Source of the DNA: Gaiellales bacterium | GTDB lineage: Bacteria; Actinomycetota; Thermoleophilia; Gaiellales; Gaiellaceae | Length of the DNA: 64,000 nt | Assembly (NCBI GenBank): GCA_038236705.1 | Contig: JBBRZN010000007.1 | Location: 8,741 to 72,740 of the forward strand | Direction of reading: 5' to 3' | Part shown: positions 1-64,000 of the stretch, piece after piece | Layout of the letters: each line of letters starts with the position of its first letter | Numbering within the stretch: position 1 is the stretch's first letter | Made by a program: the position numbers and the translations under genes | The notes under the pieces: model-generated | Told to the model about the DNA's origin: nothing | Database searches by the model: none | What the model saw: only the letters and a program-made list of their open reading frames with translations

Positions 1-272
1 CCGACCGTGGCCAGCACTCGCCTTCCCGCGCGGGCGGCCGCGTGCGCCCGGACGAACCGCCACGCGAGGCGGGCGAAGAGCAGCGCCACGCCCAGCTTCA
101 CCCCGGCGAGCAGGAACGGGTAGTAGTCGGCGCCCGAGTAGCTCGGAGTGGCCACGTGGCGACCGAAATCGAGGCGGTGGATCAGACTGCGGCCGGCAAG
201 CTCGGCCACGAGGGCGAGCAGCGCGAAGGCCAGTCCGGCCGACAGGCGCTGATGCCGCCTTGCTTGCTGCAT
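1..272 (-). CDS. hypothetical membrane protein, N-terminal part only (gene runs off left edge)
   Basis: Reverse-strand ATG at 272-270 opens MQQARRHQRLSAGLAFALLALVAELAG... It has hydrophobic helices, GC3-rich codons and no stop before position 1. It is absent from the ORF track because it is open-ended. Confidence 0.4.
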   Translation of the reverse strand, partial: MQQARRHQRLSAGLAFALLALVAELAGRSLIHRLDFGRHVATPSYSGADYYPFLLAGVKLGVALLFARLAWRFVRAHAAARAGRRVLATV

Positions 273-316
273 GTGCGCAGTGTGCCTAAGACGGCACAGG
301 TGATCAAACGGCCGGA

Positions 317-703
317 TCAGCCGAGGACGGTCAGATTCCAGCGCGGGCGGCACGGGCGATCGAAGCCCATCAGCAGGATCCGCTGCCACCGGCCGAGGCT
401 GAGCTCGCCGTCGCGGAAGGGAATCTGCTCGCTGCGCGGGCCGAGCAGCCCGCAGAGCAGCCGCTCCCGCTCGCGCTCCTCCTGGGGCACGAGGCGCGTG
501 AGCAGGTCCTCGAGATCCGAGAAAAAGCCGGTTTCACGTTCCTGCACCCGCACCAGAGCGACGTCGTCCAGCGGCGAGACGTAGGCGATCCCGCTCGCGT
601 GGCCCGCCCCTGCGAGCTCCCGCTTCACGTCGTTGGTGATGTCGAGCACAGTGAGCGACGGCAGCGCCGAGGCAATTGAGTACGGGACCTCGACGCTGGT
701 CAT
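317..703 (-). CDS. YjbQ/UPF0047 family protein (secondary thiamine-phosphate synthase-like)
   Basis: ORF 317..703. The segments LDITNDVKRE..GIAYVS..FRDGELSLGRWQRILLMGFD resemble the YjbQ family as I know it. Its ATG overlaps the ispH stop (ATGA at 700-703). Confidence 0.7.
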   Translation of the reverse strand: MTSVEVPYSIASALPSLTVLDITNDVKRELAGAGHASGIAYVSPLDDVALVRVQERETGFFSDLEDLLTRLVPQEERERERLLCGLLGPRSEQIPFRDGELSLGRWQRILLMGFDRPCRPRWNLTVLG

Positions 704-1638
704 GCGGTGGTCACTTCCCGCGGAAGGCGGAAGCTGACGTTCTCCCGGGCCACCTCGACCTCACCGAGCTCGTCGAAGCCGAAGGAGGCGAGGCTGCGCA
801 GGACGGCCGCGACGAGCTCCTCGGGAGTGGAGGCGCCCGCGGTCAGGCCGACCGTCTCGTGCCCGGCGAGCAGTTCGGGGTCGAGGCCGCTCTCGCCGTC
901 GATCAGCCGCGCGGTCGCTCCGTTGCGCTCTGCCACCTCCACGAGGCGGCGCGCGTTCGAGCTCGTCTCGGAGCCGATCACGAGGATCAGCGTCGCGCCG
1001 CCCTCCGCCAGCGCCTTGACCGCGTCCTGGCGGTTCTGGGTCGCATAGCAGATGTCGTCGGCGGCAGGCCGCTTCAGGTCGCCGAAGCGCTCTCCGAGCG
1101 CGTCCACGGTCTCGGCGACGTCGTCGAGCGAGAGCGTCGTCTGCGTGATCACCGCGATCGGCTTGCCGCCGGAGTCCAGCTTCGCCGCGTCCTCGGGCGA
1201 CTCGATCACGACCGTGTCCTCCGGCCGCTCGCCGCGGGTGCCGATCACCTCGACGTGATCGGCGTGGCCGACGAGCGCGACGAGGTGGCCGCTGTCGGCG
1301 TAACGCCGGGCCTCCGCGTGCACCTTCGAGACGAGCGGGCAGACCGCGTCCACCACGACGAGCCCGCGGCTCTCGCAGGTCTGCCGCACCGACGGCGCGA
1401 CGCCGTGCGCGGAGAGCACGCAGATCGCCCCGGGCGGAATCTCGTCCTCGTGGTCGACGAACACCGCGCCGAGCCGCTCGAGCCGCTTGACCACGTGGTC
1501 GTTGTGCACGATCTGGTGGCGGACGTAGACCGGCGCGCCGTGCTTCTCCAGCAGGATCTCCACGATCTCGATCGCGCGGTCGACTCCGGCGCAGAAGGAG
1601 CGAGGGGCGGCGAGGAGGACCTGGCCTACGAGGACCAC
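700..1638 (-). CDS. ispH: 4-hydroxy-3-methylbut-2-enyl diphosphate reductase
   Basis: The C-terminal 312 aa of ORF 700..2256 carry the three conserved Cys contexts: PRSFCAGVDRAIE, AVCPLVSKVH and ICYATQNRQ. GTG at 1638 is the likely start; the upstream part of the ORF is Arg/Pro-rich shadow sequence. Confidence 0.9.
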   Translation of the reverse strand: MVLVGQVLLAAPRSFCAGVDRAIEIVEILLEKHGAPVYVRHQIVHNDHVVKRLERLGAVFVDHEDEIPPGAICVLSAHGVAPSVRQTCESRGLVVVDAVCPLVSKVHAEARRYADSGHLVALVGHADHVEVIGTRGERPEDTVVIESPEDAAKLDSGGKPIAVITQTTLSLDDVAETVDALGERFGDLKRPAADDICYATQNRQDAVKALAEGGATLILVIGSETSSNARRLVEVAERNGATARLIDGESGLDPELLAGHETVGLTAGASTPEELVAAVLRSLASFGFDELGEVEVARENVSFRLPREVTTA

Positions 1639-2210
1639 CCCTTCGCCGCTGCGCCGAGCCGGTCGAGCGCGCGCTTCGCGTCGGAGGCGGCGCGGGCGAA
1701 GCCGCGAGGCTCTCGCGCGAAGGCGCGGACGAGGCCGGGCCAGTCGTAGGCGCCGGCCGGCTTCACCGAGTCGCAGATTCCGTGCAGCGTCCGCTCGGGG
1801 GTGTCGCTGACCGCCCGCAGGACGCCGCGCAGACGTCCGCTCCGGGCCAGCGGCCCGCTCTCGAGATCGACCGCGTCGGCGCCGGTCAGCTCGTGCAGCC
1901 GGCGGCGCTCGGCCGGGTCGTCCACGACCTCGTCGGAGGCAAGCATCGTCACGGCCTCTGCGCCCGGGACGCCGAGCGGCCCGCCCTCCCAGAGCACCGA
2001 GCCCTCCCGGTCCACCACCCGCGTCGCGTCGAGGACGGTGCCGGAGGCGAGGCCGTCGCGCAAGGCGCCGGCGAGGCCGAACGAGACGACAGGCCCCTCG
2101 GGCACGCCGTTCGCCGCGCCGAGCCCGACGAGTGCCGAGCGCGCACCGGCGCGGCGAGCGACCCGCCGCTCCGCCGTTGTGGCGCAGGCGAAGAGTGGGT
2201 CGGCGGGCAG
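1626..2210 (-). CDS. hpnG: hopanoid-associated phosphorylase HpnG (PNP/UDP family)
   Basis: The last ~195 aa of ORF 1626..3182 contain VVSFGLAGALRDGLASGTVL and ADAVDLESGP. The gene sits between hpnH and ispH, as in known hopanoid clusters. No ATG/GTG/TTG is in frame near the N-terminus, so CTG at 2210 is only a best guess. Confidence 0.6.
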   Translation of the reverse strand: MPADPLFACATTAERRVARRAGARSALVGLGAANGVPEGPVVSFGLAGALRDGLASGTVLDATRVVDREGSVLWEGGPLGVPGAEAVTMLASDEVVDDPAERRRLHELTGADAVDLESGPLARSGRLRGVLRAVSDTPERTLHGICDSVKPAGAYDWPGLVRAFAREPRGFARAASDAKRALDRLGAAAKGWSS

Positions 2211-2362
2211 CGTTGCCGGTTTCCGGGCGCGCGAAAAGCGAGCCAGGGGAGGACATAGGGAGTGCCCATGCTCCGTTGCATGGGCGCGACTGAGGACGCT
2301 GCCTGGCGAAGTCTTTGCAGCCGCACGGGAACCGGTGGACGTTGTTCGCCGGCCCACTGCTA
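2192..2362 (+). repeat. degenerate third copy (C) of the ~160-bp TIR/hairpin element
   Basis: The left end AGAGTGGGTCGGCGG matches AGAGGGGTTGGCGG of copy B. The core TAGGGAG-GCCCATGC/GCATGGGC hairpin-CGACTGAGGACGC lies at 2255-2299, with the same ~70-nt spacing from the left end as in copies A and B. The right end is poorly conserved. Confidence 0.45.
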
Positions 2363-3364
2363 CCCCGTCAGCGTCCACGCCGCGCTGCGCACGGTTTCCC
2401 TGACGCTGCCGGTCGCCTCGAAGGCTGCCGATGGCTCGAAGCCGGAATGGATCGCGCAGTGCTCGCAGCGCGCGTCGTTGCCGGGCCCGTACTCCTCCCA
2501 CTCGATCCCGTCCAGCAGCGCCTCGTAGGTCGGGAAGATCCCGTCGGTGAGCAGGTAGCACGGGCCTTTCCAGCCGTACGGGTTGCGCGTGATCGAGCCC
2601 CAGGGCGCGCAGGCGAGCTTGCGGTCGCCGGTCAGGAAGTCCTGGTAGATGGGGCTCGCCAGCCAGCGGTAGCCGTTCTGGCGCGCGGCCGACCGGATGA
2701 CGCGGAACTTCTCCTCGTGCTCGGCGCGCGTCATCGTCAGGTTCGGGTCGATCTGCGAGTACTGGTAGCCCGGCGCGACGAGCATCCCGTCGATCCCGAC
2801 ATCGTCCGTGAGGTAGCCCATCATCTCGACCACCTCGGCGGGATCGGTCTCCTTGAAGATCGTCGTGTTCGTGGTGACGCGGAAACCGGCTTCGCGCGCC
2901 TTGCGGATCGCGTCGACGGCGACGTCCCACAGGCCCGGGTAGTCGCAGATGTAGTCGTGGATCTCGCGCATCCCGTCGAGGTGCACGACGAAGGTCAGGC
3001 GCTTGTTCGGCTCGAAGACGTGCAGGAACTGCTCCAGTCGGAGCGCGTTGGTGCAGAGCTCGATCGTCTTGTTCAGCTCGAGGAACCCTGCGACCACCTC
3101 CTCGATGCCCTTGAAGACGAGCGGCTCGCCGCCGCAGATCGAGACGACGGGCGCCGGGCACTGCTCGCCGGCGTCGACGCACTCCTCGACCGAGAGGCGC
3201 GCCTTGTTCGACTCGTACTCCCGGATCTTCCCGCAGCCGATGCAGGCGATGTTGCAGGCGAGCGTCGGCTCGAGCATCAGGACGAGCGGGTACCGCTCGC
3301 CCTTGCGCTGCTGCTGCGTCACGTAGCGGGCGATCTGAACGGTGGGAGCGAGCGGAAACTTCAT
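2360..3364 (-). CDS. hpnH: adenosyl-hopene transferase, radical SAM
   Basis: ORF 2360..3364 has the CxxxCxxC motif (ACNIACIGC) and reads full length like HpnH. It lies immediately downstream of shc, with a 4-nt overlap at 3361-3364. Confidence 0.9.
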   Translation of the reverse strand: MKFPLAPTVQIARYVTQQQRKGERYPLVLMLEPTLACNIACIGCGKIREYESNKARLSVEECVDAGEQCPAPVVSICGGEPLVFKGIEEVVAGFLELNKTIELCTNALRLEQFLHVFEPNKRLTFVVHLDGMREIHDYICDYPGLWDVAVDAIRKAREAGFRVTTNTTIFKETDPAEVVEMMGYLTDDVGIDGMLVAPGYQYSQIDPNLTMTRAEHEEKFRVIRSAARQNGYRWLASPIYQDFLTGDRKLACAPWGSITRNPYGWKGPCYLLTDGIFPTYEALLDGIEWEEYGPGNDARCEHCAIHSGFEPSAAFEATGSVRETVRSAAWTLTG

Positions 3365-5151
3365 CGACTGAGCCTTTCTCGTAGACGGCCGAGAGCGAGC
3401 AGCGGGAAGTGGAGACGGTACAGGTGGTAGCGAATCATGAAATCAAGCGGGAAGCCTGTGCCGGTGAACTGCCGTTCCTCCCAGTCGCCGTTTTCCTGCT
3501 GTGCGTTGCAGAGCCACTCCGCGGCGCGCCGGGCGGGCCGGCACTCCGCCTCACCTGCAGCGACATAGGCTAGTAGCGCCCAGGCCGTTTGGGAAGGTGT
3601 GCTTTCGCCCCGGCCTCGAGAGGCGAGGTCCGAGTAGGAACGGATGTTCTCGCCGAAGCCGCCGTCCTCGTTCTGCACCGAGTCGAGCCACGCGACCGCG
3701 CGGCGCATCGCGGGGTGCCCGGGCTCGACCCCGCAGGCCTCAAGCGCGGGCAGCGCCGCCCCGGTGCCGTAGAGGTGGTTGACCCCCCAGCGCCCGAACC
3801 AGGAGCCGTTGGGCTCCTGCTCGGCCAGGAGCCACTCGAGCCCGCGGCGCACCTCGTCCTCGTAGCCGTGTTCCGGCGCCAGGGCCTCCAGCGCGTGGGC
3901 GGTGACGTCGGCGGTCGGCTCGTCGGTGACCTTGCCGAAGTCGCAGAACGGCAGCTTGTAGAGCCAGAAGGCCTCGTTGTCGACGTCGAAGGCGCCCCAG
4001 CCGCCGCTGCGCGATTGCATTCCGGCCGTCCAGGCGAGCCCCCGGTCGACTGCGTCGCGCCCGCGATGGGAGCGGCGCAGTACCAGCGCGACCACGGCCG
4101 TGTCGTCAACGTCCGGGTAGAGGTCGTTCTCGAACTCGAAGGCCCAGCCGCCGGGCGCGAGCTCCGGACGGCGGATCGCCCAGTCTCCCCGCACGGTGAC
4201 CTCCTCGTGCTCGAGCCACTCGGCTGCGCGTACGAGCGCGGGGTGCTCGGGGCCGAGGCCGGAGTCGCGCAGCGCCAGCACGGCGAGGCCCGTGTCCCAG
4301 ACCGGCGACTGGCAGGCCTCCGGGCGCAGGCGGTCGCCCTCGTCGATCACGAACCCCTCCCAGCCTTCGACGGCGCAGCGCAGAGTTTCGTCCTCGAAGC
4401 CGTGCCCGAGCGCGACCAGCATCAGGATCGACCAGACCCACGGCGGCTGGATCCCGCCCCACGAGCCGTCGGCCTCCTGATGCGCCCGCACCCAGCGCTC
4501 GGCCTCCCGCAGCGCGGCTCGCCGCAGGCCCGAGGGCCGCGGCGCGGGCTTGCTCTGTCCCGGGCACGCGCCGATCTCGCGCAAGTCGATCCGGGCGGGG
4601 CGCACCGGCCGCAGCGCGCGGCAGGCGGCGAGCGGGACGTACGTGCCCCGGGCCCAGCAGGAGAAGTCGTAGATGGAGAGTGGGGCACTTGGAGGAAGCA
4701 GGACCAGTTCGACGGGGATCGGCGTGATCCGCTGCCACGGCCACTGGCCGAGCAGGGCCAGGAAGCACTTGGTGAAGATGCGCGTGCATGCTATCCCGCC
4801 CTGCGAGCGGATGAAGTTCCGCGCCTTCTCGCCGGGATCCACACCGGCGAGCTTCAGCGCCGCGTAGGCCTCGACCGAGGTCGAGAGGTCGGGCGGCCCC
4901 TCGAACCAGATCGACCAGGTGCCGTCCTCGCGCTGCCGCGCCAGCAGCTCGTTCGCGATCTTGCGGTCGAGCTCGGGGCTGCGCAGGCCGAGGACGTGGT
5001 GCCAGAAGAGATGCTGCGCGATCATGGTCGCGTTCGACTCGAGCTCCCCGACCCAGTAGCCGTCGCCGTGCTGGAGCTCGAGCAGGCGCGCCGTGGCCGC
5101 GTCGATGACCCCGTCGAGGCGCGTCTCGATCCGTTCCGGCGCGATGGTCAA
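3361..5151 (-). CDS. shc: squalene-hopene cyclase
   Basis: The C-terminal 596 aa of ORF 3361..6189 show QHGDGYW, repeated QW-type motifs and the catalytic DxDD (YPDVDDTAVV). The TTG start at 5151 overlaps the hpnE stop (TTGA). Confidence 0.9.
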   Translation of the reverse strand: MTIAPERIETRLDGVIDAATARLLELQHGDGYWVGELESNATMIAQHLFWHHVLGLRSPELDRKIANELLARQREDGTWSIWFEGPPDLSTSVEAYAALKLAGVDPGEKARNFIRSQGGIACTRIFTKCFLALLGQWPWQRITPIPVELVLLPPSAPLSIYDFSCWARGTYVPLAACRALRPVRPARIDLREIGACPGQSKPAPRPSGLRRAALREAERWVRAHQEADGSWGGIQPPWVWSILMLVALGHGFEDETLRCAVEGWEGFVIDEGDRLRPEACQSPVWDTGLAVLALRDSGLGPEHPALVRAAEWLEHEEVTVRGDWAIRRPELAPGGWAFEFENDLYPDVDDTAVVALVLRRSHRGRDAVDRGLAWTAGMQSRSGGWGAFDVDNEAFWLYKLPFCDFGKVTDEPTADVTAHALEALAPEHGYEDEVRRGLEWLLAEQEPNGSWFGRWGVNHLYGTGAALPALEACGVEPGHPAMRRAVAWLDSVQNEDGGFGENIRSYSDLASRGRGESTPSQTAWALLAYVAAGEAECRPARRAAEWLCNAQQENGDWEERQFTGTGFPLDFMIRYHLYRLHFPLLALGRLRERLSR

Positions 5152-6374
5152 GCCGCCACCTCGTGCCGCGCCGCCTCGAGCGCCCGCGCGGCCGCGAGGC
5201 CGCTGCGAACCGCGCCCTCCATCGTCGGCGGCCAGCCCGTGCCTGTCCACGCGCCCGCGCGCGTGACGTTGGGCCTGGCCGTTTCCGGCCCCGGCCGGTG
5301 CGCCTCGCTGCCGGGCCGGACGGCGATCGTGGCCTCCGGCTCGCGGCTGACGCGCGACCAGAGCAGCTCCGCCGGGCCGAGCCGCTCGGTCACCGCGCCG
5401 GCGATCAGCTCGACGAGCTCGCGGCCGCGCAGGGCCTCGAGCTCCGGCGCGCCGCTCGAGACGACGGTCAGGTACTGGCCCGTCTCGGGCTCGTGGCCGG
5501 TCAGGCGCCCGCGGTCGAAGACCCAGTGCGCGGGGCTCTCGAGCAGCGCCGCGAGAGGGGGGCGCAGCAAACGGCGGTCGACGAGCAGGTGCACGCTGAC
5601 GATCGGCGAGTGACCGAGCTCCGGCTCCGGCTCGCCGAGCAGGCGCGCGCCCTCGGCCGGCGGGACGGCCACGATCACGGCCTCGGCGTCGAGCTCGGCC
5701 AGCTCGTCCACGCGGGTGCCGGTACGAACCCTCGCTCCCGCGGCCTCGAGCGCCCGCCCCGCCGCCTCGCCGTGCATCTCGCCGAGCGGCCGCGTGGGCA
5801 GGATCAGGTCGGAGGCGCGCTTGCCGGCCAGCAGCGCCGTCTCGACGGTGAAGCTCCCGGCGGCTGCGCTCGCCTCCTCGGCCGGGAGGTTCAGCGCCGG
5901 TCGGATGAAGACATCCCAGAAGCGGTCGATCGCCTGCTGCGACTGGCCGCGCGCCCGCAGCACCTCGGCGAACGTCGCCCCTTCGGCGTCGCCCCAGCGC
6001 GCGAGCGAGCGCAGGATCCGCAGCCGGCCCCCAAGCGGCACGTGCCGGTAGCGCAGGAGCGCGAGCGGCGAGGGGCGGATCACCGCGTTTCGACCGAGCT
6101 CGTCGATCACGCTCAGCGCCAGCGGCAGCCGCTGCACCGAGCCACTCTCGCCGATCCGCTCGAGAAACCGCAGGTACTCGGTGAAGCACCCGAGCGCGAT
6201 GTGCTGGCCGTTGTCGGGCGGCGGCTCGGGGTCGCCCTCGCGGCGAGGCAGCGTCTGCACCGCGCCGCCGAGGGTCGGGCGCGCCTCGTGCAGCGTCACC
6301 TCGTGACCCGCATCCACGAGCTCGAGCGCGGCGCTGAGCCCGGCCAGCCCGCCGCCGACGACCGCGGCTCTCAT
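5148..6374 (-). CDS. hpnE: hydroxysqualene dehydroxylase (FAD-dependent amine-oxidase family)
   Basis: Starts MRAAVVGGGLAGLSAALEL (GxGxxG dinucleotide fold). ATG at 6374 overlaps the hpnD stop (ATGA). Its position between hpnD and shc fits hpnE. Confidence 0.85.
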   Translation of the reverse strand: MRAAVVGGGLAGLSAALELVDAGHEVTLHEARPTLGGAVQTLPRREGDPEPPPDNGQHIALGCFTEYLRFLERIGESGSVQRLPLALSVIDELGRNAVIRPSPLALLRYRHVPLGGRLRILRSLARWGDAEGATFAEVLRARGQSQQAIDRFWDVFIRPALNLPAEEASAAAGSFTVETALLAGKRASDLILPTRPLGEMHGEAAGRALEAAGARVRTGTRVDELAELDAEAVIVAVPPAEGARLLGEPEPELGHSPIVSVHLLVDRRLLRPPLAALLESPAHWVFDRGRLTGHEPETGQYLTVVSSGAPELEALRGRELVELIAGAVTERLGPAELLWSRVSREPEATIAVRPGSEAHRPGPETARPNVTRAGAWTGTGWPPTMEGAVRSGLAAARALEAARHEVAA

Positions 6375-7192
6375 CGCAGGAACCCCGCTCCCACGATGCG
6401 CAGCTTGATCAGCGGCGAGAGCCGCACCGAGCCGTGGAAGACGTCGAACTCGCGTGCCTCGATCCGGTCGAGCGTCGCCCGGTAGAGCCCGGCGAAGGTC
6501 GCAACGCAGGCCGAGCTGCGAGAGTCGAGCGAGCCGAGCAGCTCGAGCCCCTCCTCGAGATAGGCGCGCGCCCGCGAGGCCTGGAAGGCCATCAGCGCCC
6601 GCCACTCGGGGCCGGACCGGCCCGCGGCGATGTCCTCCTCCGAGACCCCGTAGGCCGCCAGCTCGTCCTGCGGCAGGTAGACGCGACCGAGCTCCCAGTC
6701 CTCGCGCACGTCGCGCGCGATGTTGATCAGCTGGAGCGCGACGCCGAGCGTCTCGGCGCGCTCGACCTCCTCCGAGCCGTAGACCGCGACGCAGGCGACG
6801 CCGACGGCGCCCGCCACGTGGCGGCAGTAGCCGTGCAACTCGCCGAAATCCGCATATCGGGTTTGCTCGGTGTCCTGGAGGCCGCCGTCCACGAGGTCGT
6901 GCAGCGCGCCGTCCGGGATCGGGTAGCGCGAGCGTGCGTCCGCGAGAGCCACGAGCACCGGATTCTCGCCGGGAGCCGAGTCGAGCGCCGCGTGCAGCTC
7001 CTGGAGCCGGGCCCGCTTCTCGTCCACGGGCAGCTCGCCGTCGGCCACGTCGTCCACTCGCCGCGCGAAGGCGTAGATGGCGGCAATCGCCTGCCGCTTC
7101 GGCCGCGGCAGCACCATGATCCCGTAGGCGAAGTTGCGCGCCTCGCGACGGGTGAGCCGCTCGACCTCGGCGTAGGCAGCCTCGACGGTCAC
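6371..7192 (-). CDS. hpnD: presqualene diphosphate synthase (squalene/phytoene synthase family)
   Basis: Asp-rich motifs are present at YAFARRVDDVAD and NIARDVREDW. GTG at 7192 overlaps the hpnC stop (GTGA). Confidence 0.85.
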   Translation of the reverse strand: MTVEAAYAEVERLTRREARNFAYGIMVLPRPKRQAIAAIYAFARRVDDVADGELPVDEKRARLQELHAALDSAPGENPVLVALADARSRYPIPDGALHDLVDGGLQDTEQTRYADFGELHGYCRHVAGAVGVACVAVYGSEEVERAETLGVALQLINIARDVREDWELGRVYLPQDELAAYGVSEEDIAAGRSGPEWRALMAFQASRARAYLEEGLELLGSLDSRSSACVATFAGLYRATLDRIEAREFDVFHGSVRLSPLIKLRIVGAGFLR

Positions 7193-8100
7193 CGTATAGC
7201 CGCCAGAGCCAGTCGCGCGCGCGAGGGGCGCGGCCGCTGGGTGAACACATCCCAGTCGGCTCGCTCGAGCGCCTCGAGCGCAGCGAGGCCGCCTCGGGCG
7301 AAGAGCGCCACGCCGCGGCCGACGCGCCCGCCGAGCCGGCGCCCGAGCTCCTCGCCGGAGCCCAGCAGGCCGCGCGCCCGCTCGGCCTCGAACTCCAGCA
7401 GCCACCGCAACGGCTCGTTCGGCTCCGTCAGCTCGGTGACGCCGAAGCGGCGCCGGTCCTCGGCCGGCAGGTACACGCGCCCGAGCGCGAGGTCACGTGG
7501 CACGTCCTGGAGGAAGTTCACGAGCTGCAGCCCTGTGCAGGCGTCGTCCGAGAGGGCGACCAGCGCCGGCTCGGTCCGCCCCACCACTCCGAGCACGAGC
7601 CGCCCGACCGGGTCGGCCGAGTGCACGCAGTAGCCCTTGAGCTCCTCCCACGTCTCGTAGCCGGCCACGCGCTGGTCGATCCGGTTGGCCTCGATCAAGC
7701 GCAGGAACGGCCCGCGTGGAAGCTCGCACGCGCGGATCGTCGGTTGCAGCGCCCGCATCACCTCCCACGTCGGCTCGCCCTCGTAGCAGGCCTTGACCTC
7801 GGCCTCGAGCTCGTCCAGCGCGGCGAGCCGGTCGCCTACGACGTCGCTTGTCGACGTCGTCTCAGAGGAGGCGCGGGCTTTGCCCGCGTCTCCGGCCAAC
7901 ACACGTCCTTTGAGCGACGAACGCTTCGTGCTACCGAGCCAGTCGGCTGAAAACTCGTCGCCGAGGATGTCCACGAGCCGCGCGAAGCCGTACACCGCTC
8001 GCAGGTGCGGGCGCAGCGCGCGCGGGAACAGGAGCGACGCGACGGGGAAGTTCTCCGTGCGCGCACGGGCTGCGACCGAGCTGGCGGAGGCCGGATCCAT
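7189..8100 (-). CDS. hpnC: hydroxysqualene synthase (squalene synthase family), with ~40-aa in-frame insertion
   Basis: Contains ENFPVASLLFP, FARLVDILGDE and NFLQDVPRDL. ATG at 8100 gives MDPAS..., with an alternative ATG at 8124 (MAERHGLC). It is the first gene of the operon. Confidence 0.85.
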   Translation of the reverse strand: MDPASASSVAARARTENFPVASLLFPRALRPHLRAVYGFARLVDILGDEFSADWLGSTKRSSLKGRVLAGDAGKARASSETTSTSDVVGDRLAALDELEAEVKACYEGEPTWEVMRALQPTIRACELPRGPFLRLIEANRIDQRVAGYETWEELKGYCVHSADPVGRLVLGVVGRTEPALVALSDDACTGLQLVNFLQDVPRDLALGRVYLPAEDRRRFGVTELTEPNEPLRWLLEFEAERARGLLGSGEELGRRLGGRVGRGVALFARGGLAALEALERADWDVFTQRPRPSRARLALAAIR

Positions 8101-8204
8101 GCACAAACCATGGCGCTCAGCCATACGGCTAGTCAAACGGCCTATCGCTCGCCTGCTCGGGCTGAGGCTGAAGCAGGACGGGCACGGGGAGGTGTTCGCA
8201 GGCG

Positions 8205-8504
8205 ATGCGGTCACGGCCCTCACGGTCACCCGCAAGGCTCAAGAAGCTCGCCGAGCGAACCGGCACCGCCGAGCTCTCGTCATTCGTGCGCTCGATCATC
8301 CAGGCCGACCAGCTGGGCATCTCCCTCGGCCGCATCCTGCGCGTGCAGGCGACCGACAGCCGGAACAAGCGCCAGGCCGCCGCCGAGGAGAAGGCGATGA
8401 AAGCGCCGATCAAGATGCTCTTTCCGACGGTGCTCTTCATCTTCCCGGCCATGTTCCTGGTGATTCTCGGGCCGGCGTTCCTCAACCTCTCAAAGATCTT
8501 CTAA
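8205..8504 (+). pseudogene. type II secretion system F-domain (TadB/TadC-like) C-terminal fragment
   Basis: LKKLAERTGTAELSSFVRSIIQADQLGISLGRILRVQATDSRNKRQAAAEEKAMKAPIKMLFPTVLFIFPAMFLVILGP is the last GspF-type repeat plus a terminal TM. There is no room for the ~200 N-terminal residues, because hpnC starts at 8100/8124 on the other strand. Confidence 0.6.
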
Positions 8505-8521
8505 CCGGACCGGAGGCGTCG

Positions 8522-9403
8522 ATGTCCGACCAGCCCGACAACCAGGGAGCAGAGACCGAAAAGGGGTTCGGGACCGGCCTGAGGGCGCAGCTGCAGCGCA
8601 GGCGGGACGGTGAGGACGGGCAACCGGAGGCGACAGGGGCGACGAACGTCGAGCTGCGCTTCGAGCTGACGGCGAGGCCCGCAGGCGACTCGCTCGAGGC
8701 CACCGTCAGCCCGGATGTCCAGGCGCTGAAGGCCGAGCTCGAAGCGTCCCGGGCGCGCGAGGCGACCCTGCGCGACTCGCTCAGCGAGCGCTCGCAGGCC
8801 CTTGACCAGAATGTGGGCTCCGAGAAGCAGCTCGCCAACCGGGCCGCGACCCTCGACGAGCGGGCGGCGAAGCTGGCGGAATTCGAGGCCGACCTCGAGG
8901 AGCGCGAGCGGCGTGTCCGGGACCAGCGCGAGGCGATCGAGGCCGAGCCCACGCGCGTGGCCGACCTCCAGGCGGAGCTCGCTTCGGAGCAGGCGCTGGC
9001 CGCCGAGCGGCAGGAAGCCGCCGAGGCGCGCCTCCGGGAGCTGAAAGGCGCCGACCGCGAGCGTGACAAGACAAAGGCCGAGCTGACCAAGCAGCAGTCC
9101 GCTTTCGCCGACCGCGAGAAGAAGCTGTCCAGGAAGGAAAGCGAGCTGGCCGCGCGGGAGCAGGCCTCGACCGTCCGGCTTCAGGGCCGCGAGCGCTCGC
9201 TCGAGAAGCGCGATAACGAGTGGCGCGGCCAGGACAAGGAGCTGGGCGAGCGGGAGCGCAGGCTCGCAGCCCGCGAGAACGACCTGAGGAAAGAGGCGGC
9301 GCGCGTGACCGCCCGCGACGAGGCGATCGGCGAGCGCGAGGCCGAGCTCCTGCTTGAGCAAGGGCGTCAGCGTGACACGCCGAGCGCTTCGAACGCGAGC
9401 TGA
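8522..9403 (+). CDS. coiled-coil protein, N-terminal reading frame (frameshifted gene)
   Basis: ATG at 8522. The E/R/A/L-rich heptad-like sequence (..LEERERRVRDQREAIEAE..) ends at TGA 9401-9403, while the same composition continues in another frame. Confidence 0.7.
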   Translation: MSDQPDNQGAETEKGFGTGLRAQLQRRRDGEDGQPEATGATNVELRFELTARPAGDSLEATVSPDVQALKAELEASRAREATLRDSLSERSQALDQNVGSEKQLANRAATLDERAAKLAEFEADLEERERRVRDQREAIEAEPTRVADLQAELASEQALAAERQEAAEARLRELKGADRERDKTKAELTKQQSAFADREKKLSRKESELAAREQASTVRLQGRERSLEKRDNEWRGQDKELGERERRLAARENDLRKEAARVTARDEAIGEREAELLLEQGRQRDTPSASNAS

Positions 9404-9681
9404 CGGACAAGGACGAGCTCGCGCGCGAAGCCGTCGCCCGCTCCAGCGACCTCGACCGGCGGGAGCTCGACCTGACCCGCGAGGCGGAGCTGAACCGGCT
9501 CCAGGCCTCGATCTCCCATGCCGAACGCGACAGCAACCGCCGCGACCTCGAGGAATGGAACGTCCGCCTGGAGCAGCGCGAGCGCGAACTGGCCGCGCGC
9601 GAGGCCGAGGTCGCCAACTACGAGAACGTCACGGACTCACACAAGAAACGCACCGAAAAGCGCGACCAGCGCCTGGCCACG

Positions 9682-9954
9682 ATGGAGGAGACCATCCGCG
9701 AGCGGATCAGGGAGCTCGACGACCGCGAAGGTGAGATCGAGCTGCGCGAGGCCGGTCTCGAGGCCGACGTCGAGATCCGCACGGACAAGCTCGAGCAGCG
9801 CGAGCAGGTGCTGGCTGCGCTCGAGGAACGGCTCCGCAAGCAGGAAGCCGAGCTCGCCACGTACGTCGCGCAGGCCCAGAGCGAGATCCAGCGGCGCGAG
9901 TCCGAGTGGTGGCAGAAGCAGCTCGGCACAGACGCCGAAGTTCCCGCCGCCTGA
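9682..9954 (+). CDS. coiled-coil protein, C-terminal reading frame (minimal callable ORF; frame is open from 9376)
   Basis: The frame is open over 9376-9954 and encodes ERFERELTDKDELAREA...MEETIRERIRELDDREGEIELRE... No ATG/GTG/TTG occurs between 9376 and 9681. Confidence 0.6.
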   Translation: MEETIRERIRELDDREGEIELREAGLEADVEIRTDKLEQREQVLAALEERLRKQEAELATYVAQAQSEIQRRESEWWQKQLGTDAEVPAA

Positions 9955-9968
9955 ACTAAGCTCGGCCC

Positions 9969-11150
9969 GTGCAGGGCCGCCGCGAAGTCCTCGCCGTCGG
10001 CCTCGTCTGGCTCGTCTGGCTCGGGGCCGTCCTCCTGACGGTTGCGGTCGGACTGGCCGCCGGCGCGTACACCTTGGCGCCGGGATGGTCGATCCACCGC
10101 GGGCTCTGGCCGCTCTTCGCGTGGGACTACAACTGGTACCACTTCGTCGCCTACGGCGGCTACCCGGACGCGCAGGGCGGCCGGCAGTACGCGTTCTTCC
10201 CCCTCTGGCCGCTGCTGCTCCGCTTGTCCGGCTCGATTCCAGACGTGGTCGCGGCCGCCGCGTTGGCGTGGGCGGGGAGCGCGGCGGCGTTCTTCGGCGT
10301 GGCAGAGGGCACGCCGCAGGCCCGGTTGCGGTCGGCGCTGGCGCTGGCCTGCTGGCCCGGTTCGTTCGTGCTCGCGGTGGCCTACCCCGACGCGGTCGCG
10401 CTCGCGGCGGCGGCCTGGGCAGCGGCGCTCGCGCTCCGGGGCCGGTTGCTCGCGGCGGGCCTCGTGGGCGCGGTCGCTGCGCTCGCCCGGCCGAGCGGCG
10501 TCCTGATCGCGCTGCCGCTCGCCTGGCTCGCCTGGGCCAAGGGGCCCCGCGCCTGGATCGGCGCGGCGGCTCCGGTCGCCGCGGCGGCCGCCGTAGAGGC
10601 GTACTTCTGGTCGCACAGCGACAACCCGAGGGTCTTCTTCGACGCTCAGCGCCAGTGGGGCCGCGGTGGGCCGGGCCGCTTCGGCGACTGGACCGGCCAC
10701 CTCCTCGACGTGCTCGAGCGCCACGGACTGCTGATCGCGCTGCTCGCCGTGGTCGTCGTGACCGCAATCGTGCTCGCCTGGCGGCGATTCGGCCTGTGGC
10801 CGACCGCGGCGATCGCCTACGCCTGCGCGGTCCCGCTCCTCCTCGCCGCGACGCAGAGCCTCGAGGGCTTCGTCGACAGCGTCCGCGCTGCACTCATCCT
10901 GCCGCTGCTCGCGGTGCTCTGGCGGCTTGGTCCTCGCTACCGGCCCTGGGCGGCCTTCGCGACGGTGGTCGTCGGCTTGCTGCTCCTCTCCGGAACGATG
11001 CAGAGCTTCGGCCGGCAGAGCCTGTTCGCGTTCCCGATCTTCTGGGCGATCGCGGAGGGGCCGCGCTGGCTGCGCTACCCGCCGCTGGCCGTGGTCGGCT
11101 TCGCCGGGAACCTCGGGCTCGCGCTGCTCCTCACGCGGTACGCCCCTTAG
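9969..11150 (+). CDS. integral membrane mannosyltransferase-like protein (PIG-V/GT-C type)
   Basis: 393 aa with about 10 hydrophobic segments and the N-terminal motif WDYNWYHFVAYGGY..YAFFPLWPLLLR, typical of PIG-V-like GT-C enzymes. GTG start. Confidence 0.65.
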   Translation: MQGRREVLAVGLVWLVWLGAVLLTVAVGLAAGAYTLAPGWSIHRGLWPLFAWDYNWYHFVAYGGYPDAQGGRQYAFFPLWPLLLRLSGSIPDVVAAAALAWAGSAAAFFGVAEGTPQARLRSALALACWPGSFVLAVAYPDAVALAAAAWAAALALRGRLLAAGLVGAVAALARPSGVLIALPLAWLAWAKGPRAWIGAAAPVAAAAAVEAYFWSHSDNPRVFFDAQRQWGRGGPGRFGDWTGHLLDVLERHGLLIALLAVVVVTAIVLAWRRFGLWPTAAIAYACAVPLLLAATQSLEGFVDSVRAALILPLLAVLWRLGPRYRPWAAFATVVVGLLLLSGTMQSFGRQSLFAFPIFWAIAEGPRWLRYPPLAVVGFAGNLGLALLLTRYAP

Positions 11151-11310
11151 AGGGCTTGGCGGAACCTCGCTCGTCCTCGGGGTGCTCTGCTCGTTCCGAG
11201 ACAGGGACGCAGGGAGTGCCGATAGCCGTAGCTATCGGTGCGACTGAGGACGCCGTATCGGGGCGGGCAGGGCGGCCCGAGGGCACAGACTAGGTTTCGT
11301 CAAGCCCTCT
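11149..11310 (+). repeat. ~160-bp TIR-bounded element with central covarying hairpin, copy A
   Basis: AGAGGGCTTGGCGGAA...TTTCGTCAAGCCCTCT are imperfect terminal inverted repeats. The core CAGGGAG-TGCCGATAGC/GCTATCGGTG-CGACTGAGGACGC lies at 11210-11254. The element aligns along its length to 22333-22493. Confidence 0.75.
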
Positions 11311-11848
11311 TGGCGCGCTCGCGATAGGCGGCGGCCGCGATGCGATCGGCGCAGAGCTGGCAGCAGTAGCGGCGGCTGCGGTTGCGGGAGCGATCGAGAT
11401 AGACGCAGCGGCAGGGGAGCGCGTCACAGACGCCGAAGCGCTCCCAGCCTTCGGTCTGGATTGCAACGAGCAGCGCTGCGGCGACCCGCGGCGCGAGCCG
11501 GTCGGCGAGGTCGCGCGCCCGCCGGGGCTCGTAGTCGAAGCGCCAGCCCTCCTTGCCGGGCCGGAGCTGAGGCACCGATTCGGCGAGCAGGTCGTTCAGG
11601 ATCTCGACGGCCTCGGCCTCGGTCTCGGCCTCGAAGACGCTGCGCACGCGTCGGCGCAACGAGCGCACGCGCTTGAGATCCCCTTCCGCGGCAACGCGCG
11701 CCTCCCGCTCGAGCCCGTGCTGCTCGAGGAACTCGCGCAGGTTGCCAACGCCGCTCAGGAACTCAGGCTCGTCGTCGAGGACGTCCCACGTGTTAACGAG
11801 GCCGACGGCCAGGTCGATCTCCCGCTGCTGCAGATTTCCACCGTTCAT
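11300..11848 (-). CDS. CGNR zinc-finger domain protein (ABATE + zf-CGNR)
   Basis: The C-terminal CDALPCRCVYLDRSRNRSRRYCCQLCADR matches the CGNR zinc-finger pattern. The last codons and the stop lie inside repeat A. Confidence 0.8.
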   Translation of the reverse strand: MNGGNLQQREIDLAVGLVNTWDVLDDEPEFLSGVGNLREFLEQHGLEREARVAAEGDLKRVRSLRRRVRSVFEAETEAEAVEILNDLLAESVPQLRPGKEGWRFDYEPRRARDLADRLAPRVAAALLVAIQTEGWERFGVCDALPCRCVYLDRSRNRSRRYCCQLCADRIAAAAYRERAKRA

Positions 11849-11910
11849 GCTAACTTCGTCAGTAGCGTAGCCGTCTAAGCTCCTGACGGAGAAAATCCAA
11901 GGAGGCAGCG

Positions 11911-12882
11911 GTGTTCCGATACCTGATCAGGCGGATCCTCTGGGCGATAGTCCTGTTCTTTGCTGTCACGATCGTCACCTACATCATCTTCTTCGTCATC
12001 CCGGCTGACCCCGCTCGCGCGTTCGCCGGCAAGACGGCCACGCCGGAGCAGATCGTGCGCGCCAGGCATTACCTCGGGATCGACAAGCCGGTCCCGGTGC
12101 AGTACGCCCGCTTCGTCTGGCGGTTGACCTACCACCACTCGCTCGGACGCTCCTTCGCAAACCGAGAGCCGGTGAACAACCTCGTCCTCTCTGCGGCACC
12201 CGTGACTGCTTCCCTCGTGATCGGCGGCGCGGTCCTCTGGCTGATGATCGCCCTCCCCCTCGGGATCCTGTCTGCCCTGAGGCCGCGCTCGCTGTTAGAC
12301 CGAACCTCGATGACCTTCGTGTTGATCGGGGTCTCCGCGCATCCGATCTGGATCGGTCTCATCTTCAGCTACTTCCTCGGCTTCAGGTTCCACCTCACGC
12401 CGATCGCCGGCTACTGCGACTTCTTCAACCCCTCGATCGGCGCCGAGTGCGGCGGGCCGACTCAATGGGCCTACCACATGATTCTGCCCTGGATGACCTT
12501 CGCCACACTCTACGCGGCGCTGTATGTGCGGATGATCCGCGCCAATGTGATGGAGGCGATGCACGAGGACTACGTTCGCACCGCGCGCTCCAAGGGCGCC
12601 ACCGAGCCGCGTGTGATGCGGGTTCACGTCCTGCGCAATGCCCTCCTGCCCGTCGTGACGATCCTCGGGATGGACATCGGCACCGCGCTCGGCGGAGCGA
12701 TCTTCACCGAGTCGATCTACGGCCTCCCCGGCCTCGGCAGGATCTCGCTCCAGGGCTTGAGCAACCTCGACCTGCCCACTGTGATGGGCGTGGTGGTGTT
12801 CGCGACGACGATGATCATCCTGTTCAACCTGGTCGTGGACATCCTCTATGCCTGGGTCGACCCGAGGATTCGCCTCGCGTAA
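11911..12882 (+). CDS. ABC transporter permease, oligopeptide/dipeptide (DppB/OppB-like)
   Basis: 323 aa starting MFRYLIRRILWAIVLFF with the EAA-type loop (YVRTARSKGATEPRVMRVHVLRNALLP). GTG start preceded by AAGGAGG. Confidence 0.9.
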   Translation: MFRYLIRRILWAIVLFFAVTIVTYIIFFVIPADPARAFAGKTATPEQIVRARHYLGIDKPVPVQYARFVWRLTYHHSLGRSFANREPVNNLVLSAAPVTASLVIGGAVLWLMIALPLGILSALRPRSLLDRTSMTFVLIGVSAHPIWIGLIFSYFLGFRFHLTPIAGYCDFFNPSIGAECGGPTQWAYHMILPWMTFATLYAALYVRMIRANVMEAMHEDYVRTARSKGATEPRVMRVHVLRNALLPVVTILGMDIGTALGGAIFTESIYGLPGLGRISLQGLSNLDLPTVMGVVVFATTMIILFNLVVDILYAWVDPRIRLA

Positions 12883-12896
12883 GTAACCTCCCGGCC

Positions 12897-13994
12897 GTGG
12901 CCGAGAGCGTCCTCATCACCGGCGGCGCCGGCTTCATCGGCTCGCACCTCGCCGACGAGCTCCTGGGCGCCGGTTACCGGGTGCGCGCGCTCGACAGCCT
13001 CGCCGAGCAGGTGCACGACGGTGCAGGCCGGCCCGACTATCTGAACGCCGACGTCGAGCTGATCGCCGGCGACGTGCGCGACGCAGAGGTCGTGCGCGGC
13101 GCCATCCGCGGGGTCGACGCCGTCGTTCACCTCGCCGCCCGCGTCGGGGTCGGGCAGAGCATGTACGAGCCCGCCGGTTACGCCGCGGTGAACTCGGTCG
13201 GGACCGCGGTCCTGCTCGAGGCGCTGCTCGAGCAGCCGGTTCGGAAGCTCGTCGTCGCTTCGAGCATGAGCATCTACGGCGAGGGAGCCTATGAACCGGC
13301 GCCCGCAGTCGAGCGCTCGCGCGAGCAGCTCGAGCGCGGCGAGTGGGAGCCGCGCGGGCCCGGCGGCGAGGAGCTCCGGCCCGTGGCGACCCCGGAGTCG
13401 AAGCGGCCCTCGCTCGCCTCGGTCTACGCGCTGACCAAGTACGACCAGGAGCGGATGGGCCTCCTGTACGGAGCCGCCTACGACGTGCCGGCGGTGGCGC
13501 TGCGCTTCTTCAACGTGTACGGGCCGCGGCAGGCTCTGTCGAACCCGTACACAGGGGTGCTGGCGATCTTCGCCGCGCGGTTGCTGAACGACCGGGCGCC
13601 GGTGGTCTACGAGGACGGGGGCCAGCGGCGCGACTTCGTCCACGTGACCGACGTCGCCCGCGCCTGCCGTCTCGCGCTCGAGCGCGACGGCGCCGACGGC
13701 CGAGCGGTCAACATCGGCAGCGGCCGCAGCGCCTCGGTGCTCGAGATCGCGCACGAGCTTGCGCGCGGGCTCGGCAAGGAGATCGACCCCGAACTGCCCG
13801 GTACCTTCCGCGCCGGCGACATCCGGAACTGTTTCGCCGACGTGTCGCTCGCGCGCGAGCTGCTCGACTTCGAGGCCGAGGTGGCACTCGAGGCCGGCCT
13901 CGCCGAGCTGACCGAGTGGCTCCAAAACCAGCAGACTGCGGACCGGTTCGACCAAGCCGCCGCCGAGCTGGCGGAGAAAGGACTCACCCGATGA
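12897..13994 (+). CDS. NAD-dependent epimerase/dehydratase (SDR extended family)
   Basis: [18 protein letters not shown], the YxxxK motif (YALTKYDQE) and GTG at 12897. The upstream part of ORF 12447..13994 overlaps the permease and is not credible. Confidence 0.85.
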
Positions 13995-14452
13995 CAGCTG
14001 CCACCCTGCACACCAATCACGGCGCGATCGCGATCGAGCTCTTCGACGAGGACGCGCCCAAGACCGTGGAGAACTTCCTCAAGCTCGCCGGCGACGGCTT
14101 CTACGACGGCGTCGTCTTCCACCGGATCATCCCCGACTTCATGATCCAGGGCGGCGATCCGACCGGTACCGGCACGGGCGGCCCCGGTTACACCTTCGAG
14201 GACGAGTTCAACGAGCGCAAGATCGAGCGCGGGGCGCTCGCGATGGCCAACGCGGGCCCGAACACGAACGGCAGCCAGTTCTTTATCGTCACGACCTCGG
14301 CCGCGCCCTGGCTCGACGGCAAGCACACCGTCTTCGGCCGCGTCACCGAGGGCATGGACGCCGTGGACGCGATCGAGCAGGTCGACACGGACGCCCAGGA
14401 CAAGCCGCGCGAGCCGGTGGTGATCGAGCGGGTGGAGCTGGTCGAGAGCTAG
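13991..14452 (+). CDS. peptidyl-prolyl cis-trans isomerase, cyclophilin type
   Basis: [25 protein letters not shown] and NTNGSQFFI are present. The ATG overlaps the preceding stop (ATGA). Confidence 0.92.
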
Positions 14453-14566
14453 CCCGGCGTCAGCTATCTGGATCACCAGAGACCGGGTACGAGCCGAACG
14501 GTCGTTCGCGCGTAGCCCACGAAGGCCTCCCCGAGACGATCAGCGGCGGCATCTGCGAGACGCGAC

Positions 14567-15397
14567 CTAGCTCGCGCGGTAGAACAGCCAGGCGTCGTGC
14601 ATGCGCTGCGCCTGCCCGGCGGTGAACTCCGTGTAGCAACTGTCGTACGAGTAGTCCATGTAGTTGTGGATCGGATCGAGGCCCGGATCCGCCGGGCACG
14701 TGTCGTTCCCGACCGGACAGCCCGACGACGGGCTCCTCTGGGCCGGCGTGTCGGCCACGAAGTCGCCCTTCGCGTTGCAGCCGCCGTAGAAGGTGTGCTC
14801 GAGGTTCAGCCAGTGGCCGACCTCGTGTGTCACCGTCTCGCCCTGGTCGTACCTGCCCGCGTAGGTCGTGGACGTGCCTGGCATGGACTCCCAGTCGATC
14901 ACGATTCCGTCGAGGTAGGCCTGCCCCGGCTTGGTCACGATGTCCGGCAAGAAGGCCCAGCCGAGATATGCGCCGGCCGTGGTCGAGTACAGGTTGAGCG
15001 CGTTGTTGCCGCCGTCGTGGAGCGTCTGCTTCATCGAGTGCTCGTTCGTGCCCCCGATTCCGCCGTAGAACCAGTCTGCATTGTCGGTGCGGGTGACGCC
15101 TGCGAGCGTGAAGGAGAAGCCGGTGTTGACCCCGCCCTCGAAGCCTGCGTACGTCATGTTCAGCACGCTCATCTGGTCGGAGATCTGCTTGCTCGTCAGG
15201 CTGCCGATCGAGCCGTCGGTGATGACGTGGAAGTAGACCGGCACCGTCGCTCGGAAGTTCTTTCCGGCCTTGCCCTGGGCCGAGGCGGGCAGGTCCGCCA
15301 CCGCGTCGTTCGAGAGCGGCTCCCGCGCATCGAAGCCCCGCCCGAACGCTGTGGGCGTCAGCTTGTTGTAGACCGAGAACAGCTCGTCGCCGGCCAC
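14567..15397 (-). CDS. M43-family zinc metalloprotease (pappalysin/ulilysin-like), separated by a frameshift from its signal peptide
   Basis: HEVGHWLNLEH zinc motif and several Cys pairs. A signal peptide, MKRAKLVLFVALAVGLYTAATVSPAAVA, with SD AAGGGAGAGG is encoded at 15537-15358 in a different frame. Confidence 0.8.
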   Translation of the reverse strand: MAGDELFSVYNKLTPTAFGRGFDAREPLSNDAVADLPASAQGKAGKNFRATVPVYFHVITDGSIGSLTSKQISDQMSVLNMTYAGFEGGVNTGFSFTLAGVTRTDNADWFYGGIGGTNEHSMKQTLHDGGNNALNLYSTTAGAYLGWAFLPDIVTKPGQAYLDGIVIDWESMPGTSTTYAGRYDQGETVTHEVGHWLNLEHTFYGGCNAKGDFVADTPAQRSPSSGCPVGNDTCPADPGLDPIHNYMDYSYDSCYTEFTAGQAQRMHDAWLFYRAS

Positions 15398-15643
15398 GGC
15401 CGGGCCGGCATGCAGCTCGTGACCTGCTTCGCCAGGCTCGGCGCCGCCTTACGCGCCACTGCCGCAGGCGAAACCGTGGCGGCGGTGTACAGCCCGACCG
15501 CAAGCGCCACGAAGAGAACCAGCTTGGCTCGCTTCATCCTCTCCCTTTTTCTCGTAGGTGCTTGGACTCAGATTTTCGACGCAGAGTAGACCGACTTGCA
15601 TCGCGAGTCCAATATCCGCCCTGGCGTGGGATAGATTCGACCG

Positions 15644-16384
15644 GTGCACCGGGATGACGACGGCTACTTCGACGAGCGCGTCGCGGCCAGATACGACGAG
15701 TCCTCCGCGGAGATGTTCGACCCGGAGGTCGTCGACCCGGTCGTCGACCTCCTCGTCGAGCTAGCCGGCAGCGGGCGCGCGCTCGAGCTGGGGATCGGCA
15801 CCGGCCGGATCGCGCTACCGCTTGGGCAGCGCGGAGTGCCGGTGCACGGGATCGAGTTGTCGAAGGCGATGGTCGCGAAGCTGCGCGCGAAGCCGGGCGG
15901 CGAAGAGATCGGCGTGACGATCGGCGACTTCGCGACGACGTCCGTGGACGGGACGTTCTCCGTCGCGTACCTGGTCTTCAACACGATCATGAACCTGACG
16001 ACGCAGGAGGCGCAGGTCGCCTGCTTCCGCAACGTTGCGGCGCACCTCGAGCCCGGCGGCCGCTTCGTCGTCGAGGTCGGCGTGCCCGACCTCCGGCGCC
16101 TCCCGCCGGGCGAGACCTTCCGCGCCTTCCACGTGAGCGAGCGCAGGTGGGGGATCGACGAATACGACGTCGCTGCCCAGGGCCTCACCTCCCACCACTT
16201 CCGGATCGTCGACGGAGAAGCCGACCGTGTCTCGGTTCCCTTCCGGTACGCGTGGCCGGCGGAGCTCGACCTGATGGCGCAGCTCGCCGGGATGAAGCTG
16301 CAGGACCGCTGGAACGGCTGGAAACGGGGGCCGTTCACGAGCGACAGCCGCAAGCACGTCTCGGTCTGGGAGAAGCCGTCATGA
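15644..16384 (+). CDS. class I SAM-dependent methyltransferase
   Basis: SAM motif I at ALELGIGTGRIALPL. 246 aa, GTG start. Confidence 0.85.
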   Translation: MHRDDDGYFDERVAARYDESSAEMFDPEVVDPVVDLLVELAGSGRALELGIGTGRIALPLGQRGVPVHGIELSKAMVAKLRAKPGGEEIGVTIGDFATTSVDGTFSVAYLVFNTIMNLTTQEAQVACFRNVAAHLEPGGRFVVEVGVPDLRRLPPGETFRAFHVSERRWGIDEYDVAAQGLTSHHFRIVDGEADRVSVPFRYAWPAELDLMAQLAGMKLQDRWNGWKRGPFTSDSRKHVSVWEKPS

Positions 16385-16389
16385 CGGGG

Positions 16390-18852
16390 TCAATCGAGTG
16401 ATTCGAGGGCGAGCGTGACGGCCTCGTCGATCGTCAGCGCCCGGCCTTGCTCCCATGCTTCGGCCAAGGCGCTTTCGTCGAGCCAGGCGCGGATCTCGGA
16501 GAGCGTTTGCTCGTTCATCCTCGCGACCCAGGCCTCGCTGACGCCGATCTGCTCTCGCTGAGCCTCGAAGCAGAAGAGAAGCCGGGCGGCCGTATCAGCT
16601 TTCCCGGGGAGCACGGCGAAAATACTGGCGCTGCGACAGAGACTTTGCGCGATTTCGTGAAGAGAGCCGAGGTCGCGACAGGCGAGAAGGTTCTGCTTCC
16701 CAAGCGCGAGGGCGTCCTCGATCCGGCCCTGCTCGAAGGCGATCATCGCCAGCGAACCCAGCGTCCCCGCCTCCGTCTCCTTGAAGCCGAGTGCTTGCGC
16801 CTGAGCAAGGTTCGATTCGTGCAGTATGCGGGCGCGCTCGAGGTCGCCACGGCTGTGGTAGGTGAAGGCGAGCGTACGCGTCGCCGAGACCGCCTCACGC
16901 TCGTCGCCGGCCTTGCGGAAGAGGGCGAGGCTCTCCTCGGCGAGCTGCTCCGCCTGCTCGACGTCTCCTTCCTCGATGGCGGCCACGCAGAGCACGTTGA
17001 GATTGAAAGCGGCGCCTCGCGCGTCGCCAAGGCGGCGATGCAGCTCCAGTGCCTGCCCCGCGATCGACCTGGCCGACGGAACGTCTCCGCTCCCGTACGC
17101 CATGAGGGCTGCTCCGGTGAGAGCCCTGGCACGCGCTGCTGTCGGGCGCTCCTGGCCTCGGAGCGCGCTCTCTAGACGACGTCTCCCTTCGGCGACGTGC
17201 CCCCCCTCGTGCCAGAACTCCGACAGGACTCCTGCGAGTTGCAGGACAAGCTCGTTCTCCCCTGAGGCTGCGAGGTGATCGAGCGCTGCGCGGAGGTTGT
17301 CGTGCTCGGCCTCCAGCCGCCCGATCCATTCGACGGAGTACGCGCGTGTATTGGGCTCGGCTTCTTCGCCGAGCGCAAGGAAGTGTTCCGCGTGACGGCG
17401 CTTCAACGTCTCGGCCTCGCCGGAGTCCTCGAGCCGCTCGGCGGCGTATTCGCGGATCGTCTCCAGCATCCAGAAGCGGTCGCCCTCGCGGACGCGAACC
17501 AGACTCTTGTCGACAAGCGACTCGAGCGTGTCGAGATCTGCGTCGCAGACCGCTTCCGCCGATTCGAGCGTACAGCCGCCCGCGAAGACGGCGAGGCGCG
17601 CGAAGAGCCCTTGCTCGTCCTCGTTCAGCAGCTCGTGGCTCCACTCGATCATCGCGCGCAGCGTCTGCTGGCGCGGGTCGACGCCGCGGCCGGCCTTGAG
17701 CAGATCCAGCCGTTGCGAGAGCCGCTCGACGAGCTGCTCGGGCGAGAGGACTCGGACCCGCGCCGCCGCCAGCTCGAGCGCGAGCGGCAGGTTCTCGAGC
17801 CGCGCGCAGAGCTCCGGCACCATGGTGCTTGCGACGAAGCCCGGCAGGGTTGCACGCGCCCGGTCCACGAAGAGCTCCGTCCCATCCTCCGGCTCGAGCG
17901 GCGGGACCGGATAGGCCTGCTCGCCGGGAACCCGAAGCAGCTCGCGGCTCGTCACGAGTAGATGGACGTTGGGGCAGGAGCCGAGCAGCTCGGAGAGGCG
18001 GGGGGCTGCCTCGACGACGTGCTCGAAGTTGTCCAATAGAAGGAGCAGCGATTTGTCGGCCAGGTGCTCCGCCAGACCGTCCTTGGCTCCGAGCACCTGC
18101 CCCGCCGTCGTCAGGACGAGCTCGGGGTCGCGCAGCGGCGCCAGCGGTACCCAGAAGATCCCGTCGGGGTAGCGCTCGGCAACCTCGGCGGCCGCCTGCA
18201 GCCCGAGCCGCGTCTTGCCCGTCCCGCCCGGCCCCGTGAAAGTGAGCAAGCGAGCGTGCTCCAGCAACCCGCACACCTCGGCGAGCTCGTGCTCGCGACC
18301 GAGGAACGGCGTCGCCGGAATCGGCAGGTTCGTTCGGTAGAGACTCTTCAGCGGCGGGAACTCCTCGTCGCCGAGCTGGTAGATCCGCTCGGGCGCGGAC
18401 AGGTCCTTCAGCCGGTGCTCACCGAGGTCCCGCAGCCCGTCGGTGTCGAGGAGAGCGGCCGTCGAGGCCGAGATCAGCACTTGTCCTCCATGGCCGGCGG
18501 CGGCGATCCGAGCGGCACGGTGGACGTCGACCCCGACATAGCCTTCCTCGGCCAGGTGGGGGGTACCGGTGTGAAGGCCCATTCTGACCCGGATCGGGCC
18601 GTGGCTGAGTCCTTGGAGCGCCTGAGCGGCCGCCCGCAACGCACCCGGCGCGGTCGGAAAGGCGACGAAGAAGGCGTCGCCCTGGGTGTCGACCTCGACG
18701 CCGCCCTGGGCGCCGAACGCCTCCCGGAGGACACGGCGATGCTCGCCGAGCGCCTCGCCGTACGACTCGGCGCCGAGTTCGTGCAAGAGCTTGGTCGAGC
18801 CCTGCACGTCGGTGAAGAGGAAGGTGACGGTTCCGGCGGGGAGGTCGCGCAT
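16390..18852 (-). CDS. adenylate/guanylate cyclase domain - STAND/AAA ATPase - TPR protein (paralogue 1)
   Basis: Class III cyclase motifs FLFTDVQGST, TQGDAFFVAF and VDVHRAARI. Walker A at GPGGTGKTRL and a TPR-like helical C-terminus. No LuxR HTH is visible. Confidence 0.88.
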   Translation of the reverse strand: MRDLPAGTVTFLFTDVQGSTKLLHELGAESYGEALGEHRRVLREAFGAQGGVEVDTQGDAFFVAFPTAPGALRAAAQALQGLSHGPIRVRMGLHTGTPHLAEEGYVGVDVHRAARIAAAGHGGQVLISASTAALLDTDGLRDLGEHRLKDLSAPERIYQLGDEEFPPLKSLYRTNLPIPATPFLGREHELAEVCGLLEHARLLTFTGPGGTGKTRLGLQAAAEVAERYPDGIFWVPLAPLRDPELVLTTAGQVLGAKDGLAEHLADKSLLLLLDNFEHVVEAAPRLSELLGSCPNVHLLVTSRELLRVPGEQAYPVPPLEPEDGTELFVDRARATLPGFVASTMVPELCARLENLPLALELAAARVRVLSPEQLVERLSQRLDLLKAGRGVDPRQQTLRAMIEWSHELLNEDEQGLFARLAVFAGGCTLESAEAVCDADLDTLESLVDKSLVRVREGDRFWMLETIREYAAERLEDSGEAETLKRRHAEHFLALGEEAEPNTRAYSVEWIGRLEAEHDNLRAALDHLAASGENELVLQLAGVLSEFWHEGGHVAEGRRRLESALRGQERPTAARARALTGAALMAYGSGDVPSARSIAGQALELHRRLGDARGAAFNLNVLCVAAIEEGDVEQAEQLAEESLALFRKAGDEREAVSATRTLAFTYHSRGDLERARILHESNLAQAQALGFKETEAGTLGSLAMIAFEQGRIEDALALGKQNLLACRDLGSLHEIAQSLCRSASIFAVLPGKADTAARLLFCFEAQREQIGVSEAWVARMNEQTLSEIRAWLDESALAEAWEQGRALTIDEAVTLALESLD

Positions 18853-18881
18853 CCGCTCAATGATGAGAGGGGTGGCCGCCT

Positions 18882-18979
18882 TCGTCCAGCGAACTAGGCC
18901 CAGCTTCAGACAGACACATCAGGCAGGGCCGGGCTAAGACTTCCACTCCGAGCCCGTCCCCGCCGTGTTCGCTGGACGA
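18882..18979 (-). promoter_or_regulatory. 13-bp perfect inverted repeat (TCGTCCAGCGAAC / GTTCGCTGGACGA) enclosing 72 nt, between mini-ORF stop and cyclase-STAND start
   Basis: Read directly: arms at 18882-18894 and 18967-18979. The arm at 18967-18979 abuts the TAG of the 21-codon ORF. Confidence 0.4.
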
Positions 18980-19045
18980 CTAGAGGAGCCAGATAAGCAG
19001 CAGAATGATGATGATTACCGCGAGAACGCCACCACCGATGTACAT
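18980..19045 (-). CDS. 21-aa hydrophobic mini-protein MYIGGGVLAVIIIILLLIWLL
   Basis: The ATG at 19045 is preceded by AAAGGAGG with 6-nt spacing, the strongest SD in the region. The peptide is a single TM-like helix. It lies 128 nt upstream of, and co-directional with, gene 16390..18852. Confidence 0.4.
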   Translation of the reverse strand: MYIGGGVLAVIIIILLLIWLL

Positions 19046-20078
19046 CCGCAACCTCCTTTCGGTGCCGATTCCGGCGAATACCCGCTCGAATCGAAAACCG
19101 AACGTCTTGTGGATAGGAAATCTCCTCCATAAAGGGGTATCGAAGTGGATGTGCTCGCCTCCGAGACGATTTGGCGAGCAGGGTGAGAAGAAGGCCCGGC
19201 GCGGGCGCAGGCCCAAGGCCGCCGGCTAGCGAAACCAAGCGAGAACTGTTTCGATGGTGGGCCCGTTCGCAACAATAGGAAGGCCGGGTGGTTTTCTCTC
19301 TCTCCCCTGGGTGGTTTTGCCGCCACCTAGCTCCAGAGGCGGCCACCCGGCCTCTCCTGAATAGATGCCGCCTCGGAGCGCAACTTGCAGTCTCCAGTCG
19401 CTGCCTCCCGCGAGCCCCTTGTCACCCGCGCCCTCACGGGCACAGTCGGAGCCGCCCCAGTTCAGCAAGAGTCAGCCGCGACGGCAGAAGAGCCCACCTT
19501 CGCTAGCACAGCAAGTCACTGACGTAATTGCGGCTGGTCCTTTGCTAGCCTTGTCGAGCCGGGCCGCCCTCGGTGCTCTTCCTCTCCCCGGATGCTCTCC
19601 CGAGTTTTCGAGGTCGCAGCTTTGGAGACCCACGGCGGCTCGGCTTCTTACTGGGTCGAGGCAGCGGCCGGGCCTCTGAGGTCCACGCACGAGCGTCACC
19701 GGTTTGACTGACTAGTCAATCGGGGAAGTCGTCCAGCGTGAGCGGGGTTGGGGGAGGCCGCTCCAAGCGGCCCCAACTGCGGTGCCGCCCGGCGTGTTGC
19801 CGCAGACACGCTGGGTGGGCGGGGCCGCCCTAGGCGTTGGTTCGGCTCGCCCGCCCGGACGGTCGGTCTGCGAACTCGGTTAGCGGGAGCCCCTAATGCC
19901 ATTCGGTCGCTCTGCCGACAATGGTCATGAGTCGGGGCACCGGCATCGTCCCTCCCCGCCGGGGCGGGGCGTCGGCTAGCCGCAGACCTAGGCGCCCCCC
20001 GCCCCGGCTCTCTCCCTTTGCTCGTCCGGGGAAGGTGAGATGATCCCCTCTTCTGCGGCAACAAGAAAGGATCGGCCC

Positions 20079-20384
20079 ATGAATGGGATCCGACTGCTCC
20101 TCGCGGCCGTCGCTGCGCTCGCGCTACCGGCCGTCGCTGTAGCTGGCGCGACACCTGTCCCACAGCAGTTCTGCCAAGTTCAGTTCGTGGCGAGCGGCCC
20201 GTTGTATGACGGGGTTGGCATCACCGTCCGAACGCCGCGTGGCTCCAGCATGATCGTCTGCCGGGTAAAGGTGCCCCCGCCGCCGGAGACGATCCTGATC
20301 ACCTTCCCCGGCGCGAACGGGGACGTCGTCGTCGTCACGCGGAGCGGCACGGCAATCGCGGTTTTTCACTCATCGTTCAGGTAG
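20079..20384 (+). CDS. small secreted hypothetical protein
   Basis: MNGIRLLLAAVAALALPAVAVAGA is a signal peptide. AAAGGA lies 8 nt upstream of the ATG at 20079. 101 aa with two Cys. Confidence 0.5.
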   Translation: MNGIRLLLAAVAALALPAVAVAGATPVPQQFCQVQFVASGPLYDGVGITVRTPRGSSMIVCRVKVPPPPETILITFPGANGDVVVVTRSGTAIAVFHSSFR

Positions 20385-20467
20385 CTCGGCGTGAAGATTT
20401 CAGCTGGCAGCGGGAAGAGAGCCCGGTAACGGCGCTTCTCTTTTGCCCAAACCGCTGATTGAAGGGA

Positions 20468-20540
20468 AGCCGACGCGCGGATTCGAACCGCGGACCCCTT
20501 CATTACGAGTGAAGTGCTCTACCAACTGAGCTACGTCGGC
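20468..20540 (-). tRNA. tRNA-Thr (anticodon CGT)
   Basis: The reverse complement GCCGACGTAGCTCAGTTGGTAGAGCACTTCACTCGTAATGAAGGGGTCCGCGGTTCGAATCCGCGCGTCGGCT folds as a cloverleaf with a 7-bp acceptor stem, anticodon loop CTCGTAA and T-loop GGTTCGAATCC. CCA is not encoded. Confidence 0.93.
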
Positions 20541-20590
20541 GTGGGTCGGCGCAGTCTAGCGCGGCCCCGCGGCGCTTAGACTGCCGCCTG

Positions 20591-20959
20591 ATGCTCCGTC
20601 TCGTCGTCGCCTGGGCGATCAACGCGGCCGCGCTCTGGCTCGCCGACGCGCTCTTCGAGAGCGTTCGGATCGACGGCTGGAAGGCCTACCTGATCGGCGC
20701 CGCGGTGCTCGGGATCGCCAACGGGATCATCAAGCCGGTGCTCATGTTCCTGACCTTCCCGCTGATCGTGCTCACGCTCGGCGTGTTCATGCTCGTGATC
20801 AACATCGCGATGCTGGCGCTGGCCGAGTGGATCGCGCCCAACTTCGCGATCACCGGCTTCTGGAGCTACGTGGGCACCGTCGTGATCATCTGGCTCGTCA
20901 ACTGGGTCGCCCAAACGGCGCTCGACGCGCTCGAGAGCCCGCGCACGCGACTCGCCTAA
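20591..20959 (+). CDS. phage holin family IV / DUF360 membrane protein
   Basis: 122 aa with 4 TM segments and the motifs GAAVLGIANGIIKPVLMFLTFPLIVLTLGVFMLVINIAML. Confidence 0.75.
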   Translation: MLRLVVAWAINAAALWLADALFESVRIDGWKAYLIGAAVLGIANGIIKPVLMFLTFPLIVLTLGVFMLVINIAMLALAEWIAPNFAITGFWSYVGTVVIIWLVNWVAQTALDALESPRTRLA

Positions 20960-20977
20960 CGCACGCGACTCGCCTAA
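20942..20977 (+). repeat. perfect 18-bp tandem duplication CGCACGCGACTCGCCTAA x2
   Basis: Units at 20942-20959 and 20960-20977. The first unit is the last 18 nt, including the stop, of the holin-family gene. The second ends in the TAA that flanks the IS. Confidence 0.9.
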
Positions 20978-21049
20978 GAACTCATTTCTGAATTAAGGGA
21001 CCCGCCTGCTAGCGACGAAGCCATTGGCATCCGTCGTCAAGCTAAGGGG

Positions 21050-21870
21050 GTGCCGATGGCCGCCGCGCCGTGGATCGTCTCGGACGAGCTGTGGAATTTG
21101 GTCGAGTCGCTCTTGCCGAAGCGGGAACGCCGTTTTCGTTATCCGGGCCGCAAGCGCTTGCCCGATCGGCAAGCGTTGCAGGGGATTCTGTTTGTGCTCC
21201 ACACCGGGATCGCCTGGCAGCATCTGCCGGCCGAGCTCGGCTTCGGCTCAGGGGTGACGTGCTGGCGTCGCCTCGACGAGTGGCAACGGGCTGGCGTCTG
21301 GGGGCGGCTGCACCAGCTGCTGTTGACGCGGCTACAGGCCCCAGGCGAGCTCGAGTGGTCGAGGGCGATCGTCGACTCGAGCCAGGTGCAGGCGAAAAAG
21401 GGGGCGGCGAGACGGGCCCGAGCCCGGTCGACAGAGGCCGTCCTGGCTCCAAGCACCACCTCCTCGTCGACCAGAAGGGGATCCCGCTCGCCTTCGCTCT
21501 CATCGGCGCGAACCGCAACGATGTCACGCAGCTGATCCCGCTCGTCGACGCGGTGCCGGCGGTACGCGGCATGGTTGGCCGACCGCGTCGGCGGCCCCAA
21601 TGCGTGATCGCCGACCGCGGCTACGACCACGACAAGTACCGGAAGCTGCTCCGGAAGCGGGGGATCAAGCCGGTGATCGCCCGTCGCCAGACCCAGCACG
21701 GCTCCGGCTTGGGCCGCTACCGCTGGGTCGTTGAGCGCACTCGCCTGGCTGCACAACTTCAAGCGCCTGCTCGTCCGCTATGAGCGGCGCGCCGACATCC
21801 ACCGCGCCCTGCTCGGGCTCGCCTGCTGCCTTGTCTGCTTCCGCCGGCTCACGAACCTCACGCTCGGATG
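21050..21870 (+). CDS. IS5/IS427-type DDE transposase (orfA 21050-21535, orfB frame to 21783; -1 slippage at AAAAAG 21395-21400; extra frame disruption near 21737-21742)
   Basis: orfA reads WIVSDELWNLVESLLP..GIAWQHLPAELGFGSGVTCWRRL. orfB reads GPSPVDRGRPGSKHHLLVDQKGIPLAF..GANRNDV..IADRGYDHDKYR..RWVVERT. The expected tail AWLHNFKRLLVRYERRADIHRALLGLACCLVCFRRL is in a third frame ending at 21870. Confidence 0.8.
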
Positions 21871-21894
21871 AGGGCCTGGCGACCCAGCATGGGG

Positions 21895-22296
21895 CTATCC
21901 GTCGTGCGGCGAGGAGCCGTGGATCTGTACCAAGAGCCAGCGGCCGTCGCGCTTCTCGCAGACTGCGCTCATGCGATACGGGTGCTTCTCCTCACGCCCT
22001 TCCGCCGCCGCGGTCTCCGCCCCCTCCGCAAGAAGCCATCCCACTGCCCCCGCAGCAGAGACGTCACGGCGGTCCCAGGTCCAGGAGTACGTCGTCGTCC
22101 CCCGCGCGTAGCGATGAAGAAAGGCCCCCATCTCCTCGGGGCCGCGAAGAAGCGATTCCTCGGACGTGACCATCACGATGTCGGCATCCGGCGCGAAGAG
22201 CTGCATGACACCCTCGGCATCCCGCGCCGAGAACGCGGAGCAGAAACGCTCCAGGATCTCAAGCAACGCGGCCTCCGTCTCCACATCCGCCCTCAA
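21895..22296 (-). CDS. NTF2-like / SnoaL-like (DUF4440-type) protein, inside the IS
   Basis: 133 aa. LLEILERFCSAFSARDAEGVMQLFAPDADIV...GWLLAEG...RMSAVCEKRDGRWLLVQIH fits the NTF2-fold pattern. TTG start at 22296. Confidence 0.65.
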   Translation of the reverse strand: MRADVETEAALLEILERFCSAFSARDAEGVMQLFAPDADIVMVTSEESLLRGPEEMGAFLHRYARGTTTYSWTWDRRDVSAAGAVGWLLAEGAETAAAEGREEKHPYRMSAVCEKRDGRWLLVQIHGSSPHDG

Positions 22297-22332
22297 GACG
22301 AGGCATTCTCGCTCTTTCTGAAATGAGTTCTA

Positions 22333-22493
22333 AGAGGGGTTGGCGGAATACCGCTCGTCGCCGGGGCGCGATGGTCGTTCCGAGGCAAGGACGCAGGGAG
22401 CGTTCGTACCTGGAGTACGGGCGCGACTGAGGACGCGGCATCGGGGCGAGCAGCGCGTCCCGGCGGCTCAGCCGTTATTTCGTCAAGCCCTCT
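22333..22493 (+). repeat. ~160-bp TIR-bounded element with central covarying hairpin, copy B
   Basis: AGAGGGGTTGGCGGAA...TTTCGTCAAGCCCTCT termini, with core CAGGGAG-CGTTCGTAC/GTACGGGCG-CGACTGAGGACGC. Collinear with copy A. Confidence 0.75.
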
Positions 22494-23577
22494 TGTTAGG
22501 CCGCGAGAGGACACCGCTGAAGGCGCGGCGTAGCTCGATGAAGAGCGCTTCCAGCACGAGCGCCGGCGCGAGCTGGAACTCCTCGAAGGAGCGCCACGAC
22601 TCGCGTACCAGCTCGGCTGCGCGCTCGGCGCCCTCGAGCCGTTCGAGGTTGCCGTCCTCCTGCAGCGCCTCGGCCAGGTCGACGTGCACGAGCGCCTTGT
22701 CGGCACCCGCGGCGGCAGCGACCAGGTCGCGGTACCAGGATGCGAGCTCCTCCAGACAGGCCAGCAGCTCTTCCCGCTCGGCGCCGCGCCCGGCCCGGCG
22801 CACGCGCTGCTCGGCTTCGCGCGCAGTCAGGTCGAAGCCCTCGATCGCCGTCTCCTCCAGCTCCTTGGCCTCCGCTGCGCGCTTGCGCGCGCCCTCGAGG
22901 AGCAGCGCCGCGGCCTTCGCCGCATCGAAGCTCTCGGCCGCGTAGACCGAGCGCGCCGTCTCGAGCAACACCTCCCGCCGTTTGGCAGCCGCCGGATCCA
23001 GGAGCCGCTCGGCGCGGTCGAGCCGCCCGCTCGCCACGCGCGCGATCGAGGTCGCCTGCTCCACGGTCAGCTCCGGCGCGCGGGCCTGCACCGCTTCCCG
23101 CACCGCCCGCTCGGAGAGCCTGCGGAACGGAATCGCCTGGCAGCGCGAGCGGATCGTCTCCGCGAGCGAGCCCACCTCGTCGGCCACCAGCACGATCACC
23201 GCGTACTCTGGCGGCTCCTCGAGATCTTTTAGAAGCGCGTCGGCGGCCTCCTCGTTCAGCAGATGGGCGCCGAAGATGAGGTAGATGCGGCGGTCGGCCT
23301 CGAACGGGCGCATATGAAGGTCGCGGCGCAGCTCGCGCACCGCATCGATCCGGATCAGTTCGCCGAGCGGCTCGAGCACGTACAGATCGGGGTGCGAGCG
23401 GCGCTCGACGCGCGCATCGCCGCCGAGGAGCTCCGAGGCGAACGCGACCGCCGTCGCGCGCTTGCCGATTCCCGCCGGGCCGTGGAAGACGTAAGCGTGC
23501 GCCGGTCCGTCGGCGAGCGCGGCCGCGAGCAGGCGCTTGGCTTCGGCCTGCTCAGGAATGCTGTCGAAGCTCGCCAA
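22483..23577 (-). CDS. holB: DNA polymerase III delta-prime subunit
   Basis: AHAYVFHGPAGIGKRATAVAFA (Walker A-like), LEEPPEYAVIVL and IRSRCQ are present, with tmk immediately upstream. The last codons and the stop lie in repeat B. Confidence 0.85.
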   Translation of the reverse strand: MASFDSIPEQAEAKRLLAAALADGPAHAYVFHGPAGIGKRATAVAFASELLGGDARVERRSHPDLYVLEPLGELIRIDAVRELRRDLHMRPFEADRRIYLIFGAHLLNEEAADALLKDLEEPPEYAVIVLVADEVGSLAETIRSRCQAIPFRRLSERAVREAVQARAPELTVEQATSIARVASGRLDRAERLLDPAAAKRREVLLETARSVYAAESFDAAKAAALLLEGARKRAAEAKELEETAIEGFDLTAREAEQRVRRAGRGAEREELLACLEELASWYRDLVAAAAGADKALVHVDLAEALQEDGNLERLEGAERAAELVRESWRSFEEFQLAPALVLEALFIELRRAFSGVLSRPNKRA

Positions 23578-24151
23578 TGATCTCCTCCGCGATCTCCCTG
23601 GGCGGCCGCGTGCCGTCGATGGTCGTGATCCGCTGCGGGAAGAACTCCGCGAGCTCGCGGTAGGCCGCGTCGACCCGATCGCGGAAGTCGTCGTCCTCGC
23701 GCTCGATGCGGTCGCGGCCCTCGCCGACGCGCCGCGCCGACTCCCGCGGGTCGACCAGCAGCAGGAAGGTCCGGTCGGGAAGCAATCCGCGGATCGCCTG
23801 CAGGTTGAGCTCGAGCACGCGCTCGAGGCCGAGGCCGCGCGCGATGCCCTGATAGGCGAGCGAGGAGTCGAGGTAGCGGTCGCAGACGACGTCGGCTCCG
23901 CGCTCGAGGCCGGGCGCGATCACGTCCTCGACGAGCTGCGACCGCGCGGCGAGGAACAGCGCCGTCTCCGCCCAGGGCACGACCTTCGCGTCGGCGAGCA
24001 GGAGCCCGCGGATCCGCTCGCCGAGCTCGGTGCCGCCGGGCTCGCGCGTCGACACCACGTCGCGTCCGTCGGCGGAGAGCGCCTCGGAGAGGAGATTCGC
24101 CTGGGTCGTCTTGCCGGAGCCGTCGAGCCCTTCGAACGTGATGAACACCAT
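23552..24151 (-). CDS. tmk: thymidylate kinase
   Basis: MVFITFEGLDGSGKTTQ P-loop, DRYLDSSLAYQG and 199 aa. ATG at 24151. Confidence 0.92.
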   Translation of the reverse strand: MVFITFEGLDGSGKTTQANLLSEALSADGRDVVSTREPGGTELGERIRGLLLADAKVVPWAETALFLAARSQLVEDVIAPGLERGADVVCDRYLDSSLAYQGIARGLGLERVLELNLQAIRGLLPDRTFLLLVDPRESARRVGEGRDRIEREDDDFRDRVDAAYRELAEFFPQRITTIDGTRPPREIAEEIIGELRQHS

Positions 24152-25070
24152 GTCTAGGATACGAGCCTTGCGGGCGATCGTCACAGGGGGCGCGGGGTTC
24201 ATCGGCTCGCATGTCGTCGAGGCGTTGCTCGCGCGCGGCGACGAGGTGGTCGCGCTCGACGATCTCTCGAACGGCAAGCGCGAGAACGTGCCCGAGGGCG
24301 CGCGGCTCGTCGTGGCCGACATCCGCGAGCCGTTGGACAAGGATTTCGACGACGTGCGTCCCGAGGTCTGCTTCCACCTCGGCGCACAGGTAGACGTGCG
24401 CGTGTCGGTCGAGCGACCGGCGCTCGACGCCGGCGTGAACGTCGTGGGCACGATCCGCGTGCTCGAGGCCGCACGGCGCCACGACACGCAGGTGGTCTTC
24501 AGCTCCACCGGCGGCGCGATCTACGGCGAGTGCGACGGGCCCGCCCCGGAGGACGCGGAGCGCCGGCCGCTCGCGCCCTACGGCGTCTCGAAGCTCGCGG
24601 GCGAGGAGTACCTGGCCGCCTACAACCGGCTCTACGGCACGCGTCACGTGTCGCTGCGCTTCGGCAACGTCTACGGGCCGAGGCAGGACCCACACGGCGA
24701 GGCGGGCGTGGTGGCGATCTTCTTCGGGAAGCTCGCGGCGAGAGAGCCGCCGAAGATCTTCGGCGACGGGAGCCAGACGCGCGACTACGTCTACGCGGGC
24801 GACGTGGCGCGGGCGACGCTGGCCGCGGCCGGGCAGGACGGCGGCGTGTTCAACGTCGGCACCGGCCAGGAGACCTCGGTGCTCGAGCTGTATGAGCTCT
24901 GCCGGCGCGTGGCCGGCGCCGAACTCGAGCCCGAGCAGGCGCCCGCGCGCCTCGGGGAGCTTCAGCGCAGCGTGCTCGACGTCTCGCGCGCGGAGCGGGA
25001 GCTCGGCTGGCGGCCGGAAATGCGGCTCGAAGAAGGTCTCCGGCAAACCTGGGAGTCGATCTCGAGCTAG
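24150..25070 (+). CDS. NAD-dependent epimerase/dehydratase (UDP-glucose 4-epimerase-like)
   Basis: [17 protein letters not shown] and YGVSKLAGE (YxxxK). ATG at 24150, sharing the CATG with the tmk start. TTG at 24168 would give the more typical MRAIVTGG. Confidence 0.85.
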   Translation: MSRIRALRAIVTGGAGFIGSHVVEALLARGDEVVALDDLSNGKRENVPEGARLVVADIREPLDKDFDDVRPEVCFHLGAQVDVRVSVERPALDAGVNVVGTIRVLEAARRHDTQVVFSSTGGAIYGECDGPAPEDAERRPLAPYGVSKLAGEEYLAAYNRLYGTRHVSLRFGNVYGPRQDPHGEAGVVAIFFGKLAAREPPKIFGDGSQTRDYVYAGDVARATLAAAGQDGGVFNVGTGQETSVLELYELCRRVAGAELEPEQAPARLGELQRSVLDVSRAERELGWRPEMRLEEGLRQTWESISS

Positions 25071-25109
25071 AAGGAGCTGCCGCGGTGACGGCGAATCGAA
25101 CGATCCGCC

Positions 25110-25598
25110 GTGGAGCACGCTCTTACCACCCAATCAGGCCATCCCTGGCGCACGATCGCGGTCGTGGCCGCTGGGATCGCCACGCTCGAGCTGTTCGGGC
25201 TCGTCATCGTCGGCGTGACGCTGATCGCCAAGCCCGTGATGCATCGCGCGCAGGCCGAAGCCTCTGCCGCGCCGGCGAAGCACCAGCAGACGGGAACCCC
25301 GAAACGGCCCCTCCTTCCGCGCGGCTCGATCTCCGTCACCGTCCTGAACGGCAACGGCCTTGCGGGAGCCGCGGCGGCGCAGGCCTCGCGTGTGCGCGCG
25401 CGTGGATATGTCGTGGGTGAGGTCGGCAACGCGCCCCGGACGGGCTACGGCCGAAGTGTCGTCATGTACCGGATTGGCCGCCGCCCGGAGGCTCTGCGCC
25501 TCGCGCGCGACCTGCAGATCCGCCTCGTCTCACCGCTGGACGGCCTGCGTCCGCGCGACCTGCTCGGCGCCCAGCTCGCGGTCGTCGTCGGCGGCTAG
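25110..25598 (+). CDS. LytR C-terminal (LytR_C) domain membrane-anchored protein
   Basis: One TM (IAVVAAGIATLELFGLVIVGVTLI), then ISVTVLNGNGLAGAAAAQASRVRARGYVVGEVGNA, typical of LytR_C. Confidence 0.7.
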   Translation: MEHALTTQSGHPWRTIAVVAAGIATLELFGLVIVGVTLIAKPVMHRAQAEASAAPAKHQQTGTPKRPLLPRGSISVTVLNGNGLAGAAAAQASRVRARGYVVGEVGNAPRTGYGRSVVMYRIGRRPEALRLARDLQIRLVSPLDGLRPRDLLGAQLAVVVGG

Positions 25599-25606
25599 CG
25601 CGGGTT

Positions 25607-25632
25607 CCGACACGGTGTCTGACACCGTTCGG
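25607..25632. repeat. palindromic element CCGACACGGTGTC-T-GACACCGTTCGG (copy i)
   Basis: Near-perfect 12-bp arms read directly. The 21-nt core ACGGTGTCTGACACCGTTC is shared with 42572-42592 except for the central base. Confidence 0.7.
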
Positions 25633-25709
25633 TCCCGAGCCGGCGGTGGGAATTCCCTGCAATCCGCCGGGCGGTGACACTCTCGTCACGTTCTCGTGAC
25701 GCTTTCGAG

Positions 25710-25726
25710 CTGGTGTCTGACACCGG
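25710..25726. repeat. palindromic element CTGGTGTC-T-GACACCGG (copy ii)
   Basis: Read directly, 25 nt upstream of the methyltransferase start. Confidence 0.6.
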
Positions 25727-25750
25727 GGCTTCGGGGCCTATGATCTGGCC

Positions 25751-26476
25751 GTGGCCGGGGATGAGCGCAAGCAGGCGGAGATCGACTACCCCCAGGCCGT
25801 CGGCGAGGAGGGCCGCGACTGGATCCGCGGCAAGCCGTTCGGGAACGACCCGCGCGAGTCGGCCCGTTTCCTGATCGACTTCGGCTACGTCCTCCAGCTG
25901 CTCGACCTCCACGCCGGCACGAGCCTCGTCGAGCTCGGCTGCGGCTCCGGCTGGATGAGCCGCTTCGCCGCCCGCCACGGAGTCCATGCGGAGGGCTACG
26001 ACATCTCGCCCGAGATGATCGAGATCGCGCGCGAGCAGGCGGCCGCCGAGAACCTCGACGTGCGCTTCGAGGCAGCCGACATGGAGCAGCTCGACCTCGG
26101 CCGCCGCTTCGACGCCTGCCTGCTCTACGACGCCCTCCACCACAGCCGGCGTGCCGACCTCGTCCTCGCCAGCGCCCACCGAGCCCTCAAGCCCGGCGGC
26201 CGCCTGCTGCTCGCCGAGCCCAACTGGAAGCAGCGCTTCCAGGGGCGCGACGCCTCCGCGGAGTACGGCGTCAGCGAGCTCGGCTACAGCCCGCGCAAGC
26301 TCAAGAAGCTCCTACGCGAGGCCGGCTTCACCGACATCCGCCGCTTCCACAACAACCGCAAGCGCCTCTTCTCGAACTCCCCGCGCGAAACCGCCGCCCA
26401 CCTCGCCGAGCCGTTCGTCTACCGGTTGCTCGCGCCTTTCTGGACGCAGATCTGGCTCAGGGCGCGAGCTTCGTGA
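25751..26476 (+). CDS. class I SAM-dependent methyltransferase
   Basis: LVELGCGSGWMS (motif I) and LKPGGRLLLAEP. 241 aa. Confidence 0.85.
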   Translation: MAGDERKQAEIDYPQAVGEEGRDWIRGKPFGNDPRESARFLIDFGYVLQLLDLHAGTSLVELGCGSGWMSRFAARHGVHAEGYDISPEMIEIAREQAAAENLDVRFEAADMEQLDLGRRFDACLLYDALHHSRRADLVLASAHRALKPGGRLLLAEPNWKQRFQGRDASAEYGVSELGYSPRKLKKLLREAGFTDIRRFHNNRKRLFSNSPRETAAHLAEPFVYRLLAPFWTQIWLRARAS

Positions 26477-28379
26477 CCGCCGCGAGCTCCTCCTGAGCCT
26501 GTGAGCCCTGCGGGTCGAGCTCGACCGCGCGCTTCAGCGCCGGGATCGCGCGACCGTAGTCCTGCTGGCCCTGCTCGAACTTGCCGAGGTAGTACCACGC
26601 ACGCCAGTTGAGCGGCTGGAGCTTCACCCCGTCGATATAGAGCTGCCGCGCTCCCTGGAAGTCGCCGAGCTGCACGAGTGCCGCCGCCTGCCAGAACAGC
26701 GGGTCGAGCGCGAGCGGGTTCAGCGACCGCGCGTCCCGGGCGTCGCGGTACGCCTGCTGCGGCCGCCCGTCGGCGAGCGCCGAGATCGCGGCTTCGGTGT
26801 CCCGCTTGGCAAACCACGGCGTGAGCAGCGAAAGCGCGATCGCCACGGCCGCCACCACCGGCAACGGCGCCAGCCACGGCCGCGACTCGTCCCGCACCAC
26901 GCCGCCGCCCAGCAGCACGCCGACGCTCATGAAGAACGGCGCGCTCACCGCGACGAAGTCCCAGTCGAAGTCCACCAGCGAATGCAGCAGGTACGCGACC
27001 GCGAGCACGGATAACGCCACCGCCGCATCGACCCCCTCCAACCGCCGCACCGCTCGCACCACCCCCAGCGCGGCGGCGGCCAGGAACCCGAGGAACAGCA
27101 GCAGCCCGACGATCCCGGTCTCACTGAGGAACTGCAACGGAACGTTATGCGGCTCGGTCACGACGATGCTGTTCGTCCGCAACAGCCGGTGCGTCAGCTC
27201 GAAGGTGCCGGTGCCGGTCCCGTGCAGCGGCTGCTTCTCGAACGCCTGCCAGGCCTCCTTCCACCAGAGCCAGCGGCTCGACGAGCTCGCGTTGATGATG
27301 CGGCCGGGACCCTCCTGCGCGCCCGCGTTCGTCGGCTGCGCGGCGAACTCCTTGAACCACCCCTGCGGCTTGGACTCGACCGCGAGCACGATCAATCCGG
27401 CCGCCACGCCGACCACCAACACGGCGAGCGCCGCCTGACCCACGAGCAGCCGGCGCCGGTCGCTCAGCGGACGCCGCTCCTCCACGAGCGAGCCCAGGTA
27501 CGCGAGCGCCCCCACGGCCAGGGCCGCCAACAGGAACACGACCGCGAACCACGCGCCGTCGTGCGCGCGGACCGACGACGCCTGCCCGTCCTCCGCCAAC
27601 CCCGGCCGCGAGAACGCCCAAACGGCCACGCCCAGCGCCGCACCGCCGCCGAGCAGCAGCGCCGCCGCGCTCTCCACCCGCGGCCGGCCGAGCACGAGCC
27701 AGAGCACGATCGCGACGCCACCGGCGAGCACCCCACCGCGCGAGTAGGTGAGCAGCAGGCCCACCACGAGCGCGTAGGCGTAGACGACCCCGAGCGCCCG
27801 GAGCCAGTGCGCGTGCTCCCGGCGGACCGCGAGCCACAGCGCCAGCGGCAGCGCCATCGCGAAGAGCAGCGCAAGCGCGTTCCAGTACCCGAGCGGCGCG
27901 CTCAGCCGCGCGACCCGCCCAGTGTCCGACCCGATCGCGGGCACCGCCTTCGTCAGCAAGGCCCAGCCGAGCGGCAAGGCGAGCGCCACAGCGAGCACGT
28001 ATGCCCAGGCGCTCGCCGCCCGCGGCACGAACGAACCCACCGCAACCCCCACCGCCGCGAGCGCCAGGTACACGAGCCCGCGGTTGAAGTAGTCCCACGA
28101 GCGGGCGAGCTCGATCGACCAGAGCACCGAGACCCCGTTCCAGGCGACGAAGGCCACCAGCAGCGACAGCGCCACCGCCGCCTCCCGCGAAAGCGCCGGG
28201 CGCGGCAGCCCGAGGAACGCGCAGGCTCCCACGACGGCCGCCACCACAACCGCGGCGAGCCCGACCCAGACGAGGCGTCCGTTCGACGAGCCCGCCGAGA
28301 ACAGTGTCGAGACCGCTACGAGGAGGCCTCCGGCACCGAGCAGCGATGGCGCCGCCCAGCGATCGAAAGCCCTGCGCAT
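26457..28379 (-). CDS. O-antigen ligase (Wzy_C) family membrane protein with C-terminal TPR repeats
   Basis: About 12 TM segments, LLTYSRGGVLAGGVAIVLW (Wzy_C-like) and a C-terminal TPR-like region (..QQAYRDARDARSLNP..RAWYYLGKFEQGQQDYGRAIPALKRAVELDP). Confidence 0.8.
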   Translation of the reverse strand: MRRAFDRWAAPSLLGAGGLLVAVSTLFSAGSSNGRLVWVGLAAVVVAAVVGACAFLGLPRPALSREAAVALSLLVAFVAWNGVSVLWSIELARSWDYFNRGLVYLALAAVGVAVGSFVPRAASAWAYVLAVALALPLGWALLTKAVPAIGSDTGRVARLSAPLGYWNALALLFAMALPLALWLAVRREHAHWLRALGVVYAYALVVGLLLTYSRGGVLAGGVAIVLWLVLGRPRVESAAALLLGGGAALGVAVWAFSRPGLAEDGQASSVRAHDGAWFAVVFLLAALAVGALAYLGSLVEERRPLSDRRRLLVGQAALAVLVVGVAAGLIVLAVESKPQGWFKEFAAQPTNAGAQEGPGRIINASSSSRWLWWKEAWQAFEKQPLHGTGTGTFELTHRLLRTNSIVVTEPHNVPLQFLSETGIVGLLLFLGFLAAAALGVVRAVRRLEGVDAAVALSVLAVAYLLHSLVDFDWDFVAVSAPFFMSVGVLLGGGVVRDESRPWLAPLPVVAAVAIALSLLTPWFAKRDTEAAISALADGRPQQAYRDARDARSLNPLALDPLFWQAAALVQLGDFQGARQLYIDGVKLQPLNWRAWYYLGKFEQGQQDYGRAIPALKRAVELDPQGSQAQEELAAVTKLAP

Positions 28380-28502
28380 CAGGTGCGGAGGCTAACATCC
28401 ACTCACGCCGAATCTCGTGTTTACAACTTGTTTACGCGACCAACACTCCCGCCACAAGGACGGTCTTCAGACTCCAGTAACGGCCTTAGGCCGAGCCATC
28501 AC

Positions 28503-29039
28503 ATGCGCAACCGTCCCGCCGCCACAATCTCGCTCCTCACCGCTCTCGTAGCAGCCGTTGTCCTGCTCCTGGCCTTGCCGGGGCAGGCGGCCGCCGCGAC
28601 GCCGTGCTGGAAGAGTGTGATGAACGACTGGCTGAAGGACGGCCGCATCGACGGGACCTACTCGGTGAAGTGCTACCAGCAGGCGCTGAAGAACGTGCCG
28701 GAGGACCTGCGCGACTACTCCAACATCACCGACGTGATCCAGGCGGCGATGCAGGACGCCATCAGCAACCCCTCCAAGACGGGAACCGGCAACGGCCCGG
28801 GAGAAACCCCGGGCGGCCCCGCGAACGGTAAGCCCCGCACGACCCAGGGCGTCCCTCCGGCCTCGTACTACCGCCGGGGTATCGACAGCCTCGGCACGAC
28901 CAAGGCAGACTCGCTGCCGATCCCTCTCCTGGTCCTCGCCGGCCTCGGCAGCCTCTTGCTCCTGACCGCCGGCGGCCTCGCCGGCGCCAAGCGCTTCAGG
29001 GCCGTCCGCGGCCGCCCGAAGCCGCCACCAGAAGCCTAA
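28503..29039 (+). CDS. secreted, C-terminally membrane-anchored hypothetical protein
   Basis: ATG at 28503. Signal peptide ISLLTALVAAVVLLLALPGQAAAA and C-terminal TM PLLVLAGLGSLLLLTAGGLAGA followed by basic residues. The rest of ORF 27147..29039 is shadow of the ligase gene. Confidence 0.6.
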   Translation: MRNRPAATISLLTALVAAVVLLLALPGQAAAATPCWKSVMNDWLKDGRIDGTYSVKCYQQALKNVPEDLRDYSNITDVIQAAMQDAISNPSKTGTGNGPGETPGGPANGKPRTTQGVPPASYYRRGIDSLGTTKADSLPIPLLVLAGLGSLLLLTAGGLAGAKRFRAVRGRPKPPPEA

Positions 29040-31501
29040 GAAGCCGCGCCCTTCAGCGCCTCCGAGACCGCCGCCTCGAACGACAGTCGGCGACCGTCCT
29101 CGCATGCGCGCTCGAACTCCGGTCCGTCTGCGGCCAAAACAGGTTCCGCGTACTTCTCCCGCTCGGCCTCCCACTGGCCCACGGGCGCACGCTCCGCCTC
29201 GGCCTCGAGAGCGCCCCAGAGACGCCCCGCGCGGCCAGCCTCGCCACGGACCGCAGCGTTCCGCGCGATGTGCGCCAGGGTGAAGATCAGCGACTGCCTG
29301 TCGTCGATCTGCCTCGCCAGCTCCAGCGCACGGCGGTCCTTCCTCTCCGACTCGTCGATCCGGCCGAGCTCGAACTCGCAGTCGGCTCCGTAGGAGACCA
29401 TGCTCAGCTCCCACCAGGTGAAGCCGACCTCCGCGGACATCTCCTCGCTCCTATCGAACAGTTCGAGCGCGCGCTCGAAGTCGCGCGCGTCGTGCGCGAC
29501 GTAGCCGAGCGCGCCGATGGCCTCGGCCTCGCCTCGGGCGGAGCCGAGCTTGCGGAAGAGCGCCAGGCTCTCCTCCAGCTGCTGCTGTGCCCGCTCGCGT
29601 TCCCCGAGCATGAGCGTGTTGATCCCGATCCGGTGGAGAAGCTCCGCGATCCCGGGTTCGTCCTCTGCCGCGCGAAACAGGGCCAGGCTCTCCTCGTTGG
29701 CCCGCTGAGCCTGCTCGAACCTACCGGCCAGGAATGAGCAACCCGCAAAACAGCGGAGCGCGCGGGCGCGAACGATGTCGGAGACACCGCCCGCCCCGAG
29801 CAGCGTCTCGAACCTGCGCATGCCCTCGAACGGATCGGCAATCACCCAGAAATTCTCGAGCGCGATCGCGAGTTGGAGGGCGAGCTCGAGCTCGCCCGCG
29901 GCGGCGAGCCAGTCGATCGCTGCCCGCAGGTTTTCCTGCTCAGGCGGCAGGACGTCGTAGCGGCGGCCGTAGTCATGCTCGGCGGACATGGCAGCTGACT
30001 CCGCTAGCGCGAGAAAGAACTCAGCATGGCCGCGACCGAGCTCGTCCGCCTCGCCGGACTCATCGAGCCGCTCCCGCGCGTACTCGCGGATGGTTGCGAG
30101 CATCGAATAGCGCTCTTCGGCGAAACGCAGGAGGCTCTTGTCGACGAGCGACTGCAGGCCGTCGAGGTCAGCACCTGCGATCTGCTCGGCGGCCTCGAGC
30201 GAGCAGCCGCCTGTAAAGACGGACAGCGCGCGGAAGAGGCGCTGCTCGTCCGACGCGAGCAGGTCGTAGCTCCACCCGATCGTCGCGCGCAGCGTGCGCT
30301 GCCGCTCGGGCGCGTCGCGCGCGCCGCCGATCAGCAGCGGCAAACTCTGCTCCAGCCGCTCGAGGATCTGCGCGGGCGAGAGCGCCTTCACGCGAGCCGC
30401 GGCCAGCTCCAGCGCGAGCGGCAGGTGGTCGAGGCGCCCGCAGATCGCGCGCACCGAGCCGTCGTCCTCGAACCCCGGCCGGACGGCTCGCGCGCGCGAG
30501 AAGAAGAAGCCCACCGCCTCCTGCTCGACGAACGGCGGCACCGGGTACTCCTGCTCGCCCGAGAGGCGGAGCGGCTCGCGGCTCGTCACGAGCAGCCTCA
30601 GCCGCGGGCAGGACGAGAGCAGCGACCCGAGACCAGGCGCCGCCTCGACCACCTGCTCGAGGTTGTCCAGGACCAAGAGCATTCGCCGGCCGCCGATGTG
30701 CTCGGCAAGGTCGTCCTTCGCTCCGATCGTCGAGCCGATCGCCGGCAGGACGAGCTCGGCGTCGTGAACTGCCTGCAGCCCGATCCACCAGACCCCGTGC
30801 TCGTGCTCCTCGACGACCTCCGCGGCAGCCTGCACAGCGAGGCGCGTCTTGCCGGAGCCGCCGGGACCCGTCAGCGTGAGCAGCCGCACACGCTCCTGGC
30901 GCACGAGCCCGAGCAACTCCCCGAGCTCCTTCTCGCGCCCGACGAACGGCGTCGGCTGCACAGGCAGGTTCGACTGGTTCAGCGTCTTGAGCGGCGGGAA
31001 CTCCGCCTCGCCTACCTGGTAGAGCGGCTCGGGCGCCGTCAGATCCTTGAGCCGGTGTGCCCCGAGCGACCGCAGGTCCCCGGCCTCGACAACGAGCTTC
31101 GTCCGCTCGGAAACCAGGATCTGGCCGCCGTGCCCGGCCGAGCAGATGCGAGCCGCCTTGTGCACGTCGACCCCGACGTAGCCCTCGCCGGTCAGCAGCG
31201 GCTCGCCCGTGTGCAGCGCCATCCGCACGCGCACCGACCCCGCCGCCAGCGCTTCCTGCGCCTCGCGGGCCGCCCGCAACGCTTCCTCCGCGTCGGGAAA
31301 CGCGACGAAGAACGCGTCCCCCTGGGTGTCGACCTCGACCCCGCCGTGCGCGGCGAACGCGTCGCGGAGCGCCCGCCGGTGTGAGTCGAGCGACTTCGCG
31401 TAGCCCGCGGGCCCGAGCTCGTGCAGCAGCGCCGTCGATCCCTCGATGTCGGTGAAGAGGAACGTGACGGTGCCGGCCGGAAGCTCGCGCATCGCGTGCA
31501 T
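29036..31501 (-). CDS. adenylate/guanylate cyclase domain - STAND/AAA ATPase - TPR protein (paralogue 2)
   Basis: FLFTDIEGST, TQGDAFFVAF, VDVHKAARI and GPGGSGKTRL. Collinear with 16390..18852 at roughly 55-60% identity by eye. It starts 6 nt after the MMPL stop. Confidence 0.88.
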   Translation of the reverse strand: MHAMRELPAGTVTFLFTDIEGSTALLHELGPAGYAKSLDSHRRALRDAFAAHGGVEVDTQGDAFFVAFPDAEEALRAAREAQEALAAGSVRVRMALHTGEPLLTGEGYVGVDVHKAARICSAGHGGQILVSERTKLVVEAGDLRSLGAHRLKDLTAPEPLYQVGEAEFPPLKTLNQSNLPVQPTPFVGREKELGELLGLVRQERVRLLTLTGPGGSGKTRLAVQAAAEVVEEHEHGVWWIGLQAVHDAELVLPAIGSTIGAKDDLAEHIGGRRMLLVLDNLEQVVEAAPGLGSLLSSCPRLRLLVTSREPLRLSGEQEYPVPPFVEQEAVGFFFSRARAVRPGFEDDGSVRAICGRLDHLPLALELAAARVKALSPAQILERLEQSLPLLIGGARDAPERQRTLRATIGWSYDLLASDEQRLFRALSVFTGGCSLEAAEQIAGADLDGLQSLVDKSLLRFAEERYSMLATIREYARERLDESGEADELGRGHAEFFLALAESAAMSAEHDYGRRYDVLPPEQENLRAAIDWLAAAGELELALQLAIALENFWVIADPFEGMRRFETLLGAGGVSDIVRARALRCFAGCSFLAGRFEQAQRANEESLALFRAAEDEPGIAELLHRIGINTLMLGERERAQQQLEESLALFRKLGSARGEAEAIGALGYVAHDARDFERALELFDRSEEMSAEVGFTWWELSMVSYGADCEFELGRIDESERKDRRALELARQIDDRQSLIFTLAHIARNAAVRGEAGRAGRLWGALEAEAERAPVGQWEAEREKYAEPVLAADGPEFERACEDGRRLSFEAAVSEALKGAAS

Positions 31502-31507
31502 GATCCG

Positions 31508-33700
31508 TCAGCTGCCGGGGCTCGGCACCGGGCTCTGCTCGTCCCGGTTCTCGGCTTCGATCTGGATCCTCGGCAGCCATTCCAGCCAGCGCGGGAAGTA
31601 CCAGTTCCACGAGCCGAGCAGCCGCATCGCCGCGGGCAGGAGCACCGAGCGGATGATGGTGGCGTCGATCAGGAGCGCCACCGCGATCCCGAAGCCCATC
31701 TGCTGGAACATCACGAGGTCGCCCATCGCAAAGCCGCTGAAGACCGCGACGATGATCAGAGCCGCGCCGGTGATCAGCCGCGCGGTCGAAGCGACGGCGT
31801 GGGTGACAGCCTCCGTCGTCGAGCCCGTCTGGTCGTAGCGCTCCTTGATCCGGCTGAGCAGGAACACCTGATAGTCCATCGAGAGACCGAACAGGACCGA
31901 GAACAGGAAGAGCGGCACCCACGCCTCGATCGAGTCGACCTTCTGGAAGCCGAGCAGCCCGCTCCCGATCCCGTGGAGGAAGACGAGGATGACGAGGCCG
32001 TAGGCGGCTCCGACCGAGAGCAGGTTGAGCGCGATCGAGGTGGCCGCGACGACGAGCGAGCGAAAGACGAGCGTCAAGAGCGCGAAGCTCAGACCGAGCA
32101 CGAAGGCGAACACGATCGGCAGCCAGGCGTTCATGGCGTCGATGAAGTCGACGTTGTCGGCGGTGTCACCCCCGACCAGCACGCGTACGTCGGTTCCACG
32201 GAACGCTCGAGGGATCACGACCGAGCGTAGGTGCCGCACCGCATCGAGGGCTCGAGGCCCGGTTCTGTCGCCGCCCACTGCAACGCCGATTGCGGCCACG
32301 TCGCCGCTCGGCTGCGCAACGCGGAGATCGCTACGGCCGAAGACCGGCTCGGCCGCGAGATCCTTGCGCAGCCGAGCGATCGCATTTCGCACGCGCGGCG
32401 ATTTCACGTCGCCGGCCACCGCGATCAAGGCAGGGCTCGCGCTGGCCTGCGGGAAGTCGCGCGCGAGCGCCGCGAACCCTTGCTTGGACTCGAGGCGGTC
32501 GGGCAGCGTGCTGACGCCGCTCGCCCCGAGGGGCAGGCCGAAAACCGGCACGGTCAGAAGGATCAGCAACGCGGCGGAGCCGACCAGGCTGACCACAGGG
32601 CGGCGCATGACCGCCCGCACGACGCCGCCCCAGAAGCGCCCTTCCTGCCCGCCGCCGATGTTTCGTCCAACCCAGGGCAGGCGCAAGGCGTTCACCCGGT
32701 CGCCGAGTAGCCCGAGCAGCGCCGGCAGAAGCGTGAGCGCGGCGAGCACCGAGACGATGCCGACGGCGATCGCCCCGACGGCGAGGCTCTTCATGATGTT
32801 CGAGGGCACGAGCAGCATTCCGGTCAGGGCGATCACGAACACCGTGCCGCTGAACAGCACCGCACGGCTCGCGGTGGCGCCGGCGGCGGCGATCGCGTCG
32901 GGTTCGGCCCGGCCACCGGCACGCTCCTCGCGGTAGCGCGAGACGACGAACAGCGAGTAGTCGATTCCGAGCGCGAGCCCCATCCCGGTGAGCATGTTCA
33001 CGACGAAGACGGAGAGCGTGAACGCCTCGGCCACGAGCGCGCAGAGCCCGAGCGCGACGACGATCGAGACGATCGCCATCAAGAGCGGGACAAGCCCGGC
33101 GACGACGGCGCCGAAGACGAGGAGGAGAACGACGAGCGCGGCAGGCAACCCGATTTGGAGCTCGCCCGACTTGAGGTCGTGCTGTGAGAGCTCGTTGAAG
33201 TCGTGGTCGAGGGTCCCTTCGCCGGTCATCGCGACGCTGAAGCCCTCCCGCCCGTCGTCTTGCTCGACCACGCTCAGGAGCGGATCGACGTCTGCTCGGC
33301 GCTGCACCGCGATCAGGGTCGCGTGGCGGTCTCGGGAGACCTGCGAGGGATCATGCGTCTCGTAGTAGGTCAAGGCGTGGAACACGACCCCGGTCGCCCT
33401 TCCTTGCGCGACGAGCCTCGAGACGAACTCCTTGAAGGCGGGCTCGTCGACCTTTCTCTTCGGTGAGCGGACGAAGATCAGCTCGTCGACCGCGTTCCGG
33501 TCGGGCGGAAAGCGCTCATAGAAGAGGCGCTCTGCTTGGCGGGACTCCGGATTGCCGGTCACGTGCCCGTCTGTGGTCAGGTTCCCCGGCAAGAAGACGA
33601 CCATGAAGACGAGTGCGACGACGATCGCGCCGAGCCAGGCGCCGAATACGCGCCACGGATGGCGGCTTGCCGCGCGAGCGAGGCGCTCGGTCACACCCAT
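31508..33700 (-). CDS. MMPL/RND-superfamily membrane transporter
   Basis: ATG at 33700 (MGVTERLARAASRHPWRVFGAWLGAIVV). It has two 6-TM bundles with large loops and MMPL-type motifs (GLALGIDYSLFVVSRYREE; GLSMDYQVFLLSRIKE). Confidence 0.88.
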   Translation of the reverse strand: MGVTERLARAASRHPWRVFGAWLGAIVVALVFMVVFLPGNLTTDGHVTGNPESRQAERLFYERFPPDRNAVDELIFVRSPKRKVDEPAFKEFVSRLVAQGRATGVVFHALTYYETHDPSQVSRDRHATLIAVQRRADVDPLLSVVEQDDGREGFSVAMTGEGTLDHDFNELSQHDLKSGELQIGLPAALVVLLLVFGAVVAGLVPLLMAIVSIVVALGLCALVAEAFTLSVFVVNMLTGMGLALGIDYSLFVVSRYREERAGGRAEPDAIAAAGATASRAVLFSGTVFVIALTGMLLVPSNIMKSLAVGAIAVGIVSVLAALTLLPALLGLLGDRVNALRLPWVGRNIGGGQEGRFWGGVVRAVMRRPVVSLVGSAALLILLTVPVFGLPLGASGVSTLPDRLESKQGFAALARDFPQASASPALIAVAGDVKSPRVRNAIARLRKDLAAEPVFGRSDLRVAQPSGDVAAIGVAVGGDRTGPRALDAVRHLRSVVIPRAFRGTDVRVLVGGDTADNVDFIDAMNAWLPIVFAFVLGLSFALLTLVFRSLVVAATSIALNLLSVGAAYGLVILVFLHGIGSGLLGFQKVDSIEAWVPLFLFSVLFGLSMDYQVFLLSRIKERYDQTGSTTEAVTHAVASTARLITGAALIIVAVFSGFAMGDLVMFQQMGFGIAVALLIDATIIRSVLLPAAMRLLGSWNWYFPRWLEWLPRIQIEAENRDEQSPVPSPGS

Positions 33701-33756
33701 CCCGGAGCCAGTATGCCCCTCGTCGGCCGGCCTGAGAAGACCCCCGGGAGCGACCC

Positions 33757-35490
33757 TCAGGCGACGGGCGCCGAGGTGTCGTCCGTATAGATCTTCTCGC
33801 CGCGGTGGAGGCGACGCGCGATCTCGTACGTCTGCCGCTGCGCGCGGGCGGTCGGCGCATGCGCGGCGAGGTAGCGCGCGGCGGCGATGAGCGGCAGGCC
33901 GGCCTCGTCGCTGCCGCGCAGTAGCTCGTGCTGGCGAACCGCGGCCTCGACGCACTGGATCGTGTGGAAGTTGCGGTCCTCGCGCAGCAGGCAGGCGCCG
34001 AGCGCCGCGATCAGGGCGTCGGGATCCCCTGCGGCGAGGTAGGAGGCGACGAGCTGCCCGGCCTCCTCGACGTGCTGCTGGCCGTCGAGCAAACCCGGAA
34101 GATCCGAGAGCAGCACCTCCTCTCGCGGCTGAGGCAGGCGCGTTGCGGGCACGTTGAGGAAACGGTCGAGGTGAACGCTCATCGCGGCGTCGAGCACACC
34201 CCGCAGCAGCTCCGGCGACGGCGAGCGCCGCAGGCCCTGCTCCACCGCGTTGGCGAAAGTGAACGTGTGGAGCGCCGTATCCCAGTCGCCGAACTCGTTG
34301 CTCGTCGGGAAGCGGGCGATGCGGGTCGCAGCCGCGAAGGAGACTGCCGAGGCCAGCTCGACCTCGCTCGCCCCGGCTCGCAGCGCCGCGAGCAGCGCGT
34401 CGATGCTCTCCTCCGCCTCGCCGTTGAGGACGACCTCGACCAGGGAACTGCGGTCGCTCCAGGCGCCTTCCCCGGCGCGCGCCGCGGGCAACTGCCCGAA
34501 CGCGTTCTCGAGCAGCGCGACGAGGTCGACCGGGTTGCGCCAGGCGTTTGCCTCCTCCATCCGCTCGGCGAACGCGAGCTGCGCCGGCAGCGAGGCAAGC
34601 ACCGCCTCGGCGCGATCCCAGCCCGCGGTGTCGAGCGCCTCCAGCGCCTTGTTGACGAAATCGAGCGTGTGACCGCCGTCTAGGTAGCGGTGGTCGGTCG
34701 CGGCTGCGAAGAGCATGTCGGCGAGCTCCTGCGGTGAGGCGCCGGAGCGAACCGCCGAGACCAGCGCCCGCTCCGCGCCGTCGGCGTCGCGCACCTCGAT
34801 GAAGTTTCTGAACCAGCGGCCCAGCCGTCCAGGATCCACGTCGCCCGGAAGCGGATCGAGCGGAAATCGCGGCGGCTCCAGCGCGGAGTCGGAAGCGACA
34901 TCCGCCAGGCCGTGGTAGAGGGCGGCAGCGCGCTCATCGCGCTCCAGCCGCGGCACGAGGTTCATCAGGCACGTCAGCGTCGTCAGCCCTCGGAACCAGC
35001 CGCCGCCACGCCGCAGGGTGCCGAACTCGAGCCCGGCGCGAAAGGCGTCGGCGCCGCTACGGTCGGCGTCGGCCAGCGCGATCGCCGCCTTCGCGAGGAC
35101 GAGCGGAATGTTCCGCCGGAGCCCGTCGTGGAGGCGCTGCCGCTGGTGCGCGAGCGGGTCGGCCGGCGGCGTCAGATCGACGTAGACGTCGTCGCCGTCG
35201 ACCTCCACCGGGAACCGGCGCAGGTCGTCCGCCCACTCGTCGAACGTGCCGCCAGTGCAGAGATCGAAGCGCGCGTGGTGCCAGTGGCAGGTGAGGATCC
35301 CGTCGCCCACCGACCCGCGGTGGAGCGGGAAGCCCATGTGCGGGCAGCGGTTGTCGACGGCGTAGACCTCGCCGCCGTCCACGAGCAGGCAGATCGTGTG
35401 GCCGTCGAGGTGAACGACGAGGCGACCTGCGCTCCGAAGCTCCTCGAGCGAGGCGGCGCGCTTGCGCGCTGCGGTCTCCACGACGGCCAT
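33757..35490 (-). CDS. Rieske [2Fe-2S] domain protein with long helical C-terminal domain
   Basis: The Rieske pair is CPHMGFPLH...CHWHHARF. 577 aa, divergent from soxR. Confidence 0.8.
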   Translation of the reverse strand: MAVVETAARKRAASLEELRSAGRLVVHLDGHTICLLVDGGEVYAVDNRCPHMGFPLHRGSVGDGILTCHWHHARFDLCTGGTFDEWADDLRRFPVEVDGDDVYVDLTPPADPLAHQRQRLHDGLRRNIPLVLAKAAIALADADRSGADAFRAGLEFGTLRRGGGWFRGLTTLTCLMNLVPRLERDERAAALYHGLADVASDSALEPPRFPLDPLPGDVDPGRLGRWFRNFIEVRDADGAERALVSAVRSGASPQELADMLFAAATDHRYLDGGHTLDFVNKALEALDTAGWDRAEAVLASLPAQLAFAERMEEANAWRNPVDLVALLENAFGQLPAARAGEGAWSDRSSLVEVVLNGEAEESIDALLAALRAGASEVELASAVSFAAATRIARFPTSNEFGDWDTALHTFTFANAVEQGLRRSPSPELLRGVLDAAMSVHLDRFLNVPATRLPQPREEVLLSDLPGLLDGQQHVEEAGQLVASYLAAGDPDALIAALGACLLREDRNFHTIQCVEAAVRQHELLRGSDEAGLPLIAAARYLAAHAPTARAQRQTYEIARRLHRGEKIYTDDTSAPVA

Positions 35491-35494
35491 CGAA

Positions 35495-35522
35495 CAAGAC
35501 CCTAAAACCTCAACTATGGTTT
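35495..35522. promoter_or_regulatory. candidate SoxR box (degenerate) in the 39-bp Rieske/soxR intergenic region
   Basis: In AAAACCTCAACTATGGTTTAAGT, the left half ACCTCAACT equals the left half of known SoxR operators (ACCTCAA-N-TTGAGGT type). The right half GTTTAAGT matches only 5-6 of 8. Confidence 0.35.
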
Positions 35523-35529
35523 AAGTCAA

Positions 35530-35964
35530 GTGGCGACCAACCTGTCGATCGGTGAGGTCGCGGCGCGCAGCGGCGTCGCGCCCTCGGCCCTGCGTTTCTA
35601 CGAGCGCGAGGGCCTGATCGGCTCCGAGCGCACGCCGGGCAATCAGCGCCGCTACGAGCGAGCCGTCCTCCGCCGCCTCGCCTTCATCCAGGCCGGACGC
35701 GCCGCAGGCGTGCCCCTCGAGCGCATCCGCACCGCGCTCTCGGCGCTTCCCTCGAACCGCACTCCCACGCGCCGCGACTGGGAGCGGCTCTCGAAACGCT
35801 GGCGCGAAGATCTCGAGACGCGCATCGCGACGCTGCAAGCGCTCCGCGACCGCCTCAACACCTGCATCGGTTGCGGCTGCCTCTCCATCGACAAGTGCGA
35901 CCTCCTGAACCCCGAGGACGAGGCGGCCACCGAGGGTGCGGGCGCGCAATACCTCTTGGGCTGA
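35530..35964 (+). CDS. soxR: redox-sensitive transcriptional activator SoxR (MerR family)
   Basis: MerR HTH (LSIGEVAARSGVAPSALRFYEREGLI) and the diagnostic [2Fe-2S] motif CIGCGCLSIDKC. Confidence 0.88.
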   Translation: MATNLSIGEVAARSGVAPSALRFYEREGLIGSERTPGNQRRYERAVLRRLAFIQAGRAAGVPLERIRTALSALPSNRTPTRRDWERLSKRWREDLETRIATLQALRDRLNTCIGCGCLSIDKCDLLNPEDEAATEGAGAQYLLG

Positions 35965-35999
35965 GGCCTCTAAAGAAAAACGCGCCACACTGGGTCGTT

Positions 36000-36488
36000 G
36001 TGGTGGTGGAAGAAGGCGAGATCGAGCGCATCTACCGCGACCGCTATAGCGCGTTCCTACGCGTAGCCGTCGCGATCGTACGCGATGAGCAACTCGGGGA
36101 GGAAGCCGTCCACGACGCTTTCGTACGGGCGCTGCGGCACAGGCGTGGCTTCAGCGGCCGAGGCTCCGTCCAGGGCTGGCTCTTCAGGATCGTCGTGAAC
36201 GAAGCTCGGCGCCGGCACGCAGCCGAGCGGCGGCCGGCGCCGAGGCTCCGCACCATCACCCACGAGCAAGACGCGTCTCCGAACGGGCACCGCAAGCACG
36301 GGGCGCTCGAAGCGCTCGTGGCGGCACTGCCGGAGCGGCAGCGACTCGCTCTCTTCCTTCGGTACTACGCCGACCTCGATTACGAGGCGATCGCGGTTGT
36401 CCTCGGCGTCAAGCCGGGGACGGTGGCGGCGACACTCCATGCCGCCCACTCCGCCCTTCGCCGCGACCTGCTGGAGGTGGAACGATGA
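36000..36488 (+). CDS. ECF-type RNA polymerase sigma factor (sigma-70 family)
   Basis: Region 2 reads VHDAFVRALRHRRGFSGRGSVQGWLFRIVVNEARR. Region 4 reads LPERQRLALFLRYYADLDYEAIAVVLGVKPGTVAATLHAAHSALR. GTG starts are available at 36000, 36003 and 36006. Confidence 0.8.
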   Translation: MVVEEGEIERIYRDRYSAFLRVAVAIVRDEQLGEEAVHDAFVRALRHRRGFSGRGSVQGWLFRIVVNEARRRHAAERRPAPRLRTITHEQDASPNGHRKHGALEALVAALPERQRLALFLRYYADLDYEAIAVVLGVKPGTVAATLHAAHSALRRDLLEVER

Positions 36489-37831
36489 CTGAGAACCGCA
36501 TTGCTGAGCTGCTCGAGGAGCTGACACCGAGCTACGACGACCGCCGAGGAAGCTGGGAGCGCGTCGAAGCGTCGGCCGCCGGGCAGGCGCGCCGACGCTT
36601 CGCGCCCTTCGGGCTGGTTGCCGTAGCGGTGGCAGCCGCCGCCCTTCTGGTTCTTGCGTGGCCCTTCCACGCGCAGCAGGCCTCTCTCCTCGATCGCGCC
36701 CGAGCGGCGATCGGCGACGGGCCTGTGCTCCACGTCGTCCTTCGCGGCGAATGGGGCGGCACGCTCGTCGACCTCGGCACCGGCGAGCGCAGCGCCGTCA
36801 ACGGTGACGACGAGTACTGGTACGACACCCGGGACGGACGGGTTCATTCGGTGGAGCGCCTCGGAGACGCGGTCCTGAACGAACAGGTCTCCCGTCCTGC
36901 GCAGCTGTCGACAGAGCTCGAAGCGCTCGGACGCGACTACAAGCACGCGCTCGAAACCGGCACTGCACACGTCAGCGGCGAGGGGATAGTCGACGGCGAG
37001 CCAGTCGCCTGGGTGACGATCCACAGCGAACTGCTCCCGGACGTCGCGGACGGCAAGGATCACGAGGTGGCCCAGCAGGTCGCCGTGTCAAAACGGACCT
37101 TCGAGCCCTTGGCGCTGCGGGCGACCCGGGACGGCAAGCAAGGGCCGGACACCTTTCAGCGCGTCCTCGGCCTCGAGTTCTTGCCGGACGGCGCCGGCGA
37201 CTTCACCGCCTCGCCCGCGCTCTCTCTGGATGGGCAGGGGTTCATGCAGGGCCGCGAGCCGATGCCGCTCGACCAGGCGCACGAGACGCTCGGGCGAACG
37301 CCTCTCTGGCTCGGGCGCGAGTACGGCGGATTGCCCCTTGCCGCAGTCGACCGCGTGACGACCAGGATCGGCCGTCACCAGGAAGTCCGGATCACCGGTC
37401 GAAAGGTAAGTGCCGCGAAGCGGTGCGCGAAGCTCCGCGGGGCGGCAGGAGGCGACTGCTTCCGCGCACTGGACCGTTCCCCGATCGAGGTGCGCCCCGA
37501 TGGGGTCTTCACGACGAAAGGCCCGATGGTGTTTAGCGATGCGCAGACCGACGTCGTCCTCTTCTACGGCACCCTCGGCGACGACCCGACCACCTACCGC
37601 CGGGATTCGATCCCGCTGCTCGACCAGCCGCACGTCACCGTCACCGAGTCGGCACAGGCCTCGCCGTTCCGGCCCATCGTCGGCAGCTACGTCCCGCCGG
37701 CCGGATCCGTCTTCCTCGCCGCCAACGGGTCCGGCTACCTGCAGGTCGACGGTGTCAACGTCACGATCGAAGCCAAGGGCGAAGAGGCGATCCTCGCCGC
37801 CACCCGCGCCCTCGCGCCGATGCCGGACTAG
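36485..37831 (+). CDS. putative anti-sigma factor / single-pass membrane protein
   Basis: ATGA overlap with the sigma gene. A short cytoplasmic N-terminus is followed by one TM (FGLVAVAVAAAALLVLAW) and a large extracytoplasmic domain. Confidence 0.5.
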   Translation: MTENRIAELLEELTPSYDDRRGSWERVEASAAGQARRRFAPFGLVAVAVAAAALLVLAWPFHAQQASLLDRARAAIGDGPVLHVVLRGEWGGTLVDLGTGERSAVNGDDEYWYDTRDGRVHSVERLGDAVLNEQVSRPAQLSTELEALGRDYKHALETGTAHVSGEGIVDGEPVAWVTIHSELLPDVADGKDHEVAQQVAVSKRTFEPLALRATRDGKQGPDTFQRVLGLEFLPDGAGDFTASPALSLDGQGFMQGREPMPLDQAHETLGRTPLWLGREYGGLPLAAVDRVTTRIGRHQEVRITGRKVSAAKRCAKLRGAAGGDCFRALDRSPIEVRPDGVFTTKGPMVFSDAQTDVVLFYGTLGDDPTTYRRDSIPLLDQPHVTVTESAQASPFRPIVGSYVPPAGSVFLAANGSGYLQVDGVNVTIEAKGEEAILAATRALAPMPD

Positions 37832-37886
37832 CCGCCGTGCATGGGCGGCGCTTGACACGAGCGTGCCTCCGCGAGACGGTCGTTGT

Positions 37887-38702
37887 GTGATCGATCCGTC
37901 CTCCGCTGTCGTCGGTCTCTGGCGCTATCCCGTGAAGTCGATGCTGGGCGAGGAACTGAACGCGACCGAGGTCACCGAGCGCGGGCTCGTCGGCGACCGG
38001 CAGTTCGCAGTGGTCGACCGGGAGACCGGCAAGATCGCGGGCGCGAAGAACCCACGCAAGTGGGGAAACTTCTTCGACTTTCGAGCCGCCTACGCCGAGC
38101 CGCCACGCGCGGGCTCGGCGCTGCCGGAGGTCCGCCTGACGCTCCCCGACGGCTCGCACGCGACCAGCGAGCAGCCCGACCTCGAGCAGACGCTCTCGCA
38201 AGCGTTGGGCCGCGAGGTCGCCTTTGCGCGAATCGAGTCCGGCCGAGGCGACAAGGGTGAGGCGCACTGGCCCGACATGGACGAGCTCGAGTTCCGCGAT
38301 ACGGTCACGGACTTCAAGTTGCGGGAGGGCACGTTCTTCGATGCCGCCGTGGTGCACCTGCTCACCACGGGCACGATCGAGCGTCTGCGGGAACTGCACC
38401 CCGAAGGGCGCTACGAGGCGAGGAGGTTCCGGCCGAACATCGTGGTCTCGACGCCGGAGCGGCGCTTCTTCGAGAACGGTTGGATCGGGCAGACCGTGGC
38501 GATCGGCGACGACGTGCGCCTGGAGATCACCGCCCCCTGCGGCAGATGCGTGATGACGACTCTCGCCCAGGGCGACCTGCCGAAGGATCCGGGGATCCTG
38601 CGCACCGCCGCGCAGAACAACGACGCCAACGTAGGTGTCTACGCCGCGGTCGCCGTCGGTGGCACGATCCGGCGCGGCGACTCGGTGCGCGTCGCCTCAT
38701 AG
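37887..38702 (+). CDS. MOSC domain-containing protein (MOSC_N beta-barrel + MOSC)
   Basis: GLWRYPVKSMLGEEL, FRPNIVV and APCGRCVMTT (conserved Cys). GTG at 37887. Confidence 0.85.
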   Translation: MIDPSSAVVGLWRYPVKSMLGEELNATEVTERGLVGDRQFAVVDRETGKIAGAKNPRKWGNFFDFRAAYAEPPRAGSALPEVRLTLPDGSHATSEQPDLEQTLSQALGREVAFARIESGRGDKGEAHWPDMDELEFRDTVTDFKLREGTFFDAAVVHLLTTGTIERLRELHPEGRYEARRFRPNIVVSTPERRFFENGWIGQTVAIGDDVRLEITAPCGRCVMTTLAQGDLPKDPGILRTAAQNNDANVGVYAAVAVGGTIRRGDSVRVAS

Positions 38703-38852
38703 ACACGCTCAGGTGCGAGACCCGGCCGGTGCGCGCTCGGCCGAGGATCCGTCCGAGCCCCTCTCTACATTGGGCGGTCCGCTCGACCCCGCGCAGGCGC
38801 GCTGGCACGGGTCGGAGCAACTACCATTAGACGAAGCACGGGAGGGAAGAAA

Positions 38853-41618
38853 ATGGCGTCAGCAAAGGAAATCGCGACCGTCGAGCTCAACGAGGAGCAG
38901 CTCGGAAATGTGGTCGCCAACGACACCGCCGGTCTCGGCGTGCGCCGGTTCTTCACCATCCCGGACCGCGACCCCTTCGAGGAGATCGACTGGGAGACGC
39001 GCGACGCCCTGATCCCCGGCAAGGACAGTCCCGTCTTCGAGCAGAAGAACGTCGAGTTCCCCAAGTTCTGGAGCCAGACCGCCACCAACATCGTCGCGCA
39101 GAAGTACTTCCGCGGCCGCATGTCCTCGCCCGAGCGCGAGATGAGCGTCAAGCAGATGATCGGCCGCGTCGTCTCGACGATCGGCACCTGGGGACGCGAG
39201 GGCAACTACTTCGCCGACGAGGAAGAGGCCGAGACCTTCGAGGCCGAGCTCAAGGCGATCCTGGTCAACCAGTACGCCGCCTTCAACTCGCCGGTCTGGT
39301 TCAACGTCGGCTTCGAGGAGCGCCCTCAGTGCTCTGCGTGTTTCATCCTCTCGATCGAGGACTCGATGGACTCGATCCTCGACTGGATCCGCCGCGAGGG
39401 CGTCATCTTCCGCGGCGGCTCGGGCTCCGGGGTCAACCTCTCGCGCCTGCGCTCCTCCAAGGAGCAGCTCTCCAAGGGCGGCTACGCCTCCGGCCCGGTC
39501 AGCTTCATGCGCGGCGCCGACGCCAGCGCCGGCACGATCAAGTCCGGCGGCAAGACGCGGCGCGCGGCCAAGATGGTCGTCCTCGACGTCGACCACCCGG
39601 ACATCGAGGAGTTCATCTGGTGCAAGGCCAAGGAGGAGGAGAAGGCACGCGTCCTCGAGCAGGCCGGCTACGACATGTCGCTCGACTCGGGCGACTGGGC
39701 CTCGATCCAGTACCAGAACGCCAACAACTCGGTCCGCGTCACCGACGGCTTCATGGACGCGGCCGCGGAGGACGGCGACTGGAACCTGACCGCCCGCACC
39801 GACGGCGCCGTCGTGGACACGGTCAAGGCGCGCGAGCTGCTGCGCCAGATCGCCGAGGCCTCCTGGCGCTCCGCCGATCCGGGCGTCCAGTACGACACGA
39901 CGATCAACAAGTGGCACACCCTCCCGAACACGGGCCGCATCAACGCGTCCAACCCGTGCTCGGAGTACATGTCGATCGACGACTCCGCCTGCAACCTCGC
40001 CTCGCTGAACCTGCTCAAGTTCCGCCGCGAGGACGGTGAGCTCGACGTCGAGGCCTTCGAGCACGCGGTGGACGTCGTCTTCCTCGCGCAGGAGATCGCC
40101 GTCGGCTACTCGTCGTACCCGACGCCAGAGATCGAGAAGAACGCCAAGGCGTACCGGCAGCTCGGCCTGGGCTACGCGAACCTCGGCGCGCTGCTGATGG
40201 CGCGCGGGCTCCCGTACGACTCGGACGAGGGCCGCGCCTATGCAGCCGCGATCACGGCGCTGATGACCGGCCGCGCCTACCGCAAGTCGGCCGAGATCGC
40301 CGCGCGGATGGGCCCGTTCGCCGGCTACCAGCCGAACGCCGGTGCGATGATCGGCGTGATGTCGATGCACCGCGCGGCGGTGGGCAACATCGAGAACACC
40401 GACGTCGTGCCGAAGGACCTGCTCTCGGCATCCCGCAAGGCCTGGGACGACGCGCTCAACTTGGGCGAACTGCACGGCTACCGCAACGCGCAAGCCAGTG
40501 TTTTGGCCCCGACTGGGACCATATCTTTCATGATGGATTGCGACACCACCGGCGTCGAGCCCGACTTCTCGCTCGTCAAGTCGAAGAAGCTCGTCGGCGG
40601 CGGCGAGATCACGATCGTCAACCGCACTGTGCCGATGGCGCTCGACAAGCTCGGCTACGCGCCCACCGAGATCGAAGAGGTGGTCGCGTTCATCGACGAG
40701 CGCAACACCATCGTCGGCGCGCCCTACGTGAAGACCGAGCACTACCCGGTCTTCGACTGCGCGATCGGCGACCGCGCGATCCACTACACGGGCCACGTGA
40801 AGATGATGGGCGCGACGCAGCCCTTCATCTCGGGCGCCATCTCGAAGACGGTCAACCTGCCCGAGACGGTCTCGGTGGACGAGGTCTCCGGCCTCCTGCT
40901 CCAGTCGTGGAAGCTCGGCGTGAAGGCGATCGCGATCTACCGCGACAACTGCAAGGTCGCGCAGCCGCTGTCGGGCAAGAGCGACCAGCTCGAGGTTGCA
41001 GCAGTGCCGCCGGTCCCGCTGACCCAGCGCCGCCGGCTACCCGAGGATCGTGTCGAGGTCGGCCGCAAGTTCCGCGTCGGCGACTACGAGGGCTACATCC
41101 ACGTCGGCCTCTACGAGGACGGCACCCCCGGCGACATCTTCGTGGACATCGCCAAGGAGGGCACGACGCTGGCGGGCCTGATGAACTCGTTCATGATCTC
41201 GGTCTCGCTGGGCCTGCAGTACGGCGTGCCGCTCGAGGTCTACGTCTCGAAGTTCGCCCACATGCGCTTCGAGCCGAGCGGGATCACGAACGACACCGAC
41301 ATCCGAGTCGCGAAGTCGATCGTCGACTACATCTTCCGCTGGATGGGCAAGAAGTTCCTGACCACCGACCAGCAGGAGGAGGTCGGGATCCTCTCGCCCG
41401 AGGTGCGGGCCCGGCTCGCACAGTCGTACGCAGCGCTGGAGGGAGCCACTGGTAATTCACCAGTGGCCGACCCCGCCGAGATGGCCCCGCCAGGCCAGAC
41501 CGCCCTTTTCAACAACTGGGAAGACGCGGTCGAGTGCGCCAAGTGCGGCGGGCGGATGGTTCGGACGGGCAGCTGCTACACGTGCAGGGACTGCGGGACC
41601 AACACCGGTTGCTCGTAG
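38853..41618 (+). CDS. nrdJ: adenosylcobalamin-dependent ribonucleoside reductase, class II
   Basis: 921 aa. The N-terminus FFTIPDRDPFEEIDWETRDA, the catalytic region NPCSEY, and the C-terminal CxxC...CxxC ribbon (CAKCGGRMVRTGSCYTCRDCG). SD GGGAGGGAAG. Confidence 0.92.
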   Translation: MASAKEIATVELNEEQLGNVVANDTAGLGVRRFFTIPDRDPFEEIDWETRDALIPGKDSPVFEQKNVEFPKFWSQTATNIVAQKYFRGRMSSPEREMSVKQMIGRVVSTIGTWGREGNYFADEEEAETFEAELKAILVNQYAAFNSPVWFNVGFEERPQCSACFILSIEDSMDSILDWIRREGVIFRGGSGSGVNLSRLRSSKEQLSKGGYASGPVSFMRGADASAGTIKSGGKTRRAAKMVVLDVDHPDIEEFIWCKAKEEEKARVLEQAGYDMSLDSGDWASIQYQNANNSVRVTDGFMDAAAEDGDWNLTARTDGAVVDTVKARELLRQIAEASWRSADPGVQYDTTINKWHTLPNTGRINASNPCSEYMSIDDSACNLASLNLLKFRREDGELDVEAFEHAVDVVFLAQEIAVGYSSYPTPEIEKNAKAYRQLGLGYANLGALLMARGLPYDSDEGRAYAAAITALMTGRAYRKSAEIAARMGPFAGYQPNAGAMIGVMSMHRAAVGNIENTDVVPKDLLSASRKAWDDALNLGELHGYRNAQASVLAPTGTISFMMDCDTTGVEPDFSLVKSKKLVGGGEITIVNRTVPMALDKLGYAPTEIEEVVAFIDERNTIVGAPYVKTEHYPVFDCAIGDRAIHYTGHVKMMGATQPFISGAISKTVNLPETVSVDEVSGLLLQSWKLGVKAIAIYRDNCKVAQPLSGKSDQLEVAAVPPVPLTQRRRLPEDRVEVGRKFRVGDYEGYIHVGLYEDGTPGDIFVDIAKEGTTLAGLMNSFMISVSLGLQYGVPLEVYVSKFAHMRFEPSGITNDTDIRVAKSIVDYIFRWMGKKFLTTDQQEEVGILSPEVRARLAQSYAALEGATGNSPVADPAEMAPPGQTALFNNWEDAVECAKCGGRMVRTGSCYTCRDCGTNTGCS

Positions 41619-41724
41619 CTGGCTGCCACACGGTCACTCAACGAAAATCTACGACGCATTCCGGAAGGCTCAAGTCGGCAAGCACACATAGTCGTCGCCC
41701 GGGGTAAGCAAAGAGACGAAGGCA

Positions 41725-41991
41725 TCAAGGTGACGAACGATCTGCTAGATCGCGGAGCATCTGCCCGCAAGCGTCCCTGATATCTGACTTCAGACCGGCG
41801 ACCATCTCATCGACCTCAATACTTTCGATGTGAGGAGCCGTCCGCTGATCGATTTGCAGCTGACGTGTTGCGGTCGATTCCATGTTGCCCGATGCCACAT
41901 AGCCTGTGCACCAAAATTCACCTTGGAAATCAACGTCAGTGCCGAGACCAACAGATTTTCGTTGGCGAATACGGCTCGCCAAACTCCGCAA
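41725..41991 (-). CDS. hypothetical ORF in low-GC islet (weak)
   Basis: Track ORF only, with no recognisable family. GC is about 50-55% against about 70% in the flanks. Confidence 0.2.
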   Translation of the reverse strand: MRSLASRIRQRKSVGLGTDVDFQGEFWCTGYVASGNMESTATRQLQIDQRTAPHIESIEVDEMVAGLKSDIRDACGQMLRDLADRSSP

Positions 41992-42030
41992 CTACCCAAA
42001 TCTGCTCATTCGCCAACTCAGGTTGGGAGC

Positions 42031-42243
42031 CTATTTCGCAACTTGAATCACCTCCGCCTCTTCCACGTCCAGGCCACGCCGATAGAGACCTTCAAGAAGG
42101 CGCACGAGCTCAACGCCCCGACCCTCGAGCGCGGGGGTGAGCATCGACGGAGGAATGTAGGACGGGACGTATGCTGCTTCTGCCTCGCTTGCAGCGAAGA
42201 CGTCGAGCCGCTCACGGAGCGACTGTTCTAGTTTCAATGGCAC
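42031..42243 (-). CDS. hypothetical 70-aa ORF in low-GC islet (weak)
   Basis: MPLKLEQSLRERLDVFAASEAEAAYVPS... begins at an ATG and has ordinary amino-acid composition. No family recognised. Confidence 0.3.
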   Translation of the reverse strand: MPLKLEQSLRERLDVFAASEAEAAYVPSYIPPSMLTPALEGRGVELVRLLEGLYRRGLDVEEAEVIQVAK

Positions 42244-42285
42244 TTGTCAGAGCACCTCCGATGGTCGTTGACAGTCGGTCGCGCT

Positions 42286-42572
42286 CTCGCCTGACGCGCA
42301 TCGCGTTCGGGGGTCTCGGCCACGTTCCGCGAGCAGGGGAAGCTGATCGAGACTCGGCTCTGGACGGGTGATGTCGACGGCGAGCTCCGACCGGGCGAGG
42401 CGGGCACGCTGCCGCGCTTCTCGCCGGACGGGTCGCGCCTCGCCTTCGCGTCCGACCGGGGGCACCAGGGACGCCGGTCGCTCTGGGTGGACGACCGCGA
42501 GCTCGGCGAGGTCGCGGGCTCCGTCGAGGACATCCACTGGTCGCCCGACGGCACGCGCCTGCTCGGGCTCAA
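42286..42572 (+). pseudogene. duplicated fragment of the S9 peptidase gene (equivalent to 43808-44098)
   Basis: Nucleotide alignment by eye is above 90% identical. The fragment has a 5-nt deletion (cctgac[ggagc]gcgc) and a 1-nt insertion (gttcggggg vs gttcgggg). It lacks both a start and the catalytic half. Confidence 0.8.
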
Positions 42573-42589
42573 CGGTGTCAGACACCGTT
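42571..42589. repeat. palindromic element AACGGTGTC-A-GACACCGTT (copy iii)
   Basis: Perfect 9-bp arms. It sits exactly where homology to the peptidase gene stops, 10 nt before the small ORF. Confidence 0.7.
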
Positions 42590-42599
42590 CTCAGGACTG

Positions 42600-42767
42600 A
42601 TGGGCAAGAAGAAGCGGCAGACATTCGGGAAGCACGCCCGCGAACGCGCAATCGAGGAGAAGCGCAGGCTCAAGCGCGAGCGGAAGCAGGCGGCCGCAGC
42701 CGAGCGCCTCGCTGCCCCTGACCGCGAGCAGACGGACACGATCGTCCCGCTGGCTGAACGCGATTAG
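42600..42767 (+). CDS. 55-aa Lys/Arg-rich small protein (paralogue 1), not in ORF track
   Basis: MGKKKRQTFGKHARERAIEEKRRLKRERKQAAAAERLAAPDREQTDTIVPLAERD. A paralogue lies at 45834-46001, and differences between the two are mostly synonymous in the first 36 codons. Confidence 0.65.
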   Translation: MGKKKRQTFGKHARERAIEEKRRLKRERKQAAAAERLAAPDREQTDTIVPLAERD

Positions 42768-42821
42768 CCGGGGCGGGGCGGAGGCGGTTTCGTCGGCCGA
42801 CGCGGTAGCTGCTTAGAGCCG

Positions 42822-43676
42822 CTAATTGGCGGTGAGGCGTCGAAGCGATGCGCGAACAGCGCCGGGCGCCTCGACCCAAACGAAATGCCCGGCGCCCTCG
42901 GCCACCTCGACCCAGGCGCCCGGAATCCGCTCGGCTCCGTCCGTCGAAGCGGCGAGCGGCATCGGGCTCCGTGAGCCGTGGACAAAGCCGACGGGGACGC
43001 GAATCCCCGGCAGCCCCGCCTCGAGCGCCGGCAGCTCGGCCAGGATCGACGACACCATCTCGGCCGAGCGCGCGCTCGCAATTCGCAGCTCGGGCATCGG
43101 CGGTGCGCGCTCGGGATCCGCGAAGTATGCGGGCCAGACGAGGCGCATCCCCTCGAGCGCCAGCTCGTCGTCGGCCGCGCCGGCCATCGCGAGCTCGTCG
43201 AGCTCGCGAGCCCTCGCGCGCACGGCCTCAGGCGTCCGGCGGAAGAGCTCCTCGTCGAACTCCGGCCAACGTCCGTCGCCGACCGAGCCGAGCGGGTCGA
43301 CGGCGAGCACGCCGAGCAGCCGCTCCGGCATCGCCTGCGCAACGTGAAGGGCGAGTTGCCCGCCCCAGGAATGGCCGACCACGTATGCCCTCTCCCAGCC
43401 GAGCGCATCGAGGACGCGCCGGGCATCCCCGACATCCGCCGCCACCGTGCTCGGCCCTTCCGCCGCCGACGGCTCCTGCCCTCGCTGCTGGTACCACGCG
43501 ACGTCGTTCTCCTCCGCGAGCTCGTCGGCGAGATCGCGCAGGTAGTCGAAGCCGAGCCCGGGCCCTCCGTGCAGCAGGAGGACCGGTGGCCCACTGCCAG
43601 CGCGGCGACCCCCGATCAGCGGCCCGTCGTCGTGCGTCGTGAACTCGCTCCACTCCACCGACGGGGATCCTCTCAC
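42822..43676 (-). CDS. alpha/beta hydrolase (proline iminopeptidase-like)
   Basis: HGGPG oxyanion motif and the nucleophile elbow GHSWGG. 284 aa. Confidence 0.85.
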   Translation of the reverse strand: MRGSPSVEWSEFTTHDDGPLIGGRRAGSGPPVLLLHGGPGLGFDYLRDLADELAEENDVAWYQQRGQEPSAAEGPSTVAADVGDARRVLDALGWERAYVVGHSWGGQLALHVAQAMPERLLGVLAVDPLGSVGDGRWPEFDEELFRRTPEAVRARARELDELAMAGAADDELALEGMRLVWPAYFADPERAPPMPELRIASARSAEMVSSILAELPALEAGLPGIRVPVGFVHGSRSPMPLAASTDGAERIPGAWVEVAEGAGHFVWVEAPGAVRASLRRLTAN

Positions 43677-43726
43677 GCCCTGCCTGCAACCACGCCCGGC
43701 AGCTCTACGCCATAGGATCGACCCGT

Positions 43727-45601
43727 ATGGATGCGACCGCCGCAGCCGTCGGCGAGGTCACGCCCGAGCTCGTCATGGAGCTGCTGCGGCCGAGCGAGGT
43801 CGTGCTCTCGCCTGACGGAGCGCGCATCGCGTTCGGGGTCTCGGCCTCGTTCCGCGAGCGGGGGAAGCTGATCGAGACTCGACTCTGGACGGGTGACGTC
43901 GACGGCGAGCTCCGACCGGGCGAGGTGGGCACGCTGCCGCGCTTCTCGCCGGACGGGTCGCGCCTCGCCTTCGCCTCCGACCGGGAGCACCAGGGGCGCC
44001 GGTCGCTCTGGGTGGACGACTGCGAGCTCGGCGAGGTCGCGGGCTCCGTCGAGGACATCCACTGGTCGCCCGCCGGAACGCGGCTGCTCGTGCTCGCTGC
44101 CGACCTCGGGGCTGACCGCGCCGGCGCGGACTCGGCGACGAAGATCGAGGAGGCCGGCGCCGAGGCGCCGGATCCGAAGGTCCTCCGACCCGCGAAGTTC
44201 TGGAGACGACTGTGGCTTATCGACGCCGCGAGCGGCGAGACCCAGGACGTCACACCCGAGGGCGTCAACGTCTTCGAGGTCGGCTGGGCAGGCGGCAAGG
44301 CGGCAGCCGTCTGCGCCGACGAACCGTCGGAGAGCGCGTGGTACGACGCCTGGCTCGGCCTGATCGACCTTGACGCGCGCACGTTCGAGCGCGTGCATAC
44401 GCCGAAGTGGCAGCTCCAGGCGCCGCGGATCTCGCCCGGCGGGCAGGTCGCGTTCGTCGAGGGCTTCTCGTCCGACCGCGGCACGCTGGCCGGCACAGTC
44501 CACGTGCTTGGCAAGGGCGCCATCGCGCCCGAGCTGCACGCGACCTGGGTCGAGTGGGCCGACGAGAAGACGCTCTGGGTCGCGGGCTATCGCGACGCCG
44601 GGACGTTCGCCGGTCGCCTCTCGCTCGACGGCTCGTATCTGGAGCTCGTCGGCGGCAACCTAACCCTCGGCGACCGCCACAATCCGCGCTTCGCGGCCAG
44701 CGCCGACGGCTCGCGCATCGCGATGCCGCTCGAGACGCCGGACGAGCCCGCAGAGGTCGTGCTGATCGAGAACGGCGAGCGCCGGGCGCTGACGAGCCTC
44801 AATGCCCACCTGGCGGCGCAGCTTGCCAACGTCGAGTGGAGAGACTACCGCTGGACGTCGTTCGACGGCCTCGAGGTCCAGGGCCTGCTCGCCCTCCCAC
44901 GCAAGCGCGGCGACGGCCCGTTGATGTTCGTCGTCGACGTCCACGGCGGGCCGACCGGCTGCTGGTCGTGGGAGTTCGCTCCCGCCTACGGCTCCCCACA
45001 GCTCTACGCCTCTGAGGGGGTCGCGACGTTCCTTCCGAATGTCCGGGGCAGCGTCGGGCGCGGCCCGGACTTCGCAGAGGCCAACCTCGGAGACATGGGC
45101 GGCGGAGACCTGCAGGACATCCTCACGGGCGTCGAGGCACTCGTCAGCGACGGGATCGCCGAGTTCGACCGCATCGCAATCACCGGCGGGAGCTACGGCG
45201 GCTTCATGGCCTGCTGGGCGGTCACGCAGACCGACCGCTTCGCGGCGGCGATGCCGTTCGCGGTCGTCACCGATTGGGTCAGCTTCCACTTCACGACCAA
45301 CATCGGGCAGTTCGACCGGCTCTACCTGCAGGCCGACCCGCTCGACCCTGGCGGCGAGTACACGAAACGCTCGCCGCTCTACCACGCGGCGAAATGCAAG
45401 ACCCCGACGCTGATCCTGCACGGCGAGGACGACCTCTGCACCCCGCTCTCGCAGGCGGTCGAGTTCTACAACGCGCTCGTCGAGGCGGGCTGCGAGACGG
45501 AGCTCGTCGTCTACCCGCGCGAGGGCCACGGCTGGACGGAGCGCGAGCACCAGATCGACGCGTGGAACCGCGTGCGCGACTGGCTCGCGCGGCACCTGTA
45601 G
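43727..45601 (+). CDS. S9 family serine peptidase (prolyl oligopeptidase/acylaminoacyl-peptidase type)
   Basis: N-terminal beta-propeller-like repeats (FSPDGSRLAF, WSPAGTRLL). The C-terminal catalytic part has GGSYGG, HGEDDLCTP and REGHG. Confidence 0.9.
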   Translation: MDATAAAVGEVTPELVMELLRPSEVVLSPDGARIAFGVSASFRERGKLIETRLWTGDVDGELRPGEVGTLPRFSPDGSRLAFASDREHQGRRSLWVDDCELGEVAGSVEDIHWSPAGTRLLVLAADLGADRAGADSATKIEEAGAEAPDPKVLRPAKFWRRLWLIDAASGETQDVTPEGVNVFEVGWAGGKAAAVCADEPSESAWYDAWLGLIDLDARTFERVHTPKWQLQAPRISPGGQVAFVEGFSSDRGTLAGTVHVLGKGAIAPELHATWVEWADEKTLWVAGYRDAGTFAGRLSLDGSYLELVGGNLTLGDRHNPRFAASADGSRIAMPLETPDEPAEVVLIENGERRALTSLNAHLAAQLANVEWRDYRWTSFDGLEVQGLLALPRKRGDGPLMFVVDVHGGPTGCWSWEFAPAYGSPQLYASEGVATFLPNVRGSVGRGPDFAEANLGDMGGGDLQDILTGVEALVSDGIAEFDRIAITGGSYGGFMACWAVTQTDRFAAAMPFAVVTDWVSFHFTTNIGQFDRLYLQADPLDPGGEYTKRSPLYHAAKCKTPTLILHGEDDLCTPLSQAVEFYNALVEAGCETELVVYPREGHGWTEREHQIDAWNRVRDWLARHL

Positions 45602-45749
45602 CCGGCTGAGAGGGAATCCAAGGTCGGGCAGTGCCGACATGCACTGCTACCGTGGAAGCTCCACAGCGCGATCACGGGAACGTCGCGTTCAGCAGGCGCA
45701 GGCGCGCGCCGCTCAGGGGAGCGCGCGGCCTCCCACCGAAAGGACACGA

Positions 45750-45827
45750 ATGCGCGGGAAGATGCTCTGGTTCAACGCGGACAACGACTGCGGCCTCATC
45801 TGCAGCCGCCGGGGCGACCGGCCCTAG
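45750..45827 (+). pseudogene. 25-codon cold-shock-domain-like remnant
   Basis: MRGKMLWFNADNDCGLICSRRGDRP* resembles the first strands of CspA-type proteins (GxVKWFNxxKGFGFI), but the RNP1 motif is degenerate and the ORF stops early. SD GAAAGGA. Confidence 0.35.
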
Positions 45828-45833
45828 GCGCAG

Positions 45834-46001
45834 ATGGGCAAGAAGAAGCGGCAGACATTTGGGAAGCACGCCCGCGAGCGTGCGATCGAGGAGAAGCGCA
45901 GGCTCAAGCGCGAGAAGAAGCAGGCGACCGCAGCCGAGCGCCTAGCCGTCCCTGACCCCGAGCACGCGGACACGATCGTCCCGTCGGCTGACGGTGAATA
46001 G
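45834..46001 (+). CDS. 55-aa Lys/Arg-rich small protein (paralogue 2), not in ORF track
   Basis: MGKKKRQTFGKHARERAIEEKRRLKREKKQATAAERLAVPDPEHADTIVPSADGE. Same length and frame as 42600-42767. Confidence 0.65.
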   Translation: MGKKKRQTFGKHARERAIEEKRRLKREKKQATAAERLAVPDPEHADTIVPSADGE

Positions 46002-46114
46002 CGTGGATCGCGTTCCTCGCCGAGTGCTGAGGGCATCTCCGCGCAAAAGCGCGCCTACCGCGGTGCGAGTGCGAACGCCACCTATCGGCCCGCGAAGCCT
46101 GACGTCATCCAGCC

Positions 46115-46594
46115 CTACTTGAGCAAGCGGCGGGCGCCGGCGAACTCCGGGCGGAGCTGTGCCAGCGGGACGTAGCGGACGCGCTCACCCGTTTGCGGCG
46201 CCGAGATCGCTGTCTTCCTCGAGACGACCAGCTGGACGTGGCCGCCGCCCTCGGTGAAGAGCAGGTCGCCTGGCCTGACCCGCGCGAAGCCGACGGGCAG
46301 GCCCACGTGGAGCTGGTCCCGGGACGAGCGTGGGATCTCTCGCCCGATCGAGCGGTACGCGGCATAGACCAGGCCCGAGCAGTCGAAGCCGTCGGGGGAG
46401 GTGCCGCCCCAGCTGTAGGGGACGCCCACCTGCCGGCGGGCGTAGGCGACGACTTGCCGGGCAAGCTTCTGCGCACGGGTGGCGTGACTCTTCGTGGGAG
46501 GAGAGGATGGCCAATCGACGGCCGAAAGAGCGGACGAGGCCTGGCCGGCGGCAATGGTCACGGCCAGCACAAAGACGAGCAGTGGGGGGCGCAT
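46115..46594 (-). CDS. NlpC/P60 (C40) family cell-wall peptidase
   Basis: Signal peptide MRPPLLVFVLAVTIAAGQASSA and catalytic context GVPYSWGGTSPDGFDCSGLV...H. ATG at 46594. Confidence 0.85.
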   Translation of the reverse strand: MRPPLLVFVLAVTIAAGQASSALSAVDWPSSPPTKSHATRAQKLARQVVAYARRQVGVPYSWGGTSPDGFDCSGLVYAAYRSIGREIPRSSRDQLHVGLPVGFARVRPGDLLFTEGGGHVQLVVSRKTAISAPQTGERVRYVPLAQLRPEFAGARRLLK

Positions 46595-46742
46595 CGGGCC
46601 TGCATCGGCGCGATGCGGCCATCCTGAAGGGGTACGAGCGTCCCCCACGTGAGGGAATCCATGCCCGCAGCCGGTGTACTCATCTACGTTCGCGCGCTCG
46701 TCGTCGCTTCGCGATGGATCCCTCGATCGAGGCAGACGGGGT

Positions 46743-47201
46743 CTAGCGCGTCGGGCGCCGAAGCCGGGCAAGGTGATACGGAAGCGCGCCGAGGCACACG
46801 AGCTCGCGCGCCAGGAGCGCCACGGGTTGCCGGTCGGGAGGCGACGAGCTCTCCACGGAGACGCTCGGTTGCCGCAGGGCCGCGCGGACGAGCGCTCGGG
46901 CCCGTGGGGCGTGCCAGCGCGAGGTGACGACGACGACCTGGTCAGCGCCGAGGCGCCGCGCAGTCTCGGCCACTTCCGCGGCGTTCTCTCTCGTGTTTCG
47001 GGCCGTCGAGTCGGAGACGAGCGTCACCTCGGGGCCGTTCCACGCGGCACGCATCAGCTCCGCCTCGCCGGTGCCGTTCCTTTGCCGGGCCCAACCCGAG
47101 AGGAGGACCGTGTCGCCGTCGCCGGCGAGTTGCTCGGCGTGTTGGAGCCGCCCGGCGCAGAGGTCGTGGAGGCCGTGGTGGCGACGGCCGGAGTTAGCCA
47201 A
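46743..47201 (-). CDS. DUF218 (YdcF/ElyC-like) domain protein, short form
   Basis: LLSGWARQRNGTGEAELM...STARNTRENA...VVVVTSRWHAPRA match DUF218 core motifs. TTG start directly after the GT2 stop. The N-terminal strand seems to be missing. Confidence 0.65.
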   Translation of the reverse strand: MANSGRRHHGLHDLCAGRLQHAEQLAGDGDTVLLSGWARQRNGTGEAELMRAAWNGPEVTLVSDSTARNTRENAAEVAETARRLGADQVVVVTSRWHAPRARALVRAALRQPSVSVESSSPPDRQPVALLARELVCLGALPYHLARLRRPTR

Positions 47202-47222
47202 GGACGGCGACGAGGCGCACGC

Positions 47223-47944
47223 TCAGCGCCGCCGCCGGCGTTCGAGCGCCAGCAGCGTCCCGATGATCGTGATCACGACCATGGCCCCCTTCTTGCCCTG
47301 GAGCTTCGACTCGCCGCTCGCACGCGGGCGCATGTCGACTGGCACCTCGTCGACCCGCATCCCCGCCTCCTGGAGGCGCAGGAGCGCCTGCACCTCGGGC
47401 GCCTCGCTCGTGTAGGGGCGCGCGAGGAACGGCAGCGCCCTCGCGTTTGCGGCGTACATACCGCTCGTGGCGTCGAGGAACGGCTGGCGCAGCGCCACCT
47501 TCATCGAGCGCCGCAGGAGCGCGGTGCCGAACCGGCGCGCGGCACTCGGCTCGTAGCGGTAGGCGGAATAGCCGTCACCGCTGGCGAAGCGCGAGCCGAC
47601 GGCGACATCGCAGGCGCCCGCCCGCACGCGCCCGAGCAGGCGGGCCAGCTCCTCGACGGGATGCTGGCCGTCCGCGTCGACGCGGCCGCAGAACTCGTAG
47701 CCCTGCTCCGCCGCGTACCCGTAGCCGGCGGCGATGCCGGCCGGAAGGCCACGGTTCGTGCCGAACGAGATCACCTCGGCACCGTGGCTGCGTGCGACCT
47801 CGGCGGTGCGATCGGTCGAGCCGTCGTCGACCACGAGGACGTCGGCCTGTGGCAGCTCGCGCTGAAGCTCGTCGAGCACGGCCGGAAGATTTTTCTCCTC
47901 GTTCAAGCCGGCACGAACACGACCGTGTCGCTCCGGGGAGGCAT
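47223..47944 (-). CDS. family 2 glycosyltransferase (dolichyl-phosphate-sugar synthase-like), N-terminus in a different frame
   Basis: LNEEKNLPAVLDEL..VLVVDDGSTDRT..DADGQH is the GT2 core. The first 13 codons, MPPRSDTVVFVPA (ATG 47944), are in another frame and end at TGA 47903-47905. Confidence 0.8.
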
Positions 47945-47976
47945 GCGGGCCAGAGTAGCCCTGGAACACTGAGCCT

Positions 47977-48602
47977 GTGCCGTATGAGCTACGCGACGTC
48001 GCTCCCGGCCTCTGGATCTGGCGGCTCGAGCATCCGACTGGAAGCCCGGCCTGGGTTGGGAGCAGATGGTCACCTCGACCTGGGCCGAGTCCGCCGGTGA
48101 GATCGCGCTCCTCGATCCGCTCGCGCCACCGGACGACGCGCGGGAGATCTGGGACCGGCTCGACGCGCGGCCGCCGACGGTCGTCGCCGTCCTCAAACCC
48201 GATCACGTTCGCGATGTCGACCCCTTTGTTCGCCGCTACGGCGCGCGGGCGTTCGGGCCGGAGCTCCTTTGGCCCACAGACATCCCGGAGACCGAGCTCG
48301 AGCCCATCTGGCCGGGTAACGAGCTCCCGGGCGGGCTAGTCGCCCTCCACGACGGGCGAGGCCGAAACGAGACCCCGCTGTGGCTACCGGAGCAGCGCCC
48401 GCTCGTCTTCGCGGACGGGCTGACCGCGCCGGGAGGCAAGCTTCGGGTCTGGGCGACACCGTGGCACGAGGAGCGGGCGCTCCCAGCACTGCGGGCGCTG
48501 CTCGAGCTCCCGTTCGAGCACGTGATCGTGTCCCACGGCGAGCCGGTGCACGACCGAGCCGCGTATGAGCGGGCGCTCGAGCCTCCGCCCTGGACGGGCT
48601 AG
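47977..48602 (+). CDS. MBL-fold-like hydrolase family protein (apparent frameshift near 48036; ATG 48066 is the minimal start)
   Basis: Frame 1 reads MPYELRDVAPGLWIWRLEHP. It continues naturally as DWKPGLGWEQMVTSTWAESAGEIALLDPL in the frame of ORF 48066..48602. That N-terminal pattern is one I associate with actinobacterial MBL-fold proteins. Confidence 0.55.
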
Positions 48603-48623
48603 TCCCCCGCTAGCAGCGCGATC

Positions 48624-49007
48624 TCAGCCGGCCGCGTTGCGCGGGCCTTGCTGCCAGACGCCGACGACGTTCCCCGCCGGGTCGCGGAAAAGCGCCACCC
48701 ACAGGTCGCCCTCCGGATACGGGTCGGTCACGATCTCGCCGCCCTCGGCGACGATCTTCTCCATGGTTGCGTCGAGGTCGTCGACGAAGACGTACGGCCG
48801 CACGCCGCCCTCGCCGGCCACGGCGTGGTCGGCGCGGAAGTGGCCGATCACATGCCCGCTGCCGTCCTCGAAGGCAGGGTCGTCGCGGTCGCGCCTCGTC
48901 TTCCAGCCGAAGACCGCCTCGTAGAAGGCGGCCGACGCCTGCGGATCCGGCGCGGGGATGCGGAGGTAGGAGATCCCGCCGACCCTGAAGACCGGGTGCT
49001 GGCTCAC
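48624..49007 (-). CDS. VOC (glyoxalase/bleomycin-resistance) family protein
   Basis: 127 aa with ISYLRIPAPDPQASAAFYEAVFGW and DPAGNVVGVWQ. GTG at 49007 overlaps the upstream stop (GTGA). Confidence 0.85.
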   Translation of the reverse strand: MSQHPVFRVGGISYLRIPAPDPQASAAFYEAVFGWKTRRDRDDPAFEDGSGHVIGHFRADHAVAGEGGVRPYVFVDDLDATMEKIVAEGGEIVTDPYPEGDLWVALFRDPAGNVVGVWQQGPRNAAG

Positions 49008-49834
49008 GGGCCGGCCTCCTTCGCGACGAAAGCCGCGACGTCTCGGATCTGATCCGCGCTCAGCTGGCCCCTGAACGACGGCATTCCGCCGCCGCCCGCC
49101 TCGACCTTCACGCGCACAGACGTGAAGTCGGGCCGAGTCGAGTCGAGGTTCGGCCCGATCTGGCCGTCGGCTCCTGCGGCCTCGAGCGTGTGGCACGAGC
49201 CGCAGCCGGCGCTCTTGAAGACCTGCTCGCCGGCAGTCACGCTCGCAGCGGTTGGGATCGGTGAGCTCTTCGCCGGCGCTGCGGCGGCGGTGTTCTGGCT
49301 GTAGAGCCAGACGGCGCTCGTGTACCAGACACCGATCAGCACGGCGAAGAGCAGGCCGCCGGCGATCGGGAGCACGGGCCTCGGAAAGCGATGCAGCCGG
49401 ACGATCGTCACCTTCGCGGCGAACGCCCCGTAGACGGCGCAGCCGAGCAGCGAGTGGGCGAGCACGCGCGTCGTCGGCGAGCGGAAGCCGAGCTTGAAGA
49501 TGCAGTGGTAGGCGACCGACAGCGTGAACGCCAGTGCGAGGCGGCCCGACCAGCGGTGCAAGGGATTGACCCAGGCCAGTTTCTCCCAGGGCAGCTTCCT
49601 GAAGATCCAGGCCGCGGTGAAGAGCTGGAGGCACGCGAGCACGGTCGCGGCGCTCGCGAAGCCGGCCTTCAGGTGCAGCGGATCGCTGAAGAACAACCGG
49701 AAGTAGCCCTTCGAGCGTGGGTCGTGCGCCGCCAGCACTCCGGCTGTCAGCGAGAAGACGGCAAACGCGAGCAGCGGGGCGGCGACCCAGCGGTAGGAGC
49801 GCGGCTCCGGCGGGCCGGCGGTGAGCTCTGACAC
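49004..49834 (-). CDS. integral membrane protein fused to a C-terminal c-type cytochrome domain
   Basis: 4-5 TM segments, then the CGSCH heme-binding motif and GGGMPSF (Met ligand context). Confidence 0.75.
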   Translation of the reverse strand: MSELTAGPPEPRSYRWVAAPLLAFAVFSLTAGVLAAHDPRSKGYFRLFFSDPLHLKAGFASAATVLACLQLFTAAWIFRKLPWEKLAWVNPLHRWSGRLALAFTLSVAYHCIFKLGFRSPTTRVLAHSLLGCAVYGAFAAKVTIVRLHRFPRPVLPIAGGLLFAVLIGVWYTSAVWLYSQNTAAAAPAKSSPIPTAASVTAGEQVFKSAGCGSCHTLEAAGADGQIGPNLDSTRPDFTSVRVKVEAGGGGMPSFRGQLSADQIRDVAAFVAKEAGP

Positions 49835-49958
49835 AGCGCTATCGAATCGCAGTGGCAGCGACCACGCAAGATCCTTCGACGGCTAGGCTCGCCGGATCCT
49901 CGAGCTCGACACGCCCCACGGGCTCGCCCGGGCCCACCTCCACCCCGTCGACCGGCCA

Positions 49959-50492
49959 GTGGCGGCGCTCGTGCTCGGGCACGGGGCGGGCGGCGGGGTC
50001 AACGCGCCGGACCTCGTTGCGGCGACGACCGCTGCCAACGCGGCCGGGATCGCCGTTGCCCTCGTCGAGCAGCCGTACCGAGTAGCGGGCCGGCGCAGCC
50101 CGGCCCCCGCGCGCCAGCTCGATGCGGCCTGGACGGCGGTCCTCGAACAACTGCGCAACAACGCGCTGCGCGGGCTTCCGCTCATCGCCGGCGGGCGCTC
50201 CGCCGGCGCCCGGGTCGCCTGCCGCACGGCCGCGGACGTGGGCGCAGTCGCGGTGCTCTGCCTCGCGTTCCCGCTGCATCCGCCCGGCAAGGGCGACGAT
50301 CCCACCAAGAGCCGGCTGCCCGAGGTGGACGCGGTTGACCTACCGACGCTCGTCGTGCAGGGAGAGAGCGACCCGTTCGGGATGCCGCCGGACGGCCCGA
50401 GCCGAACGGTCGTCCGCGTTCCGGGCAACCACTCCCTTCGAGACACCGTCGCCGTCGCCGCGGCCGTGACCGGCTGGCTCGCGGATTTTTGA
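49959..50492 (+). CDS. alpha/beta hydrolase-fold protein (KANL3/Tex30-like, COG3571-type)
   Basis: LVLGHGAGGG, IAGGRSAGARVA (nucleophile elbow variant) and LVVQGESDPFG. The start is uncertain. Confidence 0.65.
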   Translation: MAALVLGHGAGGGVNAPDLVAATTAANAAGIAVALVEQPYRVAGRRSPAPARQLDAAWTAVLEQLRNNALRGLPLIAGGRSAGARVACRTAADVGAVAVLCLAFPLHPPGKGDDPTKSRLPEVDAVDLPTLVVQGESDPFGMPPDGPSRTVVRVPGNHSLRDTVAVAAAVTGWLADF

Positions 50493-50535
50493 GGGCGGCT
50501 GCCTGACGGCAGCCGCCCTCGAGCTGTCTGCTGAA

Positions 50536-51015
50536 CTAGGAGCAGGCCGCCGGCGGATCCGCCGGAATGGTTTGGCTCGGTGACCCGCTAGGGAGCACGA
50601 ACGTCGTGTAGGCGTCGAATCCGTCGTCCCGCGAGACCGCGCGGTGGACGTGTCCGAATCCAGGATCCATGAATCCGGTTCCAGCCGTGTGCCAGCTCGT
50701 CACGCACTCGCCCCGCACCTCGTGTTGGTACCCGAGCGACCCGCGCACGACCGTCACGATCGCCGGCCCAGGATGCGTGTGCCAGCCCAGAGCGCTGTTC
50801 GGCGCAAGCCGTAAGTGCCAGACGAACACGTCGGCGTGGTGATGCTTGACGGCTCGCGCAATGGGACTGATGTCGAAGTCGCCGACATCGCTGTGCGTCG
50901 CTAAGAAGCCGACCGGAACGGTCGCCGGATCGACCTGTGGCACGTGAGCGGCGCCAGCCACGCCGGCGAGCGCGATCGCCGCGACCGCGCTGGCGATCAT
51001 CCATCTGATGCGCAT
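50536..51015 (-). CDS. secreted cupin-domain protein
   Basis: Signal peptide MRIRWMIASAVAAIALAGVAGAA and cupin His motifs (GWHTHPGPAIVTVVRG...GHVH). Confidence 0.7.
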   Translation of the reverse strand: MRIRWMIASAVAAIALAGVAGAAHVPQVDPATVPVGFLATHSDVGDFDISPIARAVKHHHADVFVWHLRLAPNSALGWHTHPGPAIVTVVRGSLGYQHEVRGECVTSWHTAGTGFMDPGFGHVHRAVSRDDGFDAYTTFVLPSGSPSQTIPADPPAACS

Positions 51016-51157
51016 CGCATTACTCCCTCTCCCCGAGGCGTTCAGAGCCGCTGGGCGACCAAGCCCTGATTGTGGCGATAGTCTCTAACTCTCGCCGCCG
51101 CTCGTCAAGCGCTTATGGATGCTGATTGAGGCAGGTAAGTGATGATCGAGGCAACAG

Positions 51158-51694
51158 CTACTCGTCAACCATCGCGAGTAGGGCCTCGACCGTTGTCCAG
51201 TTTCGAGACGTGGCGGTAACGCCCAGGCTCTTGCCGGCGAGCATCGTCCAGAGGCGCGATCGGGCGATCGTCGTCGAGTGCCAGGCGTAGACCTCGCGAC
51301 CGCTCACGACGACCTGCTCTGACCCCGCGGCGGCGGCCTCGAGCTCGCGCACGACCTTCGCGGTGAGCTTCGCCGACAGGAAGCTCACCTGGTAGCGCTT
51401 GGGATCCTTCGCGACTTTCCCGAGCGGGTTCCGCTTCACGATCCTCGCGAGGTCGGCTCGCGTCCGCGCCACGACAGTGATCTCAAGGCCGAAGCGCTTC
51501 GCGATTACGCGCTCGCACTTCCGGGCCACGCTCTCGGGTTTCGCGGTGCTCTCGAGCACGACGTTGCCGCTCTGAAGGTACGTCCGCACGTCCTTGAAGC
51601 CGGCGTCCTCCAGCGCCTCGCGCAACTCCCCCATCGCAATCCGGTTGCGAGCGCCGAGATTGATGCCGCGAAGCAGGACGACGTGCCGGGCCAC
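51158..51694 (-). CDS. DUF1697 domain-containing protein
   Basis: MARHVVLLRGINLGARNRIAMGELREALEDAGFKDVRTYLQSGNVVL is the characteristic DUF1697 N-terminus. Confidence 0.85.
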   Translation of the reverse strand: MARHVVLLRGINLGARNRIAMGELREALEDAGFKDVRTYLQSGNVVLESTAKPESVARKCERVIAKRFGLEITVVARTRADLARIVKRNPLGKVAKDPKRYQVSFLSAKLTAKVVRELEAAAAGSEQVVVSGREVYAWHSTTIARSRLWTMLAGKSLGVTATSRNWTTVEALLAMVDE

Positions 51695-51708
51695 TAACGT
51701 GACGTTAA

Positions 51709-52134
51709 TTGCATCTAGGATCGCCGGGTGCCCGAGAACAACCGAAACGCCGCTTCCTGTCGCCGAAAAACCTGCCGACGCCGTTCGGGTATAGCCACGT
51801 CGTCGATTCGCCGGCGGACCGAATCATCTTCATCTCCGGACAGGTGCCGCTGGACGCGGAGGGTCGATTCGTCGGGGACGGCGACTTCGACGCGCAGGTG
51901 CGTCAGGTCTTCGACAACCTGACCGCTGCGCTCGACGCGGCCGATGCCACCTGGCCCGACGTGGTCAAACTCAACTACTACCTCGTCGACGTGGGTCAAA
52001 TCGCGTCCGTGCGAGCGATCCGGGACGAGTACGTCGACACGAAGCATCCGCCTGCGAGCACGCTCGTCGGGGTGAATCGGCTCTTCCGCGAGGACGTCCT
52101 GATCGACATCGACGCGGTTGCCGTCAAAGAGTGA
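51709..52134 (+). CDS. RidA/YjgF family reactive-intermediate deaminase
   Basis: PFGYSHVV..IFISGQVPLD...DVVKLNYYL...PASTLVGVNRL. The TTG start is uncertain. Confidence 0.85.
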   Translation: MHLGSPGAREQPKRRFLSPKNLPTPFGYSHVVDSPADRIIFISGQVPLDAEGRFVGDGDFDAQVRQVFDNLTAALDAADATWPDVVKLNYYLVDVGQIASVRAIRDEYVDTKHPPASTLVGVNRLFREDVLIDIDAVAVKE

Positions 52135-53141
52135 GCGAAGCGCCTGATCTCGCCGATCTCCGGCGCATCTTCAACCTGATCTTCGGCACGATTCGCGCCA
52201 AGGCGGTCTACGTTGCCGCGAAGCTCGGCGTCGCGGACGAGCTCGCCGACGGGCCGCTCGCGGTGGGTGAGCTCGCGCGCAGGACGGACGCGGATCCTGA
52301 CGCGCTGTACCGCGTGCTGCGCGCGCTTGCCGCCGAGGGACTCTTCGAGGAAGTCGAGCCCCGCACGTTCGCCGTCACCGACCTCGGCCGGCTGATCAGC
52401 GAGGACGCGCCCGGGTCACGGAAATACCTCTCGCTGATGCTCGCGGAGCAGACCGACCCCGTCTTCGACCACATGCTCGAGGTGGTCCGCACCGGGAAGC
52501 CGGCCGCCGTGTCCACCTTCGGTAAGCCGTACTTCCATTGGCTCGGCGACAATCCGGAGGCTGCCGAGATCTTCAACAAGGCGATGGGCACAGGAGCCGC
52601 GGCACGGCTCCCGACGCTTCTCCCGCTCGGCATCTGGGCCGAGGCGCGTTCCGTGGTCGATGTGGGCGGCGGCAACGGGACCGCCGTCGCAGCGCTCTTG
52701 AAGCAGCACCCGCACCTTCGCGGCATCGACTTCGACCTTCCACAGGTCGGTGCGGAGGCCGAGGCGCTGCTCGCCGCAGAGGGCGTCGCAGACCGAGCGA
52801 CGTTCGAGGCCGGGAACTTCTTCGAGACCGTGCCGAGCGGTGGCGACGTCTACGTCCTCTTGCAGATCCTCCACGACTGGAGCGACGAGGAGGCGACCCG
52901 GATCCTCCGCTCGATTCGCGGAACGATCGGCGACGACGGCCGCCTGGTCGTGCTCGAGGACATCGTGCCCGACGGCGCAGGTGCTGGGCCGCTCCTGCTC
53001 GACCTCCAGATGCTCGTCTTGCTCGGCGGTCGGGAGCGGACGGAAACCGAGTGGTGCGAGCTGCTCGCAGGCGGGGGCTTCGAGGTCACCAGAATTACGC
53101 CCGGCCCGCGAGCGTCGGCGATCGAAGCGCGGCCGGTCTAG
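52131..53141 (+). CDS. SAM-dependent O-methyltransferase (dimerisation domain + Methyltransf_2)
   Basis: N-terminal winged-helix dimerisation part (VAAKLGVADELADGPLAVGELA), VVDVGGGNGT and ILHDWSDEE. GTGA overlap with the ridA-like stop. Confidence 0.88.
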   Translation: MSEAPDLADLRRIFNLIFGTIRAKAVYVAAKLGVADELADGPLAVGELARRTDADPDALYRVLRALAAEGLFEEVEPRTFAVTDLGRLISEDAPGSRKYLSLMLAEQTDPVFDHMLEVVRTGKPAAVSTFGKPYFHWLGDNPEAAEIFNKAMGTGAAARLPTLLPLGIWAEARSVVDVGGGNGTAVAALLKQHPHLRGIDFDLPQVGAEAEALLAAEGVADRATFEAGNFFETVPSGGDVYVLLQILHDWSDEEATRILRSIRGTIGDDGRLVVLEDIVPDGAGAGPLLLDLQMLVLLGGRERTETEWCELLAGGGFEVTRITPGPRASAIEARPV

Positions 53142-53154
53142 GCTAGGGACGATA

Positions 53155-53796
53155 GTGACCGGACGAGCATTCGAGACCGCGCGAATCGAGGACCTGGAGC
53201 GCCCGGACGGCTGGTCGCCGGTCAGGCTCCACTTCGACGTGCAGGCCTTCGGCATCAATGCCTGGACCGGGCACGAGGCGGACGCGACCGTGATCCCCGA
53301 GCACGACGAGGAGCCGTCGGGCCACGAGGAGCTCTACCTCGTCATTTCCGGCCACGCGAGCTTCACCGTGGAAGGCGAGTCGATCCATGCGCCCTCGGGG
53401 ACAATCGTCTTCGTCCGCGATCCCGCCGCGACGCGTGGTGCCGTCGCGCGCGAGCCCGGGACGACGGTCCTGAGCGTGGGGGGAAAGCCCGGCGAGGCGT
53501 ACCGGCCCCGATCCTGGGAGACGAACCGCGACGTCATCGCTTTGCTCGACGGCGGCAAGAACGCGGAAGCCAAGCAGCTGCTGACCGACGCCCTCGAGAA
53601 GTACGACGACCGCGGGAACCTCCTCTACAACCTCGCCTGCGCCGAAGCGCAGCTGGGCGAGACGGACGCCGCGCTCGAGCATCTCCGAGCCGCTCTGCGC
53701 GAGCGTCCGTCCCTTGCCGAAGGTGCCCGCGAGGACGACGACCTCTGTCCGATCCGCGACGACCCGCGCTTCGCAGAGATCGCCGGCGGGGGCTAG
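53155..53796 (+). CDS. cupin-like domain protein with C-terminal TPR-like helical region
   Basis: GTG at 53155. HEELYLVISGHASFTVEGE is cupin-like and NLLYNLACAEAQLGETDAALEHLRAAL is TPR-like. Confidence 0.55.
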   Translation: MTGRAFETARIEDLERPDGWSPVRLHFDVQAFGINAWTGHEADATVIPEHDEEPSGHEELYLVISGHASFTVEGESIHAPSGTIVFVRDPAATRGAVAREPGTTVLSVGGKPGEAYRPRSWETNRDVIALLDGGKNAEAKQLLTDALEKYDDRGNLLYNLACAEAQLGETDAALEHLRAALRERPSLAEGAREDDDLCPIRDDPRFAEIAGGG

Positions 53797-53809
53797 GCCT
53801 CGCCCTCGA

Positions 53810-54184
53810 TTACATGCCGTCTTTGACGACCCCGATCACGTGGCCCTCGGGATCGCTGAACTGGCCGAGCTCGACCATGTCCATGATCTTCTCCGGGCCC
53901 ATGATCCTGGTGCCGCCGAGGCTCTCGGCCTTGGCGAGCGCGGCCTCGACGTCGGGCACCGCGACGTAGAACGTGACGTGGCCTTCGTACCCGGGAGGGC
54001 CGCCGGCGATGCCGCCACCGATACCGGGATTGCCGTCGGCCGCGAGGTTGCTGTCGCGCGCCACCATCCCGTAGTTCATCTCGTTGTCGGAGTCGATCTC
54101 CCAGCCGAAGAGCTCGGAGTAGTAGTTCCGCAGCTTGTCTCCGTCCTTGCCAATGACCTCGAAGTGCACTACCGGCTGACCCAT
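53810..54184 (-). CDS. VOC (glyoxalase) family protein
   Basis: MGQPVVHFEVIGKDGDKLRNYYSELFGWE...FSDPEGHVIGV. 124 aa. Confidence 0.85.
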   Translation of the reverse strand: MGQPVVHFEVIGKDGDKLRNYYSELFGWEIDSDNEMNYGMVARDSNLAADGNPGIGGGIAGGPPGYEGHVTFYVAVPDVEAALAKAESLGGTRIMGPEKIMDMVELGQFSDPEGHVIGVVKDGM

Positions 54185-54336
54185 GGTCTCTCCCTTTCAC
54201 TAGACACCTACTAAGACTGCGGGCCGCCAAGAAACTCATCGCCTCGAGTGGCCACGGCCCGACAGTCGTCGAGGAAGCCGAAGCCGGCAGCCGCTAACTG
54301 GAGCGACGTCGCCTTCGACCTTCAACTCGGCGGCTT

Positions 54337-54609
54337 CTACGCCGCTGCGAAGCGCTCGGCGGCTCGAGCTCGCTTGCGCTCAGCTTCGACCTCGCGGTCC
54401 TTCGGGGCCGCGTTGGTCTCGAGCGAGTCGATCAGCCGGCGGGTCGCCTCGGCTACCCCCTCGACCGCAAGTGCGAACGCTTTCTCGTTCGCCTGCGAGG
54501 GCTTGGTGAAGCCGCTGATCTTGCGCACGTACTGAAGCGAAGCGTCCCGTACTTCCTCGTCCGTCGCGGGAGGCTCGAAGTTGAAGAGCGTGTGGATGTT
54601 TCTGCACAT
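54337..54609 (-). CDS. DUF2277 domain-containing protein
   Basis: MCRNIHTLFNFEPPATDEEVRDASLQYVRKISG is the hallmark N-terminus. ATG at 54609. Confidence 0.85.
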   Translation of the reverse strand: MCRNIHTLFNFEPPATDEEVRDASLQYVRKISGFTKPSQANEKAFALAVEGVAEATRRLIDSLETNAAPKDREVEAERKRARAAERFAAA

Positions 54610-54637
54610 GCGCCTATCGTAGACGCGGGCGGGTTCG

Positions 54638-55204
54638 CTACGGGGTGACGGGCTCGCGCACCTGCGCAAGCTCCTCCGCGGGCGCGTCTTCCGCTGCCGC
54701 AAGCGCGGCGGCCGAGCCGGCCGCACCCGCAGCCAAGGCGGCGAGCGCCCAGGCCGTGCCCCAGCGGGGCCTGCCGAGCGCACCGTCCACCGACCACGGG
54801 CCGGGCCCGTTCTCGGTGAGGCCGAACACGGTCACGAGAAGAACGAGGTTGTACTCGTAGCCACCGCTGCTCGACCAGATGCCCTTCTCCCAGTGCACGG
54901 TCTTGATCGCGGTGATCATCACGCTGCAGAGCGCCGCAGCCGCAGCGGGTGTGGCGGCCCCAAGGGCGAACAGCAAACCGCCCCCGGCCTCGGCTGTTCC
55001 GGCCGCCAGTGCATTTCGGCGACCTGGCCGGAGCCCCATCGACTCGAAGCCCTGGCCGGTCCCTTCGAGACCGCCGCCCCCGAACCAGCCGAAGAGCTTC
55101 TGCGCGCCGTGGCCGAAGAAGAGCAGGCCGATCGTGACGCGCGCTATCAGGCGGAACAGACCGATGCTCGAGTCTTTTCTTGCTTGCGCGGCCTGAAACC
55201 TCAC
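54638..55204 (-). CDS. DoxX family membrane protein
   Basis: ARVTIGLLFFGHGAQKLFGWFGGGGL and four TM segments. The GTG at 55204 lies one nt after the dioxygenase stop. Confidence 0.8.
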   Translation of the reverse strand: MRFQAAQARKDSSIGLFRLIARVTIGLLFFGHGAQKLFGWFGGGGLEGTGQGFESMGLRPGRRNALAAGTAEAGGGLLFALGAATPAAAAALCSVMITAIKTVHWEKGIWSSSGGYEYNLVLLVTVFGLTENGPGPWSVDGALGRPRWGTAWALAALAAGAAGSAAALAAAEDAPAEELAQVREPVTP

Positions 55205-55205
55205 G

Positions 55206-55895
55206 CTACGAGCGGTGCACGCCCATGGTGATCGCAGCAACGTAGGCGCCACCGCTCTTGCGCACACTCAGCAACGAGCACTTGCCACCCTGGGCGAAGA
55301 CGAAGTCGTTCGCGTTGCGGGTCGTCCGCTTCCAGCGCCGGCTGTACGGCTTGCGGCGGAAGACCTGGTCGGTGACGGCGTCCGGGAAGTAGAGCTGGCC
55401 GGTGTGCACGACGTTGCCGCCGACGTGCACCTTCACGTGGATGTGCACGGTGCGGCCCTGGTACCAGCCTGGCCAGACCGAACGGAAGCGCGCAAGGCCG
55501 CGCGCGTCGGTCCTCTGGATCCCGCGCATGAAGGTGCGGTTGCCCGAGCCCGAGCCGAAGCCCGAGTAGACGCCGAGCGCGTCCGCGTGCCAGATGTCGA
55601 CCGATGCGCCCTTGATCGGCCTGCAGGTCGAGGCGTCCACGACGGTCAGGCGCAGCAGGAGCGGAACTCCGGGCCGGCCTTCGGTGATGTCGCAGCGCAG
55701 TTTTTCCCTGGCGATGTAGTACGGGCCCTCCGTCTGCTCGGGCGAGAGCACGCACGACACCGCGCCCGAGGCGACGGCATCCGGGCCTGCCCCTTCGGCG
55801 CTGCCGAGCCGCAAGCCGCCCACTCCAAGGGCGGCCGCGAGGAAACCACCGAGCCGAAGGAGCGAGCCCCGGCGAGTGAGGCGTAGGTCGTCCAT
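55206..55895 (-). CDS. intradiol ring-cleavage dioxygenase family protein (Tat-signal)
   Basis: RRGSLLRLGG twin-Arg signal, TEGPYY, VDIWHADALGVYSG and RTVHIHVKV. Confidence 0.85.
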   Translation of the reverse strand: MDDLRLTRRGSLLRLGGFLAAALGVGGLRLGSAEGAGPDAVASGAVSCVLSPEQTEGPYYIAREKLRCDITEGRPGVPLLLRLTVVDASTCRPIKGASVDIWHADALGVYSGFGSGSGNRTFMRGIQRTDARGLARFRSVWPGWYQGRTVHIHVKVHVGGNVVHTGQLYFPDAVTDQVFRRKPYSRRWKRTTRNANDFVFAQGGKCSLLSVRKSGGAYVAAITMGVHRS

Positions 55896-55937
55896 TGCCC
55901 GAACATAGCGCCCTGTCGTAAGAAGACGTTGAGAATC

Positions 55938-58900
55938 CTAGGAGGTCTCGGCGAGCTCGGCTTCGATCCGCTCGAGGGCCGCGAGGTTCTGCTTCTTCTC
56001 CGCGATCCCGCGAGCGTGCTCGAGAGCCGCACGTTGGGCCTCCGGCCTTCCCGCCAGGCGATCGACCTCGGCCCGCGCGAAGGCCAGGTCGAGGTGGAGC
56101 ATCACGTAGTCCGTCCGTTCGATGATCCCGGCGGCCTCGGCGACGAGCGCGTCGGCCTGCTCGAAGTCGCCCCGCCGCGCGGCGACCCGCGCGCGAACCA
56201 GGCGCTGCCGCAAGTGGGGCTCGAAGTCGTCCGGCGCGGCCACCTGCTCGGTGAGCTCGGCGAGCTCGAGCGCCTCGTCCTCGCGACCCAGTTCGAGCGC
56301 GGCCTGCGAGCGCATCCCGACCACCGTCGCGAGGTACCCGCTCTCGGCGCTCGCGGCGAGGTGCTCGTGGCCTTCGGCGAGAGCGTCGTAGGCCGTCTGG
56401 GGGTCACCGATCTGCAACTCCAGCTCCGCCTCGATCATCGACGACCCCGCCCACCAGATCAGGTCGCCCAGCTCCAGCAGCAGGGCCCGCCCGGCGGCGA
56501 TGTCCGCGCGCCCCTCCGCTATCCGCTGCAGGGCGGCTTTCTGGGTGCCCCGGATCACCGTGGCGATGGCCTCGAGGCGCTTGGACGAGGAGCGGGCCAT
56601 GAACTCGTCGCAGCGGCGGATGCCCTCCTCGGCCGGAATCCCGCCCCACCAGATGTCCCAGCAGCTCCAGATCAGCACCTCGCTCACGAGCCGCGGGCTG
56701 AAACGCTCCGCGCGCTCGAGTGCCTGGGCCCAGTAGACCTGGGCCTCGGCGCTCTTGCCCCTCCAAGCGAGGAAGTTGCCGACTACGCGCAGTGCCCAGA
56801 CAACGCCCTCCTCATCGTCGAGCCGTTCTAGCTCGGCGAGAGCCTCGTCTGCCAGCTTGGCCGAGCTGCTCATGGTCGCGTTGGGGTCGTCCTGGATCTG
56901 CGCCTCGGCCTGCGCGATCTTGAGCCGTGCCAGCAGTCGCTCGTCGTTCGCCGCGCCTGCGGCCGCCATCACCTCCTTGCGCAGCGCCCCCGCACGTGGG
57001 AAATCGCCGAGCTCGCTGAGGATCACCGCGAGATCGAGCTGCGCATTGCGTCGAGCGGCGTGATCGGGAGGGGCGAGCTCGATGGAGCGCGTGAGCAGGC
57101 CCTGGGCGGCCATCGTGTCGCCCCGCTCGCGGGCGCGGCCGGCGCTCGTGAGCAAGCGCTCGGCCCCTCGCTCGCCGATCGCCTTGGCCGTGTCGTCGAG
57201 CGGCCCGAGCTCGACCCGGTAGAGGTACGCCTGCTCGAGGTGGTAGCCGGCGATCTCGTCCAGCTCGACCAGCTCCACGCCGAACTCCTGCAGCCAGTCG
57301 GCGAAGCGCTCGTGCAGCTCGGCTCTCGTCGCCTTGGGCAGCGCCTCGTAGGCCGTGTCGCGGATCAGGAGATGGCGGAAGCGGTAGGCCTCGTCGTCGG
57401 CCACGAGCGTGGCCTCCGGACGAACGAGGTCCTTGCGCACAAGGGTGATCAGGCGCCCATCCACGTGCGGCTCCTCGGGCGCGAGCGCGGCGACTGCGCC
57501 ACGGTGGAAGACCTGGCCCTCCACGGCGCCGCGCTCGAGCACGCCGCGCTCGGCCGGGTCGAGCTGGTCGAGCCGCGCGGCGAGCAGCGCCTGGATCGTC
57601 GGCGGGACGGCGATGTCGCCGTCGCCCTCGGCCGCCATCGCGACCATCTCCTCGACGAAGAGGGGGTTACCGCCGGCGGCGGCGAGGATGCGGTCGCTCA
57701 GCTCCTCCGGCATACCGTCCGTGAGCGCGCCGATCAGCTCGCCCGCCTCGTCCGGTGCGAGCGGCTCGAGCAGGACGTTTGCCGCGTTGAGCTTGCCGCC
57801 GCCCCAGGCCGGGCGCGAGTCGAGCAGCTCCGAGCGGGCCATGCAGAGCAGGAGGATCGGCGCGTCGCGGCTCAGGTCGGCCACGTGCTCGACGAGGTCG
57901 AGGAAGGTGGGCTCGCCCCACTGGATGTCGTCGAAGACGACCACGAGCGGCCGCTCGGCGGCGTGGGACTCGAGCAGCTTGCGGAAGGCCCAGGCGATGT
58001 CCTCCGGCGAGCCGGCCGCGCTCTCGTCGCCGAGAACGGAGGCCAGCGCCCCCGTGACGCCATCCGCGTCGCGCAGGAGCTGCTTGACGACCTCGGTGAC
58101 CGGCCAGTAGCTGATCCCTTCGCCGTAGGAGAGGCAGCGCCCGCGCGCGACGGTGGCCTGCTCGAGCGTTCCGAGGAACTCCTCGACGAGGCGCGACTTG
58201 CCGACCCCGGCGGTGCCGAGGATCGTGAAGAGCTGGCAGCTGTTCCCGGCGACGGCGTTCGTGAAGGCATCCTCGAGGAGCTTGCGCTGGCGCTCACGGC
58301 CGACCATTGGCGCCTCGTGACGCCGCGCAGGCGCATCGGCGCCGACCGAGAGCAGGCGGAAGGCCGTGAGCGGCTTGGCCTTGCCCTTCGCCTCGAGCGG
58401 CGTCGCGGGCTCGGCCTCGACGGCCTCGCGCACGAGCCCATGCGTCTCCTCGCCGAGCAGGATCTCGCCCGGCTGGGCCGCCTGCTCGAGCCGGGCGGCG
58501 ACGTTGACCGCGTCGCCCGTCGCGAGACGCTCCTCGGTCCCGGTCACGACCTCGCCGGTGTTCACGCCCATGCGCAGCTCGAGCCGCGTGCCGTAGGTCT
58601 GCTCGAGCTCGTCGTTCAAGCCGTCGAGCCCGCCGCGGAGCTCGTTTGCGGAGCGCACGGCTCGCAGCGCGTCGTCTTCGTGCACGGCAGGCACGCCGAA
58701 GACGGCCATGACGGCGTCGCCGATGAACTTCTCCACGGTGCCGCCGTGGCGCTCGACGATCGTCTTCGCCGTCTCGAAGTAGCGCGCCATGACGCGGCGC
58801 AGGCTCTCGGGGTCGATCTTCTCGCCGAGCGCGGTCGAGCCGGTGACGTCGCAGAAGAGCACCGTGACGACCTTGCGCACCTCGCGGACGGGCGCCGCCT

Positions 58901-58979
58901 CGGCGAGCGGCGCGCCGCAGGAGTCGCAGAAGCGCGCCTCCTCCCGGTTCTCGGCCCCGCAACTCGTGCAGACGACCAC
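55938..58979 (-). CDS. zinc-ribbon - adenylate/guanylate cyclase domain - STAND/AAA ATPase - TPR protein (paralogue 3)
   Basis: N-terminal CTSCGAENREEARFCDSCG, then VLFCDVTGST, FIGDAVMAVF and VNVAARL (canonical Asn here), GTAGVGKSRL, and a long TPR-like tail. 1013 aa. Confidence 0.88.
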   Translation of the reverse strand: MVVCTSCGAENREEARFCDSCGAPLAEAAPVREVRKVVTVLFCDVTGSTALGEKIDPESLRRVMARYFETAKTIVERHGGTVEKFIGDAVMAVFGVPAVHEDDALRAVRSANELRGGLDGLNDELEQTYGTRLELRMGVNTGEVVTGTEERLATGDAVNVAARLEQAAQPGEILLGEETHGLVREAVEAEPATPLEAKGKAKPLTAFRLLSVGADAPARRHEAPMVGRERQRKLLEDAFTNAVAGNSCQLFTILGTAGVGKSRLVEEFLGTLEQATVARGRCLSYGEGISYWPVTEVVKQLLRDADGVTGALASVLGDESAAGSPEDIAWAFRKLLESHAAERPLVVVFDDIQWGEPTFLDLVEHVADLSRDAPILLLCMARSELLDSRPAWGGGKLNAANVLLEPLAPDEAGELIGALTDGMPEELSDRILAAAGGNPLFVEEMVAMAAEGDGDIAVPPTIQALLAARLDQLDPAERGVLERGAVEGQVFHRGAVAALAPEEPHVDGRLITLVRKDLVRPEATLVADDEAYRFRHLLIRDTAYEALPKATRAELHERFADWLQEFGVELVELDEIAGYHLEQAYLYRVELGPLDDTAKAIGERGAERLLTSAGRARERGDTMAAQGLLTRSIELAPPDHAARRNAQLDLAVILSELGDFPRAGALRKEVMAAAGAANDERLLARLKIAQAEAQIQDDPNATMSSSAKLADEALAELERLDDEEGVVWALRVVGNFLAWRGKSAEAQVYWAQALERAERFSPRLVSEVLIWSCWDIWWGGIPAEEGIRRCDEFMARSSSKRLEAIATVIRGTQKAALQRIAEGRADIAAGRALLLELGDLIWWAGSSMIEAELELQIGDPQTAYDALAEGHEHLAASAESGYLATVVGMRSQAALELGREDEALELAELTEQVAAPDDFEPHLRQRLVRARVAARRGDFEQADALVAEAAGIIERTDYVMLHLDLAFARAEVDRLAGRPEAQRAALEHARGIAEKKQNLAALERIEAELAETS

Positions 58980-59010
58980 ATGACGAGTCTAGGGCGTACG
59001 ATCGGCTCCG

Positions 59011-59307
59011 ATGCCTCGCGAGCGGCTAGTGGTGCGATTTCGAGCCGGCCCGACCTGGGCGAGCGGCTCGGTCCGCGAACAGCCCGGCTGGGACGAGCAC
59101 GCGGAGTTCGTGGACGGGCTCATCGAGCGCGGGACGATGGTGATGGGCGGCCCGTTCAGCGACAATTCGGGCTCGATGAGCCTGCTCGAAGGCGTCGACG
59201 CAGACGAGGCCCGCCGGATTCTCGAGGACGACCCGTTCATGAAGAACGGCGTCTTCGTCCTCGACGAGATCCGCGAGTGGACGATCTTCGTGGACGAGCT
59301 GAGCTAG
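59011..59307 (+). CDS. YciI family protein
   Basis: 98 aa with HAEFVDGLIERGTMVMGGPF...DPFMKNGV, typical of YciI-like proteins. Confidence 0.75.
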   Translation: MPRERLVVRFRAGPTWASGSVREQPGWDEHAEFVDGLIERGTMVMGGPFSDNSGSMSLLEGVDADEARRILEDDPFMKNGVFVLDEIREWTIFVDELS

Positions 59308-59576
59308 CGCTTGACGATGTTGTGAGCCTCGAAGATCTCTGGTTCGCCGGAGAACTCGATCCCGACTTCGGCCAGCAAGGGCATCAGCCGCTCGCCGAAC
59401 GCCTCGAGCTGCTCGCGCGAGTCCCAGATCTCGCTGACGCGCAGGTTCCCTTCGGATCCGAAGCAGACGTGGTAGTCGAGTCCGTCCGGGGGAAAGTCGC
59501 CACCAAGCCGACGAAGGCTTTCGTCGTACTGCTCCCTCGTCAGGGATGCGGGCTGAAACCGGACAACGATGCTCAT
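59304..59576 (-). CDS. hypothetical 90-aa protein
   Basis: The ATG at 59576 is preceded by GAGGAGGA. MSIVVRFQPASLTREQYDESLRRL... looks like a small alpha+beta protein. No confident family. Confidence 0.55.
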   Translation of the reverse strand: MSIVVRFQPASLTREQYDESLRRLGGDFPPDGLDYHVCFGSEGNLRVSEIWDSREQLEAFGERLMPLLAEVGIEFSGEPEIFEAHNIVKR

Positions 59577-59617
59577 GCTGCGCTCCTCCTCGATCGGGTG
59601 CGCCGACCTTATCGTTG

Positions 59618-60553
59618 CTAGCGGCGACAGCGCGCCTTGCGTGCGCCGGGCAGCCAGTCGATCGGGTCGCCTGCGCCGTTGAGCTGCGGCAGCGAGCGGA
59701 TCCCGGTGCCGTCCGGCTTCATCCAGTAGTACCTCGGTAGAGGCTCGTCGCCGCGGAAGTGGTTGAACGCGATGCGGCCGTTGGGGAGCCACCCGATGGG
59801 CCCGTCCGCCCCCGGCCAGCGGGTCACGCGCCGGAGGTTGCTTCCGTCGGCGGTCATCACCCACACTTCACGGCCACTGAACTGGCCGGAGCTGTAGGTG
59901 ATCCGCGTCCCGTCGGGCGACCACGCGCCCGGGTAATCCCCGCCGGTTCCGGCCGGCTCGACGAGCCGGGGATGCGTGAGCTGGCGCTGGTTGCTTCCGT
60001 CCGCGTCCATCGTCCAGATCGCCCAGTTGCCGTCGCCGTTGTGCGCGCCGTAGGCGATCCGGCGGGCGTCGGGCGACCAGACGGCGGTCTCGCTCCCGGT
60101 AGGCACGCCGAGGTCGCGCACCCCGGTTCCGTCCGGATTCATCAGGAAGAGCGTGGCGAAGGGCTGGCCGGCGCGGAGACCGCTGAAGACGATCTTGTCG
60201 CCGCGCGGCGACCAGGCGGGGAACATGCCGCCGGTCCGCGGCTGGATCTCTCGTTCGTGGGTGCCGTCGGCGTTCACGACGAAGATCCCTTCGAGCCCGT
60301 TGCCGTAGCGATCCGGTAGGTAGTGGCCGCGGCTGGTGCGAAAAACGACCCTGCGGCCGTCGGGCGACCAGGATGGGTCGAAGTCGTGACCCTTGCCGGA
60401 GCGGGTGACCTGCCGGCGGCAGCTGCCGTCTGCGTTCATCACCCAGATGTCTCCGGCCGGGGTGCTGTAGGCGATCCGGCCGTGCAGATTGCTTTTCGCC
60501 ACGGGCGGATGCCCGACGAGAAAGGCAGCAAGAATCGAGAGCAGCGCGCTCAT
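59618..60553 (-). CDS. TolB-like beta-propeller (PD40/WD40-like repeat) secreted protein
   Basis: Signal/anchor MSALLSILAAFLVG and repeated units WSPDGRRVVF, WSPRGDKIVF, WSPDARRIAY and WSPDGTRITY. Confidence 0.8.
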   Translation of the reverse strand: MSALLSILAAFLVGHPPVAKSNLHGRIAYSTPAGDIWVMNADGSCRRQVTRSGKGHDFDPSWSPDGRRVVFRTSRGHYLPDRYGNGLEGIFVVNADGTHEREIQPRTGGMFPAWSPRGDKIVFSGLRAGQPFATLFLMNPDGTGVRDLGVPTGSETAVWSPDARRIAYGAHNGDGNWAIWTMDADGSNQRQLTHPRLVEPAGTGGDYPGAWSPDGTRITYSSGQFSGREVWVMTADGSNLRRVTRWPGADGPIGWLPNGRIAFNHFRGDEPLPRYYWMKPDGTGIRSLPQLNGAGDPIDWLPGARKARCRR

Positions 60554-60647
60554 GAGTCACGACTTCTACAACGGCCGCGCCGCTTTGGTTCCGTCTAGCG
60601 CTGCCCACTCAAAGGCACGCGCGGCTGTCCGCTGAGAGAATCGCGCC

Positions 60648-61400
60648 GTGGGACGACTCGACGGGAAGGTCGCGATCGTCACCGGCGCCGGCGGTGGAAT
60701 CGGACGCGCGATGGTGGTCCGGCTCGCCGAGGAAGGCGCACAGGTCGTCGCGGCCGACGTGAACGTGGAGCGCGCCGCCGAGTCGGCCGAGCTCGCGGGC
60801 GGCGCGAGCTACGAGGTCGTAGACGTCTCGCAGCCGGAGCAGGTCGAGCAGCTCGTCGCCACAGCCGTGGAGAAGCACGGGAAGCTCACGACGATGTGCA
60901 ACAACGCCGCGATCTCGATCCCCGGCGACGTGACGGAGGTCTCGGTGGAGGACTTCGACCGCACGATTGCGGTCAACCTGCGCGGCGTTTTCCTCGGCTG
61001 CAAGTACGCCGTGCCGGCGCTGCTCGAGGCGGGCGGCGGCTCGATCGTCAACACCGGCTCGGTGAACAGCCTCGTGGCGGAGCCGTTCCTGACCGCCTAC
61101 GTCGCCTCGAAGGGCGGCGTGCTGATGCTCTCGAAGGCGGTCGCGCTCGACTACGCCGACAAGGGCATCCGCTGCAACTGCCTCTGCCCGGGCTGGGTGG
61201 ACACGCCGATCAACCACCCTCACGCCGAGCGGATGGGCGGGCTCGACGGCGTGCTCGAGAGCCTCCCGGAGTGGCAGCCGATCGGGCGCCAGGGCTACCC
61301 GGAGGAGATCGCCGACGCCGCGGTCTACCTCGCCTCGGACGAGTCGGCCTTCATGACCGGCAGCGCGTTCGTGATCGACGGCGGGATGACCGCCCGCTAG
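60648..61400 (+). CDS. SDR family oxidoreductase
   Basis: GKVAIVTGAGGGIGRA, NNAA and YVASKGGV (YxxxK). 250 aa. Confidence 0.9.
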   Translation: MGRLDGKVAIVTGAGGGIGRAMVVRLAEEGAQVVAADVNVERAAESAELAGGASYEVVDVSQPEQVEQLVATAVEKHGKLTTMCNNAAISIPGDVTEVSVEDFDRTIAVNLRGVFLGCKYAVPALLEAGGGSIVNTGSVNSLVAEPFLTAYVASKGGVLMLSKAVALDYADKGIRCNCLCPGWVDTPINHPHAERMGGLDGVLESLPEWQPIGRQGYPEEIADAAVYLASDESAFMTGSAFVIDGGMTAR

Positions 61401-61906
61401 CGGCCGCGCCGGAGGCGGACGCCGAACGCGAGCAAGCCGAGGAGCGCTGGCAGGCCGAGAGCCAGGGGCAGGATCCCGCCCGAGTTGAGGGTCTTGCGGT
61501 CCTGGATCCGCACGCGGATCGTCGGGCTGGTCGTCGGCGGCACCGGCGCGCCGCTGCGCGGCAGGACGGCAACGTAGAGGCCGATCGTCCCGGCGTTGAC
61601 CGCGTTCATCGGCCAGCTCAGGGTCGTCGAGCCTCCGGCCGTGATCGTGGGCAGATAGCGCGTGCGGTGCGACGACCAGTCCTCGGGGTCGACGTAGGTG
61701 TGCCCGCTCAGGTCGACCACGTTCAGGTGGGCGACGAGGCCGCTCGCGGGGGTCGAGCCGCCGTTGCGGATCGTCGAGTGGAAGACGAACTTGTGCCCGA
61801 GCTTCGTCGTGATCGCGGTGCGGTCGCTCGACACCGCGATGCCGGAGGCCTGCGCGGCCGGAACGGCGGCCAAGAGGAGGGCTGCGACGACGAGCGCGCG
61901 CCTCAT
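61397..61906 (-). CDS. secreted, C-terminally anchored hypothetical protein (last gene of ABC-2 operon)
   Basis: Signal peptide MRRALVVAALLLAAVPAAQA and a C-terminal TM followed by RLRRGR. ATGA overlap with the permease stop. Confidence 0.55.
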   Translation of the reverse strand: MRRALVVAALLLAAVPAAQASGIAVSSDRTAITTKLGHKFVFHSTIRNGGSTPASGLVAHLNVVDLSGHTYVDPEDWSSHRTRYLPTITAGGSTTLSWPMNAVNAGTIGLYVAVLPRSGAPVPPTTSPTIRVRIQDRKTLNSGGILPLALGLPALLGLLAFGVRLRRGR

Positions 61907-62673
61907 TGCGAGCCGCCTCCTCGCAGCCCCATGAACCGGCCGCCGGCGACGAGCGCCGCCGCCGTGAAGACGGCCGCGGCAAGCGCCGGTGAGAGGAGCC
62001 AGGCGAGGTCAACGCTCCAGGCGTGGCCGTTGGTGACGATCTTGCCGACGTAATGCTCGCCCGCGGTCATCGGGTTGAGCCGGAGCAGGAGGTCGCCGGC
62101 CCAGCCCTGCTGCGCGCTCGAGGGCAGCTGCGTCGGGACGAAGAGCGCTAGCAGCACGAGCAGCGAGAGCGAAAGGCTGACCCGGTTCGACGAGGCGAAG
62201 ACACTGATCAGGACGCCGAACGAGGCGAGGAAGACGGCCAGCAGCGTCCCGACGAGGAGCCCGCTCAGGACCGCGTCACCGACCAGGCCGACGCCGCGCC
62301 CGAGGAACCACACGTACGGCACGGTGAGCACGAGCGCCGCCAGCCAGAGCGAGAGCGCGGCAAGCAGCTTTCCGAGCGTGATCTCGAACCGCGAGACGGG
62401 CGTCAGGAGCAGGCTCTCGAGCGTGCCGCGCTCGCGCTCTCCGCTGACCGCGTCGGCGCCGACCAGCAGGGCGAGCAGCGCGCCGACGGCGATCGCGACC
62501 TGCAGCGTGAGGTTCACCGACTCGCGCTGCTCGAGGAAGTTGAGCGCGTGATTGGTCGCAACGAGGTAGGCGATCACGCTCAGGAGCAAGCTGAAGGCGA
62601 AGCTCAGGACGAGCCCGCGGCCGCCGAGCCAGAGGTCGCGGAGCTCCTGGGCCGTGACGACCCTCCAGCCCAT
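61903..62673 (-). CDS. ABC-2 type transporter permease
   Basis: 256 aa, 6 TM segments, and GADAVSGERERGTLESLLLTPVSRFEITLGK, typical of ABC-2/NosY-like permeases. Confidence 0.8.
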   Translation of the reverse strand: MGWRVVTAQELRDLWLGGRGLVLSFAFSLLLSVIAYLVATNHALNFLEQRESVNLTLQVAIAVGALLALLVGADAVSGERERGTLESLLLTPVSRFEITLGKLLAALSLWLAALVLTVPYVWFLGRGVGLVGDAVLSGLLVGTLLAVFLASFGVLISVFASSNRVSLSLSLLVLLALFVPTQLPSSAQQGWAGDLLLRLNPMTAGEHYVGKIVTNGHAWSVDLAWLLSPALAAAVFTAAALVAGGRFMGLRGGGSQ

Positions 62674-63612
62674 CTAGGGACGCTCCGTCATGGCAAGGAA
62701 GGCGTCACTCAGGCGCGCGCCCTCGAGCTCATAGGACAGAACCGGAATGCCTCCGTCGAGGAGCGCGCGAAGGGCCGACTCGGCATGGCCTTCAGCCTGG
62801 GCGAGCGTTATGCGGAGAAGACCCGGCCGGCCGTCGGCAGCCGCCGTCTCCACCTCCGGCACCGCTCCGAGAGCCGCGATCGCCCGGTCGGCCTGCTCGG
62901 GTGAGACGCGCAGCCTGGCGCTGCGGGGCGCGGCGGCCTGGCGGGCGACCTCGGCGACGGTTCCCTGCGCCGCCACGCGGCCGCCGTTCAGGATCAGCAC
63001 ACGCGAGCAGGTCTCCTCGACGTCGGCCAGGAGGTGGGTGCAGAGCAGCACCGTCGCGCCGCGGTCGCCGGCGATCCGCCGCACCGTGCTCAGGATCTGC
63101 CGCTGCCCGGCCGGGTCGAGGCCGAGAGTCGGCTCGTCGAGGAAGACCACGCGAGGCTCGTTCACGAGCGCGCGGGCGATACCGAGGCGCTGGCGCATGC
63201 CGCGGCTGTAGGTGGAGATCAGGGAGCCCTTTCGCTCGCCGAGCCCCACTTCCCGGAGGAGCTCCCGGGCCGCGGCGCGGGCTCCGGAGCGGCTCCGGCC
63301 GTACAGCCGCGCGTGGTAACGCAGGTACTCCTCGCCGGTCTGCCGCTCCGGATAGCCGGCGCTCTCGGGCAGCACGCCGATCACCCGGCGTATCTCGGCG
63401 GGACGATCGTGCGACGATCCGGCGATCTCGAAGCTTCCTCGCGTCGGGGAGAGGATCGTGGTGAGCACCCGGATCGCTGTCGTCTTGCCGGCGCCGTTGG
63501 GGCCGAGCACCCCGAGGATCTCGCCGACCTCAGCCTCGAAGCTGAGATCGGCGAGGGCGACGAGGGAGCCGTAGCGCTTCTCGACTCCGCGGGCTTCGAT
63601 CGCTGCGCTCAC
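62674..63612 (-). CDS. ABC transporter ATP-binding protein
   Basis: Walker A GPNGAGKTT, signature YSRGMRQR and Walker B VVFLDEP. GTG at 63612 overlaps the upstream stop (GTGA). Confidence 0.9.
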   Translation of the reverse strand: MSAAIEARGVEKRYGSLVALADLSFEAEVGEILGVLGPNGAGKTTAIRVLTTILSPTRGSFEIAGSSHDRPAEIRRVIGVLPESAGYPERQTGEEYLRYHARLYGRSRSGARAAARELLREVGLGERKGSLISTYSRGMRQRLGIARALVNEPRVVFLDEPTLGLDPAGQRQILSTVRRIAGDRGATVLLCTHLLADVEETCSRVLILNGGRVAAQGTVAEVARQAAAPRSARLRVSPEQADRAIAALGAVPEVETAAADGRPGLLRITLAQAEGHAESALRALLDGGIPVLSYELEGARLSDAFLAMTERP

Positions 63613-64000
63613 GAGCCCCTTCGGAACGAGACGAGCTCGTTCCGTTCTTGGGGCCCCTTGGCCGTCTGCTCGAGCACGGTCCCGACGCCGCGAACGTAGT
63701 ACTTGTGGTCGATCACGCCCGGCTCGAGGGGTGTCCACTCCTTCGTCAGCAGCGCGCGAGTCGTCGAGATGTAGGGGACGCGCACAGAGGTGCGCAGGGT
63801 GAGGACCATGAAGTGATCCTCGGCCTGGCCTTTGTAGAACTCCTGCCGCGCCCAACGGCCGGGCTTCGGGTGGGCGAACATGAAGATCCCGGGCCTGGCG
63901 CCGTGGACGCCGGCCAGCCAGCTGCCCGCGGTGCTCTTGACCTTGCCGTTCGTGTCCAGCTCGGCGGTCTGCTCGCCGAAGTACCAGACGTTGCCCTTCG
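63609..64000 (-). CDS. hypothetical protein, C-terminal part (gene runs off right edge)
   Basis: The frame is open from 64000 to the stop at 63609 (..KGNVWYFGEQTAELDTNGKV..HPKPGRWARQEFYKGQAEDHFMVL..). It is translationally coupled to the ABC ATPase. Confidence 0.5.
   Translation of the reverse strand, partial: KGNVWYFGEQTAELDTNGKVKSTAGSWLAGVHGARPGIFMFAHPKPGRWARQEFYKGQAEDHFMVLTLRTSVRVPYISTTRALLTKEWTPLEPGVIDHKYYVRGVGTVLEQTAKGPQERNELVSFRRGS

Follow-up and report, generated by a model that had tools for sequence, protein, structure and literature searches.

A probable MITE family of the Thermoleophilia with a conserved, folded core

Background

Three collinear repeats of ~160 bp, bounded by terminal inverted repeats (TIRs), are dispersed along the 64,000 nucleotides of a Gaiellales contig that were analysed here (the window). 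They raise the question of whether such repeats are simply decaying non-autonomous TIR transposons (MITEs) or carry a structure that is maintained by selection and, if the latter, in which molecule and to what end. A reading of the sequence alone had proposed that the copies share their TIRs and two invariant blocks, that the hairpin between these blocks differs in sequence from copy to copy while its pairing is preserved, and that the element is a selected structure, matching neither a passively decaying MITE nor any recognisable RNA family or insertion sequence (IS) end. The Thermoleophilia are abundant soil bacteria that have hardly been cultured, and no specific repeat family or non-coding RNA has apparently been described for them; a full-text literature search for the core sequences discussed below returned unrelated primers only, and nothing of relevance emerged from a literature search on repeats and MITEs in the Thermoleophilia.

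Three copies in the window

All three copies are present on the + strand, within 1-4 nt of where the sequence-only reading had placed them. Their parts are the following.

2194-2358, + strand: copy 3, 165 bp long and assigned to a different subfamily (type II arms; TIR AGTGGGTCGGCGG)
2251-2262 (GGACATAGGGAG) and 2287-2299, + strand: core blocks of copy 3
2263-2286, + strand: apical hairpin of copy 3
11147-11149: left target-site duplication of copy 1, TTA (the empty site L203 reads ..CCCCTTA/GAACGC.., the slash marking the point of insertion)
11150-11309, + strand: copy 1, a complete 160-bp element, seen as an insertion by comparison with the empty sites L203 and L208 (covariance model R1, 84.9 bits)
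11150-11169, + strand: left TIR of copy 1, A-type, GAGGGCTTGGCGGAACCTCG
11205-11216, + strand: core 5' block of copy 1, GGACGCAGGGAG
11217-11240, + strand: variable apical hairpin of copy 1, TGCCGATAGC-CGTA-GCTATCGGTG
11241-11253, + strand: core 3' block of copy 1, CGACTGAGGACGC
11290-11309, + strand: right TIR of copy 1
11310-11312: right target-site duplication of copy 1, now TTG, recognised by comparison with the empty sites
22334-22492, + strand: copy 2, a complete 159-bp element (covariance model R1, 92.1 bits)
22389-22400 and 22424-22436, + strand: core blocks of copy 2
22401-22423, + strand: apical hairpin of copy 2

With a covariance model built on the core, copies 2, 1 and 3 reach 92, 85 and 65 bits (E between 1e-22 and 1e-14), and the next-best match in the window only 12.5 bits (E 0.46). 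The TIRs that had been proposed for all of the copies, AGAGGG(C/G)TTGGCGGAA and TTTCGTCAAGCCCTCT, are those of copies 1 and 2, whereas copy 3 ends in a different variant (AGTGGGTCGGCGG... and ...CCGGCCCACT). Similarly, of the blocks that had been called invariant, CGACTGAGGACGC is exact in all three copies but GGACGCAGGGAG only in copies 1 and 2, with GGACATAGGGAG as its counterpart in copy 3; the block TCGTTCCGAG is common to copies 1 and 2 only. The apical hairpins of copies 1 to 3, which are 24, 23 and 24 nt long, are indeed of unlike sequence and are paired in all three.

A family spread through the Thermoleophilia

A pattern scan for further copies retrieved at least 120 loci from Thermoleophilia genomes labelled Gaiellaceae, Solirubrobacterales or Thermoleophilaceae, and 8 further copies were found in ~0.9 Mb of flanking sequence. 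Across the family the elements measure 160-170 bp and contain no transposase gene. Any one neighbouring gene family is present at 4 of the 120 listed loci at most, and the plasmid and phage collections that were searched gave no match, while IMG/VR gave one. Rfam 15, applied to the whole window at gathering score, reported tRNA only, and a search with copy 1 at E values up to 10 yielded only chance matches (for example mir-2545, which at 18.6 bits falls far short of its gathering score, 94), in agreement with the earlier impression that no described RNA family is involved.

Folding, covariation and strand polarity

Each of the three copies folds into a rod of ~75 bp in which a constant internal-loop core carries a variable, always paired apical hairpin. 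The central hairpin that had been noticed is thus real, but it is only the tip of a single long hairpin that takes in the entire element. Whole-element folding gives -115 kcal/mol (z -9.2) for copy 1 and -105 kcal/mol (z -8.2) for copy 2, and none of 200 shuffles folds as well. The apical stems differ in sequence, though not as completely as had been claimed: one step, U-A/A-U at stem positions 8-9, hardly varies throughout the family. In the family alignment, compensatory changes are seen at 43 of 49 stem pairs and, in the apical helix (helix 7), at all eight.

Among 61 long copies, the share of cells that pair is 92.8%, whereas shuffles give 67.8% and slid partners 36-43%; double-change cells number 725 as compared with 224, and the observed values were reached by none of 500 shuffles. 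The pairing is also specific to one strand, in that the sense strand is the better folder in 112 of 115 copies (mean gap, 22 kcal/mol), and G:U pairs outnumber A·C mismatches by 224 to 32, with the G:U excess present alike in the outer, inner and apical helices. These results agree with the earlier proposal, and we regard it as very probable that a single-strand structure is under selection. The nature of the selected strand is a separate matter. The most stable mismatches in DNA are G·T, G·A and G·G, and because G:T and G·A are favoured in this way in DNA too, the mismatch evidence does not separate RNA from single-stranded DNA; we give RNA about the same chance of being the selected strand as single-stranded DNA.

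Empty sites and target duplications

Loci L202-L204 (flanking protein 92% identical) and L208 (82%) are empty sites for copy 1, at which two convergent genes overlap by 20 nt. They have a single TTA; in the window, this TTA is followed by the 160-bp insertion and then by TTG. L205 is a deletion remnant that retains only 9 nt of the right end of copy 1 and reads TTT at the place of the right duplication. In the window, the TA of the left duplication and the first G of copy 1 make up the TAG stop codon of a 393-aa gene (ORF end, 11150). On the other side, the right TIR holds the TCA (TGA on the opposite strand) at which a minus-strand gene with an ABATE/zf-CGNR zinc-finger domain now ends, the last base of TTG (11312) falling on a synonymous third codon position in the new tail of that gene.

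Copy 3 lies antisense inside a hopanoid/isoprenoid operon, shc-hpnH-hpnG-ispH, upstream of ispH, from which it follows that in this orientation, at least, the element does not stop transcription. It is absent from five relatives whose radical SAM protein HpnH (hopanoid biosynthesis) is 84-92% identical, and another case of presence and absence is provided by L083 (filled) and L007 (empty). No clean target-site duplication was found for copies 2 and 3. Elsewhere in the family the flanks read TTA..TTA (L008, L016, L073 and L099), TAG..TAG (L079) or, in many copies, CTAG..CTAG, and the terminal bases are complementary at 12 or more of 14 positions in 87 of 115 copies. Insertion occurs at TA-centred sites, often the TAG or TAA stop codons of genes, which are frequent targets because the element ends, G...C, rebuild the stop on both sides.

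Four characteristics of MITEs are thereby found together, namely TIRs, a target duplication, small and dispersed copies that lack a transposase, and presence/absence polymorphism, and we have little doubt that the elements are MITEs. The earlier contrast between a selected structure and a MITE does not hold, since copies 1 and 3 are missing from close relatives and copy 1 is flanked by the TTA/TTG duplication. Taken with the evidence for selection on the fold, this means that the element is a MITE and carries a selected structure.

Kinship of the element ends with IS5-family insertion sequences

The window contains an IS whose right end directly abuts copy 2.

20975-20977 and 22331-22333: TAA, flanking the IS on either side
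20978-22330, + strand: IS5-family insertion sequence with 19-nt TIRs, GAACTCATTTCWGAA (inverted repeat; Pfam DDE_Tnp_1; NCBIfam NF033580)
21056-21870, + strand: transposase coding region of this IS, NF033580 (IS5 family transposase), with its halves in two reading frames

Because a second frame break near the C-terminus accompanies the -1 frameshift site near 21390, the transposase of this particular IS is, from its sequence, probably defective. The same TIR family is found in 46 metagenome relatives of the IS (for example AGAGCTCCTTTCACAATGA and AGAACTCGAATCGGAATGA), with flanks of the form YTA..TAR. Ends of our elements that match these TIRs include those of L028 (AGAGCTCCTTTCAGATTG), L100 (AGAGCTCGAACCAGAATG) and L052 (AGAACTCGTTTCACAATG). 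The match is clear for the B-type and C-type ends, as when AGAGCTCCTTTCAGATTG is set beside the IS end AGAGCTCCTTTCACAATGA, whereas the A-type end in the window has only ~11 of 19 positions and the string ..CGGAATG in common with the IS5 TIRs, and the link of that subfamily to IS5 depends on these. An IS with the A-type TIR GGAGGGTTTGGCGGAA was found neither among the 46 ISs nor in ~1.2 Mb of sequence. Since the outer stems of family members, most clearly those with B-type and C-type ends, belong to the TIR family of IS5-family ISs, the earlier opinion that no IS end is involved is not supported, and the elements have probably been mobilised by the IS5 family. The partner group is one that we take to be IS427-like, with a two-frame transposase and a TA or TNA target.

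None of 80 IS loci has the core module inside the IS, so that the core is apparently not needed by the transposase. A comparison of element polarity with the transposase strand, as judged from the TIR signatures of left and right IS ends (IRL/IRR), gave no clear signal. Two routes by which the module might have come to lie between IS ends were considered and found no support. One is that the module was split between the ends of a full-length IS from which the MITE arose by deletion, and no solo half-modules were found in ~1 Mb. The other is insertion of the module into pre-existing terminator hairpins, and the sole informative empty site (L116 compared with L039) has no hairpin.

The core module

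Throughout the family the core, AAGGACGCAGGGAG ... CGACYGAGGACGC, stays constant while the terminal repeats vary, with CGACYGAGGAC as a family-wide variant of its 3' block. The invariance of the core across the at least 120 loci is imposed by the search pattern. The 8 copies from flanking sequence, in contrast, were recovered by a covariance model that used no sequence pattern; in these the 5' block GGACGCAGGGAG is unchanged, and the departures from the consensus core are one T-to-C change and, in one of the eight, an additional change of GGAC to GGAA.

We read the core as two purine-rich blocks (AAGGACGCAGGGAG and CGACYGAGGACGC) that would face each other across the helix, with an 11-bp hairpin of free sequence on top. 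In the proposed pairing, GGAC would lie opposite GGAC to give G-C, G·A, A·G and C-G, the further steps being one isolated G·A pair, CAG facing CYG and a bulged G; a tandem G·A would adjoin the apical helix. By sequence alone, the tandem GA/GA beside the apical helix fits a kink-turn, whereas the bulge is of 1 nt (one G) and 3 would be expected. A by-eye comparison with the classical kink-turn, the sarcin-ricin/loop E motif and domain IV of SRP RNA gave no consistent register, and a short peptide encoded across the core was rejected on the grounds that the hairpin lengths are not multiples of three. That the core is a binding site for some factor is a possibility to which we give slightly less than even weight. 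Short forms of ~100 nt that lack TIRs also exist, and keep both the core and the strand bias.

What might be selected

The explanation that we favour, with moderate confidence, is an IS5-mobilised MITE that has a structured, probably RNA-level, recognition module as its cargo. The element would be the non-autonomous transposon of an IS5-family IS group, built of three nested parts (IS-family TIRs of ~20 bp, paired arms and the apical module), and IS5-family transposases would catalyse its insertion in trans. Selection keeps one strand folded as a rod and the core unchanged. The folded strand might be an RNA that arises by transcription of the element, and its core might be the docking site for a trans-acting factor, either a protein or an RNase, by which the hairpin would become a defined processing or insulating structure at the ends of genes. 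The TIR-less versions of ~100 nt would represent the same module without transposon ends. A cis-acting role for the RNA is hard to square with the random orientation of the elements relative to flanking genes, as copies in co-directional settings are sense in 21 cases and antisense in 21.

Such indifference to host transcription would suit a purely selfish DNA element, in which the rod and core are needed for transposition itself and have no role as RNA. One strand might fold back as single-stranded DNA or as the arm of a cruciform, the paired TIRs mimicking one double-stranded IS end and the core binding the transposase or a host DNA-bending factor. The gain and loss of copies between close relatives, the substituted core of copy 3, the tolerated deletion in L205 and a mismatch spectrum that fits G·T, G·A and G·G as the stable mismatches of DNA are all consistent with this idea. 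So is a slight tendency of the sense strand to coincide with the C-rich strand of the surrounding DNA (65 against 44; p = 0.055, with flank GC skew as a proxy for replication), which is too weak to be used. We nevertheless consider it unlikely. IS5-family DDE transposases are not known to use single-stranded intermediates, the autonomous ISs have no core, and the TIR-less short forms retain both core and strand bias. A cruciform, moreover, would also expose the poorly pairing bottom strand, and thus gives no reason for a consistent polarity. Diverging ends, a frozen mismatched loop and pairing on one strand are the reverse of what selection driven by a transposase would predict.

Equally doubtful, in our judgment, is the view that the functional unit is the inner hairpin of ~75-100 nt, a structured RNA specific to the Thermoleophilia (protein-docking or catalytic) that is selected in the host and has repeatedly been picked up by IS5-family ends. 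It might, for example, serve at 3' ends as a site of protein binding or of processing, with IS5-type TIRs that are secondary, on the model of a mobile insertion cassette whose passenger is non-coding. Several observations would follow readily from such an origin. The TIR-less short forms are found at distances of 13-45 nt from a stop codon, in most cases where two genes converge; a single core recurs with at least four types of TIR and arm that look unrelated; and in subfamily D ~105 nt are near-identical across species while the outer 17 bp differ. Pairs of elements at the same intergenic site in different species (L020/L035, L074/L115, L014/L046 and L065/L099) have identical cores and arms that have diverged with compensation, but these pairs were pre-selected by the exact core pattern, and ~2 would be expected by chance among 7140 locus pairs. 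Also against a host RNA are the recent and dispensable state of copies 1 and 3 in the window, the long forms' lack of orientation preference, and the failure to find any associated gene family or promoter signal.

A small self-cleaving ribozyme or riboswitch-like aptamer at the tip of the long hairpin is brought to mind by invariant internal loops that are framed by covarying helices, and by a CUGAGGA that fits the CUGANGA box of the hammerhead. The hammerhead was rejected, as both the GAAA box and the three-way junction are missing and the 3' sequence is paired to the 5' arm. Rfam gave no ribozyme or riboswitch match at E values as high as 10, no gene class goes with the element, and the loops, being only 3 bp apart, would not permit docking of the hairpin-ribozyme type, all of which makes a catalytic or ligand-binding tip very improbable. 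An ordinary bidirectional intrinsic terminator or a chance palindrome, which the very stable hairpins and their location at 3' ends and between convergent genes might suggest, is scarcely credible in view of consensus scans that detected neither promoters nor U-tract terminators in or near the elements, the position of copy 3 within an operon upstream of ispH, an invariant 25-nt core at 120 or more unrelated loci, and ends that are TIRs with target duplications.

Three known classes of hairpin were rejected as identities for the element: integron attC sites, because its stem bases are IS-type TIRs or variable sequence, where R''/R' core sites (RYYYAAC/GTTRRRY) would be expected, and its copies are dispersed singly with no arrays; retron msr-msd, because no gene family recurs beside it, where a reverse transcriptase would be expected; and REP/REPIN sequences with their RAYT, because it is a 160-nt palindrome with a conserved tip, as against the 20-40 nt and conserved GTAG head of those repeats, and, among the loci listed, has no recurring neighbour gene, where a Y1 transposase would be expected.

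Implications

For genome annotation, the family explains assembly breaks at these sites, as well as the different stop codons, C-terminal tails and operon gene overlaps that are seen between close relatives, and the element is a ready marker for strain typing. As the target is only 25 nt, the question of what the interior of a MITE does is therefore testable here. Should the core bind a factor or undergo processing, it would constitute a new recognition motif between RNA and a protein or between RNA and an RNase.

Comparison with known repeat families

The Thermoleophilia element is an undescribed one of the Correia, ERIC and bcr1 kind. It resembles the Correia elements of Neisseria, which duplicate TA, in being a small TIR MITE with a long hairpin, a location at gene ends, a conserved internal site and a polymorphic presence. 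The family keeps the same centre across a bacterial class while its TIRs diverge, unlike the Correia elements, and its ends match a resident IS5-family group, whereas Correia elements have no known cognate transposase. Correia elements (CREE/NEMIS) are TIR MITEs of ~100-160 bp that lie at gene ends, are co-transcribed, form long hairpins, contain a functional site in their interior and vary in presence from strain to strain (PMC3184786). That internal site is an IHF site in double-stranded DNA, together with promoters, in contrast to the mismatched, strand-specific internal loop and covarying hairpin described here.

The ERIC/IRU repeats of the Enterobacteriaceae are imperfect palindromes of ~127 bp with TA flanks, found in transcribed intergenic regions and conserved across genera, with reported RNA-level effects on mRNA stability (PMC3184786). 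They follow one consensus throughout, whereas the present family has an invariant core, several unrelated types of arm and TIR, and TIR-less forms. The bcr1 repeat differs in its host phylum, in its target site (TTTAT) and in its sequence, and has no identified IS partner. It is said to be a transcribed, mobile repeat of ~155 bp in the Bacillus cereus group, with a predicted RNA structure that is reportedly supported by compensatory changes.

With the IS5-family ISs that encode two-frame transposases, our elements share the TIR family AGAGCTCNTTTCNNAATGA, TA/TNA/CTAG flanks and the same genomes; unlike these ISs, they have no transposase, the sequence in common amounts to ~20 nt per end, and the ISs are without the core. 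REPINs, too, are dispersed intergenic hairpin repeats that evolve as populations and keep their structure on single strands. They conserve the stem (REP units with a GTAG head), vary the loop and depend on a single-copy HUH transposase (RAYT), whereas in the Thermoleophilia element it is the tip that is conserved, and the ends are TIRs of the DDE type with target duplications.

Limits, fold and core of the three copies

The three copies proposed by the sequence-only reading are real, and all of them lie on the forward strand, with limits that have been refined as follows:

11150-11309 (+), copy 1
22334-22492 (+), copy 2
2194-2358 (+), copy 3

Each copy folds into a single long imperfect hairpin, and not merely a central one, at -115 kcal/mol for copy 1 and -105 kcal/mol for copy 2 (z-scores of -9.2 and -8.2, respectively, against dinucleotide shuffles); folded as its reverse strand, copy 1 gets no lower than -82 kcal/mol. 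Near the tip of each copy, (A)AGGACGCAGGGAG lies opposite CGACTGAGGACGC across the helix, and these two purine-rich blocks (the core) are followed by a hairpin of 23-24 nt that, as had been described, is unlike in sequence between copies and paired in every one. Searched with a covariance model of the core (R1), the 64 kb contained exactly the three copies, which scored 92, 85 and 65 bits; the next-best match had 12.5 bits. The earlier failure to recognise a described RNA family is borne out by Rfam 15, in which the element had no match at gathering scores or at E values up to 10 (the sole Rfam match in the window is a tRNA gene at 20468-20540), and a full-text search of the literature found no paper describing the core motif.

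Distribution and variants of the family

A pattern scan with one genome per species yielded at least 120 loci. Among the matches listed, every locus comes from a metagenome-assembled genome; the informative labels are Gaiellaceae or Gaiellales, Solirubrobacterales, and Thermoleophilaceae or Thermoleophilia, and the remaining loci are labelled Actinomycetes or Actinomycetota only. Of loci L008 and L209, one lies on a 3-kb contig assigned to Acidobacteriota, probably through mis-binning, and the other is the single copy present in the IMG/VR viral collection as a whole. Neighbouring genes are unrelated from locus to locus, the most frequent flanking protein family occurring at no more than 4 of the at least 120 loci listed, so that the element is a dispersed repeat, tied to no particular gene as its leader or trailer. 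In ~0.9 Mb of flanks the covariance model found 8 further copies, and the density there is about one copy per 60-100 kb.

Long forms (160-170 nt) carry terminal inverted repeats (TIRs). Short forms (about 100-105 nt) consist of the inner hairpin alone, lack TIRs, occur mainly in Solirubrobacterales and are often separated by 13-45 nt from the stop codons of convergent genes. The TIR-less forms (e.g. L029, L039, L074, L110, L115 and L120) have in common the semi-conserved ends CTGRCG ... CGYCAG and a second conserved internal loop, ..CAAGC.. opposite ..GCGC(A/C)G.., ~14 nt below the core, which is also present in type II long forms, copy 3 included. Two short-form modules stand in direct tandem, 7 nt apart, at L025:3533-3725, and a sub-variant at L167:440-640 and in L072 has a ~40-nt insertion (..GCAGCCGGCGTAGCCGGCCGACGAGCGAAGCGAGGAGTC..) in its 3' arm.

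Empty sites, remnants and insertion targets

The gene adjoining copy 1 encodes a zinc-finger-domain protein (Pfam ABATE, zf-CGNR) with homologues at 92% and 82% identity, and on the contigs of those homologues this gene and a 393-aa gene overlap by 20 nt, with nothing between them. Alignment of the junctions shows that 160 bp have been inserted in the window, with duplication of 3 bp.

Junctions at the site of copy 1 (a slash marks the empty site)
L203, relative, empty: ..GCCCCTTA / GAACGCTCGCGG
L208, relative, empty: ..CTCCCTA / GAGCGCTCTCGG
Window, filled: ..GCCCCTTA, then the element GAGGGCTTGG...CAAGCCCTC, then TTGGCGCGCTCGCG

The right copy of the duplication now reads TTG, the altered base being a synonymous third position in the new gene tail. 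The first G of copy 1 gives the 393-aa gene its TAG stop back, and the C-terminus of the ABATE/zf-CGNR protein has changed from ..RSKGRSA-stop to ..RAKRA-stop. A deletion remnant of copy 1 is found in a third relative (L205:2040-2060), where no more than the last 9 nt remain (AGCCCTCTT of the right TIR) and the flanking protein still ends in the element-derived tail ..RAKRA-stop. Copy 3 is absent from all five relatives examined at its site (84-92% identical), in which 19 nt are shared by hpnH and hpnG. This overlap, within the hopanoid/isoprenoid operon shc-hpnH-hpnG-ispH (window 700-3364, reverse strand, and beyond), is split by copy 3; the hpnH stop in the window is now the TAG at the border of the element, and the start of hpnG must have moved. 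Elsewhere in the fetched set, one and the same site is occupied in L083 and empty in L007.

The element thus inserts at TA or TNA sites, is lost by deletion and rebuilds stop codons. At ~20 loci the upstream ORF terminates at the first TAG of the element, and the G...C ends rebuild TAG on both sides. The harmless TA sites of a high-GC genome are mostly TAG or TAA stops, and elements often lie exactly on stop codons because of the TA-site preference. Divergent, promoter-bearing intergenic regions are avoided (9 cases versus 21-22 for each other arrangement). The element has the defining features of a MITE, that is, a small non-autonomous transposon, so far as these were examined: it has TIRs and a target duplication, is small, encodes no transposase, is dispersed in many copies and is present in some relatives and absent from others. 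There can be little doubt that it is a MITE.

IS5-family ends and a probable partner

20978-22330, IS5-family insertion sequence (IS) of 1353 bp with 19-nt TIRs and a TAA duplication

The right end of this IS touches copy 2. Its transposase (Pfam DDE_Tnp_1; NCBIfam NF033580, IS5 family transposase) lies in two frames, the halves joined at GCGAAAAAGGGG, has a second frame break near the C-terminus and is probably defective. The IS is ~450 bp longer than its relatives of ~905-915 bp, the extra length being a SnoaL-like ORF (21895-22296, reverse strand) between the transposase and the right TIR. Directly abutting its left end is an exact 18-bp tandem duplication (20942-20977; cgcacgcgactcgcctaa twice), the unit of which is the last 18 nt of ORF 20591-20959, TAA stop included. 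The tRNA gene (reverse strand, 72.6 bits) is separated from the IS by ~430 bp and from copy 2 by ~1.8 kb. L191:1-120 is a second side-by-side case: an element with the module is separated by 15 bp from the left end of another IS of the family.

For comparison, 80 transposase relatives were collected from metagenomes, and a TIR pair was obtained for 46 of them. ISs of typical length (about 880-940 bp) have TIRs such as AGAGCTCCTTTCACAATGA, AGAACTCGAATCGGAATGA and AGAGTCCCTAACAAAATGA, with flanks YTA...TAR. The sequence-only reading had recognised no IS end; many long forms have these IS5-family TIR sequences as their outer stems.

IS-like outer stems of long forms at five loci
L028: AGAGCTCCTTTCAGATTG
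L100: AGAGCTCGAACCAGAATG
L052: AGAACTCGTTTCACAATG
L078: AGAGCCTCTAACACAATG
L008: AGTGCGCCTTCCAGTAATG

The flanks of the element match those of the ISs as well (TTA..TTA, TAG..TAG or CTAG..CTAG), and with both ends and targets matching, IS5-family transposases probably mobilise the element in trans. The A-type end of the window copies (GGAGGGTTTGGCGGAATG) has in common with these ISs only the frame AG......TT..CGGAATG, and no IS with an A-type end was present among the 46 ISs with a TIR pair or in ~1.2 Mb of sequence; the IS5-family partner of this subfamily is a putative one.

Selection on pairing in one strand

In an alignment of 61 long forms, RNAalifold predicted 49 pairs, and compensatory changes are seen at 43 of these. 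Paired cells amounted to 92.8%, versus 67.8% for shuffles and 36-43% once the partners had been slid by 1-3 columns, and double-change cells to 725 versus 224; none of 500 shuffles reached the observed values. Covariation well above both controls upholds the earlier proposal of a selected structure. In the outer helix, which is the TIR, it could be explained by two ends fitting one transposase, an argument that is inapplicable to the inner arms and the apical hairpin.

When the strands were folded separately, greater stability was seen for the one with GGACGCAGGGAG in 112 of 115 copies, the mean difference being 22 kcal/mol. On the alignment, G:U outnumbers A·C by 224 to 32 (outer helix 117:16, inner arms 56:12, apical hairpin 43:4), and purine-purine mismatches are commoner than pyrimidine-pyrimidine ones. 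A double-stranded palindrome without single-strand constraint should give equality of these classes, so that pairing is kept on one strand only, and it is very likely that a single-strand structure is under selection.

An invariant core and what might read it

Conservation of pairing is strand-specific and surrounds an invariant core. The TIRs and arms fall into several unrelated-looking types (A, B, C, D and short), and AAGGACGCAGGGAG ... CGACYGAGGACGC is present in every type, the at least 120 loci having been chosen by that pattern. The 8 copies found by the model alone have the core with one T-to-C change, one of them also with GGAC changed to GGAA, and the 5' block of copy 3 has AT for GC. 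In subfamily D, ~105 central nt are near-identical across species and the outer ~17 bp are wholly different yet paired. The core was not found inside ISs (80 IS loci), nor half-modules in about 1 Mb, which argues that the interior of the element is not a leftover of a transposase gene region.

The question raised by the family is what reads the 25-nt core. Its GGAC blocks might face each other as G-C, G·A, A·G and C-G, followed by a single G·A pair, CAG opposite CYG and a bulged G, with a tandem G·A by the 11-bp apical helix; pairs 8 and 9 of this helix are almost always U-A and A-U, and variation at Y makes the middle pair of CAG/CYG either A-U or A·C. The proposed pairing fits the sequence and would account for the stability of just one of the two strands. 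Purine-rich platforms of this sort are typical of protein-recognition sites, and our best guess is that the core is a putative docking or processing site on the transcript, by which an inserted hairpin might be made defined and harmless at gene ends. A live rival is that selection acted on one DNA strand that folds up while the element transposes: the most stable mismatches in DNA, too, are G·T and G·A, and the sense strand is weakly biased towards the locally C-rich strand (65 versus 44, p = 0.055). Against a simple cis-acting RNA role weigh the equal orientation to neighbouring genes (21 antisense versus 21 sense overall, 18 versus 18 among long forms), the absence of promoter-like or U-tract terminator signals in a scan of the elements, and the antisense position of copy 3 within shc-hpnH-hpnG-ispH, an orientation that cannot be a strong terminator.

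Comparison with known systems

The initial observation is confirmed, and the interpretation that this is not a passively decaying MITE is partly supported: the element carries a selected structure, yet empty sites, TIRs and duplications mark it as a MITE, with recognisable IS ends. It lacks the defining features of the hammerhead, attC, the retron, REP/RAYT and the intrinsic terminator. Like bcr1, a bacterial long-hairpin MITE, it folds into one long hairpin, as do Correia, ERIC and RUP, which are MITEs of that kind (review PMC3184786). Its distinguishing trait is the distribution of constraint: the ends, expected to be fixed by the transposase, vary most, and a mismatched internal loop that is missing from the transposase's own IS, and is found without transposon ends as well, is frozen in all Thermoleophilia genomes sampled.

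Follow-up and report, generated by a model that had tools for sequence, protein, structure and literature searches.

Within the 64-kb stretch of DNA that was analysed (the window), positions 18853-20078 form a real, almost wholly non-coding stretch between the start codon of an 820-aa cyclase-STAND-TPR gene (18852, minus strand, assigned by its Pfam domains) and a 101-aa gene that begins at 20079. Codon-position GC periodicity is lost over ~19160-19880, where the phase difference is 0.00-0.06 as opposed to 0.3-0.5 in the flanking genes; this interval holds no credible long ORF, and none of the ORFs in 18853-20078 has Pfam support. The absence of credible protein coding claimed in an earlier note on this DNA holds for that core, but a 21-codon gene and a gene remnant lie to its left. 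The GC content of ~58-62% given there for the stretch is likewise partly right, with low values (57-60%) confined to 18900-19350 and 65-69% in the remainder. Four sequence features that it named are all present: a hairpin at 19747-19777, a CTGCGG/CCGCAG pairing at 19777-19805, a GGGTGGTTTT direct repeat with copies at 19286-19295 and 19309-19318, and a palindrome at 19704-19719 that places stop codons in all three frames. When compared with shuffled sequences, the description "hairpin-rich" applies strongly to 19275-19360 (z -6.5) and moderately to 19925-20015 (z -2.8) but not to 19700-19835, which displays no excess (z -1.4). At Rfam 15 gathering thresholds, tRNA alone passes in the whole 64-kb window and 6C RNA (RF01066) gives no match; relaxing the search of 18700-20600 to E<=5 yields only tRNA. 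A generic promoter/terminator scan of the stretch detected one weak terminator, below chance level, and no promoter of the sigma-70 type. The stretch is a mosaic of small units and not one element; a one-unit reading was dropped because the stretch is conserved in pieces, each with partners of its own. A suspicious "empty" kilobase by a tRNA is thereby resolved, for annotation purposes, into ordinary parts: a mini-gene, a pseudogene, predicted RNA genes, and recombination junctions.

The tRNA-Thr (CGT) was identified by ARAGORN and Rfam at 20468-20540 on the minus strand, its 3′ end facing the region. The stretch had been described as lying immediately downstream of this tRNA, which is incorrect: between the stretch and the tRNA 3′ end (20468) lies the real 101-aa gene (20079-20384, plus strand), encoding a protein with a signal-peptide-like N-terminus. 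With its conserved upstream region, this gene forms a module at 20024-20384, and homology to other copies begins only ~55 nt before the ATG at 20079. Homologues with 72-76% amino acid identity were found in three related genomes (G182, G162, and G169) near other tRNAs (tRNA-Val, tRNA-Glu, and tRNA-Lys), without the predicted small RNA described below as element E. Synteny with relatives, a check that the earlier note had proposed, divides the region in two. In the nearest relative (G007), 18979-19413 is held in common, whereas 19414-20465 has no counterpart at the syntenic locus despite both flanks being shared. The 3′ half of tRNA-Thr in G007 recurs 3.6 kb away as an exact 42-nt duplicate, alongside an integrase C-terminal fragment. 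This scar, together with the difference at the locus, supports a putative recombination hot spot at tRNA-Thr. The tRNA-Thr 3′ end has no second, att-like copy in the 64-kb window (<=3 of 27 mismatches) and no partial copy in 16000-20430, and 18853-20078 contains no integrase or recombinase gene with Pfam support.

On the left, 18853-18979 is the 5′ flank of the cyclase gene and falls within a block missing in G007, where synteny breaks between 16378 and 18979. An 18-nt inverted repeat (18882-18899/18962-18979) abuts the stop codon of the 21-codon mini-gene (18980-19045, minus strand), which was recognized by reading the sequence and by alignment to G007. The mini-gene encodes the hydrophobic peptide MYIGGGVLAVIIIILLLIWLL and has a strong ribosome-binding site, GGAGG, 6 nt upstream at 19052-19056. 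Nucleotide identity to the G007 copy is 91%, with all three differences being synonymous third-position changes; on this comparison the gene is under purifying selection, and it may be a live membrane-peptide gene within an ancestral left part. Positions 19106-19229 (plus strand) are, as judged by alignment to a 67-aa ORF that is intact at the corresponding, syntenic position of G007, a decayed gene of a ~66-aa family whose product ends in RRGRKPK. What survives is an upstream remnant (19106-19136) and the 3′ half (19137-19229, stop TAG at 19227-19229), with the loss of ~115 nt that included the ribosome-binding site, the ATG, and the first ~36 codons, and with further deletions of 4 nt and 1 nt. 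Of the 101 genomes in the taxonomic family, 91 contain the RRGRKPK family, and the window's own genome also encodes an intact paralogue (G000:C5:47939-48127); Pfam, NCBIfam, and PDB provided no name for the protein family.

Element C and its conserved tail (19254-19413, plus strand) follow the pseudogene. The element proper (19254-19362) is a very stable hairpin structure (fold z-score -6.5) with an outer helix, GGCCGGGUGG/CCACCCGGCC, a pyrimidine run, UUUUCUCUCUCUCCCCU, and an inner hairpin; the two copies of the GGGTGGTTTT direct repeat are alternative 5′ partners of a single 3′ strand, and the tail occupies 19363-19413. The syntenic G007 copy is 82% identical, and additional copies were located at G007:C28 and G012:C62. 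With model R1 of the element E family (filters off), element C scores 19.8 bits (E 3e-4), by which measure it is a divergent relative of that family. A type I toxin-antitoxin system composed of the mini-gene and element C was considered and rejected: a small hydrophobic peptide gene is present, but RNA complementarity does not rise above background, and another copy of element C has no mini-gene nearby. Paired with the start region of the mini-gene, the C and E loops give duplex energies like those of random background windows (ranks 573-1010 of 1500).

The 286 nt at 19414-19699 are an orphan spacer with no detected coding signal and no relative in 40 related genomes or elsewhere in its own genome, and its 104-aa ORF has no Pfam match. 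Next comes element D (19700-19833, plus strand), which folds and consists of a 26-nt block with the palindrome TTGACTGACTAGTCAA followed by two GC-rich hairpins, the second of which shows a GCCGCAG loop. The genome's one further copy (C6:2144-2269) lies downstream of tRNA-Gly at a distance of 210 nt; the first 26 nt of the two copies are identical, overall identity is 78%, and indels break the reading frames. At C34:11000, an acyl-CoA dehydrogenase-like gene has a near-identical palindrome, TTGACTGATCAGTCAA, 14 nt ahead of its start codon. Element D probably serves as a promoter or leader module under repressor control. Its membership in the E family was rejected, as only the second hairpin resembles helix P3 of element E and the score of 6 bits is not significant; the arrangement of D upstream of E is not kept in other genomes.

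Element E, a predicted small RNA at 19929-20019 on the plus strand (19900-20019 as a unit of the mosaic), is supported by two models (R1 and R2), covariation, and a G-U bias. It would form a three-way junction from P1 (19929-19938 with 20001-20010), P2 (19940-19944 with 19958-19962, enclosing the C/U-rich loop AUCGUCCCUCCCC), and P3 (19966-19977 with 19986-19998, enclosing the conserved loop AGCCGCAG at 19978-19985). The window's copy scores 82-91 bits with R1 and R2. Members of the family are ~110 nt long and occur, in 1-4 copies each, in 31 of the 41 genomes of the genus and in all 14 high-quality ones, with additional members in five other genera of the taxonomic family; 29 genomes from other families of the order contain none. 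The window's own genome carries one E and one C. Element E has no match in Rfam; the structured RNA family to which it belongs is genus-wide and previously undescribed.

Comparative folding, also proposed in the earlier note, bore out this structure, with helices displaying compensatory changes among 43 copies. In these, 94.1% of cells pair, as opposed to 31-49% with partners slid (pairing is inflated by the fitting of the alignment to the model); both sides have changed in 23 of 25 pairs, and none of 500 shuffles reached the observed values. G-U pairs outnumber A-C combinations 71 to 18, which favours an RNA on the plus strand. Unlike the stems, which vary, the loops (AGCCGCAG and the C/U run) are conserved. 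In the window's copy, a 4-nt insertion shifts the minimum-free-energy fold to an alternative pairing. Pairing of the upstream box (see below) with P2 or P3 as a switch was rejected, as the box is constant while P2 varies and covariation is absent. In one subgroup (G010, G173, and G003), a terminator-like hairpin with compensatory changes directly follows P1; most copies, the window's included, show no clear U-tract terminator at that site, and transcription from E in the window could run into the 101-aa gene. Element E is nevertheless not a dedicated leader, because the flanks downstream of E copies are unrelated and homologues of the 101-aa gene occur in relatives without E. Between the E or C loops and the adjacent 5′ UTR, no complementarity above background was found. 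A perfect 8-nt match (GCCGCAGA/UCUGCGGC) between an E loop and the neighbouring 5′ UTR was set aside as chance, its duplex energies ranking at 8-31% among random windows.

Upstream of element E is a predicted sigma-28/WhiG-type promoter (19894-19921, plus strand), composed of a -35 element, TAAT (19894-19897), a 16-nt spacer, and a -10 element, GCCGACAA (19914-19921), that ends 7 nt before P1. The published WhiG consensus is TAAA or T(A/C)AA-N16-GCCGATAA (PMC8325347; bioRxiv 10.64898/2026.01.14.699351), and the window's -10 agrees with GCCGATAA at 7 of 8 positions, the central CGA included. Across 27 homologous loci, TGCCGA is nearly invariant and its distance to P1 is constant; T(A/C)A is found 15-17 nt upstream in 12-14 of the 27, compared with a background of 0.6% per position. 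In roughly one-fifth of the loci, GCCAACAA is combined with a -35 of the TTGA type; in several, no -35 can be recognized. A single promoter match (<=2 mismatches) is not unusual, there being 52 such sites genome-wide and 45-62 in shuffles, and the promoter call therefore rests on cross-genome conservation alone. The genome encodes a FliA_WhiG sigma factor (TIGR02479; G000:C6:15194-15871) whose score of 289 bits exceeds the cut-off of 189.6. The position and conservation of the promoter box make the WhiG (sigma-28-type) sigma factor the apparent activator of element E.

On balance, we lean towards reading the gap as a recombination-prone junction that has collected small units, one of which, element E with its relative C, would be a WhiG-driven small-RNA gene. 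The left part (18979-19413), comprising the mini-gene, the wrecked gene, and element C, would be ancestral and common to the nearest relative, and the right part (19414-20467) would be lineage-specific DNA assembled from modules that occur elsewhere, namely D, E, and a small secreted-protein gene. Element E is the probable functional core, a self-contained small-RNA gene of which C would be the diverged relative. RNA polymerase with WhiG is predicted to start ~7 nt past the GCCGACAA box, at the base of P1, and to produce a three-way-junction RNA of ~90-100 nt with a C/U-rich loop and the almost invariant AGCCGCAG loop. By analogy to sRNAs with C-rich loops, these loops would most likely act in trans by pairing with G-rich ribosome-binding regions or another complementary mRNA site, which would give the WhiG regulon a post-transcriptional arm.

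Candidates put forward in the earlier note included a decayed integrative element at the tRNA, and 19414-20467 (D, E, and the 101-aa gene) could be the eroded remnant of one or more such elements at the tRNA-Thr 3′ end, with the structured elements as cargo or debris devoid of present function. For this block alone, that idea is partly supported by the block's absence from G007 between shared flanks, by the 42-nt duplicate and integrase C-terminus at the same tRNA in G007, and by the placement of 101-aa gene homologues beside tRNA-Val, tRNA-Glu, and tRNA-Lys and of the second D copy downstream of tRNA-Gly; moreover, 8 of the 43 E-type loci lie <=1.5 kb from a tRNA, always on its 3′ side. The window, however, has no att-like tRNA repeat, integrase, or compositional break in 19414-20467, and ~80% of E copies are away from tRNAs. 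The near-universal presence of E in the genus, its covariation and G-U bias, and the promoter-like box are signs of selection and not of debris. We consider the remnant account unlikely, albeit one to be kept in mind; it explains origin and not function, and as such is compatible with a WhiG-driven small-RNA gene at a recombination-prone junction.

It is improbable that C and E are instead DNA-level repeats (REP/MITE-like palindromic elements), or plain terminators or 3′-end stabilizers, and not regulatory RNA genes. Such elements would be multicopy, GC-rich, and closed by an inverted repeat, as C and E are (10-12 bp each), but only 1-4 copies exist per genome, and neither terminal repeats beyond P1 nor target duplications were seen in the flanks examined. 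Weak reverse-strand matches occur at the same sites, against which stands the strand-asymmetric, 4:1 excess of G-U. Also in favour of this reading, 25 nt separate C from the stop codon of a (pseudo)gene, two E copies sit ~100 nt past cupredoxin-like genes on the same strand, and a plain hairpin with the same GAGCCGGG stem is found at C62:2706-2764. The G007:C28 copy, however, is antisense to both of its neighbours, and the asymmetric conserved upstream box at fixed spacing is something that a terminator or MITE would not need; the AGCCGCAG and C/U loops are kept, and the stems vary. The region orthologous to the site of the G007:C28 copy is missing from the incomplete assembly that contains the window. 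Least credible by far is that the whole 1.2 kb is one large structured RNA or the long leader of a neighbouring gene, both candidates of the earlier note. The unusual length, the many hairpins, and the absence of an ORF invite that idea, yet conservation is limited to sub-segments, each in other genomes and places, the structured RNA elements form three distinct units of ~110-135 nt, the block encloses a gene on the minus strand and a pseudogene on the plus strand, its middle 286 nt lack any relatives, and Rfam gives no match. A leader of the 101-aa gene is disfavoured by the ~55-nt limit of its upstream homology, and one of the cyclase gene by the absence of that gene from G007, where 18979-19413 is present.

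WhiG, its anti-sigma factor RsiG, and c-di-GMP constitute a well-studied developmental and motility switch in Actinomycetota, and Thermoleophilia carry both WhiG and the c-di-GMP-armed RsiG (PMC8325347). The promoter predicted for E resembles those of Rubrobacter and Streptomyces (TAAA-N16-GCCGATAA) in its -10 and -35 motifs and in the 16-nt spacing. The direct targets known from the cited literature are protein-coding (type IV pilus genes, c-di-GMP enzymes, whiH, and whiI), with no noncoding target reported (PMC8325347; bioRxiv 10.64898/2026.01.14.699351). The start site of E is a prediction. If correct, a conserved sRNA under a WhiG-type promoter in Thermoleophilia, a deep-branching lineage, would extend the WhiG switch to the post-transcriptional level, and the ~100-nt RNA with its 28-nt promoter would offer a compact, testable reporter. 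A more ambitious version, to which we give somewhat less than even credence, holds that E and C are lineage-specific sRNAs and direct targets of c-di-GMP-controlled WhiG in Thermoleophilia, and thus the first noncoding output of RsiG-WhiG; that their C/U and AGCCGCAG loops regulate mRNAs, such as those for pilus or surface functions; and that their placement 3′ of tRNAs reflects spread by tRNA-targeting integrative elements.

Among known systems, 6C RNA (Rfam RF01066; Mycobacterium B11 and C. glutamicum 6C) is the one whose C-rich hairpin loops base-pair to G-rich sites on mRNAs without the help of a chaperone (PMC6486639; PMC5014011). Like E and C, it is an actinobacterial sRNA of ~100 nt, and the E and C loops are C/U-rich (CCCUCCCC and CUCUCUCUCCCC) on a stable scaffold. 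Element E differs in being a three-way junction closed by its 5′ and 3′ ends, where 6C forms two tandem hairpins; in its second, invariant AGCCGCAG loop; in its sigma-28/WhiG-like promoter, as opposed to SigA/SigB; and in its restriction to one genus and a few sister genera, while 6C spans the whole phylum. No Rfam 6C match to E is obtained even at E<=5. The sigma-28 (FliA) sRNAs of E. coli (MotR, FliX, UhpU, and FlgO) and Campylobacter feed back post-transcriptionally on the sigma regulon (PMC10578931; PMC11187230) and share with E a short structured RNA driven by a sigma-28-type promoter, predicted in the case of E. In sequence and structure E is unrelated to them; the FliA sRNAs are mostly UTR-derived and Hfq-dependent, whereas E, from an actinobacterium, looks like a free-standing gene, with a putative dependence on WhiG. 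Element E would enlarge the sparse sRNA catalogue of uncultured soil Actinomycetota by a new family, one strongly supported by covariation. The window lacks the att repeat and integrase of tRNA-linked islets and att scars, and the likeness extends to variability and modular content, with variable DNA on the tRNA 3′ side and, in G007, the classic duplicated tRNA 3′ half.

The AGCCGCAG motif is too common to serve as a genome-wide marker, occurring at 654 sites, and a C17 site with a good WhiG box, considered as another sRNA, is located instead at the start of a 444-aa ORF.

The noteworthy content of the stretch at 18853–20078 is a predicted new small-RNA family, supported by covariation and preceded by a WhiG-type promoter candidate; its local member, element E (19929–20019, + strand), is the most informative part of the stretch. 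The source is a metagenome-assembled genome (2.37 Mb, 87% complete), with the window spanning 8741–72740 of its contig C7. The stretch is bounded on the left by the start codon (18852, − strand) of an 820-aa nucleotide-cyclase/STAND-NTPase/TPR gene and on the right by the ATG (20079, + strand) of a 101-aa gene. The earlier note had put the stretch immediately downstream of tRNA-Thr; the tRNA 3′ end is near but not directly there, given that tRNA-Thr(CGT) occupies 20468–20540 (− strand), beyond the 101-aa gene and followed by a holin-family gene (20591–20959). The observation itself was largely right. All four sequence features that it named lie where it placed them, and the absence of credible protein coding holds for most of the stretch: the codon-phase GC difference falls from 0.3–0.5 (cyclase gene) and 0.6 (holin-family gene) to 0.00–0.06 across 19160–19880, which indicates that most of the stretch is truly non-coding. 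The reported fall in GC is confined to the left third. Hairpin richness, measured as fold stability against shuffles, is very strong at 19275–19360 (z −6.5) and moderate at 19925–20015 (z −2.8), with 19700–19835 unremarkable. No Rfam family matched the region.

Seven BLAST-level relatives of element E yielded a ~110-nt core with a consensus of three helices (P1–P3). Covariance models of the family (R1 and R2) retrieved 1–4 copies per genome in 31 of 41 genomes of the genus, including all 14 high-quality ones, as well as members in five other genera of the taxonomic family; none was found in 29 genomes of the order's other families or in 10 genomes of other genera. Sparser tallies result when few candidates are scored per genome. 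Across 43 copies, in alignments whose fitting to the model favors pairing, 94.1% of cells form standard pairs (31–49% with the partners slid), both sides change in 23 of 25 pairs, and no shuffle attains the observed values. G–U pairs exceed A–C mismatches by 71 to 18, which argues for selection on an RNA transcribed from the + strand. Two unpaired parts are conserved: the loop of P2, which is rich in C/U (in the window, AUCGUCCCUCCCC), and that of P3, AGCCGCAG. A subgroup from two genomes (G080, loci L017, L022, L026, and L027; G149, loci L019 and L024) has a second conserved domain, ..UCCCCCGUAGGU..GUUGCCCGAACGUUUGGGGGG, ~40 nt after the E-type RNA, giving a unit of ~230 nt with a TTGAT-type −35 element.

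Alignment of 27 loci with extra flank revealed a box upstream of P1 in which TGCCGA is nearly invariant and the octamer GCCGA(C/T)AA is common, ending 6–8 nt before P1. A second conserved element, CT(A/C)A(A/G/T), lies 15–17 nt further upstream at 12–14 of the 27 loci, against a background of 0.6% per position. In the window, the predicted promoter (+ strand) comprises TAAT (19894–19897), 16 nt, GCCGACAA (19914–19921), and 7 nt to P1. This geometry is that of flagellar-class sigma-28/WhiG promoters, in which a −35 TAAA or T(A/C)AA is separated by N16 from a −10 GCCGATAA whose central CGA is conserved (PMC8325347; bioRxiv 10.64898/2026.01.14.699351). WhiG and its anti-sigma factor RsiG are known in Thermoleophilia (PMC8325347), and the window's own genome encodes a FliA/WhiG-family sigma factor scoring well above the curated cut-off. 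The box thus resembles a WhiG promoter. Taken singly, a site with two mismatches is not less frequent in this genome than expected by chance; the argument relies instead on conservation of both elements and their spacing before a conserved RNA structure. Exceptions are a subgroup from G080, G149, and G181, in which GCCAACAA is paired with a −35 of the TTGA type, and some copies that have no clear −35.

Elsewhere in this genome (G000), the best matches to sigma-28/WhiG-type promoters include TAAA-N16-GCCGATAG at C8:10617 (−), ahead of a 110-aa GerE/LuxR-type regulator, and TCAA-N16-GCCGATAC at C33:15888 (+), ahead of a 293-aa MshEN-domain protein. In pilus and secretion ATPases, MshEN is a domain that binds c-di-GMP. 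An inverted box pair, CTTATCGGCAG-N8-CTGCCGACAAG, at C8:27429–27458, immediately ahead of a response-regulator gene (MRILLVDDHPITRDALA...), could represent either a palindromic operator or a divergent pair of sigma-28-type −10 elements.

Explanations of the whole stretch as a single entity are wrong. It is a mosaic: a DNA search of 40 relatives gave separate patches with partners differing by patch. At this junction, an ancestral block meets a variable block on the tRNA side. Window positions 14001–16378 and 18979–19413 are colinear with the syntenic locus on contig C3 of the nearest relative (G007) at 82–91% identity. The intervening 16390–18978, holding the 820-aa gene and its 5′ flank, is missing there through insertion in the window's lineage or deletion in G007, where the 21-codon mini-gene comes directly after the methyltransferase gene. 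Window 19414–20465 has no counterpart at the syntenic locus, its place being taken by 2.4 kb of different DNA. This absence would fit a decayed integrative element in the tRNA-side block, as would a scar in G007: its tRNA-Thr(CGT) is complete (321–393 of L010, the extracted locus C3:33000–46000), the 3′ part of this tRNA recurs as an exact 42-nt copy 3.6 kb on (4031–4072), and the C-terminus of a tyrosine integrase ends on the tRNA. The duplicated 3′ part and abutting integrase are the signature of integration at tRNA-Thr, and L010 1–4072 looks like an integrated islet. Against this reading for the window, no repeat of the tRNA-Thr 3′ part was found within its 64 kb. Two ORFs, one HNH-like and one a TolB/PD40-like beta-propeller, lie in the 3.6 kb between the G007 tRNA and the copy. 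Among E loci, 8 of 43 have a tRNA within 1.5 kb (~2 expected by chance), with the element always on the tRNA 3′ side, consistent with E being carried on tRNA-linked variable DNA or surviving there; most copies lie away from tRNAs.

The leader interpretation is disfavored by the 101-aa gene, a real gene with 72–76% amino acid identity in three relatives: its homologues there lie near other tRNAs without E, and homology starts only ~55 nt upstream of the ATG. The downstream flanks of E copies are unrelated, save for subgroup-specific hairpins (in G010, G173, and G003, a terminator-like hairpin with compensatory changes directly after P1), and the following gene is same-strand for some copies and convergent for others; one C-type copy is antisense to both neighbors. 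Together, these observations argue for E as a free-standing RNA gene, not a dedicated cis-leader. By analogy with 6C RNA (PMC6486639) and with sRNAs under sigma-28 control in E. coli and Campylobacter (PMC10578931, PMC11187230), we propose that the C/U-rich loop and the AGCCGCAG loop would pair with mRNAs. Duplex energies of E or C loops with the adjacent 5′ UTR or mini-gene start region fell within the random-window distribution.

Within the block shared with G007, the mini-gene (18980–19045, − strand; peptide MYIGGGVLAVIIIILLLIWLL) is preceded by a GGAGG site and is real, since it differs from its G007 counterpart at three sites, each a synonymous change in the third codon position. A pseudogene (19137–19229, + strand) retains only the 3′ half of a 67-aa ORF (MARKSIIV...RRGRKPKAAS) intact in G007 (L010 6622–6825, −); it has lost the ribosome-binding site, ATG, and ~36 codons, and further on carries two small deletions that break the frame. 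Of 101 genomes in the taxonomic family, 91 encode its ~66-aa family (consensus MARK..I.VSD..G.EI....A..V.I.Y.DARRG...LDV...E...LA.KG.K.ARRGRKPK), often as several paralogues; the window's genome has an intact one at G000:C5:47939–48127. Neither a match nor a name for it was found in Pfam, NCBIfam, or PDB. The basic RRGRKPK tail is AT-hook-like.

In the variable block, 19414–19699 matches nothing in the 40 relatives or the rest of its own genome. Element D (19700–19833, + strand) has one other copy, at C6:2144–2269, 210 nt downstream of a tRNA-Gly; the two are 78% identical overall, and their first 26 nt, including the palindrome TTGACTGACTAGTCAA, are identical. Indels between the copies rule out coding. 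A near-identical perfect palindrome with the same half-sites, TTGACTGATCAGTCAA, is found at G000:C34:11000–11015 and is likely a TetR-type operator, the start codon of an acyl-CoA dehydrogenase-like gene lying 14 nt downstream of it. Given this placement, the D palindrome would most simply be an operator bound by a repressor, and D would be a regulated module, either promoter or leader.

Element C (19254–19362, + strand), placed after the stop codon of the pseudogene remnant, is by alignment a diverged relative of E: run with its filters off, R1 matches it end to end (19.8 bits, E 3e-4) with the parts ordered as in E: AACAAT box, outer helix, pyrimidine run, inner hairpin, and closing strand. 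The GGGTGGTTTT direct repeat flagged in the earlier note provides two alternative 5′ partners for a single CCACCC 3′ strand. No WhiG-type promoter was recognizable for element C. The syntenic G007 site, G007:C28, and G012:C62 hold further C-type copies. Two more hairpins in the window's genome, at G000:C77:4290–4352 (+) and G000:C13:35003–35094, are given as falling short of E ≤ 10 with sequence-only profiles, although E 7.3 is given for the C77 site against the E profile; C13 was found by pattern scan only. The C77 hairpin is 231 nt downstream of tRNA-Glu, the C13 hairpin 187 nt downstream of tRNA-Gly(CCC). Both share a closing stem, GAGCCGGG(G/U)G...C(C/A)CCCGGCU, plus a pyrimidine run, C77 also having a GCCGCAG loop, and both could be related to E and C in miniature form.

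Follow-up and report, generated by a model that had tools for sequence, protein, structure and literature searches.

A conserved 21-codon mini-ORF next to a cyclase-STAND gene probably encodes a membrane micro-protein of a previously unannotated family

The window analyzed here, that is, the whole stretch of 64,000 nucleotides, belongs to the metagenome-assembled genome of a Gaiellales bacterium (assembly of 2.37 Mb). An intergenic gap of 840 nt, which otherwise holds no credible protein-coding gene, carries on its minus strand a short hydrophobic open reading frame (mini-ORF) preceded by a Shine-Dalgarno (SD) site and followed by an inverted repeat, beyond which lies a cyclase-STAND gene. The closest relative available for comparison is a genome of the same genus, which we call G007. 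The features that the text refers to are the following, in the direction of reading of the mini-ORF.

19078..19103, minus strand: candidate sigmaB/sigmaF-type promoter, GTTC-N16-GGGTAT, proposed from the motif and kept in G007
19052..19059, minus strand: Shine-Dalgarno site AAAGGAGG, 6 nt before the ATG of the mini-ORF
18980..19045, minus strand: mini-ORF coding sequence, TAG stop included, for a predicted 21-residue membrane micro-protein of the MYIGGG family described below, MYIGGGVLAVIIIILLLIWLL
18967..18979, minus strand: 5′ arm of a 13-bp perfect inverted repeat, TCGTCCAGCGAAC, starting at the base after the mini-ORF stop
18922..18964, minus strand: inner GC-rich hairpin with no U-tract, which probably ends the transcript of the mini-gene or stabilizes its 3′ end
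18882..18894, minus strand: 3′ arm of the inverted repeat, GTTCGCTGGACGA, within a segment that is absent from G007
16390..18852, minus strand: cyclase-STAND-TPR gene with Guanylate_cyc, AAA_16/NACHT-like and TPR domains

A first-pass annotation had described much of this arrangement, and the window sequence bears it out. The 21-codon hydrophobic mini-ORF on the minus strand is present, with its ATG at 19045-19043 and its TAG stop at 18982-18980, and its product has no charged side chain at all. The SD that had been claimed 6 nt upstream of the ATG is found at 19059-19052. The inverted repeat is indeed perfect over 13 bp, encloses 72 nt, abuts the stop codon, and ends 29 nt before the start (18852) of the cyclase-STAND gene, for which no SD is visible, as had also been noted. 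The mini-ORF has only one copy in this genome.

Is so short an ORF a gene? A tblastn search at the level of the order finds related ORFs, none of them interrupted by a stop, in 58 of 301 genomes and 22 of 57 genera. All 27 of the loci recovered in the order start with ATG, have 21 codons that read MYIGGG[VL][LI]x[LAV]I..., and are preceded by a GGAGG-type SD. The first-pass annotation had proposed to look for conservation of the ORF rather than of the nucleotides, and this is what we observe: among 27 relatives, DNA identity is 0.79 within the ORF and 0.28-0.30 in its flanks, where 28-30% is the random level. The substitutions are mostly synonymous or swaps among Ile, Leu, and Val (pN is 0.136 and pS is 0.446 across the mini-ORF relatives), and the third position of Gly codons 4-6 varies freely among 96 distinct 21-codon loci. 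Judged from this substitution pattern, the MYIGGG peptide is under purifying selection.

The same holds when we look further afield. A degenerate DNA pattern, itself containing no stop codon, matches in at least 120 public genome contigs, where a rough hand estimate puts the chance expectation well below 0.01. Among the matches listed, all 123 terminate after 21-25 codons, as do all 17 matches on IMG/VR contigs. An HMM search adds divergent members that begin with MYISGG... and MVYGGG... The typical member, 21-25 residues long, opens with MYIGGG and runs on as a hydrophobic helix; residue 19 is as a rule aromatic, and certain lineages have RR at the C-terminus. The in-frame open stretch upstream of the MYIGGG methionine runs from 0 to 649 codons and has no conserved extension. 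What is conserved, then, is the peptide, its length class of 21-25 codons, the ATG, and, in most copies, the SD; the flanking DNA and the neighboring genes are not. By these conservation data, the mini-ORF is far beyond chance, and comparative evidence of this kind says that it is a real gene for a tiny peptide predicted to span the membrane. The earlier suspicion that a hydrophobic mini-ORF with a consensus SD would be translated gains strong support from the conservation of the peptide across phyla.

The distribution of the family is patchy. To judge by the names of the organisms whose public genomes match, the window's order is mostly Gaiellaceae, and the family is common there. Beyond the order there are sporadic carriers among other Actinomycetota, Chloroflexota, Planctomycetota, and Proteobacteria, in addition to the IMG/VR contigs. 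Two isolates are among the carriers, Acidiphilium sp. C61 and Paraglaciecola sp. 25GB23A, with variants of 24-25 residues. A tblastn search of plasmids yields no match, probably an effect of the low-complexity filter. The family is found in 2 of about 41 genomes of the window's own genus, in 6 of 401 genomes of a phylum-wide sample, and in 2 of 201 genomes of one gammaproteobacterial order. Some genomes have two to three copies. Synteny is stable across 21 species-level genomes of one clade and about 19 of another.

Gene callers usually pass over proteins of fewer than 30 residues, and none of the protein or family databases that we searched contains the MYIGGG family. Profile searches with Pfam, NCBIfam, and PHROG provide no family for these peptides, the PHROG matches being noise; the nearest is DUF3309, whose second half they resemble at scores below its threshold. 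An exact look-up of 18 of the peptides, taken from several phyla, in a collection of 15 billion proteins finds none of them, which is weak evidence of novelty, as such a collection may not list proteins this short. A literature search for the MYIGGG motif, its YIGGG variants, and GGIII finds them in no paper. At the RNA level, an Rfam scan of 17500-21000 reports nothing other than tRNA.

Our main reading, to which we give a probability of about 0.6, is that the mini-ORF is a stand-alone gene, that its product crosses the membrane once and belongs to a micro-protein family not annotated before, the MYIGGG family, and that the likeliest role of this product is that of a modulator or proteolipid. 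Three other readings have to be weighed against it, and they are set out here from the strongest to the weakest.

The first is that the product is a type I toxin-like or membrane-damaging peptide, one that on being made would depolarize or permeabilize the membrane, controlled by an antisense or nearby small RNA, and spread horizontally as an addictive or defense-type module. Its 21 residues and extreme hydrophobicity do resemble those of Ibs/Sho-type toxins. The patchy cross-phylum distribution suggests horizontal transfer, and a gene of a selfish or toxin-like kind could likewise show both this distribution and the two to three copies seen in some genomes. In the window's genus, the gene is found 3′ of tRNA-Thr, in a variable region that is a hot spot of integration, and the 17 copies on IMG/VR contigs point the same way. 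Several observations weigh against this reading. The first-pass annotation had placed the SD and start codon in the loop of a CACCGA/UCGGUG hairpin; the two hexamers exist, but their pairing occurs neither in the MFE fold nor in the centroid fold. The 5′ region of the mini-ORF folds no better than its shuffles (z = +0.54), and across 146 family members, complementarity of this kind around the SD is no commoner than in shuffled controls. Some variants appear leaderless and would leave no 5′ UTR on which to act. In 21 syntenic loci, we find no conserved non-coding block besides the promoter region and the SD. In classical multi-copy type I loci, the whole module is repeated, non-coding parts too, whereas the two copies of the tandem pair of L071 are alike only within the ORF. 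The stable synteny of the two clades also speaks against an addictive module, and so does the retention of MYIGGG and of the aromatic residue 19 across phyla, which would be unusual, type I toxin families being narrow. The patchy distribution and the occasional multi-copy state keep the toxin reading alive as a minority view, and we consider it unlikely.

The second alternative is that the mini-ORF is a regulatory uORF or leader peptide whose translation would govern read-through into the cyclase-STAND gene or its translation, in line with the coupling that the first-pass annotation had raised, or else, being rich in Ile and Leu, an attenuator that would sense branched-chain amino acids. The local arrangement invites the idea: a strong SD, a short ORF with runs of Ile and Leu codons, a stem that starts at the first base after the stop, and 29 nt further on a STAND start without an SD, such that a ribosome that stops at the end of the mini-ORF would mask the 5′ arm of the stem. 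The stem is also predicted to form. It has an MFE of -60.9 kcal/mol, closes the inner hairpin, and folds with z = -2.39 (1 of 200 shuffles folds as well), and inverted repeats like it are rare, with only 4 non-palindromic ones of at least 13 bp and no more than 120 nt apart in the 64-kb window. The STAND start region, though, lies outside the stem.

It is the comparison with relatives that decides against this coupling. G007 has the identical peptide, with three synonymous changes in its codons, but it has neither the STAND gene nor the 13-bp repeat; there, the mini-ORF is followed by a hairpin and then by a convergent methyltransferase gene. The STAND gene sits in a strain-specific 2.6-kb segment (16379-18978) that is absent from G007 and begins directly after the stop of the mini-gene. 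Its paralogues, on six other contigs of the window's genome (C1, C5, C8, C31, C40, and C58), have 5′ leaders with nothing in common with the leader at the mini-ORF locus. Across the family, 129 downstream neighbors spread over 81 Pfam families, and the one neighbor with a cyclase domain is the window's own. Neighbors lie on the same strand in 69 cases and on the opposite one in 66, a random orientation; for about half of the loci, where the neighbor is convergent, there is nothing downstream to regulate. An all-against-all BLAST of the neighbors of 147 loci finds clade-specific synteny and no conserved partner gene. As for attenuation, the neighbors are unrelated to the branched-chain amino-acid pathway, are not enriched in its genes, and are often convergent, and the attenuator was rejected on these grounds. 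Selection, moreover, acts on the amino-acid sequence and not merely on codon content. A regulatory leader in either form is highly improbable, and the proposed coupling to the STAND sensor has to be rejected. By these genome comparisons, the mini-gene and the STAND gene are not functional partners, and their adjacency is an accident of one strain. The adjacency arose only by recent rearrangement and thus says nothing on how STAND genes are regulated; for anyone asking that question, a mini-ORF, a stem, and a sensor in a row should be a caution.

The least credible reading of all, namely an ORF that GC-rich intergenic DNA contains by chance, next to a small mobile hairpin element (MITE), can appeal to the plentiful spurious ORFs of GC-rich genomes, but it founders on the overwhelming conservation of the mini-ORF and, for the MITE, on the lack of any second copy of the 13-mer arms or of the 127-nt spacer in the 2.37-Mb assembly, on the absence of a visible target-site duplication at the locus, and on an inner hairpin that is partly common to G007 and hence older than the repeat.

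What, then, is the repeat? At the same place after the mini-ORF, G007 has a partly homologous hairpin, and a stable hairpin usually follows the ORF across the family. Among the 140 loci whose flanking sequence is long enough, the 70 nt after the stop fold to -30 kcal/mol or better in 41%, compared with 11-14% of the controls (Wilcoxon p = 1e-6 and 3e-13). The 13-bp outer stem extends the terminal hairpin of the mini-gene and is a local peculiarity of this strain.

Upstream of the ORF, a purine-rich GGAGG-like block at positions -6 to -13 is the only feature conserved among the 96 distinct 21-codon loci. In the window, the candidate promoter has its -10 hexamer at 19083-19078, 32 nt upstream of the ATG. 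Of 101 21-codon loci, 18 have a similar motif upstream, compared with 0.45 in shuffles and none downstream; one syntenic clade dominates the count, and its -10 element is TGGAAT, not GGGAAT. The consensus sequences for sigmaB/sigmaF promoters were those of PMC4694148 and PMC8346170. A search of the window's genome for the sigma factor itself reports nine hits to the sigma-70 family, none of which reaches the SigBFG cut-off. The alphaproteobacterial EcfG-type promoter, GGAAC-N15-18-CGTT, is not enriched upstream of family members and was discarded.

Returning to the main reading of a stand-alone membrane micro-protein, we can propose how such a gene might work. The mini-gene would be transcribed alone, in the window's genome possibly from the sigmaB/sigmaF-like promoter GTTC-N16-GGGTAT; the consensus SD would provide for efficient translation, and the hairpin after the stop would end transcription or stabilize the mRNA. 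The peptide would then enter the cytoplasmic membrane as one helix, with Tyr2 and the aromatic residue 19, which are 17 residues or about 25 Angstrom apart, at the two membrane interfaces. The N-terminus would be out and the C-terminus in, given that the longer variants end in RR. By analogy with AcrZ, MgtS, and other small membrane proteins that stand alone, and with the DUF3309 proteins discussed below, the peptide most likely works within the membrane as a small modulator or proteolipid, possibly one induced by stress, and this is likelier than a killer toxin.

A broader proposal, which we offer tentatively and which is doubtful as a whole, would make the MYIGGG peptides a new class of micro-proteins of 21-25 residues, horizontally mobile between phyla, a single-repeat counterpart of DUF3309, and expressed from lineage-specific conditional promoters: sigmaB/F-like in Gaiellaceae, sigma54-like in Planctomycetota, and GGTAGCGC...GACG/TGnTTnAAT in Gammaproteobacteria. 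If this were true, it would point to a general membrane-stress function performed by one of the shortest conserved bacterial proteins known.

The family combines an N-terminal motif that does not vary, a fixed length, clear purifying selection, and a presence in at least four phyla, which makes it a testable addition to the few conserved bacterial micro-proteins on record. With a simple HMM or pattern, the gene could be annotated in many metagenome-assembled genomes, mostly soil-derived. The family may also serve as a handle on the uncharacterized DUF3309 family.

DUF3309 (Pfam PF11752) is a family of uncharacterized bacterial membrane proteins, each about 50 residues long and with two helices, whereas the MYIGGG peptides have 21-25 residues and one helix. 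The second half of DUF3309 (...GYxPSGG[LV]GL[IV]L[IV]...LLxGR[IL]) and the MYIGGG peptides have the same order of elements, namely a Tyr, Gly-Gly, a hydrophobic helix, and a basic end, and the alphaproteobacterial MYIGGG variants end in GRI, as does DUF3309. Long MYIGGG variants score 13.5-20.2 bits against the DUF3309 profile, below its gathering threshold of 22.3, the best (19-20 bits) aligning to positions 28-50 of 50; the window's 21-residue peptide, which is of the actinobacterial form, has no hit to that profile. An hhalign comparison of the two families, over 22 columns of a transmembrane segment with biased composition, gives a probability of 74% and E = 2.9e-5. Genomes with long MYIGGG variants also carry separate, true DUF3309 genes, which score 70-80 bits. 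The literature assigns DUF3309 no function, and the resemblance therefore suggests no mechanism.

The type I toxins Ibs and ShoB are, like the mini-ORF product, peptides of this size (19-26 residues), almost wholly hydrophobic, and encoded in intergenic regions behind a strong SD. They have no detectable sequence similarity to the MYIGGG peptides, which differ from them in being conserved across phyla, in showing at their loci no SD-sequestering fold and, in the sequence comparisons, no sign of an antisense RNA, and in having tandem copies that share nothing beyond the ORF.

A functional analogy may be with stand-alone small proteins that modulate larger membrane proteins, namely AcrZ, MgtS, and proteolipids of the KdpF type, which have a single transmembrane helix and their own ribosome-binding site, are often encoded far from their partner, and are often stress-induced. 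The MYIGGG peptides are like them in the one predicted helix and the ribosome-binding site of their own; there is no sequence similarity, most of those proteins are longer, and no partner gene was found near the MYIGGG loci.

Finally, the Gly-Gly, the hydrophobic helix, and the basic tail are also found in the sorting domains GG_III-CTERM (NF041738), GlyGly-CTERM (TIGR03501), and PVV-CTERM (NF051874). MYIGGG peptides score 12-16 bits on GG_III-CTERM, and one variant scores 15.7 bits on GlyGly-CTERM; save for one borderline hit to GlyGly-CTERM, the scores on these domains are below the cut-offs. The sorting domains, however, are the tails of large secreted proteins and are recognized by a sorting enzyme, whereas the MYIGGG peptide is the whole protein, read from its own start methionine with an SD in front.

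The first-pass annotation had described a mini-ORF with an SD, a 13-bp repeat behind it and a 29-nt gap to the next gene, and all of these can be read directly in the sequence:

19045..18980, minus strand: the 21-codon mini-ORF, peptide MYIGGGVLAVIIIILLLIWLL; SD, spacer and start read AAAGGAGG-TTGCGG-ATG TAC ATC GGT GGT GGC ... CTC CTC TAG
18979-18967, minus strand: 5′ arm of the inverted repeat, TCGTCCAGCGAAC, directly after the mini-ORF stop
18894-18882, minus strand: 3′ arm, GTTCGCTGGACGA, the perfect complement of the 5′ arm with 72 nt between
16390..18852, minus strand: the STAND gene, its ATG 29 nt beyond the 3′ arm, encoding a cyclase-STAND-TPR protein (domain searches)

In the predicted RNA fold, the 13-bp stem closes around an inner GC-rich hairpin (MFE −60.9 kcal/mol, z = −2.39; an equally good fold arises in 1 of 200 shuffles), and just four inverted repeats in the 64-kb window are non-palindromic, 13 bp or longer and at most 120 nt apart. 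The hairpin proposed around the SD and start codon is a different case: its CACCGA/UCGGUG hexamers do flank the SD, yet they are absent from the predicted fold, and the 5′ region does not fold better than shuffles (z = +0.54).

The window's genome is metagenome-assembled (2.37 Mb, 69% GC) and has one copy of the mini-ORF. In its closest relative, the same-genus genome G007, the peptide is identical, the three DNA substitutions are all synonymous, and the SD is the same. A tblastn search of the order finds matches in 58 of 301 genomes and 22 of 57 genera, none with internal stops, and all 27 recovered loci have an ATG start, exactly 21 codons, a GGAGG-type SD in front, and the peptide pattern MYIGGG[VL][LI]x[LAV]I..LL.W[LI][LF]. 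Conservation of the ORF in relatives had been proposed as a check, and it is the peptide that is kept: DNA identity over these loci is 79% in the ORF vs. 28-30% (random level) in the 60-nt flanks on each side, with pN 0.136 vs. pS 0.446.

The family extends well beyond the order. We scanned one genome from each of 185,579 species for ATG TAY ATH GGN GGN GGN plus NTN codons, a degenerate pattern that carried no stop requirement and for which the expected chance matches, a rough estimate rather than a computed value, are well below 0.01. At least 120 genome contigs matched. Among the 123 matches listed, most have an SD, and 82 ORFs have 21 codons, 6 have 22, 11 have 23, 23 have 24, and 1 has 25; the hosts listed are actinobacterial (Gaiellaceae and other Thermoleophilia, Acidimicrobiia, Mycobacteriales, Frankiales), Chloroflexota (Dehalococcoidia, Tepidiformales, Thermomicrobiales), Planctomycetota, and Alpha- and Gammaproteobacteria, the proteobacterial ones including the isolates Acidiphilium sp. 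C61 and Paraglaciecola sp. 25GB23A. Variants above 21 residues are mostly outside Gaiellaceae and end in R, RR, RRV, RRA or GRI. IMG/VR contigs contribute seventeen further copies, and an HMM search adds divergent members (MYISGG..., MVYGGG...). Some IMG/VR copies (L190, L195, L200, L201, L202, L205) have no SD and a TANNNT hexamer (TAGCGT/TAGGGT) ending 6 nt before the ATG, which suggests that mRNAs in their lineage may be leaderless. At residue 19 most members have W, Y or F; this aromatic and Tyr2, 17 positions apart, would fit a single transmembrane helix with one of them at each interface. The mini-ORF is a real gene, one member of a family that is unannotated and spans several phyla, and its predicted product is a 21-residue single-pass membrane micro-protein.

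Could this peptide be a type I toxin? Its distribution is patchy (roughly 19% of genomes in the order carry the gene, as do 2 of ~41 from its own genus, 6 of 401 sampled across the phylum, and 2 of 201 from one gammaproteobacterial order), some genomes have 2-3 copies, and in its own genus the gene lies within a variable stretch 3′ of tRNA-Thr, an integration hot spot. All three fit horizontal transfer, and they keep a toxin-like reading alive. Against it, no SD-sequestering structure was found at the mini-ORF or across the family, the 21 syntenic Gaiellaceae loci have no conserved non-coding partner, the likeness between the tandem copies of locus L071 is confined to the ORF, synteny is stable over many species in two clades, and the peptide sequence itself is kept across phyla. 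We consider a toxin unlikely.

The tRNA-Thr is at 20468-20540. Many genomes of the genus have further copies of its 3′ part (~46 nt) at distances of a few to tens of kb from the intact tRNA, with up to four in genome G017; the G007 coordinates concerned are 33319-33394 and 37025-37070 of contig G007:C3. This is the signature of serial element integration at that tRNA, where G007 has a 3.6-kb insert that is missing from the window. Of the 123 listed loci, 25 have a tRNA gene no more than 1 kb from the mini-ORF, 19 of them with a divergent tRNA-Cys ~80 nt upstream (tRNA-adjacent loci include L018, L021-L025, L029, L033, L038, L041, L057, L060, L061, and also L017, L036, L083, L105, L133); L083 has two copies, of identical peptide and different codons, on either side of a tRNA-Leu. 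What is left of a 67-residue gene lies at ~19137-19229 (plus strand) of the window; the gene is intact in G007 (L002 1227-1430; MARKSIIVSDISGREIRDEK...RGRKPKAAS; no Pfam match), and in the window a deletion of ~115 nt took its 5′ half and start codon. A large hairpin at 19282-19352 (GGCCGGGTGG...CCACCCGGCC; no Rfam match), nearly invariant relative to G007 in surroundings ~88% identical, is probably the terminator of that gene.

A regulatory uORF coupled to STAND expression, the other role proposed at first, does not survive comparison. The window and G007 are collinear (87-92% identity), and G007 has the peptide without window 16379-18978, the segment that carries the STAND gene plus its repeat-containing leader (corresponding site G007:C3 40021-40103), a 2.6-kb presence/absence polymorphism between two same-genus genomes. 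There, 81 nt with a hairpin separate the mini-ORF from a convergent methyltransferase gene, the counterpart of window 15644..16384. The inner hairpin is partly common to both, and the 13-bp arms occur only in the window's genome; both the outer stem and the STAND gene are additions specific to this strain. STAND paralogues on six other contigs of that genome (C1, C5, C8, C31, C40, C58; 65-70% DNA identity by blastn) have leaders with nothing in common with this one. Family-wide, downstream neighbors divide almost evenly by strand (same strand in 69 loci, opposite in 66), and the 129 nearest downstream neighbors represent 81 Pfam families, with a cyclase only once, at the window's own locus. 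The largest group is a convergent GAF-SpoIIE-HATPase_c_2 gene (20 loci, one Gaiellaceae clade), and the comparison finds no neighbor gene conserved across clades. With no tie to STAND or to any cross-clade neighbor, we reject the uORF. An Ile/Leu attenuator is rejected on the same neighbor evidence.

Among other neighbors, a small two-helix membrane protein of ~90-100 residues (MGISLSILLVAIGAILTWAV...) is encoded convergently right behind the mini-ORF in ~10 loci of mixed taxa (including L010, L026, L067, L090, L115, L122, L131), and in 5 loci the gene after the mini-ORF is COX2 (ctaC).

Our best guess is that the peptide would act as a condition-induced membrane modulator or proteolipid, which we prefer over a toxin or a regulatory leader. 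Signals on both sides of the ORF hint that the mini-gene is transcribed on its own. The hairpin behind it most likely serves the mini-gene itself, as terminator or 3′ stabilizer: predicted folds of the 70 nt past the stop are more stable than those of upstream controls or shuffles, reaching −30 kcal/mol or lower in 41% of loci vs. 11-14% in controls. Upstream, the only conserved blocks of the 21 syntenic loci are the divergent gene start, GTTTC-N16-TGGAAT, and the SD. Of 101 21-codon loci, 18 have the motif G[TG]TT-N12-16-[GT]GG[AT]A[ATC] ahead of the ORF in sense orientation (0.45 in shuffles, 0 downstream), and the window and G007 have GTTC-N16-GGGTAT 32 nt before the ATG. It resembles the consensus of M. 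smegmatis SigF, GTTT-N14-19-GGGTA (PMC4694148), and that of SigB, GTTTAA-N12-14-GGG(A/T)A(A/T) (PMC8346170). This candidate promoter is a lead only, because one clade supplies most matches, its −10 starts with T, and no sigma factor of the window's genome reaches the SigBFG cut-off.

The syntenic loci (L006, L011, L015, L016, L031, L042, L044, and others) have back-to-back sigmaB/F-like promoters 30-110 nt upstream, GTTT-N15-16-GGGTAC facing a divergent basic protein of ~111 residues (MPPRGVKKGTKRARQYEHIK...) and GTTTC-N16-TGGAAT directed at the mini-ORF; the convergent GAF-SpoIIE-HATPase_c_2 (RsbU/RsbW-like) gene overlaps the mini-ORF 3′ end in some of them. By eye, the Planctomycetota variants L063, L087 and L152 have a sigma54-like TGGCAC-N5-TTGC upstream, and Gammaproteobacteria a conserved region GGTAGCGC..GACG/TGnTTnAAT. 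The gammaproteobacterial shared block, GC-GGTAGCGCnCnGACG-N15-20-TGnTTnAAT, lies ~40-90 nt ahead of the ORF and resembles an extended −10 promoter that is regulated through an operator (loci L046, L052, L054, L077, L082, L084, L116, L120, L129, L139, L144, L146, L150).

Pfam, NCBIfam and PHROGs give nothing above threshold for these peptides, eighteen exact family peptides are not in a 15-billion-protein collection, and a literature search found no paper containing the motif. The closest family is the uncharacterized DUF3309. Long variants score 19-20 bits over profile positions 28-50 of 50 (cut-off 22.3), and true DUF3309 genes are also present in their genomes. A profile-profile comparison aligns the family to the second half of DUF3309 (probability 74%, E = 2.9e-5), and the MYIGGG family may be related to it at half the size.
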